Assembly (NCBI GenBank): GCA_934120045.1
Contig: CAKOTF010000009.1
Location: forward strand, 2,509-66,508
Source: an uncultured Clostridia bacterium
GTDB lineage: Bacteria > Bacillota > Clostridia > TANB77 > CAG-508
Reading direction: 5' to 3'
Length of the DNA: 64,000 bases
Below the pieces are notes generated by a model. It worked only from the letters and a program-made list of their open reading frames with translations. It ran no database searches and was not told where the DNA came from. Shown here one piece after another: positions 1 through 64,000 of this stretch. The first letter of the stretch is position 1. Every line of letters begins with the position of its first letter. The translations under genes were made by a program, and so were the position numbers.

Positions 1-198
1 TTGATAACAATGTAATTTTATATCTCCAAAACTATAAATATCTATATATCCTTTTTTCTAAATTAACTCTTGAAACTTCCATCTCTATCTACTCCTTATT
101 TTTATTTATTGAATTTAGTAGCTACTCTATTTTTCTATTTCTGTAATTATTTTACTTTCTGTTTTTATCTTTGTAAAGTACGCACTTTTTTGTTTCAT

Positions 199-216
199 AG
201 TTACTTAAAAGTAACT
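199..216. promoter_or_regulatory. Perfect palindrome AGTTACTT-AA-AAGTAACT in a divergent intergenic region; candidate operator of the HxlR-like regulator
   Basis: Read directly from the sequence. It lies between a minus-strand SD+ATG (80-97) and the hxlR-like start at 378. Confidence 0.4.
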
Positions 217-377
217 TTTTAGATGTTTTGCTATTTATGAAAGATAAATTTTTTTATAAAATGTATTATTTTCGATATATTATATCCGTTTTGACACTAT
301 TGTTGATTTTGTTGTGTTATAGCATTTACTTTTTTATTAACTTTGTTATAATTTGTATAGAATGGAGTTGATTTATA

Positions 378-644
378 ATGAAACAAGAATTACCCGCTTG
401 CCCTGTTGAAATTACAATGGGACTTATTGATGATAAATGGAAAATTTTAATTATTAGAGATTTATTGACTAATAATTTAAGAGATATGGAGAAATCTGGT
501 TTAGTTCATCGTGAGGTCTTTGCTGAAGTTCCTCCAAGAGTTGAGTATTCTCTTACTGATACTGGCTGGAGTTTGAAACCTGTTTTGGATTCTATGGTTC
601 AATGGGTAAATAATTATCGTGAATTGCCAAAAATAGCAGATTAA
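378..644 (+). CDS. HxlR-family winged-helix regulator, abnormally short (88 aa) with an apparent in-frame internal deletion
   Basis: CPVEITMGLIDDKWKILII and GLVHREVFAEVPPRVEYSLTDTG match the HxlR/YodB N- and C-terminal blocks. GGAG SD is present and TGTTATAAT extended -10 lies at 344-352. Confidence 0.7.
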   Translation: MKQELPACPVEITMGLIDDKWKILIIRDLLTNNLRDMEKSGLVHREVFAEVPPRVEYSLTDTGWSLKPVLDSMVQWVNNYRELPKIAD

Positions 645-1142
645 CTATGCTATTTTTACTATTTTATATTTTAAAATTTGAATAAATTCAATCTAATTTC
701 TTCATCGAAGTACCTATCAACATTTCCTTCTATAATGCTTATTACCATTTCACAAGTAGCACTTACAATTGCTTTATTTAAATGTCCTCCAAATACTTCT
801 CCTTTATCATTAGTATAATAAACATTATTGTTATTGCAATATCTAATATCATTCTAATTTTTTCATATTTATATCTCCCTGTTTATTCATATCATTTAGA
901 GTTTACTCCAAGTCAATATTTTTTCTGAAATTTTATATTATTTTTTGGAACAAATACTTTGCTTATATTAAAACATAATACAGTAAATATAATTAATATT
1001 ACAGGACTATTATCATTGTTTTTCTAATCCTATTGCATAGTTCAATTTGTTTTTCTTTTTTGTATAATTCAAAATCATTTTGTTATGCTTAATTTTAATC
1101 GCTATGTATATTATAAAATTGTCAAAATAATTATATCATAAA

Positions 1143-1170
1143 AGACAGATAATTTTAAAATTACCTGTCT
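1143..1170 (-). terminator. Hairpin terminator downstream of the NUDIX gene
   Basis: AGACAGATAATT/AATTACCTGTCT stem flanked by A/T runs. Confidence 0.55.
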
Positions 1171-1192
1171 TTTATTTTACTTCTTTTCTTTT

Positions 1193-1627
1193 TTAATCAT
1201 TTAAAACATCAACAATTTCAATTGGTGCAATTAAATTATTTTTTTTATTATAAACTGCTGTTTTTACATAACTTCCTCTTAATTCATCATCCATTTTATT
1301 CATTATTTCATCATAACCAATCCATTTTACATCCAAAATTTCATTTTTATCATATTTGATATTTTCATTAACCAATTTAGCATTAAAAAATACCATAATT
1401 CTCAAATCATCTTCTAAAATTCTATTAGCGATATAGCAAACTCCATTTAGTTCTACATCACATCCTGTTTCTTCTTTGATTTCTCTAATTGCTCCTTGTT
1501 TTAAGCTCTCTTTAAACTCTAAACGTCCTGCTGGAAAATTCCATTTTCCATAACACATTTTTTTGGCTTCTTGTATCAATAAATATTTTCCGTCTTTTTC
1601 TATAATTCCACCTACTACTATATTCAT
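1193..1627 (-). CDS. NUDIX hydrolase
   Basis: Nudix box GRLEFKESLKQGAIREIKEETG. Start re-called to MNIVVGG behind a GGAGG SD (the track ORF starts at an upstream TTG). Confidence 0.85.
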   Translation of the reverse strand: MNIVVGGIIEKDGKYLLIQEAKKMCYGKWNFPAGRLEFKESLKQGAIREIKEETGCDVELNGVCYIANRILEDDLRIMVFFNAKLVNENIKYDKNEILDVKWIGYDEIMNKMDDELRGSYVKTAVYNKKNNLIAPIEIVDVLND

Positions 1628-1727
1628 AATTTTTTCCTCCAAATATAATTTATCACAAACTTCTAAATCTTACAATGAAATCATCAATATTTAATTTTCT
1701 TTTCTTAGTTTTTTATTATATATTATA

Positions 1728-2132
1728 CTATCTATAAACTACTACTTTGGGAAAACAAGTAATATTATACTCATTACAAGCTTTACATTCTTTATCTATC
1801 AGTTCTTCATTACTATAAACAAATCCATTTTTTAAATAAAATTCGTCTACTTTTGAAATTGTATATACTGGCTTTTCTAATTCTCCTATGGCTTTTTCTA
1901 TTAAAGATTTTCCATATCCTCTATTTCTATATTTTTTATCTACTGCTAATGCCTCAATAAAACTTTTTCCTTTATATATTGAAATAGATACTGCTCCAAT
2001 AATATTTTCATTTTCTAATAAAGCAAATGATCTTATATTATTTCCAAAATATTTTTTTCTTTCATCAAACTCTAGTCCATTTTCTATATAAAAATTAATT
2101 AAACTATCATTATCATATTTATCAAATTTCAT
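1728..2132 (-). CDS. GNAT family N-acetyltransferase
   Basis: Acetyl-CoA motif AVDKKYRNRGYGKSLIEKA; GGAGG SD. Confidence 0.85.
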   Translation of the reverse strand: MKFDKYDNDSLINFYIENGLEFDERKKYFGNNIRSFALLENENIIGAVSISIYKGKSFIEALAVDKKYRNRGYGKSLIEKAIGELEKPVYTISKVDEFYLKNGFVYSNEELIDKECKACNEYNITCFPKVVVYR

Positions 2133-2157
2133 AAAAACCTCCCATTCGATAAATTAT

Positions 2158-2640
2158 CTATTTTAAGTCTTTTATATATCTAACATCACAAGCAAAATGT
2201 TCTGTCTTTACTATTAGTTCATCCACTTTAACAAAGCCATATTTTTCATAAAATCTTTGTGCTGCAATCATATTACTTAATGTTTCTAAGTAACACTTAC
2301 TATAATATTTTTTTGCATATTCTAATGCCATATCCATTAATTTGTGAGATATACCTGTACCTCTTGTTTCAGGTAAACAATACATTTTTTGTAATTCACA
2401 TACGTCTTCAATTCCGTCTAATTTACCTATTCCAACTCCACCAACGATTTTCCCATTTTCATCAATTGCAACCAAATATTTATTTCCATCTGTATTATAA
2501 ATTTCTGAAAATCTTCCTAAATTTGGATCTGCCCAAGCTGTTCCTTCATGATTTGCACCAAATTCAATTAAACAAGCTCTTATTACATTTTCTACTTCTT
2601 TATTATCTTTTTCTTCTATTTCTCTAATATTATACTTCAT
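2158..2640 (-). CDS. GNAT family N-acetyltransferase
   Basis: LQKMYCLPETRGTGISHKLMDMALEYAK motif A; GGAGG SD. Confidence 0.9.
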   Translation of the reverse strand: MKYNIREIEEKDNKEVENVIRACLIEFGANHEGTAWADPNLGRFSEIYNTDGNKYLVAIDENGKIVGGVGIGKLDGIEDVCELQKMYCLPETRGTGISHKLMDMALEYAKKYYSKCYLETLSNMIAAQRFYEKYGFVKVDELIVKTEHFACDVRYIKDLK

Positions 2641-2679
2641 TTTATTCCTCCATAAAGCTTAAATTTATTATTATACTTC

Positions 2680-2709
2680 TTGACTTTTTGCGTTTAAATG
2701 GATTATAAT
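2680..2709 (+). promoter_or_regulatory. Sigma-A-type promoter TTGACT-N18-TATAAT driving sRNA-like locus copy A
   Basis: -35 at 2680-2685 and -10 at 2704-2709. The same geometry with different flanking sequence is found at copy B. Confidence 0.6.
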
Positions 2710-2715
2710 AATTAT

Positions 2716-2886
2716 AGGAAATGGCAAATCCACAAACGTGTTTTTTGCCGAATAGAGTAAAACTCACATCTACTCGTCAAAGTACAGATGTGAGTTGTTT
2801 TTTATTTATGTAGTTGCTTATCAACCCAGTTCTTATACAGAACTGCTGTCAATGAAACCACATCTGCTAATTCTCATTTCTTATGA
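2716..2886 (+). ncRNA. Unclassified structured sRNA-like locus, copy A (paralog of 25443-25583 on the opposite strand)
   Basis: About 85-90% identity by eye to the reverse complement of copy B outside the hairpin loop. It has its own promoter and an internal hairpin+U tract. No ORF is conserved between the copies. Confidence 0.5.
2761..2806. terminator. Bidirectional hairpin terminator inside copy A
   Basis: 11-bp stem AACTCACATCT/AGATGTGAGTT with a 14-nt loop, followed by GTTTTTTATTT. Confidence 0.6.
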
Positions 2887-2891
2887 CATAC

Positions 2892-2920
2892 ATTCTACAA
2901 TACTATTTCAGATTTGTCCA
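2892..2920 (-). promoter_or_regulatory. Convergent (antisense) promoter TGGACA-N17-TAGAAT firing into copy A
   Basis: Hexamers read on the minus strand. The predicted TSS coincides with the right edge of the conserved block. Confidence 0.4.
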
Positions 2921-2986
2921 TACACTATAAACTTTTATATTTGAAATTTCATTAAATTTATTTTATAATACAATTGAGGTGTATAT

Positions 2987-3296
2987 ATGAAAACTATATT
3001 AGATGATGACTTATCATATTTAATATATTCCATAGTAGAAGAAATCCCTGTTCGGATATGTTGCAACTTATGGTCAAATTGCCAGATTAATTGGAAAGCC
3101 TAAAAATTCAAGATTAGTTGGCAAGGCACTAAAAATGGCTTTTCGTTATGGTGATTTTCCTTGCCACAGAGTTGTAAACCATCAAGGCAGAATTACCCCT
3201 GGATGGCCTGAACAAGTAGATTTACTTAAAGAAGAAGGTGTTACCTTTAAAAATGAATTTTGCGTTGATTTAAAAAAACATCAATGGAATATATAA
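2987..3296 (+). pseudogene. MGMT-family (Atl/YbaZ-like, PCHRV) DNA-binding protein gene disrupted by a frameshift
   Basis: Frame 1 gives MKTILDDDLSYLIYSIVEEIP then a stop at 3101. The +1 frame continues YVATYGQIARLIGKPKNSRLVGKALK...FPCHRVVNHQGRI to 3296. The shift is near 3046-3052. Confidence 0.75.
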
Positions 3297-3338
3297 AAGC
3301 AAACCAGAGAAATTTTAAATTTTCTGATTTGCTTTTTT
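3297..3338 (+). terminator. Hairpin terminator after the MGMT-like pseudogene
   Basis: AAGCAAACCAGAGAAA/TTTTCTGATTTGCTT stem followed by a T run. Confidence 0.5.
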
Positions 3339-3392
3339 ATTTTAAAATATTATCCGCTTCCTCTTGATCTACGTAACTATCAAGTTGCACAT

Positions 3393-3740
3393 CTATTTTG
3401 TATAATTTGCTTGTACTTTTTCTGGTAGCTCATTATATTGTACTTCTTCCCATGAATGAACTCCAAATGTTTTTACTTCCAATTTTAGAAAAGCATCTTC
3501 TTTAAGTTCTCTACTTGTTTTAAACTTCAATTCTCTTTTCTTTCCATTTTCATTATAACAATCTAAAGTATACTCATATTTCATATTATCTGAGCTTGAT
3601 ACTTTTTCTATTTTGGTATTATCAATTTGTGTATAATAAATTGATTTATAATTTTCAAAAAAATACAATCCAGTTACACATATTACAATTGCCACAATCA
3701 CTGCAATAACCATTGGTAATTTTTCTTTTAAATCTTCCAT
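3393..3740 (-). CDS. YxeA-family (DUF1093) small exported protein
   Basis: N-terminal TM segment, then YYTQIDN...YEYTLDCYNENGKKRELKF...GVHSWEEV, typical of YxeA. It lies downstream of a Bce-type ABC pair as in B. subtilis yxdLM-yxeA. Confidence 0.8.
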   Translation of the reverse strand: MEDLKEKLPMVIAVIVAIVICVTGLYFFENYKSIYYTQIDNTKIEKVSSSDNMKYEYTLDCYNENGKKRELKFKTSRELKEDAFLKLEVKTFGVHSWEEVQYNELPEKVQANYTK

Positions 3741-3773
3741 TATAACATTTTTTCTTTCTTACTTTTTCAACAA

Positions 3774-5873
3774 CTATTCATCTTCTTTGATAATATTCTT
3801 ACTTCCTAAATAAGTAGCTAAGAAATATATACCATATATGATACCTATAATAATTACTGTCGCAATAGCTGATGGTAATAAATCTTTTTTACTTGCTAAT
3901 CCTGACATTATAGTAATTGCAAATTGTATTCCAAATATAGAATGTATAATTGCAAGAACAAGTGGAACTCCAAAAAATATTCCAATTTGTCTGAATAACG
4001 ATTTATTAATCATTTTTTCATCACAACCAATTTTTCTTAAAATAGTATATCTTTGTCTGTTATCTGAACTATCTGTTAATTGTTTTAAAGCTAAAATAGC
4101 TGAACTTGCAATTAAAAATATAATTCCTAAATAAATTGCTATAAATGTTACAATAGTTGCTAGACCTACACTTGCTTCCATAAGAGCTATTTTCGTTTTT
4201 CCGTCAATATTCAAACCATTTTTATCTAAATTTTGTAAAAGTTCAGAATTATCATCAACAAATATTTTTTCTATCTCTTCTTTTTCCTCTTTAGTATCTG
4301 CATTATAATTTGCAACAAATAAATATTGCTTTTTCATTCTTTCCGTCAATTCACAATCATCTGGAACTAATATAATTCCTGTATTTATATGATTAGTAGA
4401 CATTTGAATATATCCTGTTTTACATTCATTATATTTTGATTTATATTGTTTTCCAACTATATTTAAAACATTATTTCCATCTTTTAATGCTTCATCTCGT
4501 AATTCTTTTTGTGAATCAAAATCACAAAGTACAATATATTCATCATTATTTAATTCATATTGATTAATTCCATATAGTTTTGCAATTTTGTTATAGTCTG
4601 ATATTTTTACTATCTGTTCTGCTGTATTATATAAAAGATTTGGATATCTGGTTTTTATTTCTGCATATTTGTCTCCAAAAAAATCTTTCCAAGTTAAATC
4701 ATCTGTGGAATATACTGTTATTTCCACAATGTCTTTTAAGACATTCATATCTAAGCCATTATTTTTTAAAGTTTCTGTAATAGATATTCTCGAATCAGCC
4801 ATTGCTTCAGCTGTAGATGTAATCTCTTTTCCATAAGTACCATATTGTAAATATTTTTCTGGTAAATTAGCTGTTTTATATAAGTTCAAATCTACAGGGG
4901 TCATTTCGACTAATTCTCTTTGCATTGTATTTCTTAATGCTAAACTTGAAGAAAGTATTGAAATTGTCATAAATAACATTAAACATATTACACTCATACT
5001 TATAACCATTGTATTAATTTTGTTATTTATTTGTCTTAATACAAACATATTTGTATTTTTAAAATAAACATTTTTCATTTTTTGAACTATTTGTATTATA
5101 AATCCTGATAAAGACCAAAAGACTGCTACTGTTCCAACTATTCCCATTAAAATAGGCTGTAAAATTTTATCTGCAGTTGTTAAACTACTAACATCTTCCG
5201 TTACTTTCCAATAAGCATATCCAAGTATAGCTACAGCTCCTAAAAATACTAATATACATATAATTGGATTTTTTATTTTTACATTTTCATTTTTCTTACT
5301 TGCATTTAATAAATCAATTAATTTATATCTTGAAACTGTAAATGTATTAAAGAACATTACTGCCACATACATTACAGCAAAGTAAATACAAGTCTTTATA
5401 CAAGCATCTTTTGAAAATACAAATTGAAACTTGCTCATGTCTGCCTCAAACATTTTAGCAACTAATATTGACATGAATTGTGATGCAAATATACCTATAA
5501 TTAATCCTACAATTAATGATATAATTCCTACTAATATTGTTTCAATTAATATTATTTTTGATATTTGTCTTTTTCCCATTCCAAGTGTCATATATATTCC
5601 AAATTCTTTTTTTCTTCGATTTATTAAGAAATTATTTGCATATACAATTAGTAAACCTAATACTACTGCTACGAATACTGATACATATCCAAGCAATGAA
5701 ATCATAAGTTTTATAATACTTCTTGTTGATTCTGATACTTCTAACATTGCTTGTTGACTATCTATTGAATTAAACATATAAAATATTGCTACACCTAATA
5801 CTAGTGTTAGAAAATAAATTGCATAATCTTTGAAGCTTTTTTTCATATTTCTTATAGATAACTTAAATAACAT
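3774..5873 (-). CDS. BceB-type FtsX-domain ABC transporter permease (10 TM, large extracellular loop)
   Basis: 699 aa. N-terminus MLFKLSIRNMKKSFKDYAIYFLTL, two FtsX blocks, and an 11-nt overlap with the upstream ATPase gene. Confidence 0.9.
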   Translation of the reverse strand: MLFKLSIRNMKKSFKDYAIYFLTLVLGVAIFYMFNSIDSQQAMLEVSESTRSIIKLMISLLGYVSVFVAVVLGLLIVYANNFLINRRKKEFGIYMTLGMGKRQISKIILIETILVGIISLIVGLIIGIFASQFMSILVAKMFEADMSKFQFVFSKDACIKTCIYFAVMYVAVMFFNTFTVSRYKLIDLLNASKKNENVKIKNPIICILVFLGAVAILGYAYWKVTEDVSSLTTADKILQPILMGIVGTVAVFWSLSGFIIQIVQKMKNVYFKNTNMFVLRQINNKINTMVISMSVICLMLFMTISILSSSLALRNTMQRELVEMTPVDLNLYKTANLPEKYLQYGTYGKEITSTAEAMADSRISITETLKNNGLDMNVLKDIVEITVYSTDDLTWKDFFGDKYAEIKTRYPNLLYNTAEQIVKISDYNKIAKLYGINQYELNNDEYIVLCDFDSQKELRDEALKDGNNVLNIVGKQYKSKYNECKTGYIQMSTNHINTGIILVPDDCELTERMKKQYLFVANYNADTKEEKEEIEKIFVDDNSELLQNLDKNGLNIDGKTKIALMEASVGLATIVTFIAIYLGIIFLIASSAILALKQLTDSSDNRQRYTILRKIGCDEKMINKSLFRQIGIFFGVPLVLAIIHSIFGIQFAITIMSGLASKKDLLPSAIATVIIIGIIYGIYFLATYLGSKNIIKEDE

Positions 5874-6630
5874 CGTTCAAATCACCTCCAAGAAGTGTTT
5901 GAACCTCTATTATTTTTTCAAAGAATTGTTTTCTTGTATCATTTCCCTTTACTAATTCATTAAAAATTTTTCCATCTTTTATAAATAAAATTCGATTAGC
6001 ATAAGAAGCGGTAAATGCGTCATGTGTTACCATTAAAATTGTTGCATTCATTTTTTGATTTAATAATTCAAAATTTTCTAATAATTGTCTTGCTGCTTTA
6101 CTATCTAATGCTCCTGTTGGCTCATCTGCTAAAATTAATTTTGGATTTGTAATAATAGCTCTTGCTGATGCAATTCTTTGTTTTTGACCACCAGATACTT
6201 GATAAGGATATTTTTTTAGAATTTCTTTAATTCCTAATTTTTCTGCTATTTCATTTACCCTTCTATCTATTTCATTTGCCTTTACTTTTTGAATTGTTAA
6301 TGCTAAAGCTATATTTTCATAAGCTGTTAATGTATCTAATAAGTTAAAGTCTTGAAATATAAATCCTAACTCTTCTCTTCTAAATTTGTTTAGATTATTT
6401 CCTTTTAATTTTGTGATATCTTCTCCATTTATAATAATGTGTCCTGCTGTTACTCTGTCTATTGTGGAAATACAGTTTAATAATGTTGTTTTTCCTGATC
6501 CACTTGCTCCCATAATTCCAACAAATTCACCTTTGTTTACATCAAAATTAATATTGTCTATGGCTTTTGTTAAATTTGATTTGTTTCCATAGTATTTTTC
6601 GATGTTTTTTACTTCTAATATTTTTTCCAT
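5863..6630 (-). CDS. BceA-type ABC transporter ATP-binding protein
   Basis: Walker A GASGSGKTT, signature SGGQKQR, Walker B LILADEPT. Confidence 0.95.
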   Translation of the reverse strand: MEKILEVKNIEKYYGNKSNLTKAIDNINFDVNKGEFVGIMGASGSGKTTLLNCISTIDRVTAGHIIINGEDITKLKGNNLNKFRREELGFIFQDFNLLDTLTAYENIALALTIQKVKANEIDRRVNEIAEKLGIKEILKKYPYQVSGGQKQRIASARAIITNPKLILADEPTGALDSKAARQLLENFELLNQKMNATILMVTHDAFTASYANRILFIKDGKIFNELVKGNDTRKQFFEKIIEVQTLLGGDLNDVI

Positions 6631-6698
6631 TTTTATAACTCCTTTCTGACTTTAATTTAATTATAAATACTTTCTAGTAAAGTTACCATCGATTTAGC

Positions 6699-6725
6699 TT
6701 ACATATTCCTTACATTTTTGTAAGG
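6699..6725 (-). promoter_or_regulatory. Inverted repeat CCTTACA-N4-TGTAAGG plus an extra TGTAAG half-site upstream of the Bce-like ABC genes; predicted BceR-like response-regulator site
   Basis: Palindrome at 6708-6725 and half-site at 6699-6704. A TATAAT -10 lies at 6660-6665. Confidence 0.5.
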
Positions 6726-6744
6726 TAACAATACTCGTTTCTTT

Positions 6745-7761
6745 TTACTTTAATTCAATATAGCTATCTTTTGGAAACACTAACTTGACTTCTGTACCTT
6801 CATTTTGCACTGAATTTAGTTCTATTCCTATTCCTAATTTATTGCATAACTTTTTACACAAATATAATCCTATTCCTGTTGATTTCTTATTTGATAATCT
6901 TCCATTTGTTCCTGTAAATCCTTTTTCAAAAACTCTTGTAATTTCTCCTTGTTTTATTCCTATTCCGTTGTCTTTAATATATAAAATCACATTCTCTTTT
7001 CCTTGATTTGCATATATTTCAATTACAGAGTTTTCTTTTTTTCTGTATTTGATACTATTTTGTATAATTTGATTTAATATAAATACTATCCATTTGTTGT
7101 CTGTATTAACTTCTATCTCTAAGTCATGAATATCAATAGAAATCTTTTCTTGTATTAAACTACTTTTGTTCTTTTTAATACTTTCATTTACAATTTCTTT
7201 TAAAACCACTTTTCTTATATAATAATCTTTTTCTACAGTATTACTTCTTGCATAAAATAAAGCTTGTTCAATATAATTTTCTACTTTGTCTAGTTCTTCA
7301 TCTATACTTTTGGTTATAGCATTTTTATTGTTTTCTATTACCATTTTACTAGTTGCTATTGGTATTTTTATTTCATGTATCCATAATTCTATATATTCTT
7401 TATAATCTTCTGTCATATATTTGTATTTGTTTACATTTTCTAACATTGATTTATCAATTTGTTCTAATGAGTTTTTAAATATCTGTCCCTCTAAAAAATT
7501 AGGAGTTTTTATAATTTCTGTAATTAAATATTTTTCGTCTAATTCTTCTAAAATTTTTAATAAATTATCATAGAATTTTTTTCTTTTAAAATATTCTATA
7601 ATAATTGAAATCATATATAATCCAATTATTATAAGTGGGATATATATTTTTATGAACATTCCTACATTATATGCCATTAAAAATATTTCTATTGTAATAA
7701 GTCCAAACAATAGTAATAAAATAGTGCTGGCTTTCTCTCTTAAAAATAATTTAAAATCCAT
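6745..7761 (-). CDS. BceS-type intramembrane-sensing histidine kinase
   Basis: Two N-terminal TM segments with almost no external loop. H-box WIHEIKIPIA and G-boxes DNGIGI, GTGIGLYL. Confidence 0.9.
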   Translation of the reverse strand: MDFKLFLREKASTILLLLFGLITIEIFLMAYNVGMFIKIYIPLIIIGLYMISIIIEYFKRKKFYDNLLKILEELDEKYLITEIIKTPNFLEGQIFKNSLEQIDKSMLENVNKYKYMTEDYKEYIELWIHEIKIPIATSKMVIENNKNAITKSIDEELDKVENYIEQALFYARSNTVEKDYYIRKVVLKEIVNESIKKNKSSLIQEKISIDIHDLEIEVNTDNKWIVFILNQIIQNSIKYRKKENSVIEIYANQGKENVILYIKDNGIGIKQGEITRVFEKGFTGTNGRLSNKKSTGIGLYLCKKLCNKLGIGIELNSVQNEGTEVKLVFPKDSYIELK

Positions 7762-8445
7762 TTAGTTTACTCCTTTTTTCAAAATATATCCTTGTCCTCT
7801 TTTTGTTTCTAATAGTTCTTTTAATTCTAGCTCTTCTAATTTATTTCTTAATCTCGTAATATTTACTGTTAATGTATTATCATCTATAAAGCTTTCACTT
7901 TCCCATAAACATTCCATTATATCTTCTCTTGATACAATTTTTCCTCTGTTTTGTACCAGATATTTTAAAATCTTATATTCATTTTTGGTAAGTTCTATTA
8001 CTTTTCCACCTTTTTCAATAGTATTATTTGAGGTATTTAATATAAAATCTTTAACATCTATTTTATCATTTGTTTCTCCTTGCATATTTGTTCTTCTTAG
8101 TAATGATCCTATTTTTGCAAGTAAAATTTGTATGTTAAATGGCTTAGTAATATAATGATCTGCTCCATTATTGATTGAAAGTAATTCATCTATTTCATTA
8201 TCTCTACTTGTTACTATAATAATTGGCATATTTGATTTTTTCCTAATTTCTTTACAGATATATTCTCCGTCTGTGTTTGGTAAATTTATATCTAATAAGA
8301 TTAAATCTGGATTTATTTTTAATATATCATTTATTGTATTATCAAATGTTGTTAGTGCTGTTGCTTCATATCCATTTTTATTTAAAAAGATTTTTAATTC
8401 TTCTCTTAATTTTTCATCATCTTCTATTATTAATATTCTTGGCAT
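7762..8445 (-). CDS. OmpR/PhoB-family response regulator (BceR-like)
   Basis: Receiver motifs ILIIEDD and LLDINLP, winged-helix C-terminus. Start re-called to MPRILII behind a GGAGGG SD. Confidence 0.9.
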   Translation of the reverse strand: MPRILIIEDDEKLREELKIFLNKNGYEATALTTFDNTINDILKINPDLILLDINLPNTDGEYICKEIRKKSNMPIIIVTSRDNEIDELLSINNGADHYITKPFNIQILLAKIGSLLRRTNMQGETNDKIDVKDFILNTSNNTIEKGGKVIELTKNEYKILKYLVQNRGKIVSREDIMECLWESESFIDDNTLTVNITRLRNKLEELELKELLETKRGQGYILKKGVN

Positions 8446-8489
8446 TTGTTTTCCCTCCAATGTTATTATATCATACTTATCACAAAAGA

Positions 8490-8511
8490 AACCTTACATT
8501 TCTGTAAGGTT
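8490..8511 (-). promoter_or_regulatory. Second copy of the CCTTACA-N4-TGTAAGG box, about 20-40 nt upstream of a TGATATAAT -10 of the regulator operon; also a hairpin after the GNAT gene
   Basis: AACCTTACATTTCTGTAAGGTT read directly. The 7-bp arms and 4-nt spacer are identical to the box at 6708-6725. Confidence 0.45.
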
Positions 8512-8528
8512 TTAGATTGTTTTATTTA

Positions 8529-8975
8529 TTAATTTTCTAATCTCATATATAAAATTGGATAATGATTTCCTTGCTCATCTAACTCTGTTCTTTTGTAGAC
8601 TTTAAATCCTAAATGTTCATAAAATCCTTTAGAATTAGGATTTTGCTCATTAACTATTAATTCATTAATATTATAATTTTTTATACCATAATTCAGTAAT
8701 TGTCTTCCAAGTCCTTTTCTTCTTTCACTATTTTTTATAAATAACATTTCAAGCTTTGTACCTTCTATTCCCATAAAAGCTATTGGAATATCATTTTCGT
8801 TCTCTATAACTATTAAATGTGCTACTTCTTTTAAAGCTTGTGGTACATATTCTTTTATTTTTTCTATTTCATTATCTGACAAAAATAAATGCGTTGCTTT
8901 TACTGAATTTTCCCATACTTCTAATAATGTATTTACCAATTCTTGTGTTCTTTCTTTTACTTCAAAAATTTTCAT
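8529..8975 (-). CDS. GNAT family N-acetyltransferase
   Basis: FIKNSERRKGLGRQLLNYGIKN motif A. Confidence 0.85.
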   Translation of the reverse strand: MKIFEVKERTQELVNTLLEVWENSVKATHLFLSDNEIEKIKEYVPQALKEVAHLIVIENENDIPIAFMGIEGTKLEMLFIKNSERRKGLGRQLLNYGIKNYNINELIVNEQNPNSKGFYEHLGFKVYKRTELDEQGNHYPILYMRLEN

Positions 8976-8990
8976 ATTTTACCTCTAAAA

Positions 8991-9464
8991 TTACTTTTTT
9001 ATTTTTTCTTCTATGAATTTAATAAACTCATTTTCGCTTCCTTCTGTGAATCCATTTTTATATACTAATATTGCTGACTGTTTTCCAAGTTTTAATACTA
9101 TAAAATTTTGGGTTTGCACTATTTTTGAAACCTGGCTATATTCAAATTCTAAATGAACTTTTCCTTCATTCATTTTGATATTATTATCAAATTCCACAGA
9201 AGTTTTTTCTATCTTTCCATTGTTTATTCTTTTGGAAGTATTTTCAATATTGTATATCATTATAATTGGCGAAATAACAGCAGTAAATAAACAGATAATA
9301 GCACATGTAAGCATAACATATCCTAAACTATCACCCTCAATCAAATACATTAATAATCCCAATATAAAAATAAATATTCCTCTAATTATCGTTTTTGTTC
9401 CAAAGATTTTAAATACATATTCTACTATTAGTTTTCTATTCATTGTATATTCATTTTTAAACAT
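8991..9464 (-). CDS. YcxB-like membrane protein
   Basis: Two central TM helices followed by a soluble C-terminal domain; the family call is tentative. Confidence 0.45.
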   Translation of the reverse strand: MFKNEYTMNRKLIVEYVFKIFGTKTIIRGIFIFILGLLMYLIEGDSLGYVMLTCAIICLFTAVISPIIMIYNIENTSKRINNGKIEKTSVEFDNNIKMNEGKVHLEFEYSQVSKIVQTQNFIVLKLGKQSAILVYKNGFTEGSENEFIKFIEEKIKK

Positions 9465-9533
9465 CTTTTATATTTCGCTCCTTTTACTATTTTATCCTAT
9501 TTATTTAGTCCCAATTATACACCATAACTTGAA

Positions 9534-10094
9534 TCATCGTTCAAAATCCTGTTTTTCCTGATATCTTCTATAATCTTCTTCTGTTAATACAAGTGTTCCT
9601 AAATTTTTCGACATTATTTCATTTGTTTTTTTCATAAAATTTCTTTTTATTGCTCTCATAATTCCATTATGTGTTACTACTAGTATTTTTTCATCGCCAT
9701 GAAACTTTTCAAACACATCCTCAATAAAGTCACATACACGCTTATCTACATCACTATGTGTTTCTCCACCTGGAGGTGTATATAATCCTTTTCTAAATAA
9801 TTCTCTTAATTCATTAGAATATAATTCTTTTTTTGTATTTTCCCATTCTCCAACTGAAATCTCAATTATTCGATCATCATAAATTGGTTTTGCTTCTGGA
9901 AAAATTGCAAATAATGTCTGCTTTGTTCTTTTTAAAGGAGAACAATATATAACATCAAAATCTTTGTCAATTGTTTCACCCAATTTTTGAGCAGCTTTAA
10001 TTCCTTTATCTGTTAAACTACAATCAGCCCTTCCAGCCCAAATTCCATCTCTATTATATTCTGATTCTGCATGTCTTATAAATATTACATTCAT
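9534..10094 (-). CDS. Histidine phosphatase (phosphoglycerate mutase) family protein
   Basis: N-terminal catalytic motif IFIRHAESEYN and a later VTHNG. Start re-called to MNVIFIRH. Confidence 0.85.
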   Translation of the reverse strand: MNVIFIRHAESEYNRDGIWAGRADCSLTDKGIKAAQKLGETIDKDFDVIYCSPLKRTKQTLFAIFPEAKPIYDDRIIEISVGEWENTKKELYSNELRELFRKGLYTPPGGETHSDVDKRVCDFIEDVFEKFHGDEKILVVTHNGIMRAIKRNFMKKTNEIMSKNLGTLVLTEEDYRRYQEKQDFER

Positions 10095-10118
10095 CTTATT
10101 TTTTCCTTTCAAGTTATC

Positions 10119-10595
10119 TTACTTTTTCACAATATGTGTTAGTCCTTTAAGATAATCTCCATTTATTAAAATATCTCTAATATTAGTATGTCTTAGATCT
10201 ATATCTTTTAATTCTTCTGAAGTAACCCATTTAAACTCTAATAATTTTTCTTTACCTTTATCTATTTCAACTTTTTCACAATCAATCATTTGTAATTGTT
10301 GTTTAGGTTTAATTATATAATAAAATTCAATTCCATGACATTTTCTATTATTTCTTATCCAAAAATTCTCTTGAATTACAAACAAATTTGCTTCTTGGAC
10401 ATCACAACCAATTTCTTCTTTTATTTCACGAATAACTGCTTCTTTTGAATCTTCTCCAATTTCTATATGTCCTCCTGGTATATGAAAATAAGATGTTTTA
10501 TTTACTCTCATAATTAAAAATTTATTTTCTTGCTTAATTATCCCACATGTTCTTCCATGAAATTCTTCTGTTTCAGTCTTAATTTTTAAATCCAT
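10119..10595 (-). CDS. NUDIX hydrolase
   Basis: Nudix box GGHIEIGEDSKEAVIREIKEEIG. Start re-called to MDLKIK behind a GGAG SD. Confidence 0.85.
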   Translation of the reverse strand: MDLKIKTETEEFHGRTCGIIKQENKFLIMRVNKTSYFHIPGGHIEIGEDSKEAVIREIKEEIGCDVQEANLFVIQENFWIRNNRKCHGIEFYYIIKPKQQLQMIDCEKVEIDKGKEKLLEFKWVTSEELKDIDLRHTNIRDILINGDYLKGLTHIVKK

Positions 10596-10635
10596 ATCCA
10601 ATCTCCTTTTCAAATAATATTTATCACAAATTTTA

Positions 10636-11217
10636 CTATTTTTTATAAAAATGGAAATCACAACAATCTCCATCATAACCTAATGTTTTTGTTCTCTTAA
10701 AGCCTATTTTTTTCAATTCGCCATATGTCACATTATCAACATCACAGAAAAGATGGCATAATTCTGCACAATCATTTTCTACACAAGCAGTATGCCAAAG
10801 ACACTTCTTCATTGTTACATCAAAGGACTTCTTATCATGCTTTTGAGTACTTTCCCACAAGTCTGTTTTACGCACAACTCTAAGAAATATATTACTATAA
10901 AGAAAATAAAAACATGGCACTTTTTCCATTTTTTCCATAGACAAATGCTTTTGTTTTGCAACTATATTAATCATGTATTTTTGCATATGTTGATATACTT
11001 TTTCTTCATCAAATCCTTCTTCCAAAGCTTTATATAATGCTATTCGAGGAAGTATTGTTTGAATAAGTGTTTCCATTTGATTTTTTGATTTGTTTTTTGT
11101 ATTTTTTATAATTTCATCAAGTATTTTCTCTTGCTTTGCAAATAATGTATTACCATTATCTACTCCGAATTCTTCTATCAAAAATGTTTTTATTTGATTT
11201 TGTTGTTTTATTTTCAT
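10636..11217 (-). CDS. L-2-amino-thiazoline-4-carboxylic acid hydrolase-like (ATC_hydrolase family) protein
   Basis: Cys-rich C-terminus CAELCHLFCDVDNVTYG...TLGYDGDCCDFHF, typical of this family. Confidence 0.6.
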   Translation of the reverse strand: MKIKQQNQIKTFLIEEFGVDNGNTLFAKQEKILDEIIKNTKNKSKNQMETLIQTILPRIALYKALEEGFDEEKVYQHMQKYMINIVAKQKHLSMEKMEKVPCFYFLYSNIFLRVVRKTDLWESTQKHDKKSFDVTMKKCLWHTACVENDCAELCHLFCDVDNVTYGELKKIGFKRTKTLGYDGDCCDFHFYKK

Positions 11218-11281
11218 ATTCATCCCTCCATCAATTACTATCTTTCATTTTATATCATAAAAGCAGATAATTATCAACCAA

Positions 11282-12052
11282 TTACCTGCTTTTAATATTA
11301 TTTTCCTTACCCTCTTTAAAACCATTCCTACTCCATAACCATAGTGGAGTATGTATATCAATAGGGTTATACTTAGTCCCTTTAAATAATTCATTCCATC
11401 TCTCAACAACTATCAGCTGTACATCACTTCTATTTAATTCTTCATCAGTTATTAGTCCTAATTTATGTGTTGCCTGAATAACATGTGTATCAGGTGCAAC
11501 TGTTAACTGATTAATGTTTTTGTATTTTCTATCTGTATATTGATATATAACATATAGCCAATAGTTACATATTTTTGTTCCAGATAAATATGGAAATTTC
11601 TTTTTATTTTCCTTTTGAATAAAGTTCTTTATCTTATTAACATCATTATCTAATGAATCAAATAACTTTCTAATATCTCCATCATATAATTCTACAAACG
11701 TTTTACATAGAGATAACCATATTTCAGTTTGCTTTTGTTTTTGTAATGCTATTTTATATTTTACAAGTGCATATTGTACATCTTCAAAAGTCTTTTCTAA
11801 ACATATTTTAGGATTAAATACAAAGTTAGTTTCCTCATCATTATATGTATTTAATGCACTTTCCCATAATTTATATGAATTTCTTTGATAGTTCAATGCC
11901 ATAGGTAAAGTAAAATAAAGATAATTTTCCAGCGAAGATTTCTCTAAATGTGGATTTGCATCTTCTGGCATGACTTCGCCACCAAGGCTCCCTTTCTTCC
12001 ACATATTATATAAAATATCTACTTTTCGTAATATTTCCTCTTTATTATACAT
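11282..12052 (-). CDS. HhH-GPD-superfamily (EndoIII-like fold) protein, putative DNA glycosylase-like
   Basis: PYLSGTKICNYWLYVI (HhH-like) followed by VAPDTHVIQATHKLGLI (compare VDTHV.R...LGL of EndoIII). Start re-called. Confidence 0.45.
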   Translation of the reverse strand: MYNKEEILRKVDILYNMWKKGSLGGEVMPEDANPHLEKSSLENYLYFTLPMALNYQRNSYKLWESALNTYNDEETNFVFNPKICLEKTFEDVQYALVKYKIALQKQKQTEIWLSLCKTFVELYDGDIRKLFDSLDNDVNKIKNFIQKENKKKFPYLSGTKICNYWLYVIYQYTDRKYKNINQLTVAPDTHVIQATHKLGLITDEELNRSDVQLIVVERWNELFKGTKYNPIDIHTPLWLWSRNGFKEGKENNIKSR

Positions 12053-12096
12053 TTTACACCTCAACCAATCATTTTTTATGTTTCTTGATATTTCTA

Positions 12097-12531
12097 TTAT
12101 TTATATAATCTAAGAAATTTCTCTAAATCATTTTCATTTTCAAATATTGATTCAAAAATATTATATAAAGTATCTGTCGCTTCATATTCTCCTATAGCAT
12201 AACATTTTTTACCTAAGCCATATGCAATCCCAGCCTCAATATGTGCTGCTTTGCCTGCTGGCAATACTAATAACAAATTTTTTGAATTTTTTTCTCCATC
12301 TAAATCCTGATTAAATAAATTAAGCACAACTTCACTTTTTAAGCCAAGAGACTCAAACTCTCTTTGTTTTTCTTCTGGAGTTTGATTTGAATTACCATAT
12401 CCCCAATCTTCTTCATTTTTCAAAAAACAATAATAAGAAATATTGTATTTATCAAATAAATCACATATTTTCAAAATATTTTCTTTATTTCTAGCTCGTC
12501 CAGCAATAAAAAATTCATATTTATTATTCAT
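12097..12531 (-). CDS. Nucleoside 2-deoxyribosyltransferase-like (PF05014-type) protein
   Basis: FIAGRARN N-terminus and LLLVLPAGKAAHIEAGIAYGLGKKCYAI C-terminal block; AGGAGG SD. Confidence 0.5.
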   Translation of the reverse strand: MNNKYEFFIAGRARNKENILKICDLFDKYNISYYCFLKNEEDWGYGNSNQTPEEKQREFESLGLKSEVVLNLFNQDLDGEKNSKNLLLVLPAGKAAHIEAGIAYGLGKKCYAIGEYEATDTLYNIFESIFENENDLEKFLRLYK

Positions 12532-12698
12532 TCTTTCCTCCTAGTTAATTTCTTCTTATTATATATCATAAAAACAACTACTTATCAACACTATTTTTCT
12601 TAAAACTCATGTCATTGACAATAATACAACATTATTATATAATTGATTTTATGCAAAATTTTCAATAAATAATTTCAAATTTGAAAGGGGACAAAATT

Positions 12699-13364
12699 AT
12701 GATGGATTTTTCTGAAGCACGGTCTTTTAATGATGGTATAGAATTTTATGGAAAAGATATAATCATAATTGCTACACGCAAAGATGATAAAGTAAAAATT
12801 GAAAAAAGTAAATCTCCACGTCTTAAATACTCTAATAAATTTGTTAAGACTATTATTTGTTTGCTATTAACAATCATATCAAATCTTATTTTAAATACTT
12901 TTCAAGATTTCAAAGTTCAAATCTTACTAATAATTGCTTTATTTTGGAGTAGTGTTATATGTTTTTTCTTTTTTAATTCTCGAAATGATAAAAATGTACA
13001 ATGTTATAAATATCATGCAGCAGAACACAAATTTTTAAATTATATTGATAAATACAAAAAAGAACCAGAAACATGTGAAGATGTAATGAAAATGAGTTCA
13101 TATTCTTATCGGTGTGGTTCTACAATATTAGTAGTTATTATGACTTTATTAACTTTATGTATATGTGGAATTTTATATATTCCTACATTGATTTTAAAAA
13201 TCTTATGGATTGCCTTTAGTATTTTTATCACATTATATTTGTGGGCAAATAATAAATGTGATTTTCTTCAAAAGTTTGTAGTCGTAGAACCTAGCTATTC
13301 AGAAGTAGAAGTTGCATTTATTGGCGGAAAAGATTATTTAAAAACAAAACAAAAAATATTATAA
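12699..13364 (+). CDS. Membrane protein with DUF1385/YqhQ-like motif
   Basis: YHAAEHK...YRCGST resembles HGAEHK...RCGT of DUF1385, with four or more TM segments. Start re-called to an ATG behind an AAAGGGGA SD. Confidence 0.45.
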   Translation: MMDFSEARSFNDGIEFYGKDIIIIATRKDDKVKIEKSKSPRLKYSNKFVKTIICLLLTIISNLILNTFQDFKVQILLIIALFWSSVICFFFFNSRNDKNVQCYKYHAAEHKFLNYIDKYKKEPETCEDVMKMSSYSYRCGSTILVVIMTLLTLCICGILYIPTLILKILWIAFSIFITLYLWANNKCDFLQKFVVVEPSYSEVEVAFIGGKDYLKTKQKIL

Positions 13365-13373
13365 TTTATCTCA

Positions 13374-13420
13374 AAAATCCCCAATAGACATATTTAATAA
13401 TATATCTATTGGGGATTTTT
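13374..13420. terminator. Bidirectional terminator between convergent genes
   Basis: 13-bp stem AATCCCCAATAGA/TCTATTGGGGATT flanked by A and T runs. Confidence 0.7.
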
Positions 13421-15541
13421 CTAACTTCTTATTCTTGGCAATCTATTACCTAATCTACTCAAAAATTCATTTGTAATTGTATCTGCATTCATTGCAAACT
13501 TTTCTGAAGATAAATTAATATCATCACAATCAATTATATAAACTACATCTCCAGTTTTAATTTCTTTAACATCTGTTACATCAATAACACATTGATCCAT
13601 ACAAATTCTACCAATTACTTTCGAATAATTTCCATTTACTTTTACTAACATATTTTTATTAGATAAACATCTAGGAAATCCATCTGCATATCCAATAGAT
13701 ATTGAAGCAATTTTTCTATTACTATCTGCTATATATGTTCTACCATAACTTACACTATCATCTTTATTAATTTCTTTTACACTTGTTACTCTTGCTTTTA
13801 ATGATAAAACAGGCTTTAAATCTAATTTATTTTTTTGATATGCTGTATTATCACTATTAACACCATACATGATTATTCCTATTCTTACATAATCATAAGT
13901 TTCTGTATTATAATTTATAGCACCATAACTGCTTTGTAAATGTACTTTTCCAACATCTTGTCCATTTTCTTTTAATTGTTTTATACATTTATTAAAGTTT
14001 TCTATTTGTTTCTCTGTAAATTCTATATCTTCTTTTTTATCAGAATCAGCAACACATAAATGGCTAAATGTTCCTAAAATATTAAGCCTTGGATTTTCAT
14101 AAATTTTTATTAATCTGTCCATATTATCATATCTTTCTCCAATACGATTCATTCCTGTGTTTATTTTAATATGACAATTTAATTTTTGACTTAATTTTAA
14201 CTCTTTGATTTTTTCAGAATAATTATAATCAACTATTGTTTGAATCAAATCATATTGTATTACATATTTTAAATCTTCAAAATTAGTATATCCTAATATC
14301 AAAATATTTCCTTTAATATTATGTTTTCGCAATTCAATTGCTTCATCTAAAGTTGCAACAGCAAAATCGTTAATTCCAATTTCAGATAATTTTTCTGCAA
14401 TTAAAATACTCCCATGCCCATAAGCATTAGCTTTTACTACTGCCATGATTTTTGTTTTAGGTTGTATTACTTTTTTTATTTCATTTATATTATGTTCTAA
14501 ATTTTCCAAATTAACCTCAACCCAAGCTCTATCTGTTAATAAACTATTTTCTTTATTCATTTTTATTACTTCCTTAATTTTTTCTATTAAAAATGCAAAT
14601 ATTGTTGTTACTACTGCTACGACTAAATAAAATATAAAATTATTGTCAACAATGTATTTTTCAACTTTACATATTCCTGAAATAAATCTTATTCCAACAA
14701 TAAATAATGGATGAAAAATATAAATTATAGTTGATACATTTCTTAATTTTAAATTTTGTGTATTACTTATATTTATCAAATAATCAAACAAAACATACAT
14801 CGTTGGAATTAGCAAAATATACATACTATCATGTTTTTGTAGATTAAATTTATGAAGAATCGTTGCCTCTATTGTCATTCCTATAAAGAATAGGACACTA
14901 TACAAAAATGATTTTTTGTTATTTACTCTTTTTATTTTTATAAAATATCCTAAATATAAGAAAATTGGAGCATAAAATAATCCATTTCTTGTATAATCAC
15001 TTATTTTAAAGATAAAATCATATATATAACTTAAAACACACACATTTCGCGTTAGTCCATAATAACTATCACCTAATAATCCTATAATATATAAAACTAT
15101 TACTGTTATAAATGTTTTTCTATTTCCTAATTTTTTTATAAAATAATATGTAATCCATATTCCTAATATAAGTGCTGGGAAATACCATAAATGATATAAT
15201 GTTCCATTAATCAAAATGTCTTTTATAATAGAAAAAATACTTATATTATTGAATTTTCCCATATAAATATTTATTGGTAAATAAAGTATTATACAAAATA
15301 AATATATCTTTAATATTTTAATTGTATATTTTTTTAATTTGTTCTTATCTTTTAAACATCCATCTATTACAAAATAACCTGTTATCATAAAAAATAATGG
15401 TACTGCAATTCTTCCTAATATTCTTGTAAAAAAGAAATTGAATTCTTGATTTATATTGATAAATGGCGAAATATGTATTGCAATTACTAAAAAACTAACA
15501 ACAAATCTTGCTACATCTATATTATTTTTTTTATTCATCAC
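13421..15541 (-). CDS. vanT: VanT-type membrane-bound serine/alanine racemase (acyltransferase-3 membrane domain + PLP racemase domain)
   Basis: 706 aa. The N-terminal half has about 10 TM segments; the C-terminal half has AVVKANAYGHG and the racemase fold. It is the last gene of the van operon. Confidence 0.9.
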   Translation of the reverse strand: MMNKKNNIDVARFVVSFLVIAIHISPFININQEFNFFFTRILGRIAVPLFFMITGYFVIDGCLKDKNKLKKYTIKILKIYLFCIILYLPINIYMGKFNNISIFSIIKDILINGTLYHLWYFPALILGIWITYYFIKKLGNRKTFITVIVLYIIGLLGDSYYGLTRNVCVLSYIYDFIFKISDYTRNGLFYAPIFLYLGYFIKIKRVNNKKSFLYSVLFFIGMTIEATILHKFNLQKHDSMYILLIPTMYVLFDYLINISNTQNLKLRNVSTIIYIFHPLFIVGIRFISGICKVEKYIVDNNFIFYLVVAVVTTIFAFLIEKIKEVIKMNKENSLLTDRAWVEVNLENLEHNINEIKKVIQPKTKIMAVVKANAYGHGSILIAEKLSEIGINDFAVATLDEAIELRKHNIKGNILILGYTNFEDLKYVIQYDLIQTIVDYNYSEKIKELKLSQKLNCHIKINTGMNRIGERYDNMDRLIKIYENPRLNILGTFSHLCVADSDKKEDIEFTEKQIENFNKCIKQLKENGQDVGKVHLQSSYGAINYNTETYDYVRIGIIMYGVNSDNTAYQKNKLDLKPVLSLKARVTSVKEINKDDSVSYGRTYIADSNRKIASISIGYADGFPRCLSNKNMLVKVNGNYSKVIGRICMDQCVIDVTDVKEIKTGDVVYIIDCDDINLSSEKFAMNADTITNEFLSRLGNRLPRIRS

Positions 15542-16265
15542 TCACTCTTTCTGATAAAATAAATCCATCTACATTATTTCCAGAAATCATTTGATTTTCT
15601 TGTAATATAATTGTTTCGTTCTGATTTTCGTACGGAATATAAGAAATCTTATATCCATAGCTATTTAAAAATTTTGGATATTTATATTCTTTTAAATATT
15701 CAATATATTCTTCTAAACATAAATCTTTATTTGTTATAATTTTTGAATGAGGATAACTTACAAATCTAAAATGCCATTCTTCTTTAGCTATTTTTGTAAT
15801 GTTCTTTTTTTCATCTTTGTATCTTTCAATAAAACCAAAATTTGGTGCTATTTTTCTAAACTCTTGGCATATACCATTATATGGAAAACTTGGGCATATA
15901 AAATCTATATTAGGTTTATTTAATGCTAAATCGATTGCAAGTCCTGTTTGATGTTCACTTGCATTTGGTAATGCTACAAATTTTTTTGTATATTCTTCAC
16001 CATTTTCTATTATTGAATCTGTATATAATCTTTTCTGTTCTTCAAAAGTTCTAACTCCACTTATTGGAACTATTTCATCATTTGCATTTATACTTTTTAA
16101 TGCTTTTTGCAGTTGACTATTTGCTACTTGGTCTAATTCTATATTTTTATATTTTTCACTATATGATATTAATTTAATTTCATTTGTTTTTAATAAATTA
16201 TCTGGATTTATTAAAATAAGATATCCTTTATGTATATTTTCATCATTTAATTTTACTTTTTTCAT
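15531..16265 (-). CDS. vanXY: VanXY-type D,D-dipeptidase/D,D-carboxypeptidase
   Basis: Zn-site motifs SEHQTGLAIDL and EEWHFRF. It overlaps both neighbouring genes. Confidence 0.85.
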   Translation of the reverse strand: MKKVKLNDENIHKGYLILINPDNLLKTNEIKLISYSEKYKNIELDQVANSQLQKALKSINANDEIVPISGVRTFEEQKRLYTDSIIENGEEYTKKFVALPNASEHQTGLAIDLALNKPNIDFICPSFPYNGICQEFRKIAPNFGFIERYKDEKKNITKIAKEEWHFRFVSYPHSKIITNKDLCLEEYIEYLKEYKYPKFLNSYGYKISYIPYENQNETIILQENQMISGNNVDGFILSERVSDE

Positions 16266-17299
16266 CTTTCTAATCCTAACTTTATAAGTTTATCTATTAC
16301 TTTTGGAAATGATATTCCTATTTTATTTAACATACTTGGATATCTCGAATGTGATGTACAACCTGGTATTGTATTTACTTCATTAAAAACAATTTTTTTA
16401 TCTTTTGTATAGAACATATCTACTCTAGCAAATCCAGTACAACCTAATATTTTATAAATTTCAAGTGCTGTTTTCTTTATTTTTTCTCTTTCTTCTTCAC
16501 TTAATCTTGCTGGTAATATTATTCTACTTGTTTTTAAGTTATATTTTTCAAAATAATCGAAAAATCCATCTTGTAATTCAATTTCATCAACTTCTCCTAC
16601 AACTAAATCATGATTTCCCAATATTGCACAACCAACTTCAAATCCATCAATATTTTCTTCAATAATTACTTTATTGTCATATTTATAAGCTTCTTCTAAT
16701 GCCTCTTTTAAATTATCTTCACTTTTAATTTTTGTAATTCCAAATGATGAACCTGCTTTTAAAGGCTTTACAAATAGTGGATAATGTAAATTTTTTATTT
16801 TATTTCTTATATCATCATAACTATCATTTTCAAATAAATAAGATATTGGTGTAAGAATCCCATTTGTTGCTACTAGCTCATGAGCTAAATATTTATCCAT
16901 ACATATTGCTGATGATGTCATATCACATCCAACATATTTTATTCCTGCTAATTCAAGTAATCCTTGTAATCTTCCGTCTTCTCCATTTTGTCCGTGTAAA
17001 ACTGGAAAAACTATATCTAATTTTATAATTTCATTAGTATCTAATATAATTATTCCATGATCACTTCTATTTGTAGATATCGTGATTTTTTTACAAGACT
17101 TATCATCTTTCCATTCGTTTTTCTCTATTTTTTCTATATCTCCTTGATATAAATAAAAATCTCCTTGTTTTGTTATACCTATTAAAACTACATCATATTT
17201 CTCTTTATTAATATTTTTTATTACTGATGTAACAGATACAAGCGATACATCATATTCACTTGAACATCCTCCAAATATTATTCCTACTTTTGTTTTCAT
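16262..17299 (-). CDS. vanG: D-alanine--D-serine ligase, VanG-type
   Basis: Recalled VanG blocks: IIFGG.S.EY.VSL, FPVLHG.NGEDG.LQG, GSSFGITK, GFFDY.EKY, FNEVNTIPG.TSHSRYP. Confidence 0.9.
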   Translation of the reverse strand: MKTKVGIIFGGCSSEYDVSLVSVTSVIKNINKEKYDVVLIGITKQGDFYLYQGDIEKIEKNEWKDDKSCKKITISTNRSDHGIIILDTNEIIKLDIVFPVLHGQNGEDGRLQGLLELAGIKYVGCDMTSSAICMDKYLAHELVATNGILTPISYLFENDSYDDIRNKIKNLHYPLFVKPLKAGSSFGITKIKSEDNLKEALEEAYKYDNKVIIEENIDGFEVGCAILGNHDLVVGEVDEIELQDGFFDYFEKYNLKTSRIILPARLSEEEREKIKKTALEIYKILGCTGFARVDMFYTKDKKIVFNEVNTIPGCTSHSRYPSMLNKIGISFPKVIDKLIKLGLER

Positions 17300-17304
17300 A
17301 ACTA

Positions 17305-18123
17305 TTACCTCTCTTCTATTTTTATATCTTTTGAAAGTTCATAAGTAATTTCTACTTTTTCACTATATAATTTTTCTTTTTTTATTTGCATATTTGTGTT
17401 TTTATCAATTTCTGCTCTTACAATATCAACAATTTCATATATTTTATTATTTTGTCTTACATATCTTAAATTTTCATTTGATATTACATAAGCAACATCA
17501 CTTTCTTTATTTGATAATATTTTTCCATACATATATTCTTCATCAAAATATATATCAATTTGGTAAATATTGTTTGTTTCATTTTTTACTTTTAAGTCTA
17601 ACCATCCACTGCTTATTGTTGAATCTATTCCTTGTTTTGCTGTTTTATCTGGATCTGGAAATGATTTCATTTTATGTCCATGTCTTTCTATTACAGTAAG
17701 AGGACTCATTAAAAATAAGTAATGTAACATATTACTTAAATGACATAATCCACCTCCTTTTTTGGCGACTATTTTTCCGTCTATCAATATAAGTCCATCT
17801 TTGTATTTTCCGTACTTTTTAGCATTTTTTATAAGATAACAAAACGAAAATGTTTCTCCTGGATATATTAATATATGATTCATTGTTTTACTTGCAATTT
17901 TCAGGTTATCAACTTTGTTTTTTTGATAAATTATGTCTTGTCCACTATTTTTATTAATCATTGATGTTTTTGTATTACAAATTTCATATTTTAATAAATC
18001 TCCAAATTTATTTGAATATGTATTTTTGTCAAATTTCATTCCAATATTGTAAAATAGTTTTCTTTGCCATACTCTGATTGGTAAAAGAAACGGAAATATT
18101 TGTGTTAATCTTTTTCTTTTCAT
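17305..18123 (-). CDS. vanW: VanW family protein
   Basis: VanW-domain blocks PGETFSF...GGGLCHLSN. Start re-called to MKRKRLTQIF behind a GAGAGGAA SD. Confidence 0.85.
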   Translation of the reverse strand: MKRKRLTQIFPFLLPIRVWQRKLFYNIGMKFDKNTYSNKFGDLLKYEICNTKTSMINKNSGQDIIYQKNKVDNLKIASKTMNHILIYPGETFSFCYLIKNAKKYGKYKDGLILIDGKIVAKKGGGLCHLSNMLHYLFLMSPLTVIERHGHKMKSFPDPDKTAKQGIDSTISSGWLDLKVKNETNNIYQIDIYFDEEYMYGKILSNKESDVAYVISNENLRYVRQNNKIYEIVDIVRAEIDKNTNMQIKKEKLYSEKVEITYELSKDIKIEER

Positions 18124-18205
18124 ACTATTCCTCTCTTCTTTATGATTCTTGCATATATTTTTGAGATTTTGCAATAAAAAAATCATTGTAAATCAATACA
18201 AATAT

Positions 18206-18247
18206 ATTGTACTAACTTATCAATGATTTTTCTTTAATTTCTTCTTA
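18206..18247 (-). promoter_or_regulatory. Predicted resistance-operon promoter: box TAAGAAGAAATTAA (18234-18247) 35 nt upstream of a TACAAT -10 (18206-18211)
   Basis: The same 14-mer at the same offset occurs at the vanR and ATPase promoters. Confidence 0.5.
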
Positions 18248-18266
18248 TGAAAAGCTTAAAACTTTC

Positions 18267-19376
18267 TTAAGCTTGTTCTATTATTGGTAATATAACACTA
18301 AAAGTTGTTTCTTTCATATCACTTTCTGCATAAATTCTTCCTCCATGAAGTTCTACTATTTCTTTAGCAATAGCAAGGCCTAGCCCACTACCTCCTGTTT
18401 TACTTGTTCTCGAAGAATCTAATCTATAGAATTTTTCAAATATTTTATCTAACTTTTCTTTTGGAATTTGTTTTCCTTTATTTGTAATCTTTACAGTCGC
18501 TTGATTTTCTTTATTTAATATACTTATATCTATATCAGTGTTTTCTTTACTATAATTTACTGCATTTTTTATTAAGTTATTAAATACTCTACTTAATTTA
18601 TCAGGATCTGCATATAAAATTGTTTTTTCATCAGAAGTAAAGTTAATTTTTTTATTCATTTCTTTTAATGTAGGATAAAAATCATCTGCAATTTGTTCTA
18701 ACATTAAATTCAAGTTTATTTCTTCTTTTTCTAAAACAATTTTTTCTGAATTGAATCTAGCTACATCAAATAATTCGTTAATTAAATATTCTAATCTATA
18801 TGATTTATCAAGTGCAATGTCAATATACCTATTTCTTTGTTCTTGTGGCATATCTTTTATTTCACTTAACAATGATAAATATCCTATCATAGATGTTAAT
18901 GGTGTTTTTATGTCATGTGCAAGATATACAATTAACTCATCTTTTTTCTGTTCATTTTCTCTTGCAAGTCTTTCATTTTTTATTGCTTCTGTTTTAAAAT
19001 GATTTAATTTTTTCTCTACTTCTACCATTTCTGGCGGTAAATTTATATACTCTACATTTTTGTCAAATAATTTATCTGCTGATTCTGAAACTGCAAACAC
19101 ATAAGAAAATATTTTATTTAATAATTTATATAATAAGCTTAAAACTATTATTAATGTAATTCCAAATATAATAAATATAAAATATGCTCTTTCAAAAACT
19201 AATTCATATATATTATCAAGTAAATCATATAAATGTGGAAAAATATTGTATAACCACTGAAAGTCAAATATTGCTCTGCTTTCTGCTAAAATTATCATAA
19301 TTATTCCCATTATAGTTAAACTAATCATACATTGGACTATAAAACTCCAAAATGTACTTTTTACTATTTTTTTCAT
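18267..19376 (-). CDS. vanS: VanS-type sensor histidine kinase
   Basis: Two TM segments. H-box LAHDIKTPLTSMIGYL, N-box NLIKNAVNYS, G2 box GGSGLGLAIAKEIV. Start re-called to MKKIVKS. Confidence 0.85.
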   Translation of the reverse strand: MKKIVKSTFWSFIVQCMISLTIMGIIMIILAESRAIFDFQWLYNIFPHLYDLLDNIYELVFERAYFIFIIFGITLIIVLSLLYKLLNKIFSYVFAVSESADKLFDKNVEYINLPPEMVEVEKKLNHFKTEAIKNERLARENEQKKDELIVYLAHDIKTPLTSMIGYLSLLSEIKDMPQEQRNRYIDIALDKSYRLEYLINELFDVARFNSEKIVLEKEEINLNLMLEQIADDFYPTLKEMNKKINFTSDEKTILYADPDKLSRVFNNLIKNAVNYSKENTDIDISILNKENQATVKITNKGKQIPKEKLDKIFEKFYRLDSSRTSKTGGSGLGLAIAKEIVELHGGRIYAESDMKETTFSVILPIIEQA

Positions 19377-19380
19377 ATCA

Positions 19381-20079
19381 TTATTTTTCAATCTTATACC
19401 CCATTCCATAAACAGTCTTAATATACTTCGGATTCCTTCCTCCGTCATTCATCTTTTCTCTTAAGTGTCTTATATGTACCATTATAGTATTATTATCTCT
19501 TTCAAAATACTTTTCTCCCCAAACTTTAGAAAATAGCTCATCACTTTTTACAACATTTCCTCTATTAACACACAATTCCCATAAAATTGAAAATTCTGTT
19601 TTGGTAAGTTCAACAAGTTTTTCATTAAAGAAAAATTCATGGGTATCATTATTAATTTGTATTCCTCTAAAATCTATCTCATTTGTATCTAACTGGTTAT
19701 CTTGATTATTATATTTTTTGTATCTTCTCAATTGGGCTTTTACTCTTGCTATTAGTTCAAGAGGCTGAAATGGTTTTGTAATATAATCATCAGCTCCAAT
19801 ACTAAGTCCTGTAATTTTATCTATATTTTCTACTTTTGCAGTTACAAAAATAATTGGAAAATTATATTTTTCCCTTATTTTATTACATAATTTAAAACCA
19901 TCAATATCAGGCATCATAACATCTAATATTGCTAAATCTATTTCTAGTTTATCTATGTTTTTTAATAAATCTTTACTTGAATAATATTTATATACATTAT
20001 AGTTTTCGTTTTTTAAGTATATTTCAACTAAATCTGCTATTTCTTTTTCATCATCTACAATTAATATGTTTGCCATCAC
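19381..20079 (-). CDS. vanR: VanR-type OmpR-family response regulator
   Basis: ILIVDDE, ILDVMMPDIDG, GADDYITKPF, and a winged-helix C-terminus TVYGMGYK. Confidence 0.9.
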   Translation of the reverse strand: MMANILIVDDEKEIADLVEIYLKNENYNVYKYYSSKDLLKNIDKLEIDLAILDVMMPDIDGFKLCNKIREKYNFPIIFVTAKVENIDKITGLSIGADDYITKPFQPLELIARVKAQLRRYKKYNNQDNQLDTNEIDFRGIQINNDTHEFFFNEKLVELTKTEFSILWELCVNRGNVVKSDELFSKVWGEKYFERDNNTIMVHIRHLREKMNDGGRNPKYIKTVYGMGYKIEK

Positions 20080-20108
20080 ATTTCCTCTTTTCTTTTTCTC
20101 ATTAAATT

Positions 20109-20151
20109 ATTATAACATACTTTTAATTTCCAATTATTAATTTCTTCTTAA
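20109..20151 (-). promoter_or_regulatory. Predicted vanR promoter: box TTAAGAAGAAATTAATAA (20134-20151) 35 nt upstream of a TGTTATAAT extended -10 (20109-20117)
   Basis: Read directly; the 18-mer is identical to 23736-23753. Confidence 0.5.
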
Positions 20152-20188
20152 AAAAATGATATCTATATAAATATCATTTCTAAATATA

Positions 20189-20461
20189 CTATTTAATTTC
20201 TGTTCCGCCCCATTCTACTGCTACAAATCCTTTTCTTTCTGGTGTTTCTAAGCTTTGTTTTTCTACTTCTATTGTATTTTCCAATCCTTTATATTCCATT
20301 AATATTCTTATTGTTGTATCTGGCTCTGGTGTTATTGTTAATGGCATATTTGCATCTATTTCTTCTCTTGTTGCAAATCTTATGTAATTATATTTTTTTA
20401 TTTTCTTTACAACAATAATACCTAAAAATATTAATCTTTCGACATTTCTCTTTGAATCCAT
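20189..20461 (-). CDS. Hypothetical protein (start uncertain; possibly only the 52-aa MPLTITPEP... part)
   Basis: ORF only. No SD at either ATG, a 31-nt overlap with the upstream gene, and no recognisable motif. Confidence 0.3.
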   Translation of the reverse strand: MDSKRNVERLIFLGIIVVKKIKKYNYIRFATREEIDANMPLTITPEPDTTIRILMEYKGLENTIEVEKQSLETPERKGFVAVEWGGTEIK

Positions 20462-20805
20462 AACATCAATGTATTTACAACATACTCTATTTCTTCATTT
20501 GAAAGTTCATGTCCCTTTTTTATACCATGAATTCTCTCTAAACAACCTCTACAACAACAACCTGTAGCATGTTGTGCAATAAAAACTGGATGTACCTGTC
20601 TCATTGGAGTTTGCTTTCCATCATTATTTGGATTTTTTGGCGCTATTCTTTTTGTTATCAAATCTCTTGCATCTGATTTAATTTTATCAAATCCTTTTTC
20701 TTTTACATAATTCTTCATTTTTTTATTTAAATGAAATGAACCTCTAAATTTACTTTTAGATAAAGAATCTAATAAATCTTCAATATTATTTTTCACTTTT
20801 ATCAT
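20431..20805 (-). CDS. DUF4186 domain protein
   Basis: HPVFIAQHATGCCCRGCLERIHGI is the signature block of DUF4186. Confidence 0.8.
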   Translation of the reverse strand: MIKVKNNIEDLLDSLSKSKFRGSFHLNKKMKNYVKEKGFDKIKSDARDLITKRIAPKNPNNDGKQTPMRQVHPVFIAQHATGCCCRGCLERIHGIKKGHELSNEEIEYVVNTLMLWIQREMSKD

Positions 20806-21272
20806 TCCTTTACTATATCATCAAATTTACAATTTATAACCTTTTCTAAATCTTTTAATTCAACTTCAACCTGATATCCTATTTTGCCACCACTAAATAT
20901 TATTTCATTAAAATTTTTAGCCGAAATATCTATTACAACCTTAAATGATTTCTTTAAACCTATTGGAGAACATCCACCATGAACATATCCTGTTAATGGC
21001 AATAAATCTTTTTGAGGAATCATCTCTATACTTTTTTCATTAACACTTTGAGCACATTTCTTCAAATCTAATTCTTTTTCAACTGGTATCATAAATACAT
21101 AATTTTGTTTAGATTTTGCAATAGTTACAAGTGTTTTAAATACTTTACTTGCATCTTCATTTAAAACTTTTGCAACTTCAACACCACTTATTGCATTTGT
21201 ATCTCCATAAAAATATTCATTATATTTTATTTTCTTTTGATCTAATATTCTCATAACATTTGTTTTTTCCAT
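20802..21272 (-). CDS. ybaK: Cys-tRNA(Pro)/Cys-tRNA(Cys) deacylase YbaK
   Basis: 156 aa with MEKTNVMRILDQKKIKY..., GYVHGGCSPIG and FSGGKIG blocks. Confidence 0.85.
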   Translation of the reverse strand: MEKTNVMRILDQKKIKYNEYFYGDTNAISGVEVAKVLNEDASKVFKTLVTIAKSKQNYVFMIPVEKELDLKKCAQSVNEKSIEMIPQKDLLPLTGYVHGGCSPIGLKKSFKVVIDISAKNFNEIIFSGGKIGYQVEVELKDLEKVINCKFDDIVKE

Positions 21273-21343
21273 AAAATCACATCCTTTTATTGTTTCTTTA
21301 TATCACAAAACCAGATAATTATCAACTAATTATCTGGTTTGTA

Positions 21344-23659
21344 TTAAGCATTACTTTTTCTGTTTTTTTCATATTTATCTAATATCAATGTAACCCATCT
21401 AATTACTGAAAATTCTGCTATTGCAAACAATGTAACAAGTATTGCAGATCTTTCTGATATTTCTTTTATTGCAAAAAAATTTGGCATTATATTAATTGTT
21501 AAAATAATTCCTAAAATACATAAAAACATAACACTTGTCCTATATTTATTTAATGGTCTAATAATCTTATATAATATTAAAAATCCTCCTGTAAAGAATA
21601 AATAACTACAAGCTGTTGTAATTTCTTTTACTCCAACATTAAATAAATCTGAAAATTTAACCATTGCTACAATTGCTAAAAAAGATGTTATTGCAGCAGG
21701 AAGTGAATTTGTAAATACTTTTCTCATAAAATTTCCATTTTGTTGTTTCTTTTGATTTTCTTCAAATGTTAATAAAAATGCTGGAATACCTATTGTAAAT
21801 GCACTACCTAAAGATACTTGATTTGGTTCTAATGGGTATTGCATTGCAAAAATTATTGAATATATAGAAAGTAATAATGAAAATATATTTTTATAAGTAA
21901 ATAATGATGCAGACCTTGTTATATTATTAATATTTTTTCTTCCTTCATAAACAATATTTCTCATTTTTCCAAAATCCGAATCAAGTAATACAACTTGTGC
22001 TGTTCCTCTTGCTGCATCTGATCCAGATCCAATAGCAATTGAACAGTCTGCTTCTTTCATTGCTAAAATGTCATTTACTCCATCACCTGTCATAGCAACT
22101 TTTAATCCTTGTTCTTTTAAAGCTTTAATTATTTGTCTTTTTTGTTCTGGATTAACTCTACCAAAAACAATATATTTTTTTACTGCTTTTTGTATATCTG
22201 CATAATTCTTTAATTCTCTACAATCAATATATTTTTCATATCCTTTAATTCCTGCTTGTTTTGCAATTGATGATACAGTTATTGGATTATCTCCAGAAAT
22301 AACTCTAATTTGAACATTTCTATTATCAAAAAATTCGAAAATTTCTTTTGCATTTTTTCTTATTTCATTTTTCAAACTTATAAATAAAATAGGAATTGTT
22401 TCATCATTTTTTACTTCAACAAAAGCAATTAATCTTTCGCCATTTTTTGTCCTCTTATTAACTAATTCTTCATATTCTTTATTTAATAATATTTCTGGTG
22501 CTCCAAGTTTATATGTTACATTTTCATCTATTTTTATAAAAGAAAATTTATTTTTTGAATTAAAATTTTCTTTTTCTATATTAGATAATTTTTCTGTAGA
22601 AATTCCATATAATTGTTCTTTTATAGCATCAATTGTTATGTTTTTATCTTCAATTGTATTTATATATTTTGCTAAAATTTTTAAATCTTCTTTTTTATCT
22701 ATAAGACTATTTCCATTTTTATCAAATATATCTAGAACTTTCATAGTATTATTTGTAATTGTTCCAGTCTTATCAACACATAAAACATCAACTCTTGCTA
22801 AACTTTCAATACTTTTCATATCATGAAGAAGTATCTTATTTTGTGCAAGTCTCATTGAACTTAAAGCTAATGCCACAGTTGTTAATAAGTATAATCCTTC
22901 TGGAATCATTCCTAATAATGCTGAAACCATTGAATTTACACTTTTCTCATAACTACAGCCATTTACACCATAAGATCCAATAAATAATAATATTCCAATA
23001 GGAATTATTATTATTCCTGCAAATTTAACAATATTGTCAATTGCTGAAATCATCTCTGATTTTGTTTCTTTTATTTTTTTAGATTCTTTCATTATTTTAG
23101 CAGAAAAAGATTCATCACCTACATTAGTAAGTTTTACCACTGCTCTCCCAGATATAACAAAACTTCCAGACATAAGATTAGAATTTATGCTTTTTTCAAT
23201 TTCATTTTGTTCTCCTGTTAATAATGATTCATTTACATATATTTTTCCTGAAACTACTTCTGCATCTGCTGGAATTTGTTTTCCAGCTTCTAAAATTATA
23301 AAATCTCCTTCAACTAAATTGTCTGAATCTATCTCTTCTTCTTTTCCATCTCTAATTACTATATATTTGTTTTTATCTAATAATGATAATTTATCTAATG
23401 TAATTTTTGACCTAATTTGTTGAATAATTCCTATTAAAATATTTGTTATTATAATACCTAAAAATGTTAAATTTCTATATGAATGTGATGTGATAAGTAA
23501 TATAGTTAATATTAGGAAGATAAAATTAAAGTATGTAAATATATTTTTTCTTAATATTTTAAAAATACTTTCGTTTGTTTTTATTTTTACTTTATTTGAT
23601 TTTCCCTGTTTTATTTTTTCTTCTACTTCTTCATGTGTTAGACCTTTTATTGATTCCAT
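21344..23659 (-). CDS. Cation-translocating P-type ATPase (HAD-IC family; ion specificity unknown)
   Basis: LTGE, PEGL (TM4), DKTGTIT and TGDGVNDILAMKEADCSIA motifs. Start re-called to MESIKGL. Confidence 0.9.
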   Translation of the reverse strand: MESIKGLTHEEVEEKIKQGKSNKVKIKTNESIFKILRKNIFTYFNFIFLILTILLITSHSYRNLTFLGIIITNILIGIIQQIRSKITLDKLSLLDKNKYIVIRDGKEEEIDSDNLVEGDFIILEAGKQIPADAEVVSGKIYVNESLLTGEQNEIEKSINSNLMSGSFVISGRAVVKLTNVGDESFSAKIMKESKKIKETKSEMISAIDNIVKFAGIIIIPIGILLFIGSYGVNGCSYEKSVNSMVSALLGMIPEGLYLLTTVALALSSMRLAQNKILLHDMKSIESLARVDVLCVDKTGTITNNTMKVLDIFDKNGNSLIDKKEDLKILAKYINTIEDKNITIDAIKEQLYGISTEKLSNIEKENFNSKNKFSFIKIDENVTYKLGAPEILLNKEYEELVNKRTKNGERLIAFVEVKNDETIPILFISLKNEIRKNAKEIFEFFDNRNVQIRVISGDNPITVSSIAKQAGIKGYEKYIDCRELKNYADIQKAVKKYIVFGRVNPEQKRQIIKALKEQGLKVAMTGDGVNDILAMKEADCSIAIGSGSDAARGTAQVVLLDSDFGKMRNIVYEGRKNINNITRSASLFTYKNIFSLLLSIYSIIFAMQYPLEPNQVSLGSAFTIGIPAFLLTFEENQKKQQNGNFMRKVFTNSLPAAITSFLAIVAMVKFSDLFNVGVKEITTACSYLFFTGGFLILYKIIRPLNKYRTSVMFLCILGIILTINIMPNFFAIKEISERSAILVTLFAIAEFSVIRWVTLILDKYEKNRKSNA

Positions 23660-23709
23660 TATATTTCTTCCCTTCATTGTTACACAAATGTATTTCTCTC
23701 CAAGGATTT

Positions 23710-23753
23710 ATTATAACACATTTTTTGGTAATTGTTTATTAATTTCTTCTTAA
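23710..23753 (-). promoter_or_regulatory. Predicted ATPase promoter: box TTAAGAAGAAATTAATAA (23736-23753) 36 nt upstream of a TGTGTTATAAT extended -10
   Basis: The 18-mer is identical to the vanR promoter box and sits at the same offset. Confidence 0.5.
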
Positions 23754-23799
23754 TAACGCAAAAAAACATATAATTGTAAAAAAGTTCATCTGGTTTTCA

Positions 23800-24345
23800 T
23801 TAATTTTCTTTGTATAAAAAGCAATCTTTATCATGTGAATATATAACACCTATTGCTTGTAAATAAGAATATATAATTGTACTTCCTACAAATTTCATGC
23901 CTCTTTTTTGTAAATCTTTTGACAACATATCTGATAATTGATTTGTTGTTTTATCTGTTTCATATATAATTTGTTCTTTAGTAAAGGTCTTTAAATAATT
24001 ATAAAATGTCCCATATTCTTGCTGAATTTTCTTAAAGATCTTACTATTATTTATAGTAGCATTTATTTTAAGCTTATTTCTTATTATCTTCTTATTTTGC
24101 AATAGTTCTTGTATTTTCTCTTCTTTATAATCACAAACTTTATCTATATTAAAATTATCAAATGCTTTTATAAAATCATCTCTTTTGTTTAATACACATT
24201 CCCATGATAAACCTGCTTGAAATGATTCTAATATTAACATTTCATATAAATATTGTTCATCAAAATTTGGCTTACACCATTCTTTATCATGATATTCTAT
24301 ATATTTTGGATTATTCAAATTACACCATCTACATCTTTTTATCAT
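23800..24345 (-). CDS. tag: DNA-3-methyladenine glycosylase I
   Basis: RCRWC....YI.YHD.EW and ...FQAGLSW blocks. Start re-called to MIKRCRW. Confidence 0.9.
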   Translation of the reverse strand: MIKRCRWCNLNNPKYIEYHDKEWCKPNFDEQYLYEMLILESFQAGLSWECVLNKRDDFIKAFDNFNIDKVCDYKEEKIQELLQNKKIIRNKLKINATINNSKIFKKIQQEYGTFYNYLKTFTKEQIIYETDKTTNQLSDMLSKDLQKRGMKFVGSTIIYSYLQAIGVIYSHDKDCFLYKEN

Positions 24346-24349
24346 AATG

Positions 24350-24925
24350 CTATACCTTTTTTTGATACCATTCTGCAAATTTTTCCATAGCAGAATAAGA
24401 GCCATCTACATCTTTTCTGTTCTCTCTTTCTTTTTCATCCATTTCTGCTAATGTTTTATCAAAACCTTCAGGTTTAAAAATATACCATAAATCAGACCAT
24501 TTTTCTTTTCTATCTTTTCCTTGAATTTGTTTTGATAGGTTTCCTGGATGTTTTCCATAGAAATAATGTATTTCTTTTCCGTCATGATATGCTAAACATT
24601 CATTAAATGCACATTTTCTATTACTCTTATCTTCCATTAATTTTAAAATCCCTTGTATTCCTACTGTTTCTAATGAAAAATTTACAAATGCTCTTGGAAA
24701 TCCATTTAATTCATCAATTCTAAAATCTGTATCTAATGCTATACATGGTCTTTTTACTATTTCATACGCTTGTTTTACTTTTGCTGTTGCTATTTCCTTT
24801 ATATCATCACTTCTAGGCTCATCTAATTCATAGTTAAATGTATTGAATTTTAAATTTTTAAAATATTTTTCAGCTGATTTTATTTTTCCTATATTATGTG
24901 TTACAAAAATAATTTCTTTTTCCAT
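24350..24925 (-). CDS. Ham1/RdgB-like non-canonical purine NTP pyrophosphatase family protein
   Basis: IIFVTHNIGKIKSAE N-terminus and ALDTDFRIDELNGFP block. The start is either 24925 or 24961. Confidence 0.7.
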   Translation of the reverse strand: MEKEIIFVTHNIGKIKSAEKYFKNLKFNTFNYELDEPRSDDIKEIATAKVKQAYEIVKRPCIALDTDFRIDELNGFPRAFVNFSLETVGIQGILKLMEDKSNRKCAFNECLAYHDGKEIHYFYGKHPGNLSKQIQGKDRKEKWSDLWYIFKPEGFDKTLAEMDEKERENRKDVDGSYSAMEKFAEWYQKKV

Positions 24926-25087
24926 TTTTTTCACTTCTCTTTTTATAAAACTTTTGTTCATATTTTATTATATATTTTTTTGTTTGTCAAGGAATTTTTT
25001 GATAAGTTTGACATTATATTTTTTATATGATATATTATATATTATTATTCGTTTGTATCACTCATTAAAAAAATGGAGGTATATGTT

Positions 25088-25300
25088 ATGAAACTCACTA
25101 ATCCTGGCTTCGCAAGAGTACTTCACAAAAGATCAGACTATCATGAGCCTTTCTATCGTGTTCTTAAAGAAAAAGATATTTTTGAAAATCATTGCCATTG
25201 TTTTGATCATGGTGGTTATGGTTATACACAAGTACCTGTTCCCCAAACTGAACGTTGGATTGTTCATAAGGAAAATGAAGACAATAAAGATAAAAAGTAA
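25088..25300 (+). CDS. Small hypothetical protein (70 aa, His/Cys-containing HCHCFDHGGYGY)
   Basis: GGAGG SD 6 nt upstream and a terminator hairpin at about 25321-25366. No family recognised. Confidence 0.4.
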   Translation: MKLTNPGFARVLHKRSDYHEPFYRVLKEKDIFENHCHCFDHGGYGYTQVPVPQTERWIVHKENEDNKDKK

Positions 25301-25408
25301 GTATCATACTATATAGCAAAAAGAAGCAAATATTACCTAAATTAAGGTTGTATTTGCTTCTTTTACATTTGTCAAACGATATTTTTACGAAAATTTGTTC
25401 TTTTTGTA

Positions 25409-25437
25409 TTGATTTGTTCTTATTTGTATGCTATACT
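25409..25437 (+). promoter_or_regulatory. Convergent (antisense) promoter TTGATT-N17-TATACT (with TG extension) firing into copy B
   Basis: Read directly. The predicted TSS coincides with the edge of the conserved block. Confidence 0.45.
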
Positions 25438-25442
25438 AGTTC

Positions 25443-25583
25443 ACATAGGAAATGATAATAAGCAGATGTGGTTGATAAGTAACTACATAAATAAAAGAAA
25501 GCTCACATCTGTAAATTTGGCGATTTAGATGTGAGTTTTTATATCTATTCGGCAAAACCATGTTTGTGGATTTGTCATTTTCT
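25443..25583 (-). ncRNA. Unclassified structured sRNA-like locus, copy B (inverted paralog of 2716-2886)
   Basis: The reverse complement aligns with copy A from the -10 element to ...CATTTCCTATG. It lacks the roughly 34-nt extra hairpin of copy A. Confidence 0.5.
25498..25540. terminator. Bidirectional hairpin terminator inside copy B
   Basis: The core stem CTCACATCT/AGATGTGAG is shared with copy A, the loop differs, and T-rich tracts lie on both sides. Confidence 0.6.
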
Positions 25584-25589
25584 ATATTT

Positions 25590-25618
25590 ATTATACTGAG
25601 TTTTTATTTTTTTGTCAA
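25590..25618 (-). promoter_or_regulatory. Consensus sigma-A promoter TTGACA-N17-TATAAT driving copy B
   Basis: -35 at 25613-25618 and -10 at 25590-25595, read on the minus strand. Confidence 0.65.
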
Positions 25619-25767
25619 TCCAAATTTTAATTATTTACAACCTCATAATAAAAATAGCAAGCCAAATATATACCATAAATGTGGTGTTGTTTGACTTGCT
25701 ATTTTTTTAAGTTATACCAAATGAGTCTACACACTCATCTGACAATGTGCACTTTTTAGAATAGTTT

Positions 25768-26439
25768 TCATTCTTCATCATCTATAGAATCTTCTATAGC
25801 ATCTATTATACAAGTTAAGAAAATAATATCTTTCATTGAAATATCCGAATCTTGTTTTTTGACGATTTTATAAGAATCTACCATATCAAGCTGTTCGCTA
25901 ATGTTAAACAAAATTTCACCATTTGAAGCATTATATACATTAAATTCATAATATAATGACATAATTTCTTCTTGAGTGTATCCAAGTTCGTTCTTGTTTG
26001 AATCATAAATATGGAAATTATACTTACTCAAAGAAAAGAAATCTGTAAAATATTCTTCTCCTATATATCCAGTTGTATTTCCATCTTGATCCATCAAATT
26101 AGCTAACCTATTTAGTCTTACTCCCCAACGTTTTATTTGCTTTTCTTTAGCAATTTCGTTTCCATTTGCATCTGTAAGAGTGAATATATCACCTGTAATA
26201 TTTACATATTCACCAGATACACTTCCAATCTCCTTTCCATCTACATACACATCGTATGTTTTCGTTAAAGATACAAATCTTTCTTTTACATTTACTGTGG
26301 TTGCTTCTTCAATTAAAGAAGAATAATCTTCTGGTAAAGAACTTTCATCATCTTTTGTATCTTTTATTTCAGAAGAGCACCCAACAAGTAATAATATGAC
26401 AACGATCGCTATTATGCTAAAAAAATACCGTTTTTTCAT
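25768..26439 (-). CDS. Lipoprotein, LURP-one-related/tubby-C-like fold (tentative)
   Basis: Signal peptide with lipobox LLVGC. The body resembles LURP-one-related proteins, a weak by-eye call. Confidence 0.6.
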   Translation of the reverse strand: MKKRYFFSIIAIVVILLLVGCSSEIKDTKDDESSLPEDYSSLIEEATTVNVKERFVSLTKTYDVYVDGKEIGSVSGEYVNITGDIFTLTDANGNEIAKEKQIKRWGVRLNRLANLMDQDGNTTGYIGEEYFTDFFSLSKYNFHIYDSNKNELGYTQEEIMSLYYEFNVYNASNGEILFNISEQLDMVDSYKIVKKQDSDISMKDIIFLTCIIDAIEDSIDDEE

Positions 26440-26558
26440 TAGCCTTTCTCCTATTCTATATTTTGCACACCTTTACTTAATTTTCCTCCAAAATAATTAT
26501 TTTATAATTCAGTTGTACATCTATAAGGTGCAAAAAGAGTATAACAAAAATATGAATT

Positions 26559-26587
26559 ATTATATCATATTTACATAACATTGTCAA
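26559..26587 (-). promoter_or_regulatory. Consensus promoter TTGACA-N17-(TG)ATATAAT giving a leader of about 113 nt for the lipoprotein gene
   Basis: Hexamers read directly on the minus strand. Confidence 0.55.
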
Positions 26588-26653
26588 AATTGTGTTTTTA
26601 TTCATGCTTTAAATAATACTATTTTAATTTAAAGATTCATCTTTCAAATATAA

Positions 26654-27430
26654 TTATATAGCCTTTTCACAAAAATCTAAGCATCTAATTCTATCATCGA
26701 TAAATTTAATTAAAACTTCATTATCAACTTTATTAATAAGCTTTATTTGGAAATCACTTTGCACATAATATGCCAATAAATTTTTAAATATTTCTTCGTT
26801 TTTATATTTTCTTTCTAAATAGCTATTGTATATCTTTACAAACTTTTTTGCTTTTTCTATTTCAAAACCTGATATAAGCATAGCTGATGAGCCAATTTCA
26901 AAAAGTAAATCTCCATATGCCACAAAATCAAAATCTATAAAATGAATTCCATTTTTATTAACAATAATATTATTAGGTCTAATATCTCTATGTATTACCA
27001 GAAATTCATTTGGAAAATATTCACAACCATACTTCTCCAATAGTTCTTTTCTTTTTTCTAAAAGTTTTTCATAAATATTTTTTGCTTCTTGAGATATATT
27101 AGCTTTTTCCAACTCTTTTTTTGATTTATCTATATTTTCTTTTATGGCAATCTTATCACTATATTGTTTTTTATTTTCATATAAACTTTCATCTAATTTT
27201 TCAATTCCTGATGTAAAAAATATAAATTCTTTACTGTTTCCTACATTATGTCTATATTCATATTTTTTTGTTCTTCAATAAATTCTTAGATTGCATAAAA
27301 TTTATCACCATATCTTGTATATAATTCATTATTTTTATTTAATAATACATCTGCTGTTGTTTTTAGGGATTGAAATACAATCTTTTGTGTGCTTAAAGAA
27401 TTTCTGATTTGTTTTTCTTTGTCAACATTA
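26654..27430 (-). pseudogene. Aminoglycoside/choline-kinase-type phosphotransferase (APH family) pseudogene
   Basis: An intact C-terminal half (VIHRDIRPNNIIV, FIDFDFVAYGD) is preceded by N-terminal fragments in at least three frames, each ending in a stop. Confidence 0.65.
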
Positions 27431-27437
27431 TATATTT

Positions 27438-28082
27438 TTACAATTCATAAACAATATCTGCTCTATCACAAACATTTTGTGAATGTGTTACAATTATAAT
27501 ACATTTATTTTCATCTTTAGCAAGATGTTCAAAAATATTTAAAATATCATTTTCTGTATCTTTATCCAAATTTCCTGTTGGCTCATCTGCAATAATTATT
27601 TTGGGCTCATAAGATAAACTTCTTGCAATCGCTATTCTCTGTTGCTCTCCACCTGATAATTTTAATATTTTTCTTTTTGCTTGATCTTCTGATAACCCAA
27701 CACTTTTCATTAAACTTAAAGCCTTTTCTTTTTTATTATTTACTTTAACTTTACTTATATCCATTGAAAGAATAATGTTTTCTATTGCTGTTAAACTTGG
27801 TAATAAATTATAACTTTGAAACACAATTCCAATATCTGTATTTCTATATGTGTCTAAATTCATTTTCTTTAAATCTTTTCCATCATATAAAACCTTTCCG
27901 TCTGTACATTTCTCTAATCCTGTAATAAGTGATAATAATGTTGTTTTTCCGCTTCCACTCTTTCCTTTAATTGCATACATTTTTCCTTGTTCAAACTCAT
28001 AATTAACATTTTTGAAAACATAACTATCTTTTGGAGCATCTTTATATCTGTACCCAACATTTTCTAATTTTAATATACTCAT
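27438..28082 (-). CDS. ABC transporter ATP-binding protein
   Basis: Walker A GKSGSGKTT, signature SGGEQQR, Walker B IIIADEPT. Confidence 0.95.
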   Translation of the reverse strand: MSILKLENVGYRYKDAPKDSYVFKNVNYEFEQGKMYAIKGKSGSGKTTLLSLITGLEKCTDGKVLYDGKDLKKMNLDTYRNTDIGIVFQSYNLLPSLTAIENIILSMDISKVKVNNKKEKALSLMKSVGLSEDQAKRKILKLSGGEQQRIAIARSLSYEPKIIIADEPTGNLDKDTENDILNIFEHLAKDENKCIIIVTHSQNVCDRADIVYEL

Positions 28083-28085
28083 AAA

Positions 28086-29639
28086 TTATGACCTCTCTTT
28101 CAATATAGTTAGTGGTGAAAATCTTTGAATACTTATCATTGATGCCAAACTACTTACTAACATTAATGCTAATCCTATTCCTAATAATTGTGCCACAACT
28201 GTAATATCAACAACTGCATTAATTGTATCTATTGTTTGAACATTAACTGTTCCTCCAAAATTCATATCCATTGGTTCACCTTTACCAAAATTATTTGATA
28301 TTTGTTCTGTATCTTCTTGAACAGATTGTATTTCATTTTCTAATAACATATTCCCAACAGGTTTAGCCAAAAATGATCCACACACAGCTCCAATTCCTAA
28401 CATTACAACACTTACTATTAAAATTTCTAATGCAAATTGAAGTGTTAATTTGAATTTACTTACACCAATTGTTCTAAATACTCCAATTTCATATTTTCTT
28501 TCTCTAATGTTTATCATATTTATTACAAATAGTACTACTGCTGATATTGCTAACATTATTAATAAAAATGTTGTTGCAAATGTTTTTACATTTTCTATAG
28601 ATTTTGTTGCACTTTCTAATTCTTCTACATTTGTATTTAATGTGTAATATTCACTTAAACCTTTTTCTTTTATTTCTGTTGTAAATTTTTCTACTGAATC
28701 TTTATCTTTTAAAATAAATGTTGGTGTAATTGTTGTTACTAATGTACTATCATCTACAACTAAATTTTCTATTACTTTACTTCCTGTTATTATTTTATTT
28801 GCTGATTTTGAATACATACTTGATGAATCATTTGAATCTGAATTGTCTTTATAAATTCCTTTTACAACAAATTCATAAGTTGCTTCTGTATTTGGATTTT
28901 TTAATGTTATTGTTTGACCGACTGTTATTTCATTTAATGTTGCAAGTTCTGAACTTATAACACATTCTTGACTTTCAAAATCTGATATAATTTCTCCGTC
29001 TGTTATTTGATATGTTCCATTTACAAATTCTGTCATTGCATCATAAGAAGAATATCCATCTAATTCAAAATCGCCTGTTAAATTTTTTGAACTTTCAAAT
29101 TTTTCTTTTGATTTTGTGATTATTGTTGTTGTATTATTATTTGTTATTGTATGTCTATCTTCTCCACCTCCTGGTCCTCTTCCAATTCCGTTACTATTTC
29201 CTCCTGTTGTTGTACTTGTAGAAGTTGTTGTTGTTTCTCTATCTTCAACTTCATATTCAAAAGAGTCTGTTGCTTTTGTTAAAGTATCACTATTTAAAGA
29301 TGTTGCATATAAATAATAATATCCTTTTAAATATTCGCTATCTCCATAATTTTTTACATCATCTAAAGTAATTGATTCTATATTGTTAAATGCTTCTATA
29401 TTACTTTTTTGTGCATCTTCTCCACCTTTAAAGTTATTTGATAATTGTCCCCTATCAAATGAAATCGTTCCTGTTATGTCATGTGATTCTTCATAATCTT
29501 TTACAAGGTTATTTGCTGTGTTTCTTATTGCCAATGTTACTGTTGATGCACATGCTATAACTAAAATAATTATACCTATTAAGATATTCCTTCCTTTGTT
29601 TCTTGCGATTGAAATTAAACTGTTTTTTAAAATATACAT
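28086..29639 (-). CDS. FtsX-family ABC transporter permease with a large extracellular domain and a Thr/Gly-rich low-complexity insert
   Basis: N-terminal TM segment, about 340 aa of external domain (TTTSTSTTTGGNSNG...), and a C-terminal FtsX four-helix block. Confidence 0.85.
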   Translation of the reverse strand: MYILKNSLISIARNKGRNILIGIIILVIACASTVTLAIRNTANNLVKDYEESHDITGTISFDRGQLSNNFKGGEDAQKSNIEAFNNIESITLDDVKNYGDSEYLKGYYYLYATSLNSDTLTKATDSFEYEVEDRETTTTSTSTTTGGNSNGIGRGPGGGEDRHTITNNNTTTIITKSKEKFESSKNLTGDFELDGYSSYDAMTEFVNGTYQITDGEIISDFESQECVISSELATLNEITVGQTITLKNPNTEATYEFVVKGIYKDNSDSNDSSSMYSKSANKIITGSKVIENLVVDDSTLVTTITPTFILKDKDSVEKFTTEIKEKGLSEYYTLNTNVEELESATKSIENVKTFATTFLLIMLAISAVVLFVINMINIRERKYEIGVFRTIGVSKFKLTLQFALEILIVSVVMLGIGAVCGSFLAKPVGNMLLENEIQSVQEDTEQISNNFGKGEPMDMNFGGTVNVQTIDTINAVVDITVVAQLLGIGLALMLVSSLASMISIQRFSPLTILKERS

Positions 29640-29695
29640 TTTTCACATTCCTTTCTTTTGAAGCTTTATTTTGCCTTGCTCCTTAATCTTGTTTT

Positions 29696-29728
29696 AATAT
29701 AATACATGAAGATTGAAGAATTATTGAA
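29696..29728 (-). promoter_or_regulatory. Direct repeat TTCAAT-N5-TTCAAT placed 10 nt upstream of a TATATT -10; predicted binding site of the adjacent response regulator
   Basis: Repeats at 29712-29717 and 29723-29728. The geometry is identical at 31690-31722. Confidence 0.5.
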
Positions 29729-29771
29729 AAAAAACATCTTAATGTAGAAAATTTTTTCTAACATTTAGATG
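29727..29771 (-). terminator. Terminator after the histidine kinase gene
   Basis: CATCTAAATGTTAGAAAA/TTTTCTACATTAAGATG imperfect hairpin followed by T8 on the minus strand. Confidence 0.6.
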
Positions 29772-29813
29772 CTTTCTCTTATACTAATGTAAGTTTATTA
29801 AAAACTCAATTTA

Positions 29814-31001
29814 TTAAATTTGTAAATTAACTTTAAAGATTGTAAATCCATCTTTATATAATACTTTAATATTTCCATTATATTTTTTCACAGTTGATTT
29901 TGCTATTGCAAGACCTAAACCATATCTTTTTTCATTTCTATTTCTTGACTTATCTATACGATAAAATCTTTCAAATATTTTTTCTCTTTCTTTTTCTGGT
30001 ATTTCTTTTCCTTCGTTTTTTACCTGAATTATTAATTCATTCTTTTCTTTAGATAATTCAACAATAACTTCATTTCCTGATTCTGTATGTTTTATTGCAT
30101 TATCTATTAATGTTGATAATATATGTTCTATGTCTTCTTTATTTCCATTTACCATAATGTTTTCTTGAATTTTACTGCTTAATTTTACATTTCTCTCATA
30201 GGCCATACTTTCAAACATTGAAATTGTCATTTCTGTTTCTTTTGAAACATCAAATATTTTTCTTTCTTGTATATTATCAACATTTTCAATTTTAGTAAGT
30301 AATAATAATTCATTTATTAATTTATCCATACTTTGTATTTCATTTTGAATGTAATCCATCCATTTATTTTTACCAACTTCACCTTCTAATACATCTGCAT
30401 TTGCTTCTATTACTGCAAGTGGTGTTTTTAGTTCATGTGATGCATCTGATATAAATTGTTTTTGTTTTTCAAATGTTTCTTCTACAGGTTGTACTATAAA
30501 TTTCGATATTTTTTTTGCTATTATATATATGATTATTAATGATACTCCTGAGATTATAATTGCTGTTATTATTATCTTTTGTGAATGTGAAATTGCTTCT
30601 TCATTTTCTATTAACATTACATTTATTTGATTTCCTTTTATTCTTCTTACTTTATAAATGTAATTTCCTATGATTCCACTTTCATTATGTTTTTTACTTA
30701 CTTTTAATGCATATTCTTCTATTATTTTGTCTTGAACTATATTTGGATTTGAGATAACATGTGAGTCTTCTATTTGTACATAATAAACACCTTCAATAGT
30801 GGGCTTATCTACTTCAATTTCCTTATTTCCATCTACATTCTTTTTTATATCTCTATTTGTAAATCTGTCCATCATTATTGTTGCTGTGTTTATTGTATTT
30901 CTGTAATTTAAAATCGTGAATAATAGTATTATTCCAACAACAATTATACTTAAAGCTATTGTGATAATCCAACATATTCTTTTACTTAATTTTTTTATCA
31001 T
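29814..31001 (-). CDS. Sensor histidine kinase with an extracellular loop of about 120 aa
   Basis: H-box SHELKTPLAVI, N-box LIDNAIKHT, G-box YGLGLAIAK. Start re-called to MIKKLSK behind a GGAGG SD. Confidence 0.9.
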   Translation of the reverse strand: MIKKLSKRICWIITIALSIIVVGIILLFTILNYRNTINTATIMMDRFTNRDIKKNVDGNKEIEVDKPTIEGVYYVQIEDSHVISNPNIVQDKIIEEYALKVSKKHNESGIIGNYIYKVRRIKGNQINVMLIENEEAISHSQKIIITAIIISGVSLIIIYIIAKKISKFIVQPVEETFEKQKQFISDASHELKTPLAVIEANADVLEGEVGKNKWMDYIQNEIQSMDKLINELLLLTKIENVDNIQERKIFDVSKETEMTISMFESMAYERNVKLSSKIQENIMVNGNKEDIEHILSTLIDNAIKHTESGNEVIVELSKEKNELIIQVKNEGKEIPEKEREKIFERFYRIDKSRNRNEKRYGLGLAIAKSTVKKYNGNIKVLYKDGFTIFKVNLQI

Positions 31002-31674
31002 TCTCTGCCTCCAATTTATATCCAATTCCTCTAATAGCTTTAATCTTTACATTAGATTTTATAAGTTTTAATTTTTTTCTTAAAAATGACATATATACTT
31101 CTACATTATTATATTCAGTCTCACTATCATATCCCCAAATTTTATTTGCTAAAATTTCTCTATTAACTATTTGGGTTTTATTTAACAATAATGTTTCTAG
31201 TAAATCTAGTTCCTTTCCGTTTATTGATATTTCATTAACATTTGCACTCATTTTTCCAGTTCTTATATCTAATTTTAAATCATCATATTCTAAAATATCT
31301 GTATTTTCAATATTTACTTTTCTTTTTAATACTACTTTTACTCTTGCTACTAGTTCTTTAATATGAAATGGTTTTGTTATATAATCATCTGCACCATTTT
31401 CTAGTCCATTTAATTTGTCATTTATTTCTGATTTTGCTGTTAAGATTATAATTGGTGTATCTACTTTTTCTTTTCTTAAATCATTTAATATTTTGAAACC
31501 ATCTTTATTGGGCAACATTATGTCTAAAAGTATTAAATCATATACATTTGTTAATGCTTCGTTTTCTCCTTCTTCTCCATCTGTTATTATATTTGTTGTA
31601 AAGTTTTCTTTTTTTAGAGTTTCTGCTATTGCATCTGCTAAACTGTATTCGTCTTCTATTATTAATATTTTCAT
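30982..31674 (-). CDS. OmpR/PhoB-family response regulator
   Basis: ILIIEDE, LLDIMLPNKDG, GADDYITKPF, and C-terminal RGIGYKL. Confidence 0.9.
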   Translation of the reverse strand: MKILIIEDEYSLADAIAETLKKENFTTNIITDGEEGENEALTNVYDLILLDIMLPNKDGFKILNDLRKEKVDTPIIILTAKSEINDKLNGLENGADDYITKPFHIKELVARVKVVLKRKVNIENTDILEYDDLKLDIRTGKMSANVNEISINGKELDLLETLLLNKTQIVNREILANKIWGYDSETEYNNVEVYMSFLRKKLKLIKSNVKIKAIRGIGYKLEAENDKKIK

Positions 31675-31689
31675 TTTATCACCATTCTT

Positions 31690-31722
31690 ATTTTAATATT
31701 TGAATATTGAAGTTTTATTGAA
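31690..31722 (-). promoter_or_regulatory. Second TTCAAT-N5-TTCAAT direct repeat, 10 nt upstream of a TAAAAT -10, in front of the regulator-kinase operon
   Basis: Repeats at 31706-31711 and 31717-31722. Confidence 0.5.
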
Positions 31723-32239
31723 AATTGTTTATCTTTAATTCTTTGTATAAATCAATAAAATACCCCAACCATTCAAAACATTCTCCTTTTTGAATCATAT
31801 CTTTAAGAACTTCTATTGTAACATACTTTGCATCAATTACTTCTCCATCATTAAATTTTAATTCATTTATATTAATATCTTTTTTTATAACATATACATC
31901 TCTAAATACATTATGCCTATCACTTTTGTCTATTTTTTCTTTTATAAATTTCAATTCCCTTTCAGAAATATTTATTCCAATTTCTTCATTAAGTTCTCTT
32001 TTAGTTGCTTGTATACTATTTTCACCACTTTGTACTAATCCACCTGTTGGCTCCCACATTCCTCCATGAACTTTATCTAACTTTCTTCTTGTTAATAATA
32101 TTTCGCCTTTTGCATTTATTATCCAACATTGAATTGCTAAAATGTAGTCGCATTTATCAAGTATGGCATTTTCATTTCTTTCTATAATTTTACCTGTTTT
32201 TATTCTCTTATAATTATATACATCTAATTTTTCACTCAT
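31715..32239 (-). CDS. NUDIX hydrolase
   Basis: Nudix box GGLVQSGENSIQATKRELNEEIG. Confidence 0.85.
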   Translation of the reverse strand: MSEKLDVYNYKRIKTGKIIERNENAILDKCDYILAIQCWIINAKGEILLTRRKLDKVHGGMWEPTGGLVQSGENSIQATKRELNEEIGINISERELKFIKEKIDKSDRHNVFRDVYVIKKDININELKFNDGEVIDAKYVTIEVLKDMIQKGECFEWLGYFIDLYKELKINNFQ

Positions 32240-32261
32240 TATATATCATCACCTCATTATT

Positions 32262-32720
32262 TTATCTTTCAACTTCTTTTTCCATAAGTTTTTGTAATAT
32301 TTCTCTTATATATTCTGGCTTTTTATGTTCAATTATTTCTAAATCTTCACTTATTGAAATATCTGGAACATATATTCCATATTTCAAATTAATAAATTCA
32401 GCTAAAACATGTCTATGACAGAATTGTCCTTCTTTTTCATAACACAATAAAATCGGATCTTTCTCATCTTTTAATACTTCTTCTATATCTATTTGGGATA
32501 ATACTTGTTTATAATATTCTTCTATATAATATCTGTTATTTTGTTCTTCTGGTATTTTCCCTATGTTATTATGCCATATTTCCCAAAACTTTCTTTTTGG
32601 TGCTAATTGTGGTATTGATTTTCCTGTAAATCCAACACTTTTTCCTCTATCACCTGAAATTGAAATTAAGTTTCCAATTTTACATTCTTCATAATTTCCA
32701 GTAAATATTCTTTTTTTCAT
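32262..32720 (-). CDS. DUF488 family protein
   Basis: LLCYEKEGQFCHRHVLAEFI is the DUF488 signature. Start re-called to MKKRIFTG. Confidence 0.7.
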   Translation of the reverse strand: MKKRIFTGNYEECKIGNLISISGDRGKSVGFTGKSIPQLAPKRKFWEIWHNNIGKIPEEQNNRYYIEEYYKQVLSQIDIEEVLKDEKDPILLCYEKEGQFCHRHVLAEFINLKYGIYVPDISISEDLEIIEHKKPEYIREILQKLMEKEVER

Positions 32721-32796
32721 ATAATTAATTACCCCTTTAATTTTACAAAACAAGTGAAAGCAATGCTCTCACTTGTTTTTAGATTATTCAATTTTT

Positions 32797-33444
32797 TTAC
32801 AACATAGCTTCATAGAAACTCATTCCATCATCAGCCATCACTACAATAAATGGAATAGAAAGTCCAAATATAATACTAGCAACAAAACGATAAAATATGC
32901 TAATTGGAAATGTATTTATTGCAATTATAGCAAAAATAATTGATAAAAAATCAATAAGTGCTATTGGCTTATATGGAATTTTATCAAAAATTCTTACTAA
33001 TAATGTGTGTGCATATCTTTTTTTCCATGTAACCAATGTGTTTTCAAAATCATCAATTTTTTCCATTAATATAAATGATACAAATCCACATATTGTAGCT
33101 CCAATAATCAGTAATATATAACATGGTACTTTAGCAAGAATTGCTCCTATTGCCAATACTATATTTACAATTCTATATGTATTAGTAAAAATTTCTTCTT
33201 TAGGGTCTAATTCCCACAAAGAACTTAAATATCCTAATATATACATACTCAAAATGTGGTATATTGTAAATGTTATATATCCTAAGATTTTTTGAGGATC
33301 AATTTGATACAAAATTCTTAAACCACAGATTAATGCTTGAATATAAAATACTTGTGCAATAAGCTCTTCTTCAATTCCAGATGAGGCATACCATTTCAAG
33401 CCAAAATAGTATTTCCGCATTAAGAAATCAAATAACCTTTTCAT
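32797..33444 (-). CDS. Hypothetical polytopic membrane protein
   Basis: 215 aa with about 6 hydrophobic helices and a GGAGG SD. No family recognised. Confidence 0.5.
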   Translation of the reverse strand: MKRLFDFLMRKYYFGLKWYASSGIEEELIAQVFYIQALICGLRILYQIDPQKILGYITFTIYHILSMYILGYLSSLWELDPKEEIFTNTYRIVNIVLAIGAILAKVPCYILLIIGATICGFVSFILMEKIDDFENTLVTWKKRYAHTLLVRIFDKIPYKPIALIDFLSIIFAIIAINTFPISIFYRFVASIIFGLSIPFIVVMADDGMSFYEAML

Positions 33445-33483
33445 AATTTTGCCTCCTTAAACATTTGTTAATAGGATTTGTTA

Positions 33484-33510
33484 TATAATTTCCTTTTAAA
33501 GGAAATTATA
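33484..33510. promoter_or_regulatory. Perfect 13-1-13 palindrome TATAATTTCCTTT-T-AAAGGAAATTATA upstream of the membrane-protein gene; candidate operator
   Basis: Read directly. It lies 40-66 nt upstream of the start at 33444. Confidence 0.35.
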
Positions 33511-33557
33511 AGTTTAATGCTTGAATTATATCATAAAAATAAGCAGTTTTCAACTGC

Positions 33558-35555
33558 TTATTTTATCAAATTTTTTACCATGTCACATATCAAATTAACA
33601 GCATTATCAATTCCAATTGCATCACTATTAATACAAATATCATAATTTGATGGTTCTTTCCAATCTTTTTCTGTATAATATTTATAATGATTTGCTCTTA
33701 ATTTATTTATTCTAGAGATTTCTTTTTCTGCCTTTTCTTTATTCATATGATAAAATTCTGTTGCTCTTTTAACTTTATTTTCCATTGAATTGTTTATAAA
33801 GATTTTTATTGTATTTTTATTATCTTTCAAAATAAAGTCTGCACATCTTCCAACTATTATACATGATTCTTCACTAGCAACTTTCTTTATAAATTCTGAT
33901 TCTTTAATAAATAATTCATCTGCATTGTTTAATCCTGAATAATATCCATTATTAAATACATCTAGTACATTTCTTTTTTGCTCATTTTCTTCGATATATT
34001 CTTCAGATAACCCTGTATCTTCTGCCATCTTTTCTATAAAATTTTTATCATATAATTTTATTCCAAGTTTTTCAGCAACAAGTTTTCCTATATATCTTCC
34101 GCCAGATCCATATTCTCTTGCAATTGTGATTATAACTGGTGTACTTAGATTTTTTTCTTCAATTGTTTTGATATTAGATATTTTTTCTTCACCAGATTTT
34201 CCTTCTTTTAAGCTTCTTATTTCTTTTGCCAACAAAACAACTGCTAATATAAATGCTAATCCATCAGCAACTGGGCCTGCACTTAATACTCCCATTATTC
34301 CATATATATGGCTTAATATTATCATTGATGGTATTAATATAACAATTTGTCTTGAAAGTGATAATATTGCACTCTTTGTACTCTTTCCAATTGCTTGGAA
34401 GAATATTCCTGATGGTATTTGAACACCATTAAATATGCAAAGTAATAAATATGTTCTAAATGCCAAACATGCAAATTCCATATAATTTTCATCACCACTA
34501 CCAAATATTAATATTAATTTATCTGGTATTGTTTGGAATAATATGAATGCTATTGCACTTATAACAACACTTGAACCTAATACAATTTTTAAAGTTTTCT
34601 TTACTCTATCATATTTCTTAGCACCATAATTATATCCTAGTATTGGTTGACTTCCTGCTGCAATTCCTATTATTATACTATTTAATATTTGATTTATTTT
34701 CATTACAATTCCTAATACTGTAATAGGAATTTCTGCACCATATTTACTATCTGCTCCATATTTTCCAAGTAAATTATTTTCAGCTGTCATAACACATACT
34801 ATACTCATTTGTGTTATAAAACTACTGATTCCAAGCATCACAATTTTCTTGCATACATTTACTTTTAATTTTAAAGATTCTTTTGTTAATTTTATTGATT
34901 TGAATTTTTTTACATAAGCAACATTTAATATAAATGTTAATATTTGACTAATTACTGTTGCTATTGCTGCTCCTTCAACACCTTTGTGAAACACAAATAT
35001 AAATATTGGATCTAATATTGTGTTTAATATAGCTCCTGAAACCATACTAAACATTGAATATTTTGGACTTCCATCTGCTCTAATTATTGAGTTTAATGTT
35101 GTTCCTATCATTGAAAAAGGAAATCCTATTGCTATTATACTTCCATAAGCCATTGCATAACTTTTTAGATTTTCTGTACATCCGAATATTTTTAAAAATT
35201 GAGGTAAAAATATTAATGTTATTACACAAAATAATATTGAAACAATTGTTGATAACATTATTCCATTACCAATTCCTGTTTCTGCTTCTTTTTTCTTTTT
35301 CTCTCCAAGTTTTAAACTTAAATATGCTGATGCTCCATCTCCAAACATTAATGAAAATGCTAATCCTATCATTACTAATGGGAATACTACATTTGTTGCT
35401 CCATTTCCTAAATATCCAACACCTTGTCCAATAAATATTTGGTCAACTATATTATATAATGAGTTTACCAACATTGATATTATACAAGGTATTGAAAATT
35501 TTCTAATTAATTTTCCTATTTTTTCTTTTCCTAGTATGTTTTCTTCTTGTTCCAT
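33558..35555 (-). CDS. MATE-family efflux transporter fused to a C-terminal cytidylate-kinase-like (Cytidylate_kin2) domain
   Basis: About 450 aa of 12-TM MATE core, then IITIAREYGSGGRYIGKLVAEKLGIKLYDKNFI... Single uninterrupted ORF. Start re-called to MEQEENIL. Confidence 0.85.
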   Translation of the reverse strand: MEQEENILGKEKIGKLIRKFSIPCIISMLVNSLYNIVDQIFIGQGVGYLGNGATNVVFPLVMIGLAFSLMFGDGASAYLSLKLGEKKKKEAETGIGNGIMLSTIVSILFCVITLIFLPQFLKIFGCTENLKSYAMAYGSIIAIGFPFSMIGTTLNSIIRADGSPKYSMFSMVSGAILNTILDPIFIFVFHKGVEGAAIATVISQILTFILNVAYVKKFKSIKLTKESLKLKVNVCKKIVMLGISSFITQMSIVCVMTAENNLLGKYGADSKYGAEIPITVLGIVMKINQILNSIIIGIAAGSQPILGYNYGAKKYDRVKKTLKIVLGSSVVISAIAFILFQTIPDKLILIFGSGDENYMEFACLAFRTYLLLCIFNGVQIPSGIFFQAIGKSTKSAILSLSRQIVILIPSMIILSHIYGIMGVLSAGPVADGLAFILAVVLLAKEIRSLKEGKSGEEKISNIKTIEEKNLSTPVIITIAREYGSGGRYIGKLVAEKLGIKLYDKNFIEKMAEDTGLSEEYIEENEQKRNVLDVFNNGYYSGLNNADELFIKESEFIKKVASEESCIIVGRCADFILKDNKNTIKIFINNSMENKVKRATEFYHMNKEKAEKEISRINKLRANHYKYYTEKDWKEPSNYDICINSDAIGIDNAVNLICDMVKNLIK

Positions 35556-35719
35556 TTTTCTCCCTCTTTCTTTTTCTCTTACTGGCTTTTTTGCCAACCT
35601 ATCTATTATATCGTTATTGAAATAATTTGTCAATTATATAAATTGTTTTTTTTAAAAAAATATCCCTGAAGAAAATATATTGTACTTTCTTCAAGGACTC
35701 TCAAAAATTCCAAATTATG

Positions 35720-36067
35720 TTATTTACAAATTTTAGGAATTTTAATTACACTCATAATCTCTTCAAGTTTCGAATAGGTAATTCCATTCCTAAAAGGAAT
35801 TTCTTCAAACACTTCTTCAAGCTTTTCGAAAAAATTTGCATAATTTTCAGATTGCATTCGTTCATGTGCTTCTTCAAAGCTAATACTTGCAATATATTCC
35901 AAAACCTTAGAATATGCAAATGTAATACTTTGAAATAACTTACATACGTCTGATTTGCAAAACTTTCCCTCAGGATCACTTTGCCATTCCAAAAATTCAA
36001 TTTCTTGTACATAATCCGGATTTTCTTTAGTATACGAACACCATTCAATCTGATTAATGTTCATCAT
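35720..36067 (-). CDS. Hypothetical acidic cytoplasmic protein
   Basis: GGAGGG SD and a flanking terminator at about 35663-35697. No motif recognised. Confidence 0.45.
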   Translation of the reverse strand: MMNINQIEWCSYTKENPDYVQEIEFLEWQSDPEGKFCKSDVCKLFQSITFAYSKVLEYIASISFEEAHERMQSENYANFFEKLEEVFEEIPFRNGITYSKLEEIMSVIKIPKICK

Positions 36068-36102
36068 TCCCTCCAATAATTATTTGTTGTGTTTGTTTTC
36101 GG

Positions 36103-36138
36103 ACATGTCTTAAAGGGATATCTAATGTTAAGACATGT
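36103..36138 (-). other. 11-bp perfect inverted repeat ACATGTCTTAA-N14-TTAAGACATGT in the leader of the 35720-36067 ORF
   Basis: Read directly. It lies downstream of a TGCTAAAAT extended -10. Confidence 0.35.
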
Positions 36139-36184
36139 TGTATTTTAGCACATATAATTTTAAATTTCAAGCAAATCATTTATA

Positions 36185-38200
36185 TTAAAATAAAGTTTTT
36201 ATTTTCTTTATTAAATAATGGCTTCCACCTAAATTTCTTCCATTTTCAACCATACTGATTATTAATAATTGATTATCATTTGAATCTGTTGTAAAACAAT
36301 CAAACCATCCTAAAACATCTGCCTCTCCATCTTTTGATGCTTTTAATTCTGCAGTTCCTGTTTTTCCTGCTATTGTTCTTCCTATTACTTTCATATCTTT
36401 AGCTGTTCCTTCTGAATCTTCTACAACTTGAATTAAATCTTCTTTTATTATGTTTGCCGCTTCTTTACTAAAAGCATTTTTTACTAAATATTCTACATTT
36501 TTATTATCTTTTTCTATAATATATGGTTTTACCATATTTCCATCATTGTTAAAGGCTGAATATATAGATGCCATTAGTATTGGATTTACTAAAATTTCTC
36601 CTTGACCATATCCACTATCTGCAAGTACTTTTTCATTTGAAATATCTTTTGAATTTGAATATTGAGATTTGGCTGTTGATATTTCAAGGTTTAAATCTTG
36701 ATTAAATAATATTTTATTTAATCCATCAGTAAAATTCTTTTTTCCAATCTGTAATGCTGCTTGTGCAAAATATATATTATCTGAATGTATTAGAGCATTT
36801 TTTAAATTCTTTGGTCCACTATATGATGTTAATGTTGTTATATCAAATTCTCCCCATCCATCTTTCTTCCAACTAAGTCCATTATATGCAAATGTGTCAT
36901 CAACTGATAATGTTCCTGTTGTAAGCCCTATTGCACCTGTAATTGGTTTAAATGTAGATCCTGGTATATAACTTTGTTGATATCTTACAAACATTGGCTT
37001 ATTTTCATTATTATTAATTTCATTCCATTCATCTGATGTCATTCCTAAAACAAATTTGTTAGGATTATATGATGGTGTACTTACTAGTGCTAATAATTCT
37101 CCAGTATTTGGTTCCATTACAACAAAAAATCCTGCATCATTTTTTAATTCTTCATAAAGTTTTTGCTGAATAGTAGAGTCTATTGTTAATTTTATATTTT
37201 CTCCATTTTTTACATCTATTTTTGCTATTTCTGATTTTCTTTTTCCTTTTTCATCTTCAATATAAATTTCAAGACCATTATTTCCTTTTAATTGTTCTTC
37301 ATATTGTTTTTCTAGTCCTGCTTTTCCTATTAAACTAGTACTTGTATATCCTTTTCCTTTGTTTTTTTCTAATTCCTCTGCTGTTATTGTTTGAACATAT
37401 CCAACTAGTTGTGCTGAAGCTTCTCCTAATGGATACACTCTTGATGTTTCACTTGTAATTTTTATTCCAGATATTTGTAAAACTTTCTCTTTTATTTCTG
37501 TTTCACTTTGTTCTACCTTTTTTATAGGTACAAATGTATCATCTTTTACCCATGATGCTGAAAGTGCTTTATTTATTGTTTCTACTGAAATTCCTAAAAT
37601 GTCAGATATTTGTTGAATTGTTTCTTCTTTATTTTCTGGTAATTTTCCAGGAACAATTCCTATTGATGATACCTTTCCTTCCCCAGCTAGCATTATTCCA
37701 TTCTTATCATCAATTTCTCCTCTTTTTGCTTTTATTGTTTTTACTCTTACTTTGTCAGTACTATTTAACCCCGGCAAAATTAAGTTATGGCTCCATTCAA
37801 TCTTATATTCTCTTTGATCGTTTTTTACTATTCTTACTGTATTTTGAAATTCTACATTTCCTGCACTTGTTTCCATTGTTTCTGTATAATTTATTTTAGA
37901 TATTTTTTTCTCTTCTTCTTCAACATTTGTTATTTGTATATCTAAATTTGCCATATCTATTCCACTATAAATGTTCTCATTTCTTTTTATAAAATCTTCT
38001 TTTGATATCTGAGATTTAGCTGTATCTGTAATCATTTCATACATTTCTTCATATTTTTCTTCATTTATATATGAAATATATTGGTTCCAAATATCTTCTG
38101 GAGTTGTCTTTTCTTTATTAGAAATATAATATGCTACTAATCCTCCTCCAATTAATATTGCAATAATTAAAACAATAATAATAATAATCTTTTTCTTCAT
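36185..38200 (-). CDS. Class B penicillin-binding protein with an NTF2-like (MecA_N-type) N-terminal domain
   Basis: TM anchor and transpeptidase motifs STFK, SDN and KTGTA. Confidence 0.9.
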   Translation of the reverse strand: MKKKIIIIIVLIIAILIGGGLVAYYISNKEKTTPEDIWNQYISYINEEKYEEMYEMITDTAKSQISKEDFIKRNENIYSGIDMANLDIQITNVEEEEKKISKINYTETMETSAGNVEFQNTVRIVKNDQREYKIEWSHNLILPGLNSTDKVRVKTIKAKRGEIDDKNGIMLAGEGKVSSIGIVPGKLPENKEETIQQISDILGISVETINKALSASWVKDDTFVPIKKVEQSETEIKEKVLQISGIKITSETSRVYPLGEASAQLVGYVQTITAEELEKNKGKGYTSTSLIGKAGLEKQYEEQLKGNNGLEIYIEDEKGKRKSEIAKIDVKNGENIKLTIDSTIQQKLYEELKNDAGFFVVMEPNTGELLALVSTPSYNPNKFVLGMTSDEWNEINNNENKPMFVRYQQSYIPGSTFKPITGAIGLTTGTLSVDDTFAYNGLSWKKDGWGEFDITTLTSYSGPKNLKNALIHSDNIYFAQAALQIGKKNFTDGLNKILFNQDLNLEISTAKSQYSNSKDISNEKVLADSGYGQGEILVNPILMASIYSAFNNDGNMVKPYIIEKDNKNVEYLVKNAFSKEAANIIKEDLIQVVEDSEGTAKDMKVIGRTIAGKTGTAELKASKDGEADVLGWFDCFTTDSNDNQLLIISMVENGRNLGGSHYLIKKIKTLF

Positions 38201-38279
38201 ACCTTTTTCCTTCCCTAAAATTTACTTCATCGATATTATATCACAAATAAAATTTTTATTAAATTAAATCTTTATTAAT

Positions 38280-39491
38280 TTAAATATCTTTTAATTTTAT
38301 TTCTTTTTCAGAATGTAATTTCCCTGCTCTAGTAATAGAATTATATCCAAATTTTTGCTTTAATTCATCAACTACCTTATCTAAATTTTCTTGTTTTTCT
38401 GTGTCTTTAGAAGTAAATAATGATAATTGTTTTTCATTCTTTTCAATTAATCCATCTACTCTCATTCCTACAAGTCTTATTGCTATTCCATTAGTATACA
38501 TTTCTTCTAATAGCTCTTTTGCCATTCTAAATATATCTTTGGTGTTTGATGTTGCTTCATTTAATTTTCTTTGATGTGTTTTATTTTCAAAATTGCTTGT
38601 TCTTAATTGAACATTTACTACATTTGCTAACATATTATATTTTCTTAATCTATATGTTACTTGTTCTGTTAATGCTAATAATACTTCTTCTAATTTTGAT
38701 ATTTCAGCTATATCAACTGGTAAAGTTGTAGAATTACCAATTCCTTTAGGATTTTCAAATTTATATTGTACTTCTGAATTGTCTATGCCATTTGCATATT
38801 CCCACATCATTATTCCATGTTTTCCAAATTTTTTTGATAATAACTCTTTATTTGTTTTTGCTAAGTCTCCTATTGTTCTTATCCTCATATTTGAAAGTTT
38901 TGGAATTGTTTTTCTTCCAAGCATTAATAATTCTGAAACATTTAGTGTCCACATTTTACTTGGAATCTCATTTTCATATAATGTATGTACTCTATCTGGT
39001 TTTGTAAAGTCTGATGCCATTTTAGCTAATAATTTATTATGTGCCACTCCAACATTTACTGTAAATCCTAATTCTTCTTTTACTCTCTTTTTTATTTCAT
39101 ATGCTTTATTTATTAACATATCTCCACATAAATAGTTTGTCATATCTAAAAAACATTCATCTATGCTAAATCTTTCTATTTTGTCTGTATATTGAAGTAA
39201 TAATTTATATAAGCTATTTGAATATTTTTTATACATATTATAGTTTCCTGGATATACCTGCAGTTGAGGACATTTCATTCTTGCTTGATATAATGTTTCT
39301 CCTGTTATAATACCAAAAATTTTTGCTTTAGGACTTTTGGCTAATACTATTCCTGCTCTTTTGGTTTCATCTCCACCTATTACTGATGGTATTTCTCTTA
39401 TATCAATTTTACTTCCTTGTTTTAACATTTCTACTGCTGTCCAGCTTAAAAAAGCATTATTTACATCTACATGTAATATTTGTCTTTCCAT
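38280..39491 (-). CDS. dinB: DNA polymerase IV
   Basis: ILHVDVNNAFLS, FSIDECFLDMT, and the Y-family little-finger region. Confidence 0.95.
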   Translation of the reverse strand: MERQILHVDVNNAFLSWTAVEMLKQGSKIDIREIPSVIGGDETKRAGIVLAKSPKAKIFGIITGETLYQARMKCPQLQVYPGNYNMYKKYSNSLYKLLLQYTDKIERFSIDECFLDMTNYLCGDMLINKAYEIKKRVKEELGFTVNVGVAHNKLLAKMASDFTKPDRVHTLYENEIPSKMWTLNVSELLMLGRKTIPKLSNMRIRTIGDLAKTNKELLSKKFGKHGIMMWEYANGIDNSEVQYKFENPKGIGNSTTLPVDIAEISKLEEVLLALTEQVTYRLRKYNMLANVVNVQLRTSNFENKTHQRKLNEATSNTKDIFRMAKELLEEMYTNGIAIRLVGMRVDGLIEKNEKQLSLFTSKDTEKQENLDKVVDELKQKFGYNSITRAGKLHSEKEIKLKDI

Positions 39492-39522
39492 AATATCACC
39501 TGCTTATTCTTATATCGTTATT

Positions 39523-39551
39523 ATTATAAAACATTTGTTCTTGATTGTCAA
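39523..39551 (-). promoter_or_regulatory. Consensus promoter TTGACA-N17-TATAAT of dinB with a LexA (Cheo-type) box GAACAAATGTTT in the spacer
   Basis: -35 at 39546-39551, box at 39529-39540, -10 at 39523-39528. Confidence 0.65.
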
Positions 39552-39583
39552 TAAAAAAGAGAACTTTCTTTCGAAAATTCTCT
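39552..39583 (-). terminator. rny terminator
   Basis: AGAGAATTT/AAGTTCTCT hairpin followed by T6 on the minus strand. Confidence 0.55.
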
Positions 39584-39588
39584 AAAAA

Positions 39589-41133
39589 TTATTTAGCATA
39601 ATCTACTACTCTTGTTTCTCTAATTATATTAACTTTAATTTGTCCTGGATAATCCATTTCTTCTTCAATTCTCTTAGAAACATCTCTTGCTAATAATGTC
39701 ATTTGATCATCTGTAATTTTCTCTGGTTTTACTATTATTCTAACTTCTCTACCAGCTTGTATTGCAAATGATTTTTCAACACCATCAAATGAATCTGCAA
39801 TTGATTCAAGATTTTCTAATCTCTTTATGTATGCTTCTAGTGTTTCTCTTCTTGCTCCTGGTCTTGATGCAGATATTGCATCAGCAGCTTGTACTAACAC
39901 AGCTTCTAATGTTTGTGGTTCAACATCTCCATGATGTGCTTCTACTGCATTTATTACAAGTGGATTTTCTTTGAATTTCTTTAAGATTTCTACACCAATT
40001 TCAACATGTGTTCCTTCCATATCATGATCTAGTGCTTTTCCAATATCATGTAATAATCCTGCTCTACGAGCTAGCTTTGCATCTAATCCAAGTTCTTCTG
40101 CCATTATTCTTGCTAAGTTTGATACTTCTATTGAATGGTTTAATACGTTTTGTCCATAACTTGTTCTATATTTTAGTTTTCCTAATAATTTTATAAGTTC
40201 TGGATTTAAGCCTATAACTCCACTTTCAAGTGCTGCTCTTTCACCTTCTGAACGAATTGTTTCTGCTAATTCTTGTTTAGCTTTTTCAACCATTTCTTCA
40301 ATTTTAGCTGGATGAATTCTTCCATCATCTATTAATTTTTCAAGAGCAATTCTAGCAACCTCTCTTCTTAATGGATCAAATCCTGATAAGATTACTGCTT
40401 CAGGTGTATCATCTATTATTAAATCAATTCCTGTTAATGTTTCTAAAGCTCTTATATTTCTTCCTTCTCTACCAATTATTCTTCCTTTTACATCATCAGA
40501 TGGAAGTGGAACTATTGATACTGTTGTTTCAGCTGAATGATCTGCTGCACATTTTTGAATAGCATAAGCAACTATTTCTCTTCCATTTTTCAAGGCTTCA
40601 TCTTTTGCCTTTTGAGTTAAATCTCTTATTAATGCTGCTTTTTCAGATGTTATATCTTGTTCTACACTTTTTAATAATTGATCTTTAGCTTCTTCTTGTG
40701 TTAGTTTTGCAATGTCTTGAAGAACTTTCATTTGTTCTGTATACAAATTCTCAACCTCTTGTTTTCTTTCATTTAGATTTTGTTCTTCTCTTTCTAAGTC
40801 TTTTTCTTTTTTTTCAAAATTATCTGAACGTCTTTCTAAATTCTCTTCCTTTTGAATAATTCTGCTTTCTTGTTTTTGAATTTCGCCTCTTCTTTCTTTA
40901 ATCTCTTTGTCTAGTTCATTTCTAGCATTCATAATTTCTTCTTTAGCTTTAAAGATTTCTTCTTTTTTCAAATTATCTGCTTCTATTTTTGCTAATTCTA
41001 CTAGTTTTTTTGCTTCTTCTTCTGCTCCATTAATTTTTGATTCAGCAATTTTTTTTCTAATAACGGCTCCAACTAGTATTCCTATTACTAATGAGATTAA
41101 GACAGCGGCGATAATGATTATATTATTTTCCAT
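39589..41133 (-). CDS. rny: Ribonuclease Y
   Basis: N-terminal TM segment, coiled coil, KH domain ([12 protein letters not shown]), HD domain (LLHDIGKA). Confidence 0.95.
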
Positions 41134-41297
41134 AACCATACACCTCTTTCTTATTAAATTTTCAATGTTCGAATAAATATATATATACGACTTTTATTAT
41201 TTTTTATATATTTTTTCAACCTATTATATTTTATAATTATTATTGTTAACTGTCAAGAGTTTTTATTGTAAAATATGAAAAAACATTTATATAAACG

Positions 41298-41356
41298 AAA
41301 AAGAAAGATACTTCTAATGTCATTAAGTTAATGACATTAGAAGTATCTTTCTTTTT
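41298..41356. terminator. 59-bp perfect palindrome (29-bp arms, 1-nt centre) directly downstream of xerD; bidirectional terminator or cruciform-prone element
   Basis: AAAAAGAAAGATACTTCTAATGTCATTAA-G-TTAATGACATTAGAAGTATCTTTCTTTTT, read directly. Confidence 0.7.
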
Positions 41357-41368
41357 TTTAACTTTATA

Positions 41369-42250
41369 CTATGCTCTTGGATGAGCTTTTTTATAAATGT
41401 TTTTTAAACTTTCATCTTGAAATTGCATATATACTTGTGTTGATAATATATCTGAATGCCCAAGCATTGTTTGAATTGATTTTAAATCTGCTCCATTTTG
41501 TAATAAATGTGTTGCAAATGAATGTCTTAATACATGTGGTGTTATGTCTTTTTCGATGTGTGCTTGTTCTTTATAATATTTTATAATTTTCCAAAATCCT
41601 TGTCTTGTTAATCTTTGACCATTAACATTTACAAATAATGCTTTTTCATTTTCATCTTTTATCATAATATTTCTTGCATTTTCAACATAATCTTTTAGTG
41701 CTTTTAATGACATTTCTCCTAATGGAACTGTTCTTTCTTTTTTTCCATTTCTACATGTTGCAAAACCTTTTTCTAAATCTACATCTTCAACATTTAATGA
41801 TATAATTTCTGTAACTCTCATTCCTGTTGCATATGCAAATTCTAGCATTGCTTTATCTCTAGTTCCTTTTAAATCAACATTTTTTGGTTGCTCTAATAGT
41901 AGTGCTACTTCACTTGATGTTAATACACTAGGAACTCTTTTTTCTATTTTTGGTGATGAAATTCCTTCTGTTGGGTCATTTTCTACATCCTTATTTTTTA
42001 CTCCATATTGGTAAAATGATCTAATTGATGCTAATCCTCTTGATATTGTTGATGATTTTTTACCTATTTCTTGCATATATGTTATGTACTCTTTAATTCC
42101 TTCATTTGTTTCTTTTTTATATTCTTTTCCTTGTTCACTTAAATATTTTTCATATTGTTTTAAATCTCTTTCATATGATTGAAGAGTATTATTTGATACT
42201 TTTTTGTCATTTTCTAAAAATCCAAAAAATAAGTTTAATTCTTCTTCCAT
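41369..42250 (-). CDS. xerD: Site-specific tyrosine recombinase XerD
   Basis: N-terminal SAM-like domain (NTLQSYERDL). Catalytic R (ATGMRVTE), HVLRHSFATHLL, GHSDILSTQVY. Confidence 0.8.
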   Translation of the reverse strand: MEEELNLFFGFLENDKKVSNNTLQSYERDLKQYEKYLSEQGKEYKKETNEGIKEYITYMQEIGKKSSTISRGLASIRSFYQYGVKNKDVENDPTEGISSPKIEKRVPSVLTSSEVALLLEQPKNVDLKGTRDKAMLEFAYATGMRVTEIISLNVEDVDLEKGFATCRNGKKERTVPLGEMSLKALKDYVENARNIMIKDENEKALFVNVNGQRLTRQGFWKIIKYYKEQAHIEKDITPHVLRHSFATHLLQNGADLKSIQTMLGHSDILSTQVYMQFQDESLKNIYKKAHPRA

Positions 42251-42355
42251 TTCTTTCCCCACCCTAATTCAAATCGTAAATTTAACATAAATAATATACG
42301 TGTTTATGTTATATCAAATTTTCTCTAAATTGTAAATAGTTTTTCATCTATTTAT

Positions 42356-42985
42356 CTAAAAATATTTTGCAAATAATAATATCAGTCTATATGATATTTC
42401 TATCTTTATCAAAGATGAAATAATTAGAATTATTAATATAAATGTAGAAACTATACTATGTTTTAGTATTGATACTTTTATATTTTCTTTTCTTCTATCT
42501 TTTACTATTGATTTATATAATTTTATACTACTAACTCCTAAAAATATTAATGCCGGTATTAATATTAAATTTTGTAAAAATATTGTTAATAGTATAAATA
42601 TTAATCCTTTTGTTTTTCCTAATGTTATTACACATGCAGATATTGTATATCCTAAGCAAAATCCTCTTGCTATAATGATTCCAAAAACTATTGGAATTCC
42701 TACTATTGTTGTTCCCGCAAACCATAATATAAATACTAAAAATATATTACTTTTTATATCAAATTTCAATTGTACTATTGTATTATTACCTTTTAACATT
42801 TTTATTTCATCAATATATGTATTTATATATTTTATAACATTTTCTTGATTTTCTGTTTGATTTATAAATAATACGCCTAAAAATAATCCAACTGAAAATA
42901 GTATTATTACAAGTATATATGATTTATAATTACTGATAATCTCTTCTTTAATTATATTTAGAATTTCACTTTTTTTCTTTCGCAC
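42356..42985 (-). CDS. spoIIM: Stage II sporulation protein M
   Basis: Five-TM profile with FIFLQNLILIP-type blocks. GTG start behind an AAGGAGA SD. Confidence 0.75.
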   Translation of the reverse strand: MRKKKSEILNIIKEEIISNYKSYILVIILFSVGLFLGVLFINQTENQENVIKYINTYIDEIKMLKGNNTIVQLKFDIKSNIFLVFILWFAGTTIVGIPIVFGIIIARGFCLGYTISACVITLGKTKGLIFILLTIFLQNLILIPALIFLGVSSIKLYKSIVKDRRKENIKVSILKHSIVSTFILIILIISSLIKIEISYRLILLFAKYF

Positions 42986-43066
42986 TTTTAATCTCCTTAT
43001 TAAATAAAGTTTATACATAATTTTTATTCAATAAAGATTTTTTTAGAACTTTATTTCACTTTAAAT

Positions 43067-44260
43067 CTATTCTGCTGAAACTTTTCCGTATATTCCGCCT
43101 CCACCAGCTTCTACTTTCATTTTTCCTTCTCGTGCATTTATAATATTTTGGGCAATTTTTTCTCCAACAACAGCTTCTATATCATCATTTGATAATTTAT
43201 GTAAAATATTCATTTCTGTATCAAAAGCATCTAACAATTTATCAATTGTTTTTTCTCCTACTCCAGGAATAAAATTTAATGGTATTTGGTAAATATATGG
43301 TGGTCTATTTTCAGGACTTTTTGATTCTTCTTTATCTTTTATTAATTCTATTCTATCAAAAACTCCAAATGTTACTTTATCACTTCCACAATTTGGGCAT
43401 TTATCTACAGGTTCTTTTGTTTCAATTGTACAATCACAATTATCACAATGTGTTCTATGATATTTTCCAAGTTTTGGATCTAATCCATAGTTTACCAAAA
43501 CTTTTCGACCATCTTCATTTTTTAATGCTTTTACAACTTCTTTAAAACTTATATCGTCTACTAACATTTTATTATATTCTCTTGCTATTTTAGGAAGAGA
43601 ATGTGCATCTGAATTTGTAACAAATGTTTTTCCTTCTAATTCTGAAATCATATCAGCTAAGTATGTATCTGAACTTAAGCCTAATTCTACTGCAAATATC
43701 TTATTATATTTTTCTTTAAATATATTTTCTATTCTATCAGTACAATTTCCATAATAGCTTTTAAATGGTGTAAATATATGTGCTGGTATTAGTATTCCAT
43801 TATATTTTTCTACTATATCTATTAAATCATATCCTGATAAATCTGATCTTTGCGTACTTAATGTAATATTTTTTATATGATGACTCATTTCTTGTGAGAA
43901 TGCTTTTATATCACTTAAATGTGGAAAGAAACATATATTATGTGCTGCTCCTTTTTTTCCATTTTTTCCTTTTTCTGATGTTTCTACTTCACTCCCCAAT
44001 AATATACAAACTTTGTCTTTATAAATTATTCCACCATCTTTTAATTCATATGCTTCTCCTGTTTGAAGAAATTTTTCAATATCTTCTATTACATATGGTG
44101 ATGCACAATCTATTATTCCTACTATATTTATTCCTTTTCTTTCAGCACATTCTTTTGCAATATTAGCAAAATTTAAACTTCTTGCTGCTGTAATTTTTAT
44201 TGGCTTTCCATTTTCACTTCTTCCTATGTGAACATGTAAATCTGCAAATACTTCGTACAT
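43067..44260 (-). CDS. Endonuclease Q (PHP domain + C-terminal zinc ribbon)
   Basis: ADLHVHIG, PAHIFTP, NSDAHS, CDNCDC...CPNCGS. Confidence 0.85.
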   Translation of the reverse strand: MYEVFADLHVHIGRSENGKPIKITAARSLNFANIAKECAERKGINIVGIIDCASPYVIEDIEKFLQTGEAYELKDGGIIYKDKVCILLGSEVETSEKGKNGKKGAAHNICFFPHLSDIKAFSQEMSHHIKNITLSTQRSDLSGYDLIDIVEKYNGILIPAHIFTPFKSYYGNCTDRIENIFKEKYNKIFAVELGLSSDTYLADMISELEGKTFVTNSDAHSLPKIAREYNKMLVDDISFKEVVKALKNEDGRKVLVNYGLDPKLGKYHRTHCDNCDCTIETKEPVDKCPNCGSDKVTFGVFDRIELIKDKEESKSPENRPPYIYQIPLNFIPGVGEKTIDKLLDAFDTEMNILHKLSNDDIEAVVGEKIAQNIINAREGKMKVEAGGGGIYGKVSAE

Positions 44261-44268
44261 TTCTAGTT

Positions 44269-44299
44269 TATGCTAGCCAAAAAGCTAGCATATCCTCCT
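44269..44299 (-). promoter_or_regulatory. AGGAGG SD separated from the endoQ ATG by a 9-bp GC-containing hairpin (TATGCTAGC/GCTAGCATA)
   Basis: The order is SD, 1 nt, hairpin (24 nt), 8 nt, ATG. There is no other SD, and an in-frame stop at 44273-44275 rules out an upstream start. Confidence 0.35.
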
Positions 44300-44304
44300 T
44301 TTCT

Positions 44305-45057
44305 TTATTCTATATGTTTTAATATTTTTTCCTTTGTTTCATTTGTAAATAATGATTTATTTTCTGTTTCAACAGTTGTATTTTTCAATACTTCTACTAT
44401 TTTTTGGTCGACAGTAACAGAATAATCTACAGAAAGTTTGTCCACAAATTCTGTAACATCTTTTGATTCTCTAACTAATTTTTGCAATCTTGCAAAAACA
44501 GTTGTATTTACAACACCTTGAATATATACTTTATCAAAAGTTTGTGCAAATTCTCTAAAACTTTCTAAATATCTATTATATTCATTTTTTAGGTTTCTAT
44601 GTTCTAGTAAAACTAATGCTTCATCTGGATTTAATCCTATTCTCTCTGGTCTATCTAATAACATACCTCCAAATTGATCTACCAATTCTAGAATATCACT
44701 TTCAGGTTCTCTTTTTTCTTGTTCACTATATCTATTTACACCTTCACATATTTTACAAAATCTTGCATCAAATCCTAATTTTTTTAGTAATTGTGCTCCT
44801 TCTATTGCATATGTTTGTACTTTTCCAATTTTCTGAGCATCATCAACTTTTTTACAATTACATAATAAACATGCAGTTAATATTAAATTATGATCTAATC
44901 TTATTTTAGTATACTTTAAAAACATTCTTGCTATTTCAGTTTTAAATATTGTTGCTTTATCAAAATTAATTCCTAACTTAGGTGCTAAAAAATATATTAT
45001 TTCTTCCTTGGCTATTAAATCTTCTTCATTTAAAATATATTCTGCAAATTCTTCCAT
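44305..45057 (-). CDS. Conserved hypothetical cytoplasmic protein
   Basis: 250 aa, AGGAGA SD, tightly packed between ftsH and endoQ. No catalytic motif recognised. Confidence 0.5.
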   Translation of the reverse strand: MEEFAEYILNEEDLIAKEEIIYFLAPKLGINFDKATIFKTEIARMFLKYTKIRLDHNLILTACLLCNCKKVDDAQKIGKVQTYAIEGAQLLKKLGFDARFCKICEGVNRYSEQEKREPESDILELVDQFGGMLLDRPERIGLNPDEALVLLEHRNLKNEYNRYLESFREFAQTFDKVYIQGVVNTTVFARLQKLVRESKDVTEFVDKLSVDYSVTVDQKIVEVLKNTTVETENKSLFTNETKEKILKHIE

Positions 45058-45083
45058 CCTTTGTTTCTCCTTTTTATTAATTA

Positions 45084-46892
45084 TTACATAAAGAATTTAT
45101 TAAATTCTTCTTCATTTATCTTTTCTTTTGCTATTAATTCTGCAGCTATTGCATGTAATAGATCCATATTTTGTAATAAAATTTGTTGAGCACTTTTATA
45201 TGCTGTGTCTATAAGTTTTTTTACTTCTTGACCTATTACATCTTCCATATTATTTCCTAATAATTGATATTCATAATTTCCGTCACTACTCTTTAAACAT
45301 ATAGGACCAACAACATCACTCATTCCATATACTGTAACCATATTTTTAGCAATTTCTGTTGCTACTTCTATATCATTACTTGCTCCTGTTGAAATATCAT
45401 CTAAAACTATTTTTTCAGCAGCTCTTCCTCCAAGTAATGCTATCAATTTTTCTTCCATTTCTGTTTTGGAAATAAATGATTTATCTTCATCTGATTTATA
45501 CATTGTATATCCACCAGCTACTCCTCTTGGAACAATTGATATTTCTTTTACTGCTGTTTGTGTTGGTAAAAATTGACTTACAATTGCATGTCCAGCTTCA
45601 TGATATGCAGTTAATTTTTTATCTTTATCTGAAATTTTTCTACTTGTTTTTTCTAATCCTACTGTAACCTTTTTTACTGCTTCATCTAAATCATCATTTG
45701 TTATTGCATTATGTTGATTTTTGGTTGCAATTATTGCCGCTTCATTTAAAATATTAGCAAGTTCAGCTCCTGTAAATCCAGCTGTATCTTCTGCAATACT
45801 GTGTAATGAAACATCATTAGCTAATTTTTTATCCTTTGAATGGATTTTTAAGATTTCTTCTCTTCCAGCTATATCTGGTGCAGGTATTGTTATTTGTCTA
45901 TCAAATCTTCCTGGTCTTAATAATGCTTTATCAAGCATTTCTGGTCTATTTGTTGCTGCTAAAACTATAATTGTTTCTTCTGATGAAAATCCATCCATTT
46001 CAACTAATAATTGATTTAATGTTTGGTTGTTTTCTGTTTCTGCACCACTATTACTTGTTCTTCTTGAACCAATTGCATCTATTTCATCAATAAAAACTAT
46101 ACATGGTGAAATCTTTCTTGCTTTTTCAAATAATTTTCTAACTCTTGAAGCTCCTAGACCTGCAAACATTTCAATAAATTCTGATCCACTCATAGATATA
46201 AACGGAACATCTGCTTCACCCGCAATTGCTTTTGCTATTAATGTTTTTCCAGTTCCTGGTTTTCCATATAGTAAAACTCCCTTTGGAATTTTTGCTCCCA
46301 TTTCAGTAAATCTTTTTGGCTCTTTTAAGAATTCTACAATTTCTTTTAATTCTGCCTTTTCTTCATCTAATCCTGCAATATCATCAAATGTAATTTTTGT
46401 TTTTCTTTCTGTTTCTTCATAAACTTGCCCTTTATCACCTAAACCTTGCATTTTATAAATCATTATAAATAGTGCAACCATTATTGCTGTTGGCAATATT
46501 GAAAAGAAATATGATGGAATTTGTGAAATTACACTTCTTGTTTTTTGTTCTAATTTTATTTCATTTCCTTCAAGCGTTTGACTTTGAATTAATTCCATAA
46601 ATACTTGGGTATTTGGTATTATTGCTTTTTTTTCTTCTTCTTCATCTTTTAGTTTTACTTTTAATGTTGTACTTCCAACTGTCATTTCAATTTTTTCTAC
46701 ATTTTTATTTTGAATTTCTTTTACTAATTCTGTATATGCAAGAACTTTATCATCTTGTTCATCATCATTTGTTTGTCGTTTTACTATTAATACTATTGAT
46801 ACAACAATTAGTGCAATTAATAAAATTGTTAATATTACTAATTTTATTATATCTAATTTTTTGTTTTCTTCCTTTTTCTTGTCTTCTTTCAT
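45084..46892 (-). CDS. ftsH: ATP-dependent zinc metalloprotease FtsH
   Basis: Two TM segments, Walker A GKPGTGKT, pore loop EMFAG, SRH ATNRPEMLDKALLRPGRFDR, HEAGH. Confidence 0.95.
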   Translation of the reverse strand: MKEDKKKEENKKLDIIKLVILTILLIALIVVSIVLIVKRQTNDDEQDDKVLAYTELVKEIQNKNVEKIEMTVGSTTLKVKLKDEEEEKKAIIPNTQVFMELIQSQTLEGNEIKLEQKTRSVISQIPSYFFSILPTAIMVALFIMIYKMQGLGDKGQVYEETERKTKITFDDIAGLDEEKAELKEIVEFLKEPKRFTEMGAKIPKGVLLYGKPGTGKTLIAKAIAGEADVPFISMSGSEFIEMFAGLGASRVRKLFEKARKISPCIVFIDEIDAIGSRRTSNSGAETENNQTLNQLLVEMDGFSSEETIIVLAATNRPEMLDKALLRPGRFDRQITIPAPDIAGREEILKIHSKDKKLANDVSLHSIAEDTAGFTGAELANILNEAAIIATKNQHNAITNDDLDEAVKKVTVGLEKTSRKISDKDKKLTAYHEAGHAIVSQFLPTQTAVKEISIVPRGVAGGYTMYKSDEDKSFISKTEMEEKLIALLGGRAAEKIVLDDISTGASNDIEVATEIAKNMVTVYGMSDVVGPICLKSSDGNYEYQLLGNNMEDVIGQEVKKLIDTAYKSAQQILLQNMDLLHAIAAELIAKEKINEEEFNKFFM

Positions 46893-46944
46893 TTTAATAA
46901 CCCTTTCTAAAATTCCGTACTATACATATCCCTCTATATTTTCA

Positions 46945-48018
46945 TTATGCCTCAGAGCCATCTGGTTCTTGATCATTAGGTGCATCCTTATTTTCATCAT
47001 CTGTTTTATCTTCATTTTTTGGTTCTTTTTCTTCTTTAGATTCTGGTTCTTTATTATCTTCTTGTTCTTTTATTTCTTCCCTTACTTTTTCTTGTTCTTT
47101 TTTTATTTTTTCTACTTCTTCCAATTTCTTTAATAAATCATCTTTTAATAAGAAAATTACTGCTGCTAAATAAATATATGCAATTGTTATATATGCAACC
47201 TGGAAATAACTTATAGTAAATGTTGTAAAATAATTTACTATAATATATAACATATTTAATATCATTGGTAATGTTAATGCATATACAGCCATATTATAAA
47301 TTGCAACAAACCTTATTCTAATTCTTGTTATCATAGTTGTTAACCAACCAAATGCTGCAATTTCTAATGCATCTATTAATGTGATCATAATTTCAACTAA
47401 TAATAACGAAATGAATGATGATATCATATATTTTCCATAGAAATTATTCATTTTTGAACTACGCATATATTCTATTAATTGTGTTTTGCTAAATGATTTA
47501 ACATCATTTCCAGCATAATTTTGAACAAAATCTTTATATGTATATGGACTTATTTTTGTATCTATATTATCAACTTTTGTTCTCATTACAATTTGATTTT
47601 TAAAGAAGTATATTGTAACTCCTGTTGCATCATTTTCTGCTTCAAATTTTTCTTTTTCTTCATCACTCTCTAATAATGGATTTATAATAATTCTATTTAT
47701 TCCATCATATTGGATATTATCAATTATTATTGGTTCTTCTGTATCCATTTGAATTTGACCATCTTCATAAGAAAACTCTGGTATATTTTGTTCTATATAT
47801 TCTGATAAATTGAATACGACTTTTTTCATTTCAATAAATGAACTAATTGTCATGAATACTGTTATAAATGCACACATCATAGCCAAATATTTTAATGCTC
47901 TTCCAAGGCCTTCTGTTGCCATTTCTGGATATTTTTCAAATTTTGTTATTGAATACCATACTTTTTTAAAAAAGTTAATATTGACAACTCGATATTTTTC
48001 ATCTTCTTTTTCTTCCAT
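46945..48018 (-). CDS. DUF1189 membrane protein with a Lys/Glu-rich C-terminal tail
   Basis: FFKKVWYSITKFEKYPEMA N-terminus typical of DUF1189, and a roughly 65-aa KE-rich tail. Start re-called. Confidence 0.7.
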   Translation of the reverse strand: MEEKEDEKYRVVNINFFKKVWYSITKFEKYPEMATEGLGRALKYLAMMCAFITVFMTISSFIEMKKVVFNLSEYIEQNIPEFSYEDGQIQMDTEEPIIIDNIQYDGINRIIINPLLESDEEKEKFEAENDATGVTIYFFKNQIVMRTKVDNIDTKISPYTYKDFVQNYAGNDVKSFSKTQLIEYMRSSKMNNFYGKYMISSFISLLLVEIMITLIDALEIAAFGWLTTMITRIRIRFVAIYNMAVYALTLPMILNMLYIIVNYFTTFTISYFQVAYITIAYIYLAAVIFLLKDDLLKKLEEVEKIKKEQEKVREEIKEQEDNKEPESKEEKEPKNEDKTDDENKDAPNDQEPDGSEA

Positions 48019-48053
48019 TTTTATAAACTCCTTTTGCAAAATATATTTATAAC

Positions 48054-49169
48054 TTAAATATATTTTCTTTCAATCTTACTATCTACCAACATTGGACTTA
48101 CTTCAAACATTACTTCATCTCCAATGTTAATATTCTTTCCAGTTATATCAACTGTTACATGAAACATTCCAAGTCTTCCAAGAACTTTGAACTTTTCTCC
48201 ATTTATTTTCACAAAAATTTGTTGCTGCTTAAATGCATTTTTTATATCTCTTACTATATATCTTATCTTATCTCTTTTTCTAAACATATCTTTATCAACT
48301 ATTACATTGAATCCATCTGCATATCCACATGGAACTACAGCAACTTTTGTTTCTTTTTTTGTTTGATATGAATTTGAATATCCTATATTATACCCTTTAG
48401 GTAATGTTTTTATTTCTGCAACATTAGATTTTAATATTCCAACTCTTTGAAATCCCCATGTGTTTGGAATTGATAATCTTCCTAAAAGAGCAGACCCTAT
48501 CCTTACTGCATTTAAATACATATTTGTAAATCTAAGAAATGCAGATGAATTACATATATGTAGCATTCCTGTATCAATTTTTTCTTTTTTCAATACTGCT
48601 ACACAATCTATAAATCTACTAAATTGTTCTTGTGCTTCTTTTCCGTTTCCAAAAAACGCTAATGAAAAGTGTGAAAATGTTCCTTCTATTTGTATATTAT
48701 TCCACTGTTTAATATTTTCTACCATTTTTTCTTTTTCATTATATATAAATCCATATCTTCCAAATCCAGTATCTATTTTTAGATGAACTCTTGCTTTTTT
48801 ATTTTGTGCTAATTCATTTACTGCATCTCCTGCTTCTTTAGATCCTATTGTTAAAATAATATTTTTATCCAACATTTTTTGAATGTCTTCTTTTACAGCT
48901 GTAGATGACATCATTAATATATCTTCTTGTATTCCACCTTTTCTTAATTCTAAAGCTTCTTCAGTCGTTGCAACTGCAAACATTTTTACACCATTATCGG
49001 CAAGAAATTTTGAGTATTGAACTAAATCTAATCCATATCCATTTCCTTTTACAACTGCTATTAATTTTACTTTTTCTCCATTATCATTTTTTCCATTTTT
49101 ATTTATTATATTATTAATTATTTTTAAATTATTTTTTATTTTACTTTTTTCTACTAATAGCTCTTTCAA
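48054..49169 (-). CDS. alr: Alanine racemase
   Basis: AVVKGNGYG PLP-lysine block and a racemase C-terminal domain. Apparent TTG start. Confidence 0.85.
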   Translation of the reverse strand: MKELLVEKSKIKNNLKIINNIINKNGKNDNGEKVKLIAVVKGNGYGLDLVQYSKFLADNGVKMFAVATTEEALELRKGGIQEDILMMSSTAVKEDIQKMLDKNIILTIGSKEAGDAVNELAQNKKARVHLKIDTGFGRYGFIYNEKEKMVENIKQWNNIQIEGTFSHFSLAFFGNGKEAQEQFSRFIDCVAVLKKEKIDTGMLHICNSSAFLRFTNMYLNAVRIGSALLGRLSIPNTWGFQRVGILKSNVAEIKTLPKGYNIGYSNSYQTKKETKVAVVPCGYADGFNVIVDKDMFRKRDKIRYIVRDIKNAFKQQQIFVKINGEKFKVLGRLGMFHVTVDITGKNINIGDEVMFEVSPMLVDSKIERKYI

Positions 49170-49203
49170 TATTTTTCTTCCTCTCGATTATTAATTGCAC
49201 CTT

Positions 49204-50259
49204 TTATTTTTTTAATCTTGTTTTTAATCCTCTTAAATTTCTGAATGTTTTTTCAGAAAATTTATATAAAGAATAAGTAAATGGTTTAAATGGAATATAA
49301 ACTTCCCCTACAAATTCTGTGAATGTTGCTCCAAATCCTTTTTTAAATCTATATAATCCATATTGTGGGTGATTTTCATCTACAACTCCTGAAACTCCTC
49401 TAAAGTCATACACATCATCTTTTCTTGCTATTGCCATCTTTATCATTTCCCATTGTAATAAATAATTTGGCATTAAATTTCTATGTTCATTACTACTAGC
49501 ACCATATAAATACCATGTTTTATTACCATAGAAAATTGGTATTACTCCTGATATTGGCTTTCCATCATGATATGCCATTAATAATTTCATATGTTCTGGA
49601 GCCATTTCATCATACATTTTCTCAAAATATGATAATGGCCTTATTATAAATCCATCTCTTTCTCCTGTTTCGACCATTATTTTATGAAAATCTTTTAAGT
49701 CTTCTCTTGTTCCTTCTTTTACTTCAACACCTTTTTTTATTGCCAAACGCACATTATATCTTGTTTTTGAATGAAATCCTGCAAAAATTTCATCTTCTGT
49801 TTTATTTTTTATATCTAGTCTAAATACATATCTTGGTTGAATTTCTTCTCTAAAATTTTTAGCATCATCTTTTATTTTATATCCTAAACTTGTTACTATT
49901 TTTCTATATTCTTCATCACTACTTAAAATATCTGGTTCTGCTTTATATACAATTGCTTTATACTTTTTTGCTAATTCTTTGATTCCGTCTGTTAGTTGTT
50001 TCATTACAGATATATCATGTATATCACATGTTGGTCCTCTTGATGAATACATTATGTTTCCAAATATAGGTATTTTTCTTATTAAAATACTTACTGCTCC
50101 GATTATTTTTCCACTTTCATCTTCTGCTAATACTATTTCATTTATCCAATTTCCTTTTACTTTTGCCCATTCTGGTGATTGTTGAAAATTACACCTTTCA
50201 TGTTTTTCTAAAAATTCTTTATATGCTTGTCTATCTTTCTCATCTGTTACTATTCTCAT
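49204..50259 (-). CDS. FemAB-family peptidoglycan interpeptide-bridge aminoacyltransferase
   Basis: FQQSPEWAKVKG, NLMPNYLLQWEMI, YDFRGV and GLYRFKKGFG blocks. Confidence 0.9.
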   Translation of the reverse strand: MRIVTDEKDRQAYKEFLEKHERCNFQQSPEWAKVKGNWINEIVLAEDESGKIIGAVSILIRKIPIFGNIMYSSRGPTCDIHDISVMKQLTDGIKELAKKYKAIVYKAEPDILSSDEEYRKIVTSLGYKIKDDAKNFREEIQPRYVFRLDIKNKTEDEIFAGFHSKTRYNVRLAIKKGVEVKEGTREDLKDFHKIMVETGERDGFIIRPLSYFEKMYDEMAPEHMKLLMAYHDGKPISGVIPIFYGNKTWYLYGASSNEHRNLMPNYLLQWEMIKMAIARKDDVYDFRGVSGVVDENHPQYGLYRFKKGFGATFTEFVGEVYIPFKPFTYSLYKFSEKTFRNLRGLKTRLKK

Positions 50260-50452
50260 TTTGTTTTACTCGTATAATTTATTTTATTATACGAATTTCT
50301 CCTTTCTTTCTGACTTATTTTATATTATTTATAATTATTTTTTTCCATGATTATTGTACACTAAATATATTATTTTTACAAGTTATTTTATAATAAATGA
50401 AGAAAAAACTCATAGGTATAATTCTTTATTAGAATATATCTATGAGTTTTTT

Positions 50453-51073
50453 TTAATCTATCATTTCTATTTTTTCTATAACTGGTTGATTTTCTTTTAA
50501 TACTGTACCATTATCATCTTCTATTTTTACATCTTCACATATTTTGTCTACAATTTCGATTCCACTTGTTACTTTTCCAAATGCAGCATAGGCTCCATCT
50601 AATCCAGTATAATCTTTATGCATTATAAAAAATTGTGAACTAGCACTATTATAAGCCATCGATCTTGCCATTGAAATTACACCTCTAGTATGAGAAAGTG
50701 TATTCTTTACACCATTTTGTGCAAATTCACCTTTTATATTTTCATCACTTCCACCAGTTCCATTACCATTTGGATCTCCACCTTGAATCATAAATCCTGA
50801 TATGATTCTATGAAATGTTAATCCATTATAAAAACCTTCATTTACCAATTTTGCAAAATTTGCAACTGTAATTGGTGCAATATCTGCATATAATTCTACA
50901 TTTATTGTTCCATAATCTTTTATTGTTATTTGCGCATGATGTGTTCCTTTTGAATATTTATCTTCATCTTGATTTATATTTTCTTTTTTTGAATTATTTA
51001 TTATCATTGCAATAATTCCTCCTATTATTATAATTCCAATTATTATTCCTATAATTATATACCTTTTTTTCAT
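50453..51073 (-). CDS. Cyclophilin-type peptidyl-prolyl isomerase with an N-terminal membrane anchor
   Basis: FYNGLTFHRIISGFMIQGGDP. Start re-called to MKKRYIII behind a GGAGGTG SD (the track ORF runs through the tRNA). Confidence 0.9.
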   Translation of the reverse strand: MKKRYIIIGIIIGIIIIGGIIAMIINNSKKENINQDEDKYSKGTHHAQITIKDYGTINVELYADIAPITVANFAKLVNEGFYNGLTFHRIISGFMIQGGDPNGNGTGGSDENIKGEFAQNGVKNTLSHTRGVISMARSMAYNSASSQFFIMHKDYTGLDGAYAAFGKVTSGIEIVDKICEDVKIEDDNGTVLKENQPVIEKIEMID

Positions 51074-51111
51074 TATGTTCTCACCTCCAATAAATTTTAA
51101 AAAATTTATTT

Positions 51112-51186
51112 TGGCTGGGGCACTGTGATTCGAACACAGGAATGTCGGAGTCAGAGTCCGATGCCTTACCACTTGGCGATGCCCCA
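51112..51186 (-). tRNA. tRNA-Gln (anticodon CUG), CCA encoded
   Basis: Folded by hand. Acceptor UGGGGCA/UGCCCCA, anticodon stem UCGGA/UCCGA with loop CUCUGAC, T-arm CUGUG-UUCGAAU-CACAG, 3' GCCA. Close to the recalled E. coli tRNA-Gln. Confidence 0.95.
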
Positions 51187-51290
51187 ATATGAATTAATTC
51201 ATACTTATATTAGCACAATTAATTTTAATTTGCAATAACTAATAGACATTTTTTATACAATTATCAATGTTCTAAAAAGTGGATATAATT

Positions 51291-51977
51291 TTAAAATTTA
51301 TATCCACTTAATTCACTTTCAATTTTTATGTAATTTTCGAAATTTTCTTCCATTATATCATTAAAACTTTTACAATGTGTTTTATATTTTAAATGACAAA
51401 ATTCGTGTGCTATCACATATTCAATTGTTTCTCTTTTGAATTGTATAATTTCAGGTGAAATTATGATTTCTTTTTTTGATGTACATTTTGCAATTTCACC
51501 ATCTAATTGTTCTATAAAATAATCTTCTGGTGCAATTCCTAGCATTAATCTTATTTTTTCCATTATATTGTCTATTTCTTTTTTAACTATTTGTTCATAC
51601 ATTTTATTTATTGACATTTTTAAAATTTGTTTGTTTCCTATTTTTCTATATTTATTTGGTAATATTATTTTTATCTCATAATTTTCTTCTATATTTAATT
51701 CTGGAGTATCAATATTTGAATATACAACTTTTAAATCATAATTTTTTCCAAATATTTTTACAGATTGCATATTTGAACTTTGTTGTTGATATTCATTTAT
51801 TTTACTTAAAATCCAATTCTTCTTTTCTTCAACTACTGCTTGAATTTTATTTTGCGTAAAATACCAAGGTGCATTTACAATAACTTCACCATTTTGAATT
51901 GTTATATACATATCTCTATTTGTTGCCTTATTTACTGTGTATGTTATTACATTGTTTCTTTTTCCAAATATACTCAT
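51291..51977 (-). CDS. YgjP-like (DUF45) M48-family metallopeptidase
   Basis: C-terminal HEFCHLKY zinc motif; 228 aa. Confidence 0.8.
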   Translation of the reverse strand: MSIFGKRNNVITYTVNKATNRDMYITIQNGEVIVNAPWYFTQNKIQAVVEEKKNWILSKINEYQQQSSNMQSVKIFGKNYDLKVVYSNIDTPELNIEENYEIKIILPNKYRKIGNKQILKMSINKMYEQIVKKEIDNIMEKIRLMLGIAPEDYFIEQLDGEIAKCTSKKEIIISPEIIQFKRETIEYVIAHEFCHLKYKTHCKSFNDIMEENFENYIKIESELSGYKF

Positions 51978-51995
51978 CTTAAATTCCTCCTTGCT

Positions 51996-52009
51996 TGAAC
52001 TTCTGTTCG
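51996..52009 (-). promoter_or_regulatory. LexA-type box CGAACAGAAGTTCA in the leader of the DUF45 gene
   Basis: GAAC-N4-GTTC read directly. It lies between a TTGACA-N17-TAAAAT promoter and the GGAGG SD. Confidence 0.45.
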
Positions 52010-52186
52010 TTTTCTTGTTGATGCTATTTTATATCTTATTTGACAAATTGTCAATACTATTTCAAAAATTTTCGAACATTTTTTCGCAGTAACTAAATTA
52101 ATCATTTTTTCAGCATTTCTGTAGTTCCTTAATCATAATATTTTTATAAAAGAATATTTTTGTACTAAAAGTTGGAGGTCTCTATT

Positions 52187-53227
52187 ATGTATAAATTCAA
52201 AATAGTAAAATTAAAAAATTTTATTTTACCTTTTATATTAGTTTTTTTTACTATATGTCTTGTCGTTTTTTCTAATTCTAATTTAAAAGCTGCCAAAAAT
52301 GGTTTAGTTTTATGGGCCAATTCTGTTGTCCCTTCTTTATTTCCTTTTTTTGTTGCTACTGAATTACTTTCTTATACAAATTTTACATATTATTTAGGAA
52401 AATTATTAAATAAATTTATGAAACCACTTTTTAACATTAGAGGTGAAGGAAGTTTTGCCTTTATTATGGGAATTTTAAGTGGCTACCCTATGGGAGCTAA
52501 AATTGCAGCTAATTTTAGACAAAATAATATTTGTTCTAAAGTAGAATGTGAGCGTTTACTTAGCTTTACAAATAATTCTGGTCCTTTATTTATAATTGGA
52601 AGTGTTGGAATAAGTTTATTTGGAAATTCTACTATTGGTTTTTTACTACTTTTCACTCACTTACTTGCATCTATTTCTGTTGGCTTTTTATTTCGTTTTT
52701 GGAAGAAAAATGATTCTAAAAACTTTATTAGTAGTTCATCAAATATTAAAAACAGAACTATAAAATTATCTAGTTTGGGAGAAATTATTGGAAATAGTAT
52801 TAAAAGTTCAATAAATACTATTTTAATGATTGGTGGCTTTGTTGTTTTGTTTTCTGTTATACTTTCTATTTTAAAAACAAGTAATTTACTTAATATATCT
52901 TGTTATTTTATGAAACCTATATTTAATTTTTTTAGAATTCCTCAAACATTTTATTCTGGTTTTATATCTGGAATTATAGAATTAACCAATGGGCTAAATA
53001 TAATTTGTAATATTCCTGAAAAAAATATTTCTATAAATATAATTATTGCTTCTTTCCTTCTTGGTCTCGGTGGCATTTCTGTCTTGCTTCAAGTTTGGAG
53101 TTGTATTTCTAAAACAGATTTATCTATTACACCATATATCTTAGGAAAGATTTTACAAGCTTGTTTTTCTGCATTATATACTTGGATATTTATAAACATT
53201 GTGCCATTTTTGAATTTTAATTTATAA
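52187..53227 (+). CDS. ylbJ: Sporulation integral membrane protein YlbJ (nucleoside-recognition domains)
   Basis: GILSGYPMGAKIAA and FTNNSGPLF blocks. Start re-called to MYKFK behind a TGGAGG SD. Confidence 0.8.
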   Translation: MYKFKIVKLKNFILPFILVFFTICLVVFSNSNLKAAKNGLVLWANSVVPSLFPFFVATELLSYTNFTYYLGKLLNKFMKPLFNIRGEGSFAFIMGILSGYPMGAKIAANFRQNNICSKVECERLLSFTNNSGPLFIIGSVGISLFGNSTIGFLLLFTHLLASISVGFLFRFWKKNDSKNFISSSSNIKNRTIKLSSLGEIIGNSIKSSINTILMIGGFVVLFSVILSILKTSNLLNISCYFMKPIFNFFRIPQTFYSGFISGIIELTNGLNIICNIPEKNISINIIIASFLLGLGGISVLLQVWSCISKTDLSITPYILGKILQACFSALYTWIFINIVPFLNFNL

Positions 53228-53265
53228 AAAATCCATAGTTGATATTATTTCAACTATGGATTTTT
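53228..53265. terminator. Bidirectional terminator between ylbJ and the FtsH-like gene
   Basis: AAAAATCCATAGTTGA/TCAACTATGGATTTTT. Confidence 0.7.
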
Positions 53266-53282
53266 CCTTTCATTCCCAATAA

Positions 53283-54632
53283 TTATTTAGGATTATATTT
53301 ATTATAGATAGCATACACCTCTTCTTCACTAAGTACTTCTTTTTGTAAAAGGTTTTGAGCAATTTCTTCTAACATTGTTTTGTTTTGAAGCAAATATTCC
53401 TTTGTTCTCTTGTAGAACAAATTCATGAGATCTACACTTCTGTTAAGAAGCCGATTGTTCAAATCAGATCCTGCTAATTGTTCTAAACTAAGACATGAAA
53501 CAGGAGCAATTCCTATTTCTTCATCAAAACAAAATTCAGTTAAATACTGCTTTACAAGCTTTGTTGTCTTTTTAAGATCTCCTTTCGCTCCACTAGTAGG
53601 CGAATTAAAGAACACATCTTCTGCAACTCTACCCGCAAGACTTATCATAATTTCTATTTCAAAATCCTGCTTGGTCATTTTTCCATATTCATTCAAAGGA
53701 TATGTTGCGACACGTCCAAAGAAATCTTGCGTAGGAATTATGGAAATATCTCGTATTCTCTTGATTTGGGAAAGAAAAACACAAATTGCATGACCCGCTT
53801 CATGATATGCAGTTACTTTCTTTTCTATAAATGTTCTGTTAATTCTTAGTGGAACTGCTTCCTCACAATTTATTTGAGCCTCACAAAAATCTTTGCTTAA
53901 AACATTTTTATGATGTTTTTGTTCAGCAATTTCTATTGCCATATTCATAATTTTTATAATTTCTAACGTAGAGGCTCCAATAAGTTTTTGGGCTAATTTC
54001 TTCACACTTACGCTTGGATCAACTCTTTTCTTATTGCAACAATATTCAATAATTTGCATTCTATCATCAAAATCTGGTAGAAACATGCTAACAAACATTT
54101 CAAAATGTTTGGGACATTTTAAAGAAGAACTGATTTCTTTAATATTTCTAGTTGTTGCAATAACTAACACATGATCTCTTTTGTTCATTTCATATGCTAA
54201 TTGTGCAATAATCCTTTCATTATTTTTGTTTTCTTTTCCCATCACATCAAATTCATCCAAAAAAATAATACAAGATTCTTTTGCTCTTGCTGCTAAAAAC
54301 AAGTGCTTTATATCTTTTGCATTATTTATTTCTGAACCAGAAATCATAATAAAAGGTAATTTGCTTTCAGCAATAAATGCTTTGGCAATTAATGTTTTTC
54401 CAGTTCCTTTCGGCCCATCAATAAGAATTCCTTTAGGAATTTTTTGTCTTAATCTACATTTTGAAGTACTCCGTAATTCTAATAATCGTATTATTTTTGC
54501 CAAATCAGATTTTTGACTTTCATACCCAATAATGTCATTAAAACTTACTTTCATTTTTGCATCTATTTTAAATGCAATTCCCCAAAAGTATCCCATAATA
54601 ATTTGACCTAGTCTCCATACAATTTTTTGCAT
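53283..54632 (-). CDS. Divergent FtsH-like AAA+/M41 protein lacking the membrane/periplasmic module
   Basis: Walker A GPKGTGKT, Walker B IIFLDEFD and HEAGH are retained. The pore-loop region is deleted and RPGRFDR is replaced by KCPKHFEM. Start re-called to MQKIVW. Confidence 0.8.
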   Translation of the reverse strand: MQKIVWRLGQIIMGYFWGIAFKIDAKMKVSFNDIIGYESQKSDLAKIIRLLELRSTSKCRLRQKIPKGILIDGPKGTGKTLIAKAFIAESKLPFIMISGSEINNAKDIKHLFLAARAKESCIIFLDEFDVMGKENKNNERIIAQLAYEMNKRDHVLVIATTRNIKEISSSLKCPKHFEMFVSMFLPDFDDRMQIIEYCCNKKRVDPSVSVKKLAQKLIGASTLEIIKIMNMAIEIAEQKHHKNVLSKDFCEAQINCEEAVPLRINRTFIEKKVTAYHEAGHAICVFLSQIKRIRDISIIPTQDFFGRVATYPLNEYGKMTKQDFEIEIMISLAGRVAEDVFFNSPTSGAKGDLKKTTKLVKQYLTEFCFDEEIGIAPVSCLSLEQLAGSDLNNRLLNRSVDLMNLFYKRTKEYLLQNKTMLEEIAQNLLQKEVLSEEEVYAIYNKYNPK

Positions 54633-54767
54633 AAAATGCCTCCTATAATAAATTTTCAAAGTTCGTACATTATTATTATATCATCATTTACATAATATTA
54701 CAAGTGATATTTTGTTCTTTACTGCAAAACCCTTATAATTAGATTTCTCTAATTACAAGGGCATTTT

Positions 54768-56087
54768 TTAATAATCTTTTATTCTTTCTTTTAAATCATC
54801 AAAATTAATCAATTTCCAAGACCAATTTTGATCACTTTCAACTCCTGGCACATTAATTCTAGAATTTTCATCAAGTCCTAAAATATCTTGAACCATTATT
54901 ATTGGCATTTTTGCCTTACATTTTGATAAATATTGCATAATGCCAATATTTATATTTATATCATAACATTCATTCTTTCTTAAAAATTCTTTTAATTTCC
55001 ATTTATGTTCATCATCTAAAGTTTTATACCAACCATATATTGTATTACAATCATGATTCCCAGGAAAAACCAGTACATTTTCAGCTTCATTATCTCTATC
55101 ATACAAATTATCTAAATCTATAGTAAATTGTAATATTTTCTGCCTTGTAAATCCATAATGTTCTCTTAATTTTATTGTTTCTTCTCTTATTTCCCCTAAA
55201 TCTTCTATTATAAAGTTTTCAATATTTACATTTTTCTCTTTAAATAATTCATCAAAAAATCCATAACTTAGTCCATCTACATATGTTCCTTCTTTACCTG
55301 TTTTTCCAAATGGTATTCTGAAAAATGAATCATATCCTCTAAAATAATCTATTCTTACTTTATCGAATAATTTTAAATGATACTTAAATCTTTTTATTAA
55401 ATATTGATAATTATCTTTTTTTATATTTTCTACATTATATATAGGACTATTCCATTTTTGACCATTTTCATTGAAATAGTCTGGAGGAGTTCCAGCTTCA
55501 AATGTAAACTTTCCATTTTCCATTTCAAAATATTCTGAATGGTATTTAGTTTCAACTGATTCAAATACTGGATATACCGGCATATCTCCAATAATTTGAA
55601 CATTTTTTGAATTAGCATAATATTTCAATTCCATCCATTGCTTATATAATATATATTGTAAAAATAAATAATAATCTTTTTCATTTTCTGTCTTTTGACT
55701 CATGAACTCTGCATATTCATTTATTTCTTGCAATATTATAAATTCATAATATTCATTATTAGGTCTAAAATTTCTATATGCTTCTTTATAATATTTTTCT
55801 TTAAAATTATCATATATTACTCTATCTTTATTTTCTCTTATTTCTGCATTTTGTATTAGTTTTTCTTCTTTTAATTTGTCTAATGAAATATAATCTTCTT
55901 CCAATGCATAATAACTTACTGGAGAATATGGGTGTTTATCACATTCGTTTATTGGTAATATCTCCCAGTATTTTATGTTATTTTCACTTAATATATCAAT
56001 AAACTGATATGCTTCATATCCAAAGTCTCCTATTCCATATTTACTTGGAAGTGAAAAAATTGGAAGTAAAATTCCTTTTTCTTTCAT
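54768..56087 (-). CDS. malQ: 4-alpha-glucanotransferase (GH77, MalQ-like), shorter than typical
   Basis: GILLPIFSLPSKYGIGDFG, IIGDMPVY, RIDYFRG, IIEDLG, GNHDCNT. Confidence 0.8.
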   Translation of the reverse strand: MKEKGILLPIFSLPSKYGIGDFGYEAYQFIDILSENNIKYWEILPINECDKHPYSPVSYYALEEDYISLDKLKEEKLIQNAEIRENKDRVIYDNFKEKYYKEAYRNFRPNNEYYEFIILQEINEYAEFMSQKTENEKDYYLFLQYILYKQWMELKYYANSKNVQIIGDMPVYPVFESVETKYHSEYFEMENGKFTFEAGTPPDYFNENGQKWNSPIYNVENIKKDNYQYLIKRFKYHLKLFDKVRIDYFRGYDSFFRIPFGKTGKEGTYVDGLSYGFFDELFKEKNVNIENFIIEDLGEIREETIKLREHYGFTRQKILQFTIDLDNLYDRDNEAENVLVFPGNHDCNTIYGWYKTLDDEHKWKLKEFLRKNECYDININIGIMQYLSKCKAKMPIIMVQDILGLDENSRINVPGVESDQNWSWKLINFDDLKERIKDY

Positions 56088-56242
56088 ATTCTTTTGTTCC
56101 TTTCTTTTTTTTGCTTTTGCTTAAAATAATTATATATTAATAAGTTTATTTTTTCAATAGATAAATATTAATAATTTTTCTAACTTTATCATAAAAAACC
56201 AAGCAAAATTCTATTAAAGAATCTTACTTGGTCTTTTTTTAT

Positions 56243-57835
56243 TTACAACTCAACAGTCATAATTAAGTTGCCATCTTGATCATAAACATCTTCGAAAGTC
56301 TCCTGATATCCATACAAATCTTTACTTGTATATTTTGCATAGGAATAATAACCATTTCCAGAGATTTTGTCATATTGGATTGGAATGATTTCTTTAAAGC
56401 CATAGAATTCAGCATTTTCAAAATCAACTCCTACATATTTAAACACTCCCCATTGACCATTTTTTCTAATCATAACAATCAATTCATCAGAATCATCTAT
56501 AACTCTGATTTCCTGGCATTTAAGATGATGAATTTCTTTCGCTTTCAAATTATATTCAACATATTCATTATCCCTATCTTTTTTGTGAAATATAATGCTA
56601 GTATAATCTTCCCATACAATATCATTTTCTTCATCAAAGGAAAAATCTGTCACCTTCATTCCATTTAAATCATAAATTTGAAAACATCCTGAACTACTAT
56701 AAATTTTTATATAATTCTCATCTTCAAATTCAAATCTATATCCTTCAATTTTAGTTTTAAGCTCTCCATTAAAATTAAATATCCATAAAGTCTCATTATT
56801 AGGATATAGCAGACTAGAGCCAATGGCATAACGCATTTGTCGTACTTGAAATATACGAAAAACACTTTCACATATTACTTTACCATTATAATCAAAGATT
56901 TGCCATTCAGAATCATAATAATAACTACCTTTTATCATAACAGCAATCCATTTTTCAGTTGTCTTAAAACAATCTGTTAACCTTTTTGCAATAAAAGTTG
57001 TTACTATATGATTTCCGTTTGATGAATAAAACCTAAATTTACCTGTATTAAATTCTTCAACTATCAATACCTTAGAGAACTTATAAAGTCTTTCTCTTTC
57101 TTTAATCTCTAAGCCATTGTATTTAAAAACTTTTTCTTCACCTTCTTCTGCTTTATTTCCTATAAGCATTTTTAATAACTCATCACTAATACCTCTCGCC
57201 ATAACATTTCCATCTTGAGTTACAACTATCCAACCATCTTTTTCTTTTATCATCATACTCCGATGAATTCCAAACCAATAACAATTTGTTCTAAGAATCA
57301 TCTGTAAACTTTGCTTATCTTTATAATTGGATTTAGGAATAGTTCCTAACAACTTATTATTTGATATATTATAAATCTTAATTTCACCACACTTGTTTTT
57401 TTCAATCCAATAATGTTCAGAAATCCAAATTCTTGTTCCAACTTCAAAATTGTTTTTGTAAGAATCAAATTGACTAGAAACAACTACTCTTTCTCTAAAT
57501 CCTTTATAAAACTTACTTGTACTACTAGATTGTAAAATGAGTTTAATTGCACCTAAGATATATTTTCCTTCAGCTTTATATTTCTGAATAACTTTTCCTT
57601 CATAATTCTTAACATAATAACTGTCTTTTGATAATACAATAAAAGCCTCTTTACCAAATAAAGTATTTTTTAATAAGCTATCCACATCTTTAAATCCAAA
57701 TACTTCACTTATTTTTTCTCCTTCCATGTTATATATATCAGCTTTTGTATCATTATTTCTAAGGAGAATTGTATAATTTCCAGAAACAATAACACTTTCT
57801 CCAATTGCCAAAACAGGTATGTTGATTTTTGTCAT
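56243..57835 (-). CDS. Cytoplasmic repeat protein (WG-repeat / beta-propeller-like), function unknown
   Basis: Recurrent (Y/F)-x-x-(D/N)-G-x-x-(I/V) hairpin motif about every 40-60 aa (IYNMEGEKI, KNYEGKVI, FDYNGKVI, YDLNGMKV, YDQDGNLI). No signal peptide. Confidence 0.45.
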   Translation of the reverse strand: MTKINIPVLAIGESVIVSGNYTILLRNNDTKADIYNMEGEKISEVFGFKDVDSLLKNTLFGKEAFIVLSKDSYYVKNYEGKVIQKYKAEGKYILGAIKLILQSSSTSKFYKGFRERVVVSSQFDSYKNNFEVGTRIWISEHYWIEKNKCGEIKIYNISNNKLLGTIPKSNYKDKQSLQMILRTNCYWFGIHRSMMIKEKDGWIVVTQDGNVMARGISDELLKMLIGNKAEEGEEKVFKYNGLEIKERERLYKFSKVLIVEEFNTGKFRFYSSNGNHIVTTFIAKRLTDCFKTTEKWIAVMIKGSYYYDSEWQIFDYNGKVICESVFRIFQVRQMRYAIGSSLLYPNNETLWIFNFNGELKTKIEGYRFEFEDENYIKIYSSSGCFQIYDLNGMKVTDFSFDEENDIVWEDYTSIIFHKKDRDNEYVEYNLKAKEIHHLKCQEIRVIDDSDELIVMIRKNGQWGVFKYVGVDFENAEFYGFKEIIPIQYDKISGNGYYSYAKYTSKDLYGYQETFEDVYDQDGNLIMTVEL

Positions 57836-58075
57836 GATGTTTGTTCCTTTCTGTCTTGATATTTATGTTTTTCTATAAGGCTTCTTGAGCCTCATCTTGG
57901 CTATTATATCATGTATTTTATGTAAAATCAATTAATTTTTTTAATTTGATAATGAACTCAAAGTAAAAAGCGAATCTAAGATTTTCTATCAAATAAAAAT
58001 TTTAAGAAAATCTAAGACTCGCCATATTTATCTAGTACAGAAAGTCCTCCTACAAGGAGAACTTTCCTACTATAT

Positions 58076-58108
58076 AAAAAAAGCAAGAAACTTTTTAGTC
58101 TCTTGCTT
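58076..58108 (-). terminator. eno terminator
   Basis: AAGCAAGA/TCTTGCTT hairpin followed by T7 on the minus strand. Confidence 0.65.
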
Positions 58109-58130
58109 TTATTTCTGACATAAAGTCAAA

Positions 58131-59456
<1,326 letters not shown>

Positions 59457-59518
59457 TTATCATATCATGTATATAGTATGAATCAATTATTATAAATGTA
59501 ATCAAATTAATAATACAA

Positions 59519-60520
59519 CTATTTCATAGCTTCTTCAACAGCAACAGCTACTGCTACTGAAGCACCAACCATTGGGTTGTTACCCATACCAATTAATCCC
59601 ATCATTTCTACGTGAGCTGGTACTGAAGATGATCCTGCAAATTGTGCATCTGAATGCATTCTTCCCATTGTATCTGTCATACCATAAGAAGCTGGTCCTG
59701 CTGCCATATTATCTGGATGAAGTGTTCTACCTGTTCCACCACCAGAAGCAACTGAGAAGTATTTCTTTCCTGCTTCTAGTCTTTCTTTCTTATATGTTCC
59801 TGCAACTGGATGTTGGAATCTTGTTGGGTTTGTTGAGTTTCCTGTAATAGATACATCAACATCTTCTAACCACATGATTGCTACACCTTCTCTAACATCG
59901 TTTGCACCATAACATTTTACTTGGCTTCTTTCTCCATCAGAATATTTTATTTCTTCTACTACTTTTACTTTTCCTGTAAAATAATCAAAATCTGTTTTTA
60001 CATATGTAAATCCATTTATTCTTGATATTATTTGTGCTGCATCTTTTCCTAAACCATTTAAAATTACTCTTAATGGTTCTTTTCTAACTTTGTTTGCAGA
60101 TTTTGCTATACCAATAGCTCCTTCTGCTGCTGCAAAACTTTCATGTCCTGCTAAAAATGCAAAACATTTTGTATCTTCTGATAATAGCATTGATGCTAAA
60201 TTTCCATGTCCTAATCCTACTTTTCTATCATCTGCAACAGATCCTGGAATACAAAATGCTTGTAATCCTTCTCCAATTGCTTTTGCTGCATCTGATGCCT
60301 TTTTACATCCTTTTTTGATTGCTATTGCTGCACCTAATGTGTAAGCCCAAGCTGCATTTTCAAAACAAATTGGTTGAACTCCTTTTACTATTTCATAAGG
60401 ATTAAATCCTTTATCTGTACAGATTTTTAATGAATCTTCAAAATCTTTTATTCCGTATTTTTCCATAACTGGTTTTATTTGATCAATTCTTCTTTCATAA
60501 CTTTCAAATGTTACTGCCAT
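59519..60520 (-). CDS. GGGtGRT family protein (uncharacterised)
   Basis: Contains the eponymous SGGGTGRT motif (VASGGGTGRTLHP); 333 aa. Confidence 0.85.
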   Translation of the reverse strand: MAVTFESYERRIDQIKPVMEKYGIKDFEDSLKICTDKGFNPYEIVKGVQPICFENAAWAYTLGAAIAIKKGCKKASDAAKAIGEGLQAFCIPGSVADDRKVGLGHGNLASMLLSEDTKCFAFLAGHESFAAAEGAIGIAKSANKVRKEPLRVILNGLGKDAAQIISRINGFTYVKTDFDYFTGKVKVVEEIKYSDGERSQVKCYGANDVREGVAIMWLEDVDVSITGNSTNPTRFQHPVAGTYKKERLEAGKKYFSVASGGGTGRTLHPDNMAAGPASYGMTDTMGRMHSDAQFAGSSSVPAHVEMMGLIGMGNNPMVGASVAVAVAVEEAMK

Positions 60521-60598
60521 CTTTTATTCCTCCTATTTTTATTGTAAGGGAAGACATTTCCCATTTTTACATCTTATTTATTTTTTTTAATTCTATTT

Positions 60599-61291
60599 CT
60601 ATGCTTCTCTTGGATCTATCTTCTTTACAGCTTCGTCAAATCTTCCATATGTACCAGAAGCTTTTTCAATTGCTTCTTTAGGATCAATTCCTTTTTTAAT
60701 ATTATCCATCATTTTTCCTAAATGAACATATTTATAACCAATTATTTGGTCATCTTTATCTAATCCTAATTCTACTATATATCCTTCTGTTAATTGTAAA
60801 TATCTTGGTCCTTTTAATGAACTTGAATATATTGTTCCTACTTGTGATGTATGTCCTTTTCCTAAATCTTCAAGTCCAGCTCCTACTGGAAGTCCACCTT
60901 CTGAGAAAGCTGTTTGAGTTCTACCATATACTATTTGTAAGAATAATTCTCTCATAGCAGTATTTATAGCATCACAAACTAAATCTGTATTTAATGCTTC
61001 TAATATTGTTTTACCTGTTAGAATTTCTCCTGCCATTGCAGCTGAATGTGTCATTCCTGAACATCCTATTGTTTCAATTAATGCTTCTTGGATTATTCCA
61101 TCTTTTACATTTAATGTTAATTTACATGCTCCTTGTTGTGGTGCACACCATCCAATACCATGTGTTAATCCTGATATATCTTTTATATCTTTTGCTTTTA
61201 CCCATTTTCCTTCTTCTGGAATTGGTGCTGGTCCATGGTCTACTCCTTTTGCAACACAGCACATATTTTCTAATTCTTTTGAATAAATCAT
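60599..61291 (-). CDS. IscU/NifU-N-like iron-sulfur scaffold-domain protein with a C-terminal extension of about 100 aa
   Basis: GAC...GCSGMTHSAAMA...LVCDA Cys pattern resembling IscU. Start re-called to MIYSKEL behind an AAAGGAG SD. Confidence 0.75.
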   Translation of the reverse strand: MIYSKELENMCCVAKGVDHGPAPIPEEGKWVKAKDIKDISGLTHGIGWCAPQQGACKLTLNVKDGIIQEALIETIGCSGMTHSAAMAGEILTGKTILEALNTDLVCDAINTAMRELFLQIVYGRTQTAFSEGGLPVGAGLEDLGKGHTSQVGTIYSSSLKGPRYLQLTEGYIVELGLDKDDQIIGYKYVHLGKMMDNIKKGIDPKEAIEKASGTYGRFDEAVKKIDPREA

Positions 61292-61305
61292 TTTTATTGC
61301 TCCTT

Positions 61306-61971
61306 TCATTTATTACATAATATTTGATTTTTTATTTTACTTTCTTCTTGTTTTGCTACACGATAGTCAACTCTTTGATTTTCATCAACATCTGTTGTAT
61401 CATATTTTACCACATTTACTTGTCTTTTTAAGTAAATTCCAGTAATATATTCATCAGATTTCGGAACTTCTAAATTTCTAGTAGATAAATATTTATTAAA
61501 TGCTTTTTCTTCTTTTTTTCCACATGGTTCTATATGTAAATATTTTTTTCTCCAATATATATGGTGATCATAATATTCATCTTGGCCACCTAACAAATTA
61601 TCATAGCAAAATGTGTATGTTATTCTATCATTTTTTATTGATATTGTTAAATTTGACCATACTTTTTGATTTGTTTTTCTAAATTCTTCTCTTAGTTCTT
61701 TTATTTCATCATATAAAAGTTCTACTAGTTTTAAATATTCTTCCTCTTCTATATTGTACTTGTTTGGGACTTCATATACATTTATAAATTTTCTTTTTAA
61801 AATTCCTCTTGGCATAAAATAGAAATACATTTCTCCAACTTGAACTTTTCCAAGTCTCTCTATTATTGATGCATATAGGTATAATTCATCCCATTTTCCA
61901 GGTACTATATTGAAAAGCTTTCTTTGTATATTTTCATATAATTCTTTAATTTTTTTAGTATTATTAATCAC
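61306..61971 (-). CDS. YezG/DUF600-like immunity-family protein with an extra C-terminal region of about 70 aa
   Basis: N-terminal 150 aa (IYENIQRKLFNIVPGKWDELYLYASI...MYFYF) resemble DUF600. GTG start behind a GGGTGGA SD. Confidence 0.55.
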   Translation of the reverse strand: MINNTKKIKELYENIQRKLFNIVPGKWDELYLYASIIERLGKVQVGEMYFYFMPRGILKRKFINVYEVPNKYNIEEEEYLKLVELLYDEIKELREEFRKTNQKVWSNLTISIKNDRITYTFCYDNLLGGQDEYYDHHIYWRKKYLHIEPCGKKEEKAFNKYLSTRNLEVPKSDEYITGIYLKRQVNVVKYDTTDVDENQRVDYRVAKQEESKIKNQILCNK

Positions 61972-62032
61972 TTTTATCCACCCTTATTTATAGCGGGTTT
62001 TGAATTTTTTCGCTATTAATAGTTTATAATTC

Positions 62033-63565
62033 TTATTTTTCTAAAATACTTTCTCCAGTCATTTCTTCTGGCTTTTCAATTCCTAATATTTCTAACATTG
62101 TTGGTGCTAAATCTGCCAATTTTCCAGATTTTACTTTTAATGTTTCATCATTTGTTACAAGTATTAATGGAACTGGATTTGTTGTATGTGCAGTATGTGG
62201 TTCACCTGTTTTATAGTCAATCATTTGCTCACAGTTTCCATGATCTGCAGTTATTAAAATTGTTCCATTATGTGCTAACATTGCATCTACAACTTTTTGA
62301 ACACATTCATCTATTGTTTCTACAGCTTTTATTGCTGCTGGTAAACTTCCTGTGTGTCCAACCATATCTGGATTTGCAAAGTTTAATATAATTGCATTAT
62401 ATTTATCTTCATTTATTGCTTCTACAACTTTTTCTGTTACTATTGGTGCACTCATTTCTGGTTGTAAATCATATGTTGCTACTTTTGGTGATGGTACTAA
62501 TATTCTATCTTCACCAGGATATTGTTTTTCTTCTCCTCCATTAAAGAAAAATGTAACATGTGCATATTTTTCTGTTTCTGCAATTCTTAATTGTTTTAAT
62601 CCATTTTTGCTTACAACTTCTCCAAATGTGTTTACTAATGGTTCTTTTTTGAATGCTATTTTTACATTTGGCATTGTTTCATCATAATTTGTAAAACATA
62701 CAAAATATGTGTTGATTTTTTCTGTTTCAAATCCATCAAAGTCTGGGTCTACAATTGCTCTTGTTATCTCTCTTGCTCTATCTGGTCTAAAGTTAAAGAA
62801 AATTACAGAGTCATTTTCTCCAATTGTTGCAATTGGTGTATCATTATTAACTATTACAGTTGGTTCAACAAATTCGTCAAATACTTCTTTTTGATAAGAA
62901 TCTTCTATTGCTATTGTTGCAGATGTTGCTTTATTTCCTTCTCCTCTTACTAATGCATCATAACATTTTTTTACTCTATCCCATCTCTTATCTCTATCCA
63001 TAGCATAATATCTTCCTGATATACTTGCTATTTTTCCAACTTTCTTTTCTTTCATTTTTTCTTCAAGTTGTGTTATATATCCTTCTGCTGATGCTGGTGG
63101 TGTATCTCTTCCATCTAAAAAGCAGTGTACATATACATCTTCAAAATCTCTTCTTTTTGCCATTTCAAGTAGTCCATATAAATGTCTAATATGACTATGA
63201 ACTCCACCATCTGATAATAATCCTAATATGTGTAATTTTGAATTGTGTTTTTTACAATTTTCAATTGCTTCTATGAATTCAGGAATTGCAAAAAAGTCTC
63301 CATCTTCTATTGATTTTGTTATTTTTGTTAGTTCTTGATATACAATTCTTCCTGCTCCAATATTTGTGTGTCCTACTTCAGAATTTCCCATTTGTCCATC
63401 TGGTAGTCCTACTTTTAATCCACTTGTATACATTATTGTATTTGGGTATTTTTTCATTAGTTTGTCTATATTAGGTGTTTTTGCAAGTTTTACAGCATTA
63501 CCATCTGTTTTTTCGTTTATTCCAAAACCATCTAATATCATTAGCATTACTGGTCCTTTTTCCAT
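62033..63565 (-). CDS. gpmI: 2,3-bisphosphoglycerate-independent phosphoglycerate mutase
   Basis: [27 protein letters not shown]. Start re-called to MEKGPV. Confidence 0.95.
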
Positions 63566-63618
63566 TATTTTCATTCCTTTCCAATTCAAATAACAATAGT
63601 TGTATTGTTTTGAACCAA

Positions 63619-64000
63619 TTATCTATCATAATTTACAATTTTAGCGAATTCTTCAGATTTTAAACTTGCTCCTCCTACAAGGCCTCCGTCTATATCTGAC
63701 ATCTCAAATAATTCTTTTGCATTTGATGATTTTACGCTTCCGCCATATTGTATTATAACTCCATTTGCCTCATTTTGTCCATATATTTCTGCTATTTTTT
63801 TTCTTATTTCCATTATTGTATTGTTTGCATCTTCTTTTGTTGCTGTTTTTCCTGTTCCTATTGCCCATATTGGTTCATATGCTACAATAATTTTTTCTAA
63901 ATCTTCTACTGGTACACCTTCTAATGCTTTTTCTATCTGACTTGTAACTATTGCTTCTGTTTGACCTGATTCTCTTTGTTCTAGAGTTTCACCAACACAT
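63619..64000 (-). CDS. tpiA: Triosephosphate isomerase, C-terminal part (5' end beyond the window)
   Basis: The open frame to the window edge reads ...[15 protein letters not shown]...IQYGGSVK...[10 protein letters not shown]. Confidence 0.9.

Follow-up and report, generated by a model that had tools for sequence, protein, structure and literature searches.

Two short blocks in a 64,000-nt stretch of DNA from an uncultured Clostridia bacterium (hereafter, the window) resemble each other, and each places one hairpin between two convergent promoters, which raises the question of what these blocks encode and whether they are complete. An earlier note on the same DNA had described them as a stand-alone, unclassifiable pair of sRNAs. 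Comparison with relatives led us to a different answer: the blocks belong to a module that resembles type I toxin-antitoxin systems, and the toxin open reading frame (ORF) of this module has been deleted in both window copies.

Copy A (2704–2886, plus strand) and the reverse complement of copy B (25443–25595) are identical at 131 of 149 aligned positions (87.9%), within the range of 85–90% that had been estimated by eye, and their alignment contains a single 33-nt gap, located in copy B. A family profile, built from the relatives described below, matches the window at these two copies only (E = 1e-37 and 3.5e-31); a candidate third copy at 37161 was a chance match in a coding region. The blocks end in imperfect terminal inverted repeats, as the earlier note had reported. 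In each copy, the hairpin is framed by convergent promoters of the sigma-70 type, and a promoter scan found the hexamer pairs of all four promoters, two per block, exactly where they had been placed:

2680–2709, plus strand: sRNA promoter of copy A, TTGACT-N18-TATAAT
2920–2892, minus strand: promoter of the toxin mRNA remnant of copy A, TGGACA-N17-TAGAAT
25618–25590, minus strand: sRNA promoter of copy B, TTGACA-N17-TATAAT, 12/12 consensus matches
25409–25437, plus strand: toxin-side promoter of copy B, TTGATT-N17-TATACT with an upstream TG

The central hairpin of copy A, AACTCACATCT/AGATGTGAGTT at 2761–2771/2786–2796, has A/T runs on either side, in agreement with the U-rich tracts assigned to it before; a terminator scanner failed to report it for the sole reason that its loop is longer than 8 nt. 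The proposal that convergent transcription from two promoters towards one bidirectional hairpin would give rise to two RNAs overlapping at their 3' ends is supported, and the RNAs predicted from both strands fold far better than shuffled sequences (z between −3.4 and −5.4). The predicted sRNAs and their terminators are as follows:

2716–2808, plus strand: predicted antitoxin-like sRNA of copy A (~93 nt)
2759–2803, both strands: bidirectional intrinsic terminator of copy A, common to both predicted transcripts
25489–25583, minus strand: predicted antitoxin-like sRNA of copy B, with its terminator stem at 25535–25527/25510–25502

In copy A, the sRNA consists of a 5' hairpin (2723–2749) and the terminator hairpin (2761–2796), which is followed by a T-run (2798–2803); the segment 2714–2808 folds with −29.8 kcal/mol (z = −5.35), and the fold of the copy B sRNA has a z of −3.43. 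The short plus-strand ORF of copy A, for which 11 codons had been given, in fact reads through about 30 codons.

Relatives were collected by an exact-pattern scan (ATCCACAAACN{2,9}TTGCCGAAT) of one genome per species; of its 109 stretches, roughly half were chance matches in unrelated high-G+C genomes. By profile search, about 57 loci from MAGs of gut Clostridia were confirmed as true members, and about 40 of these are full length at ~275 nt; a second pattern yielded 45 further stretches from metagenomes. All true homologues come from MAGs of uncultured gut "Clostridia / Clostridium sp.", with humans (including Hadza), rabbit, goat, water deer, and mouse as hosts. The loci are syntenic across species groups, and their flanks differ between groups of loci. 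Compared with the full-length unit of ~275 nt, copy A (~170 nt) and copy B (~140 nt) are short, and the extra conserved sequence of the full-length units lies between the hairpin and the far end. The earlier note had assigned the block to no known RNA family; consistent with this, an Rfam scan of the window copies and the full-length relatives, at gathering as well as permissive thresholds, gave chance matches alone (best E about 1–5). The full-length modules matched nothing in phage and plasmid collections, and a literature search on the module architecture returned only papers on sRNAs of Bacillus subtilis and Escherichia coli that have no bearing on the family.

Opposite to the sRNA strand, full-length modules contain a Shine-Dalgarno site (GGAGAGGUGGUG) and a conserved hydrophobic ORF of 37 codons, MVKVILFFIISFMLSLTLNVALTAVLYKNWVDKQLHK, whose stop codon adjoins the hairpin. 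The length of this ORF is identical in 35 of the 37 unique full-length modules with a readable frame; the remaining two carry an in-frame 12-nt deletion and a frameshift, respectively, and in one further module, the only loss is that of the upstream one of two ATGs. As the upstream ATG is absent throughout one subfamily (subfamily b, see below), the second ATG is the real start. Substitutions in the ORF are mostly conservative swaps among the hydrophobic residues V/I/L/F, and variable codon positions number 16 first, 9 second, and 18 third, so that second positions vary least; the coding signal is real but modest. The predicted peptide comprises a hydrophobic stretch of ~25 residues, followed by a tryptophan and a charged tail, and nearly all members read ...AVLYKNW-VDKQLHK, which places the tryptophan between the transmembrane (TM) helix and the charged C-terminus. 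With the N-extended ORF as query, the peptide was found in 58 unnamed protein clusters without a Pfam domain. Searches of Pfam (including the Fst model), NCBIfam, PHROGs, and the PDB gave no match, for Pfam and NCBIfam not even at E ≤ 10, and a literature search with the peptide motif returned no paper. The small (<60 aa) hydrophobic ORF that characterizes type I systems is thus found in the relatives and has been lost by deletion from the window copies.

The RNA architecture of intact modules is equally well conserved. A near-consensus promoter would drive the predicted sRNA of ~95 nt, and a weaker convergent promoter the predicted mRNA of ~230 nt. Among 32 full-length modules, the sRNA promoter has TATAAT in every case together with a TTGACA-like −35 hexamer (mean 11.3/12 matches), while the hexamers of the mRNA promoter, TAGACA/TTGATT and TAGAAT/TATACT, are weaker (mean 9.3/12) and are often joined by an extended −10. 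Both promoters are present in all 32 modules, and because the flanks differ between groups of loci, they are kept by function and not by shared descent of the flank, which bears out the suggestion of the earlier note that selection acts on transcription. The sRNA folds into a 5' hairpin, CAAAUCCAC-AAAC-GUGGUUUUG, and ends in a terminator whose U-tract is good. In the mRNA leader, a GCCACC/GGUGGU helix, paired in 39–42 of 42 sequences, occludes the Shine-Dalgarno site and encloses a UACGA-loop-UCGUA hairpin whose loop varies freely. Compensatory changes occur in this inner hairpin (G-C to A-U in three sequences), in the terminator (C-G to U-A in two sequences), and in the sRNA hairpin, where CCAC/GUGG is replaced by CCGU/ACGG in a divergent tandem paralogue of L074. 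Since the sRNA and the mRNA converge on a common terminator, they share by construction ~50 nt of perfect complementarity.

The divergent paralogue of L074 represents a whole subfamily, b, which is found in 45 metagenome stretches. In L074 itself, a module of subfamily b (3441–3722) and one of subfamily a (3904–4183) stand in tandem about 180 nt apart; the b copy differs in its whole terminator stem and has the compensatory changes in its sRNA hairpin, which looks like a specificity switch between paralogues. The family conserves a terminator stem, for which subfamilies b and c use an entirely different sequence, and the helix over the Shine-Dalgarno site has gained one compensatory base pair in subfamily b and reads CCUCU/GGGAGG in subfamily c. 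The latter subfamily is represented by two metagenome contigs, L144 and L159, with modules around 2382 and 2039, respectively. Its ORF encodes an unrelated hydrophobic peptide of 36 aa, MIEGALLEIIYLLLFGLIAETIIVFALIILVIILSK, on a module that retains its ends, the sRNA scaffold, and the Shine-Dalgarno-sequestering design; the RNA framework thus seems able to carry different cargo.

Alignment with the full-length modules made the residual parts of both window copies recognizable:

2802–2852, minus strand: residual 3' end of the toxin ORF in copy A, that is, the last 16 codons, LTAVLYKNWVDKQLHK, and the stop codon, as identified by alignment to full-length relatives
2853–2886, minus strand: residual 5' leader of the toxin mRNA in copy A, AUAAGAAAUGAGAAUUAGCAGAUGUGGUUU, family model positions 250–277
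25445–25473, plus strand: residual 5' leader of the toxin mRNA in copy B, family model positions 251–278
25470–25474: deletion junction of copy B, with AACC microhomology

In the profile search, copy A covers family model positions 1–141 and 250–277. Its deletion junction lies at about 2852–2855, and the ~108 family positions that it lacks held the Shine-Dalgarno site, both ATGs, and the first 21 codons. This deletion is common to the window strain, UBA10678, and L072, three genomes that are ~98% identical. Two features of copy A acquire a new meaning by this comparison. The segment of 34 nt that had been taken for an insertion private to copy A is conserved in nearly every relative and was lost from copy B; it is not a variable RNA stem, as had been proposed, but the 3' part of the toxin coding sequence. 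Accordingly, the CAGTTCT/AGAACTG hairpin, which is indeed present at 2828–2845, falls inside the residual toxin ORF. At the sRNA end, copy A has two derived changes, GAC to GGC and GTGG to GTGTT, at positions that are otherwise almost invariant in about 45 relatives, and both weaken the 5' hairpin.

On the 3' side of copy A, a gene for an MGMT/ATL-like DNA-binding protein (2987–3295, plus strand; …GYVATYGQIARLIGKPKNSRLVGKAL…FPCHRVVNHQG…) has a +1 frameshift about 20 codons after the ATG; as the context of this frameshift is common to two related MAGs, the gene is either a pseudogene or has a later start. The adjoining ~320 nt (3290–3613) are present in UBA10678 and replaced by a different sequence in the 98%-identical L072; this segment overlaps the 3' end (about residues 42–115) of a 115-aa ORF (3393–3740, minus strand) and the intergenic DNA downstream of it.

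Copy B covers family model positions 1–115 and 251–278, and its history can be read from a close relative. The window is 98% identical to DQFO01000016.1 of MAG UBA10678, which carries both loci (L002 and L085). At the copy B locus (L085), UBA10678 has a full-length module, so the window strain has undergone a 133-nt deletion, which took nearly the whole toxin ORF, the Shine-Dalgarno site, and most of the leader. Compared with this full-length allele, the copy B sRNA has changed from ATAGG to ATAGA and from ACGTGG to ACATGG, and these changes weaken its 5' hairpin as well. At 25476, copy B reads GTTACTTATC where relatives read GTTGCTTATC, so that the toxin frame has a stop codon in place of Gln; with the ORF deleted, this is of no consequence, yet it is a further sign of decay. 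Copy B stands between a lipoprotein gene (25768–26439) and a small ORF (25073–25300), and the ordinary-looking stem-loop terminators of these neighbors (25640–25715 and 25325–25380) flank it, which makes it an insulated unit between two convergent genes.

Loss of the toxin is not confined to the window. Further independent lesions that destroy the toxin and leave the sRNA recur elsewhere in the family, as deletions in L087 (between TTATC repeats), L143, L137, L026, L068, L030/L109, and L123/L145, and as a frameshift in the toxin ORF of L018. Part of the surplus of toxin-less loci over those without an antitoxin is an ascertainment effect, because our searches started from the sRNA; among loci found by way of the toxin, the sRNA is present in four of four.

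Taken together, these results indicate that a chromosomal module of the type I toxin-antitoxin kind has probably decayed in both window blocks. The homology, the deletions, the ORF, and the conservation of promoters and structure can be read directly from the aligned sequences; from them, we infer that the peptide is toxic, that the promoters are active, and how the two RNAs would pair. In an intact module, the weaker promoter would produce an mRNA of ~230 nt for a membrane-type peptide of 37 residues, with the Shine-Dalgarno site locked in a 5' stem-loop, and the strong convergent promoter would produce an sRNA of ~95 nt. Both RNAs would start at ATAGGAAAUGA motifs and end at the hairpin, and since a single bidirectional terminator ends both of them, their 3' ~50 nt are perfectly complementary. 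The layout is that of par(pAD1) loci, and on these grounds the sRNA would be expected to pair with the last ~50 nt of the toxin mRNA, thereby preventing toxin synthesis; pairing at the terminator may either block or destabilize the mRNA. In the window, microhomology-type deletions removed the toxin ribosome-binding site and start codon; copy A lost 21 codons with them, and copy B almost all. This would leave the antitoxin sRNA gene as an orphan, along with the terminator and with a promoter that can yield no more than a short non-coding remnant of the toxin leader (~100–130 nt). The sRNA changes at almost invariant positions in both copies fit relaxed constraint.

The most substantial rival to decay is that the orphan sRNA is kept by selection, either as a trans-acting antitoxin that confers anti-addiction or immunity against intact paralogues or incoming modules, or as a regulator recruited to other targets. 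Both window copies have kept near-consensus promoters, the 5' hairpin, and the terminator; toxin-less loci that bear the sRNA recur in several genomes; and UBA10678 combines a toxin-less copy A with an intact copy B 22 kb away, the terminator stems of the two being identical. Yet the sRNA of copy A has changed, in a way that weakens its 5' hairpin, where about 45 relatives are almost invariant, copy B has two such changes relative to an allele from a genome that is 98% identical, and the terminator loops of A and B differ. Moreover, copy A differs at 3 of ~190 nt among the three ~98%-identical strains, which equals the genome background of ~2% and so, at this low divergence, gives no sign of extra constraint, and in copy B, too little time has passed since the deletion for survival of the remainder to require selection. 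The data are therefore compatible with a selected orphan antitoxin without supporting it, and we consider this reading unlikely, if deserving of some weight. It is a question about the remnants; a separate one concerns the peptide, which might be benign, for instance a small membrane protein with a role in the membrane or in stress that is under cis-antisense control, so that its loss from the window would be ordinary gene decay. The toxicity of the peptide is a prediction, it has no homology to any validated toxin in Pfam, NCBIfam, PHROGs, or the PDB, and its sequence is devoid of the Fst-like P/D/S/T-xxx-G motif. Against this stand the co-occurring hallmarks of type I systems, namely a strong sRNA and a weak mRNA promoter, a sequestered Shine-Dalgarno site, and a 3' overlap at a bidirectional terminator. 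Genomes carry one to three paralogous copies, in tandem in L074, the recurrent deletions take the ORF and spare the sRNA, and the unrelated 36-aa hydrophobic ORF that subfamily c carries on the same RNA scaffold fits interchangeable toxic cargo. A benign peptide fits recurrent ORF loss and swapped cargo less well than a toxin does, and we regard it as improbable.

Two further readings concern the nature of the block as such. Homology among copies and relatives is bounded by imperfect inverted repeats of ~35 bp (ATAGGAAATGAC... / ...TCATTTCCTAT) within flanking DNA that differs between loci, as would be expected of non-autonomous MITE-like elements, and the earlier note had named a MITE as an outcome that would overturn its reading. 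Yet there are only two copies in 64 kb and at most two stretches per assembly in the scan, neither window copy has target-site duplications, no phage or plasmid record matches, and the loci keep their synteny across species groups. Random insertion would also not be expected to place promoters just outside the repeats at every locus, and the interior holds a conserved peptide and structured RNAs in place of transposase remnants; that the blocks are mobile elements is extremely unlikely. A riboswitch or attenuator on the plus-strand RNA was rejected, as the conserved sequence 3' of the terminator is the antisense of the coding region and leads to no regulated gene.

With the blocks read as toxin-deleted remnants, two sequence repeats within the family call for comment. 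A direct repeat links the toxin leader to the 5' arm of the terminator; in the window, it is found at 2763–2771 and, as CACATCTG in the residual leader of copy A, at 2860–2867, where the earlier note had placed this second occurrence. The alternative pairing that had been derived from it, CAGATGTG/CACATCTG, turns out to be a conserved and co-varying feature of the family, with CAGAUGUGG and CUCACAUCUG as partners in subfamily a, GUGGAACGGUUU and AAACCAUUCUAC in subfamily b, and GCAGAACGGUUU and AAACCAUUCUGC in subfamily c. The statistic for this pairing is weak (12/14 pairs compared with a shuffled mean of about 10.3), and the co-varying direct repeat suggests a possible 5'–3' interaction within the toxin mRNA.

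The terminal inverted repeats, for their part, mean that both predicted RNAs begin with nearly identical ~35 nt (AUAGGAAAUGA ... GUGGUUUUGCC). The two ends change in concert: L032/L050/L064 have GAGAAUGA at either end, as subfamily b has ACGG. Even subfamily c, where the toxin ORF is an unrelated one, has retained the terminal repeats. In several members, the U-tract on the toxin strand is poor, and a read-through transcript is predicted to form a long panhandle between the module ends. The repeats may owe their existence to such a panhandle, to a shared leader bound by a protein, or to gene conversion. It is conceivable, albeit quite unlikely, that the family has a control logic beyond that of par-like loci, in which the terminal repeats provide both convergent RNAs with a shared leader of ~35 nt. 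In one version, a read-through toxin transcript could be locked in a hok-like 5'–3' fold that is opened or targeted by the sRNA; in another, one cellular factor may recognize the shared leader on both RNAs. If so, the window copies would have kept an activity despite the loss of the toxin, as loci for an orphan antitoxin and a decoy leader.

The analysis renders an unclassifiable repeat interpretable and exposes a type I toxin-antitoxin-like family that Pfam, NCBIfam, and Rfam do not contain. Its modules occur widely among uncultured gut Clostridia of low G+C content, in humans as well as in rabbits and ruminants, and RNA regulation in these bacteria is almost uncharted. The alleles of the family form a natural series of toxin losses, one of which is polymorphic between strains (the window strain and UBA10678), and this series could serve for studying the decay of chromosomal type I modules. 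The conserved terminal inverted repeats of the family are unusual and are not accounted for by present models of how par-like loci are regulated. In genome annotation, such remnants are best recorded as toxin-antitoxin pseudogenes or orphan antitoxins and not as novel sRNAs.

Several known systems share parts of this design. In hok, the toxin mRNA is inhibited by a long-distance fold-back between its 5' and 3' ends; likewise, the toxin leader of the family co-varies with the 3' terminator arm, and the module ends may form a panhandle. There is no sequence relation to hok/sok, and the fold-back in the family is a prediction with weak statistics. In the txpA/RatA and bsrG/SR4 systems of Bacillus subtilis, the genes for the toxin mRNA and the antitoxin sRNA converge, and complementarity is confined to the 3' ends of the two RNAs; this holds for the family as well, where the antitoxin would similarly act through the overlap. 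In contrast to these systems, the overlap of the family amounts to only ~50 nt, the terminator itself, and its peptide is unrelated to theirs; the family loci showed no prophage context.

The closest match is par(pAD1), a type I locus of Firmicutes whose toxin belongs to the Fst/Ldr superfamily. This locus and its chromosomal relatives have convergent promoters, a bidirectional intrinsic terminator that yields complementary stem-loops, and a 5' stem-loop over the Shine-Dalgarno site, and toxins of the Fst/Ldr type have a signature of a hydrophobic helix, a conserved tryptophan, and a charged C-terminus (PMC7472228). The family shares with par(pAD1)/Fst-RNA II the convergent promoters, a toxin mRNA of ~230 nt whose 3' end overlaps that of a short sRNA at a bidirectional terminator, the 5' stem-loop that sequesters the Shine-Dalgarno site in intact modules, a predicted toxin of 30–40 aa with a hydrophobic helix, a tryptophan, and a charged C-terminus, and the occurrence of chromosomal paralogues. 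It differs in that its peptides do not have the P/D/S/T-xxx-G(C) motif in the TM helix and do not match the Pfam Fst model, and in that its sRNA is longer (~95 nt compared with ~40 nt in par). Complementarity of the DRa/DRb type over the toxin start was not found: duplexes of the sRNA 5' domain with the translation initiation region score no better than shuffled sequences (z between −0.8 and +0.6), nor do those with the leader, and cross-subfamily duplexes are about as good as cognate ones. Instead, the only direct repeat of the family joins the toxin leader and the terminator arm, and both RNAs share a common 5' sequence of ~35 nt that is not described for par. The family is thus an undescribed one within the par-like type I toxin-antitoxin modules and does not constitute a new kind of sRNA locus.

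Follow-up and report, generated by a model that had tools for sequence, protein, structure and literature searches.

Organization of the locus

The locus, hereafter copy B, lies in a 64-kb stretch of DNA from an uncultured Clostridia bacterium, which was analysed as a whole and is referred to as the window. It is composed of two convergent promoters facing a single hairpin, and contains no open reading frame (ORF). As originally predicted, the minus-strand promoter TTGACA-N17-TATAAT matches the consensus at 12 of 12 positions in a scan of the window, while the weaker plus-strand promoter TTGATT-N17-TATACT, with an upstream TG extension, matches at 9 of 12. Matches of the latter strength are about equally frequent in shuffled sequence. 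The plus-strand promoter is therefore meaningful because of its family-wide conservation, match strength alone being near chance, and the consensus built from 88 unique elements, described below, has it 5' of the toxin 5' UTR as well. The TATAAT and TTGAC motifs of the minus-strand promoter are likewise kept in nearly all relatives. The hairpin is bordered by an A run and a T run, so that a hairpin followed by a U run is read on either strand. The promoters and terminators of both transcripts are predictions from the sequence.

Copy B is a stand-alone unit rather than the 5' leader of a gene, in line with the original prediction. It is flanked by two hairpins that had been proposed as the terminators of the neighbouring genes, and both are long, near-perfect inverted repeats when read from the sequence. 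The neighbouring lipoprotein gene is also present, as a 223-aa ORF bearing the lipoprotein signal LVGC. A riboswitch or attenuator leader was considered and rejected, as the downstream region on that strand consists of the antisense of the toxin ORF in the relatives, and of terminators and a convergent gene in the window.

Table 1. Coordinates of the two copies of the element and of the features next to copy B (window numbering)
Feature	Position	Strand	Details
Copy A, RNA II promoter	2680–2709	+	TTGACT-N18-TATAAT, 11/12 consensus
Copy A, predicted RNA II	2714–2810	+	Terminator stem 2763–2771/2786–2794, 14-nt loop
Copy A, remnant of last 16 toxin codons and stop	2802–2852	−	LTAVLYKNWVDKQLHK
Copy A, deletion junction	about 2853–2856		About 106 nt lost (alignment)
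Copy A, remnant of RNA I 5' UTR and promoter	2857–2920	−	TGGACA-N17-TAGAAT (2920–2892); promoter scan, alignments
Flanking hairpin	25321–25366
Copy B, promoter of the former toxin mRNA (RNA I)	25409–25437	+	TTGATT, 17-nt spacer, TGcTATACT (extended −10)
Copy B, truncated RNA I remnant	25445–25549	+	First ~27 nt of toxin 5' UTR joined to last ORF codons and terminator
Copy B, deletion junction	25467–25473		~132–138 nt absent relative to same-species relatives
Copy B, remnant of last six toxin codons and stop	25474–25494	+	GAT AAG TAA CTA CAT AAA TAA, read against consensus ORF
Copy B, predicted RNA II	25486–25585	−	~100 nt; start predicted near 25582–25585
Copy B, shared bidirectional intrinsic terminator	25502–25535	both	Stem CTCACATCT/AGATGTGAG, 16-nt loop
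Copy B, P1 hairpin of RNA II	25566–25569 with 25558–25561	−
Copy B, promoter of RNA II (putative antitoxin RNA)	25590–25618	−	−35 TTGACA 25618–25613; −10 TATAAT 25595–25590; 17-nt spacer
Flanking hairpin	25650–25705
223-aa ORF (lipoprotein)	25768–26439	−	Signal LVGC

The predicted minus-strand transcript, RNA II, consists of a 5' domain (AUAGAAAAUGACAAAUCCACAAACAUGGUUUUGCC), the small hairpin P1, a variable linker, the terminator hairpin and a U run. A covariance model for RNA II, built from relatives and run on the 64-kb window, gave exactly two strong matches. One is copy B (102.8 bits, E = 1e-16), and the other is a second, inverted copy at positions 2680–2920, copy A (89.8 bits, with one non-canonical pair in P1). 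The fold z-scores of the two RNAs are −3.3 and −5.5, respectively, and the hairpins of both copies fold well on both strands (z from −3.3 to −5.5). The truncated RNA I remnant on the plus strand of copy B has a fold z-score of −4.4; it is matched only weakly by the model (29.7 bits), a match that stems from the paralogy between the RNA I and RNA II 5' ends. Two candidate small peptides, MTNPQTWFC in RNA II and MIISRCGF in RNA I, were rejected, since one-nucleotide indels shift their frames in relatives and the AGGA-to-AUG spacing is too short.

In an inverted alignment, copies A and B are about 90% identical over the block. As the original prediction had noticed, they have the stem in common and differ in their loops. 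The loops span 14 nt in copy A and 16 nt in copy B. The stem sequence CTCACATCT occurs four times in the window, as against 0.63 expected, and none of 100 shuffles reached four occurrences. All four form two inverted pairs (2763–2771/2786–2794 and 25502–25510/25527–25535).

The block is part of a multi-copy element in gut Clostridia

The core of the block is common to 30 loci, most of which continue for another ~200 nt, and about 22 of the 30 encode a 39-aa ORF on the opposite strand. The block thus belongs to a module of about 400 bp, found at more than 300 loci in metagenome-assembled genomes of gut Clostridia. Species-representative genomes contain 326 loci that encode relatives of the peptide, and these relatives are distributed over 62 unnamed protein clusters. 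The host organisms of this family are uncultured. Genomes often hold two or more copies of the element, in differing genomic contexts, and the loci sit among housekeeping genes rather than on phages or plasmids. In the consensus of 88 unique elements, more than 90% of the sequence is conserved from promoter to promoter; the whole element is so strongly conserved at the nucleotide level that sequence counts overstate the number of independent events.

In the intact module, the moderate promoter TTGATT-N17-TGnTATACT would make an mRNA of about 240 nt, RNA I, and the near-consensus promoter on the opposite strand would make the ~100-nt antisense RNA II. The predicted antisense promoter is closer to the consensus than that of the mRNA. 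As the transcripts converge on one bidirectional terminator, their 3' ends are perfectly complementary over 57–58 nt, a stretch that runs across the terminator and takes in the toxin stop codon with the two or three codons before it. RNA II therefore has the two features of an antisense RNA, its own predicted near-consensus promoter and perfect 3' complementarity to RNA I.

The original prediction regarded the stem as structurally constrained, and the family bears this out. In six of the eight stem pairs of the terminator, pairing is held through two-sided changes, with alternative stems such as TTCACATCT/AGATGTGAA and AAACCATT/AATGGTTT. The terminator loop and the linker of RNA II vary between paralogues. 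In RNA I, a predicted helix joins the Shine-Dalgarno (SD) and start region (GGAGAGGUGGUGAUG) to an anti-SD sequence further upstream, UUGCCACC. RNAalifold pairs UUGCCACC with GGUGGUGA, which comprises the 3' part of the SD sequence and the A of the AUG; this helix is invariant in 64 sequences, so it is without covariation.

Within the element, RNA I and RNA II have 5' ends that together make up an imperfect inverted repeat of about 41 nt. Such repeats could be read as the terminal repeats of a mobile-element fragment, such as a MITE or the end of an insertion sequence, and the multiple copies in varied contexts and the frequent contig breaks at the element fit this reading. The repeats lie inside the conserved promoters, and are hence transcribed sequence rather than element ends. 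Furthermore, no transposase is associated with the element, and there is no match in phage or plasmid collections, so that we regard a mobile-element origin of the block as highly improbable. A phage or plasmid origin was also rejected, as blastn searches of both collections with the intact element found no match.

A conserved hydrophobic peptide is encoded by RNA I in relatives

RNA I of the relatives encodes a conserved, hydrophobic peptide of 39 aa (MFMVKVILFFIISLMLSLTLNVALTAVLYKNWVDKQLHK). The variation in the ORF is distributed over the three codon positions as 78/18/217. Synonymous changes make up 52% of the ORF substitutions, as compared to 21% expected at random, and the replacements are conservative. 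The mean hydropathy is 2.26 over residues 4–28 and −1.8 in the tail, where the hydrophobic stretch is followed by the polar sequence YKNWVDKQLHK. AlphaFold predicts one helix over residues 2–37, with a pLDDT of 95. In the relatives, the peptide thus has the profile of a type I toxin, with fewer than 60 residues, a hydrophobic character, a predicted transmembrane helix and a polar or charged C-terminus; in the window, the ORF has been deleted.

Searches of Pfam and NCBIfam with the peptide returned no family at E ≤ 10, and those of Pfam, NCBIfam, PHROGs and PADLOC together returned either nothing at E ≤ 10 or only hits with E > 0.3. The PXXXG motif of Fst is absent, the hydrophobic domain lacks proline, and a full-text literature search with the peptide string found no papers. 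At the RNA level, Rfam at the gathering score found nothing in the window or in eight related loci. In E-value scans of the locus and its intact orthologue, the best overlapping hits were far below threshold (Spy779816, 26 bits versus 67; CopA, 18 versus 60). The comparison therefore points to an unannotated type I toxin-antitoxin-like family, with a toxin absent from Pfam and NCBIfam and an RNA without an Rfam match, present at more than 300 loci in species-representative genomes of uncultured gut Clostridia and often more than once per genome. Type I systems are difficult to detect by homology, and in Clostridia other than Clostridioides difficile they have been poorly mapped (PMC6563280).

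The putative toxin gene was deleted from copy B

Three same-species relatives, L026, L111 and L114, carry the flanking genes of the window (a P-type ATPase, an adenine glycosylase, a Ham1-like protein and the 70-aa ORF) at about 98% identity. In the alignment, all three have an intact toxin gene exactly where the window has a clean gap, with flanks that are about 97–98% identical; the L026 toxin allele bears a missense change, W32C. This alignment indicates that the window strain deleted the toxin gene from the copy B site recently. The breakpoints have a common short repeat, TGTGGTT or TG(T/G)GTT, and the BLAST coordinates of the two sides overlap at the junction. Through the deletion of about 138 nt between these repeats, copy B lost its ribosome-binding site and start codon as well as codons 1–33, together with the anti-SD and SD sequences. 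As compared to L026, L111 and L114, the RNA I remnant lacks the ribosome-binding site, the start codon and the part coding for the transmembrane segment. What is left of the coding sequence originally read D K Q L H K stop, with TAA now in place of the CAA codon. The two promoters, RNA II and the terminator have all survived the deletion. With the toxin part deleted, the locus can now make only two short convergent non-coding RNAs.

Copy A appears to be the same kind of relic, arising from an older and independent deletion that is also found in L001 and L019, and thus in three genomes in all. The toxins of copy A, copy B and a further locus, L028, were lost by deletions with different end points. 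The alignments therefore indicate that toxin loss is recurrent, the coding part alone having been deleted independently at three or more loci.

This history bears on the nature of the locus. The original prediction described an sRNA-like locus, and the minus-strand product of copy B is very probably a small RNA. The locus is not, however, a novel free-standing sRNA gene, but a deletion derivative of the multi-copy ~400-bp element. The possibility that the block was a fragment of a larger repeated element, with its remainder elsewhere in the genome, had been foreseen. In substance the block is such a fragment, except that the missing part was lost from the strain instead of being located at another genomic site. 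Of the single-stranded stretch UUUUGCCGAAUAG, which had been put forward as conserved and as the region contacting targets, only the UUUUGCC part is conserved in the wider family, whereas GAAUAG falls in the variable linker.

A self-contained pair of convergent sRNA genes, with trans targets of their own contacted through UUUUGCCGAAUAG and no relation to a protein-coding gene, would account for the lack of an ORF in the window and for the presence of both promoters and the terminator. This reading is in effect refuted by the orthologue comparison, as the toxin ORF fills the gap in the same-species orthologues. In addition, the predicted plus-strand transcript joins a shortened 5' UTR to a 3' end, the proposed seed varies in its GAAUAG half, and the different end points of the three deletions speak against the toxin-less form being ancestral. 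It thus seems scarcely credible. We consider it likely that copy B is instead the toxin-deleted remnant of a type I toxin-antitoxin module, from a previously undescribed family of gut Clostridia. The two apparent sRNA loci of the window would then be explained as decayed toxin-antitoxin modules and not as new regulators.

The putative toxin and RNA II are lost unequally

The loss of the two partners is very unequal. When loci were sampled by their intact toxin, a full RNA II was present in 75 of 76; this sample was the best-scoring 80 of the 326 loci, which favours well-preserved ones. Conversely, the loci found through RNA II have an intact toxin in 71 of 95 cases and are without it in 24 (75/76 versus 71/95, Fisher's exact test, p = 3.9e-6). 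This asymmetry is the pattern expected if the peptide were harmful without RNA II. Together, the family forms a natural series from intact loci through missense alleles (W32C in L026) and truncated toxins to fully deleted ones, and the loss of the toxin with retention of the RNA could be used as a genomic signature of toxicity where the organisms cannot be cultivated.

The same data argue against the family being an antisense-regulated small membrane protein, in which the 39-aa peptide is benign and RNA II merely tunes its expression. Such a protein would suit the lack of homology to known toxins, as well as the location of the loci among housekeeping genes instead of phages and plasmids. It would not suit the unequal partner loss, the repeated and independent deletion of the coding part alone, the multiple copies in different genomic contexts, the predicted sequestration of the ribosome-binding site, or the antisense promoter, which is predicted to be stronger than that of the mRNA. 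These traits are all typical of type I toxin-antitoxin loci (features per PMC6563280), and we consider a benign peptide rather improbable.

Comparison with known type I systems

The toxin-antitoxin reading is strengthened by the resemblance to par of pAD1 (features from PMC7472228), the Fst system of Enterococcus faecalis with its chromosomal relatives, a match in layout that also holds against the T1TAdb description (PMC8594479). As in the present element, the promoters of par converge, and the toxin mRNA and the small RNA use one bidirectional intrinsic terminator. In par the overlap is essentially confined to the terminator without extending over the ORF; here, it goes no further than the stop codon and the final two or three codons. 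An upstream mRNA sequence sequesters the SD region in par, and may do so here, as the predicted pairing suggests. The small toxin of par has a single transmembrane helix, a Trp and a tail that is polar or charged, as predicted for the peptide here, and both occur in low-GC Gram-positive hosts. On the other hand, the peptide has no sequence similarity to Fst/Ldr (no Pfam match at E ≤ 10) and lacks the PXXXG motif, RNA II is about 100 nt long versus the ~40 nt stated for pAD1 RNA II in PMC7472228, and it matches no Rfam family. In addition, RNA I and RNA II of the present element have 5' ends that are alike in the same sense, rather than being complementary.

The complementarity of the RNA II 5' domain to the RNA I 5' UTR and start region or to the ORF, of the DRa/DRb type, was not above that of shuffles. 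In the duplex energy comparisons, 318 of 500, 194 of 500 and 95 of 500 shuffles were as good, and so were 110 of 300 for the longest contiguous pairing. Several second contacts drawn by hand, among them CCACAAAC with GUUUAUGG and AAAUCCAC with GUGGUUUU, were rejected as well, since none beat dinucleotide shuffles. Accordingly, the pairing calculations do not support a second contact of the par type.

TxpA/RatA, BsrG/SR4 and BsrE/SR5 of Bacillus subtilis, and CD2517.1-RCd8, CD0956.2-RCd10 and others of C. difficile, also consist of convergent genes with an RNA antisense to the 3' end of the toxin mRNA. Their toxins are hydrophobic, 28–60 aa long and charged at the C-terminus, with sequences that are not conserved between families (PMC6563280, PMC8594479). 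The likely outcome in these 3'-overlap systems is mRNA decay and/or a block of translation, as we propose here. They differ from the present element in the long complementarity into the ORF, versus ~58 nt covering the terminator and the last two or three codons, and in location, being mostly in prophages or near CRISPR arrays, versus sites among housekeeping genes without a match in phage or plasmid collections. If it works as in par/Fst-RNA II and the other type I systems of Gram-positive bacteria with a 3' overlap, RNA II would pair with RNA I, probably starting from the terminator loops, and this pairing would block toxin synthesis or speed the decay of the mRNA. We infer that both RNAs are transcribed, that the peptide is toxic and that RNA II acts as its antitoxin.

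The chromosomal hok/sok copies of Escherichia coli K-12 have been inactivated by insertions, point mutations or rearrangements. In that decay, inactivation strikes the toxin half and leaves the antisense half and the regulatory signals in place, and multi-copy paralogues are present at various stages, as in the element described here. Unlike in hok/sok, the toxin is removed here by a clean deletion of coding sequence between short repeats, at three or more loci, with about a quarter of the sampled loci affected.

The fate of the orphan RNA II

All 24 of the toxin-defective RNA II loci retain an intact RNA II 5' domain, the promoter with its TATAAT box, and P1, so that orphan RNA II could perhaps be kept by selection rather than simply decaying. 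In both copies of the window, however, the 3' arm of P1 is altered, whereas it is unaltered in all of the ~156 toxin-bearing relatives examined. Copy A has a GUGG to GUGU change plus one extra U, and copy B a G-to-A change (GUGG to AUGG) at a position that is invariant in about 150 toxin-bearing relatives. Mutated arms thus occur in two among about 27 toxin-less lineages versus none of 156 intact ones (p = 0.02), which hints at a relaxed constraint on orphan RNA II.

The relic may still be useful, either because orphan RNA II is kept as a trans antitoxin against other intact copies or incoming elements (anti-addiction or immunity), or because it has been recruited as a regulatory sRNA. Consistent with this, the promoter of copy B is of perfect consensus and its terminator is intact, and the RNA II of copy A is still recognizable at 89.8 bits even though its deletion is common to three genomes. 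An intact toxin is missing from about 25% of the RNA II loci, and the conserved 5' domain and the TATAAT box are kept in each of these 24; furthermore, two or more copies per genome are common. Against it, both window copies are altered in the otherwise invariant P1 stem, and no intact copy of the element is visible in the 64-kb window. The deletion in copy B is a within-species polymorphism at 98% identity, leaving too little time for visible decay. The terminator overlap is the only complementarity above chance, and as the terminator loop and the linker differ among paralogues, cross-protection between copies is doubtful. We therefore consider a retained function unlikely; most likely, copy B is a functionless relic heading to decay.

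The nearly invariant 5' domain of RNA II (AUAGGAAAUGACAAAUCCACAAACGUGGUUUUGCC) and the 5' end of the toxin mRNA (AUAGGAAAUGAUAAUAAGCAGAUGUGGUUUUGCCACC) are paralogous in the same sense, and RNA II therefore could act as a decoy, beyond its role as a 3' antisense RNA. As a mimic, RNA II would compete with the toxin mRNA for a factor that binds the 5' module, such as the ribosome, an RNase or an RNA-binding protein. While we regard this as a speculative and rather improbable mechanism, the same-sense 5' module common to both RNAs is the one feature that could lead to a new one. If true, it would represent an antitoxin mode undescribed for type I systems, and toxin-less copies, such as the two of the window, would keep a trans role on all paralogous toxin mRNAs. 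It could then explain why about a quarter of the loci are orphan RNA II genes with intact promoters.

The two window copies and their larger relatives

All of the features that the original prediction described at copy B, namely both promoters, the stem shared with copy A, the flanking hairpins and the lipoprotein gene, are present in the sequence (see the table). Promoters of 9/12 quality are equally frequent in shuffles of the same AT-rich region, so the plus-strand promoter alone proves nothing. The sequence CTCACATCT and its complement form two inverted pairs in the window, four occurrences as against 0.63 expected, a number that none of the shuffles attained. Copies A and B are about 90% identical when aligned in opposite orientation, with differing loops, and Rfam had no match at either copy.

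Features of copies A and B and their surroundings in the window
Feature	Position	Strand	Remark
Copy B RNA II promoter, TTGACA-N17-TATAAT	25618-25590	minus	12/12 consensus positions
Copy B plus-strand promoter, TTGATT-N17-TATACT	25409-25437	plus	9/12 consensus positions; TG before TATACT
Copy B stem, CTCACATCT and complement	25502-25510/25527-25535		inverted pair
Copy A stem, CTCACATCT and complement	2763-2771/2786-2794		inverted pair
Flanking inverted-repeat hairpins	25321-25366 and 25650-25705		evident from sequence
223-aa ORF with lipoprotein signal	25768-26439	minus	
Copy B deletion junction	25467-25473		inside a short repeat
Likeness of RNA 5' ends, AUAGGAAAUGA...GUGGUUUUGCC	25445-25473 and 25585-25552	plus and minus	first ~40 nt

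The locus had also been taken for a free-standing sRNA gene, but the block is the remnant of a larger element. An exact-pattern scan yielded 30 loci with the block core, 30/30 in gut-derived 'uncultured Clostridia/Clostridium sp.' MAGs, and in most of them the element extends about 200 nt past the hairpin. On the opposite strand, this extra stretch codes for a conserved 39-aa peptide (consensus MFMVKVILFFIISLMLSLTLNVALTAVLYKNWVDKQLHK), and 5' of the ORF lie GGAGAGGTGGTG and the same TTGATT...TATACT promoter as on the window plus strand. A peptide-seeded search of species-representative genomes retrieved 326 loci, with at least two in several genomes; the 62 protein clusters bear names no further than 'hypothetical protein', and a Pfam domain was found in 0/62. 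The element is surrounded by housekeeping genes in varied contexts, and had no match in phage or plasmid collections. MAG and metagenome contigs often stop inside or beside it (L004, L012, L019, L023, L025, L114-L116 and others), the behaviour expected of a multi-copy repeat in short-read assembly, so that the copy number per genome is probably underestimated.

Three related contigs, L026 (MAG UBA10678), L111 and L114, are about 98% identical to the window through the P-type ATPase, the adenine glycosylase, the Ham1-like gene and the 70-aa ORF, and on the far side match it through RNA II, the putative antisense antitoxin RNA, and its promoter. Between these flanks they hold the intact 5' UTR and ORF of the peptide, a putative toxin and hereafter called the toxin, where about 132-138 nt are cleanly missing from the window. 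Both the orthology and the deletion at copy B are essentially certain, and given that such close relatives keep the toxin gene at the site, the deletion is a polymorphism within one species. It takes out the anti-SD sequence, the SD sequence, the AUG and codons 1-33, leaving 27 nt of the 5' UTR joined to the six final codons, of which one has turned into a stop. Copy A carries another deletion, of about 106 nt, which leaves the last 16 codons and, being common to the related loci L001 and L019, is older. In L028, the copy B orthologue of another species, a third deletion of about 159 nt lies between TTATCA repeats. The toxin ORF of L026 (about 7241-7372) is present; its product, ...LYKNCVDKQLHK, has the substitution W32C, which affects a tryptophan conserved throughout a 17-sequence alignment. 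This toxin may be attenuated, as a stage of the same decay. In the small RNA II hairpin (P1), the 3' arm GUGG is unaltered in every toxin-bearing relative examined, and has become AUGG in copy B and GUGU in copy A, which points weakly to relaxed constraint (p = 0.02). Copies A and B are best explained as what is left of type I toxin-antitoxin-like modules after toxin loss.

Relative to the 98%-identical L111, about 1.3 kb with two MatE-fragment genes is missing from the window between the RNA II promoter and the lipoprotein gene, at 25628-25640, where the BLAST segments of the two overlap by 13 nt. A second deletion has thus brought the lipoprotein terminator so close to the sRNA promoter. About 320 nt of the window (3295-3612), overlapping the 3' part of a 115-aa ORF (3393-3740, minus strand), are not in L019, which is 98% identical elsewhere. 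The window also contains three copies (11249-11292, 12558-12589 and 21297-21340) of a hairpin-forming repeat of about 44 nt, TTTATATCAyAAAAsCAGATAATTATCAACyAATTAyCTGsTTT, the third directly beyond the P-type ATPase stop codon; the repeat has the look of an intergenic, terminator-like element present in several copies.

The 39-aa peptide and the unequal loss of toxin and RNA

Among 88 unique elements, variation at codon positions 1/2/3 amounts to 78/18/217, the synonymous share of codon changes is 52% as compared to 21% expected at random, and the replacements are conservative (V/I, L/F, S/A, T/A). Such a signature indicates that the 39-aa ORF is genuinely coding. The peptide has a strongly hydrophobic stretch (residues 4-28) and a polar, basic tail; AlphaFold predicts a single continuous helix over residues 2-37 (pLDDT 95). 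The peptide matched no family in Pfam, NCBIfam, PHROGs or PADLOC, and its sequence was not found in a full-text literature search.

In the toxin-found set, the best-scoring 80 of the 326 loci, a complete RNA II adjoins the toxin in 75 of the 76 intact-toxin loci with sufficient flanking sequence. A second pattern scan was anchored solely on the first 20 nt of RNA II, and was thus blind to the toxin; with three chance matches set aside, the toxin ORF was intact at 71 loci, truncated or disrupted at 17 and absent at 7. The toxin is often lost with the RNA kept, and the reverse almost never occurs (p = 3.9e-6 for the asymmetry of partner loss, in which related sequences are not independent events). 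This is the pattern expected if the peptide were harmful without the RNA. Judged by its anatomy, its coding signature and the unequal loss of the partners, the intact family is probably a toxin-antitoxin system.

The sole intact-toxin locus of the 76 without a recognisable RNA II 5' domain, L101 (1618-1790), has the terminator, with unrelated sequence beyond. It is possibly an exception to the rule that the toxin needs the RNA, or its toxin may be silent for another reason.

RNA II and its relation to RNA I

Comparison of 74 unique versions divides RNA II into a 5' domain that hardly varies (AUAGGAAAUGACAAAUCCACAAACGUGGUUUUGCC), a linker that does, and a terminator hairpin with its U run. The conserved single-stranded stretch proposed originally does not hold for 'GAAUAG', which is part of the linker. 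For 39 diverse members, RNAalifold gave an invariant 4-bp hairpin (CCAC/GUGG) and an 8-bp terminator stem, in which 6/8 pairs keep pairing through changes on both sides, and the proposed structural constraint on the stem is thereby borne out. The alternative terminator stems TTCACATCT/AGATGTGAA and AAACCATT/AATGGTTT probably reflect two or three events. A covariance model built from the RNA II alignment found just the two known copies as strong matches in the window (102.8 and 89.8 bits), along with a third, weak match of 29.7 bits on the opposite strand of copy B.

This third match is accounted for by a resemblance, in the same sense, between the 5' ends of RNA II and of RNA I, the toxin mRNA; in the DNA it forms an imperfect inverted repeat of about 41 nt inside the promoters, and the RNA II version of this 5' module is about 99% conserved. 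With transcription starts placed about 7 nt beyond each -10 box, RNA I and RNA II have predicted lengths of about 240 and 100 nt and converge on one hairpin, which is flanked by an A run and, on the opposite side, a T run, and so has the form of an intrinsic terminator on both strands. Over their 3'-most 57-58 nt, which include the terminator and the final toxin codons, the two transcripts are perfectly complementary. A predicted helix within RNA I joins UUGCCACC to GGUGGUGA, which comprises the 3' portion of the SD sequence and the first base of the AUG; this helix is invariant in the sequences compared, and hence gives no covariation signal. The complementarity of the RNA II 5' domain to the toxin 5' UTR, start region and ORF was no higher than that of shuffled sequences.

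The copy B remnant presumably still yields RNA II from its consensus promoter, and from the toxin promoter a non-coding stump of about 100 nt. That these RNAs play a role in trans seems unlikely: orphan RNA II genes with intact promoters do make up a quarter of the sampled loci, and there are several paralogues per genome, but the terminator overlap is the only above-chance complementarity, and the terminator loop and linker are unlike between paralogues, copies A and B included.

Read by eye, the linker/terminator-loop types differ between copies in 8/9 genomes with two listed copies (e.g. L043/L057, L037/L074, L059/L071, L088/L091 and L038/L104), as they do in the window. These types may be specificity classes against cross-talk, although the test is weak, since several types exist and random pairs tend to differ too.

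Comparison with known systems

The family is new, but the kind of system is already known, and the window locus is a decayed copy. Convergent promoters, a bidirectional terminator and a sequestered SD sequence characterize par of pAD1 and its relatives (PMC7472228). The new family shares this layout, with SD sequestration predicted, and by analogy would work like par/Fst-RNA II. However, by sequence it does not belong to Fst/Ldr, and it is without the DRa/DRb contact, a defining feature of par. Its layout has been grouped with the Gram-positive families whose antisense RNA is located 3' of the mRNA, without spanning the ORF (PMC8594479). In the 3'-overlap systems of B. subtilis and C. difficile, on the other hand, the complementary regions are long and extend into the ORF (PMC6563280), as compared to 57-58 nt in the new family.
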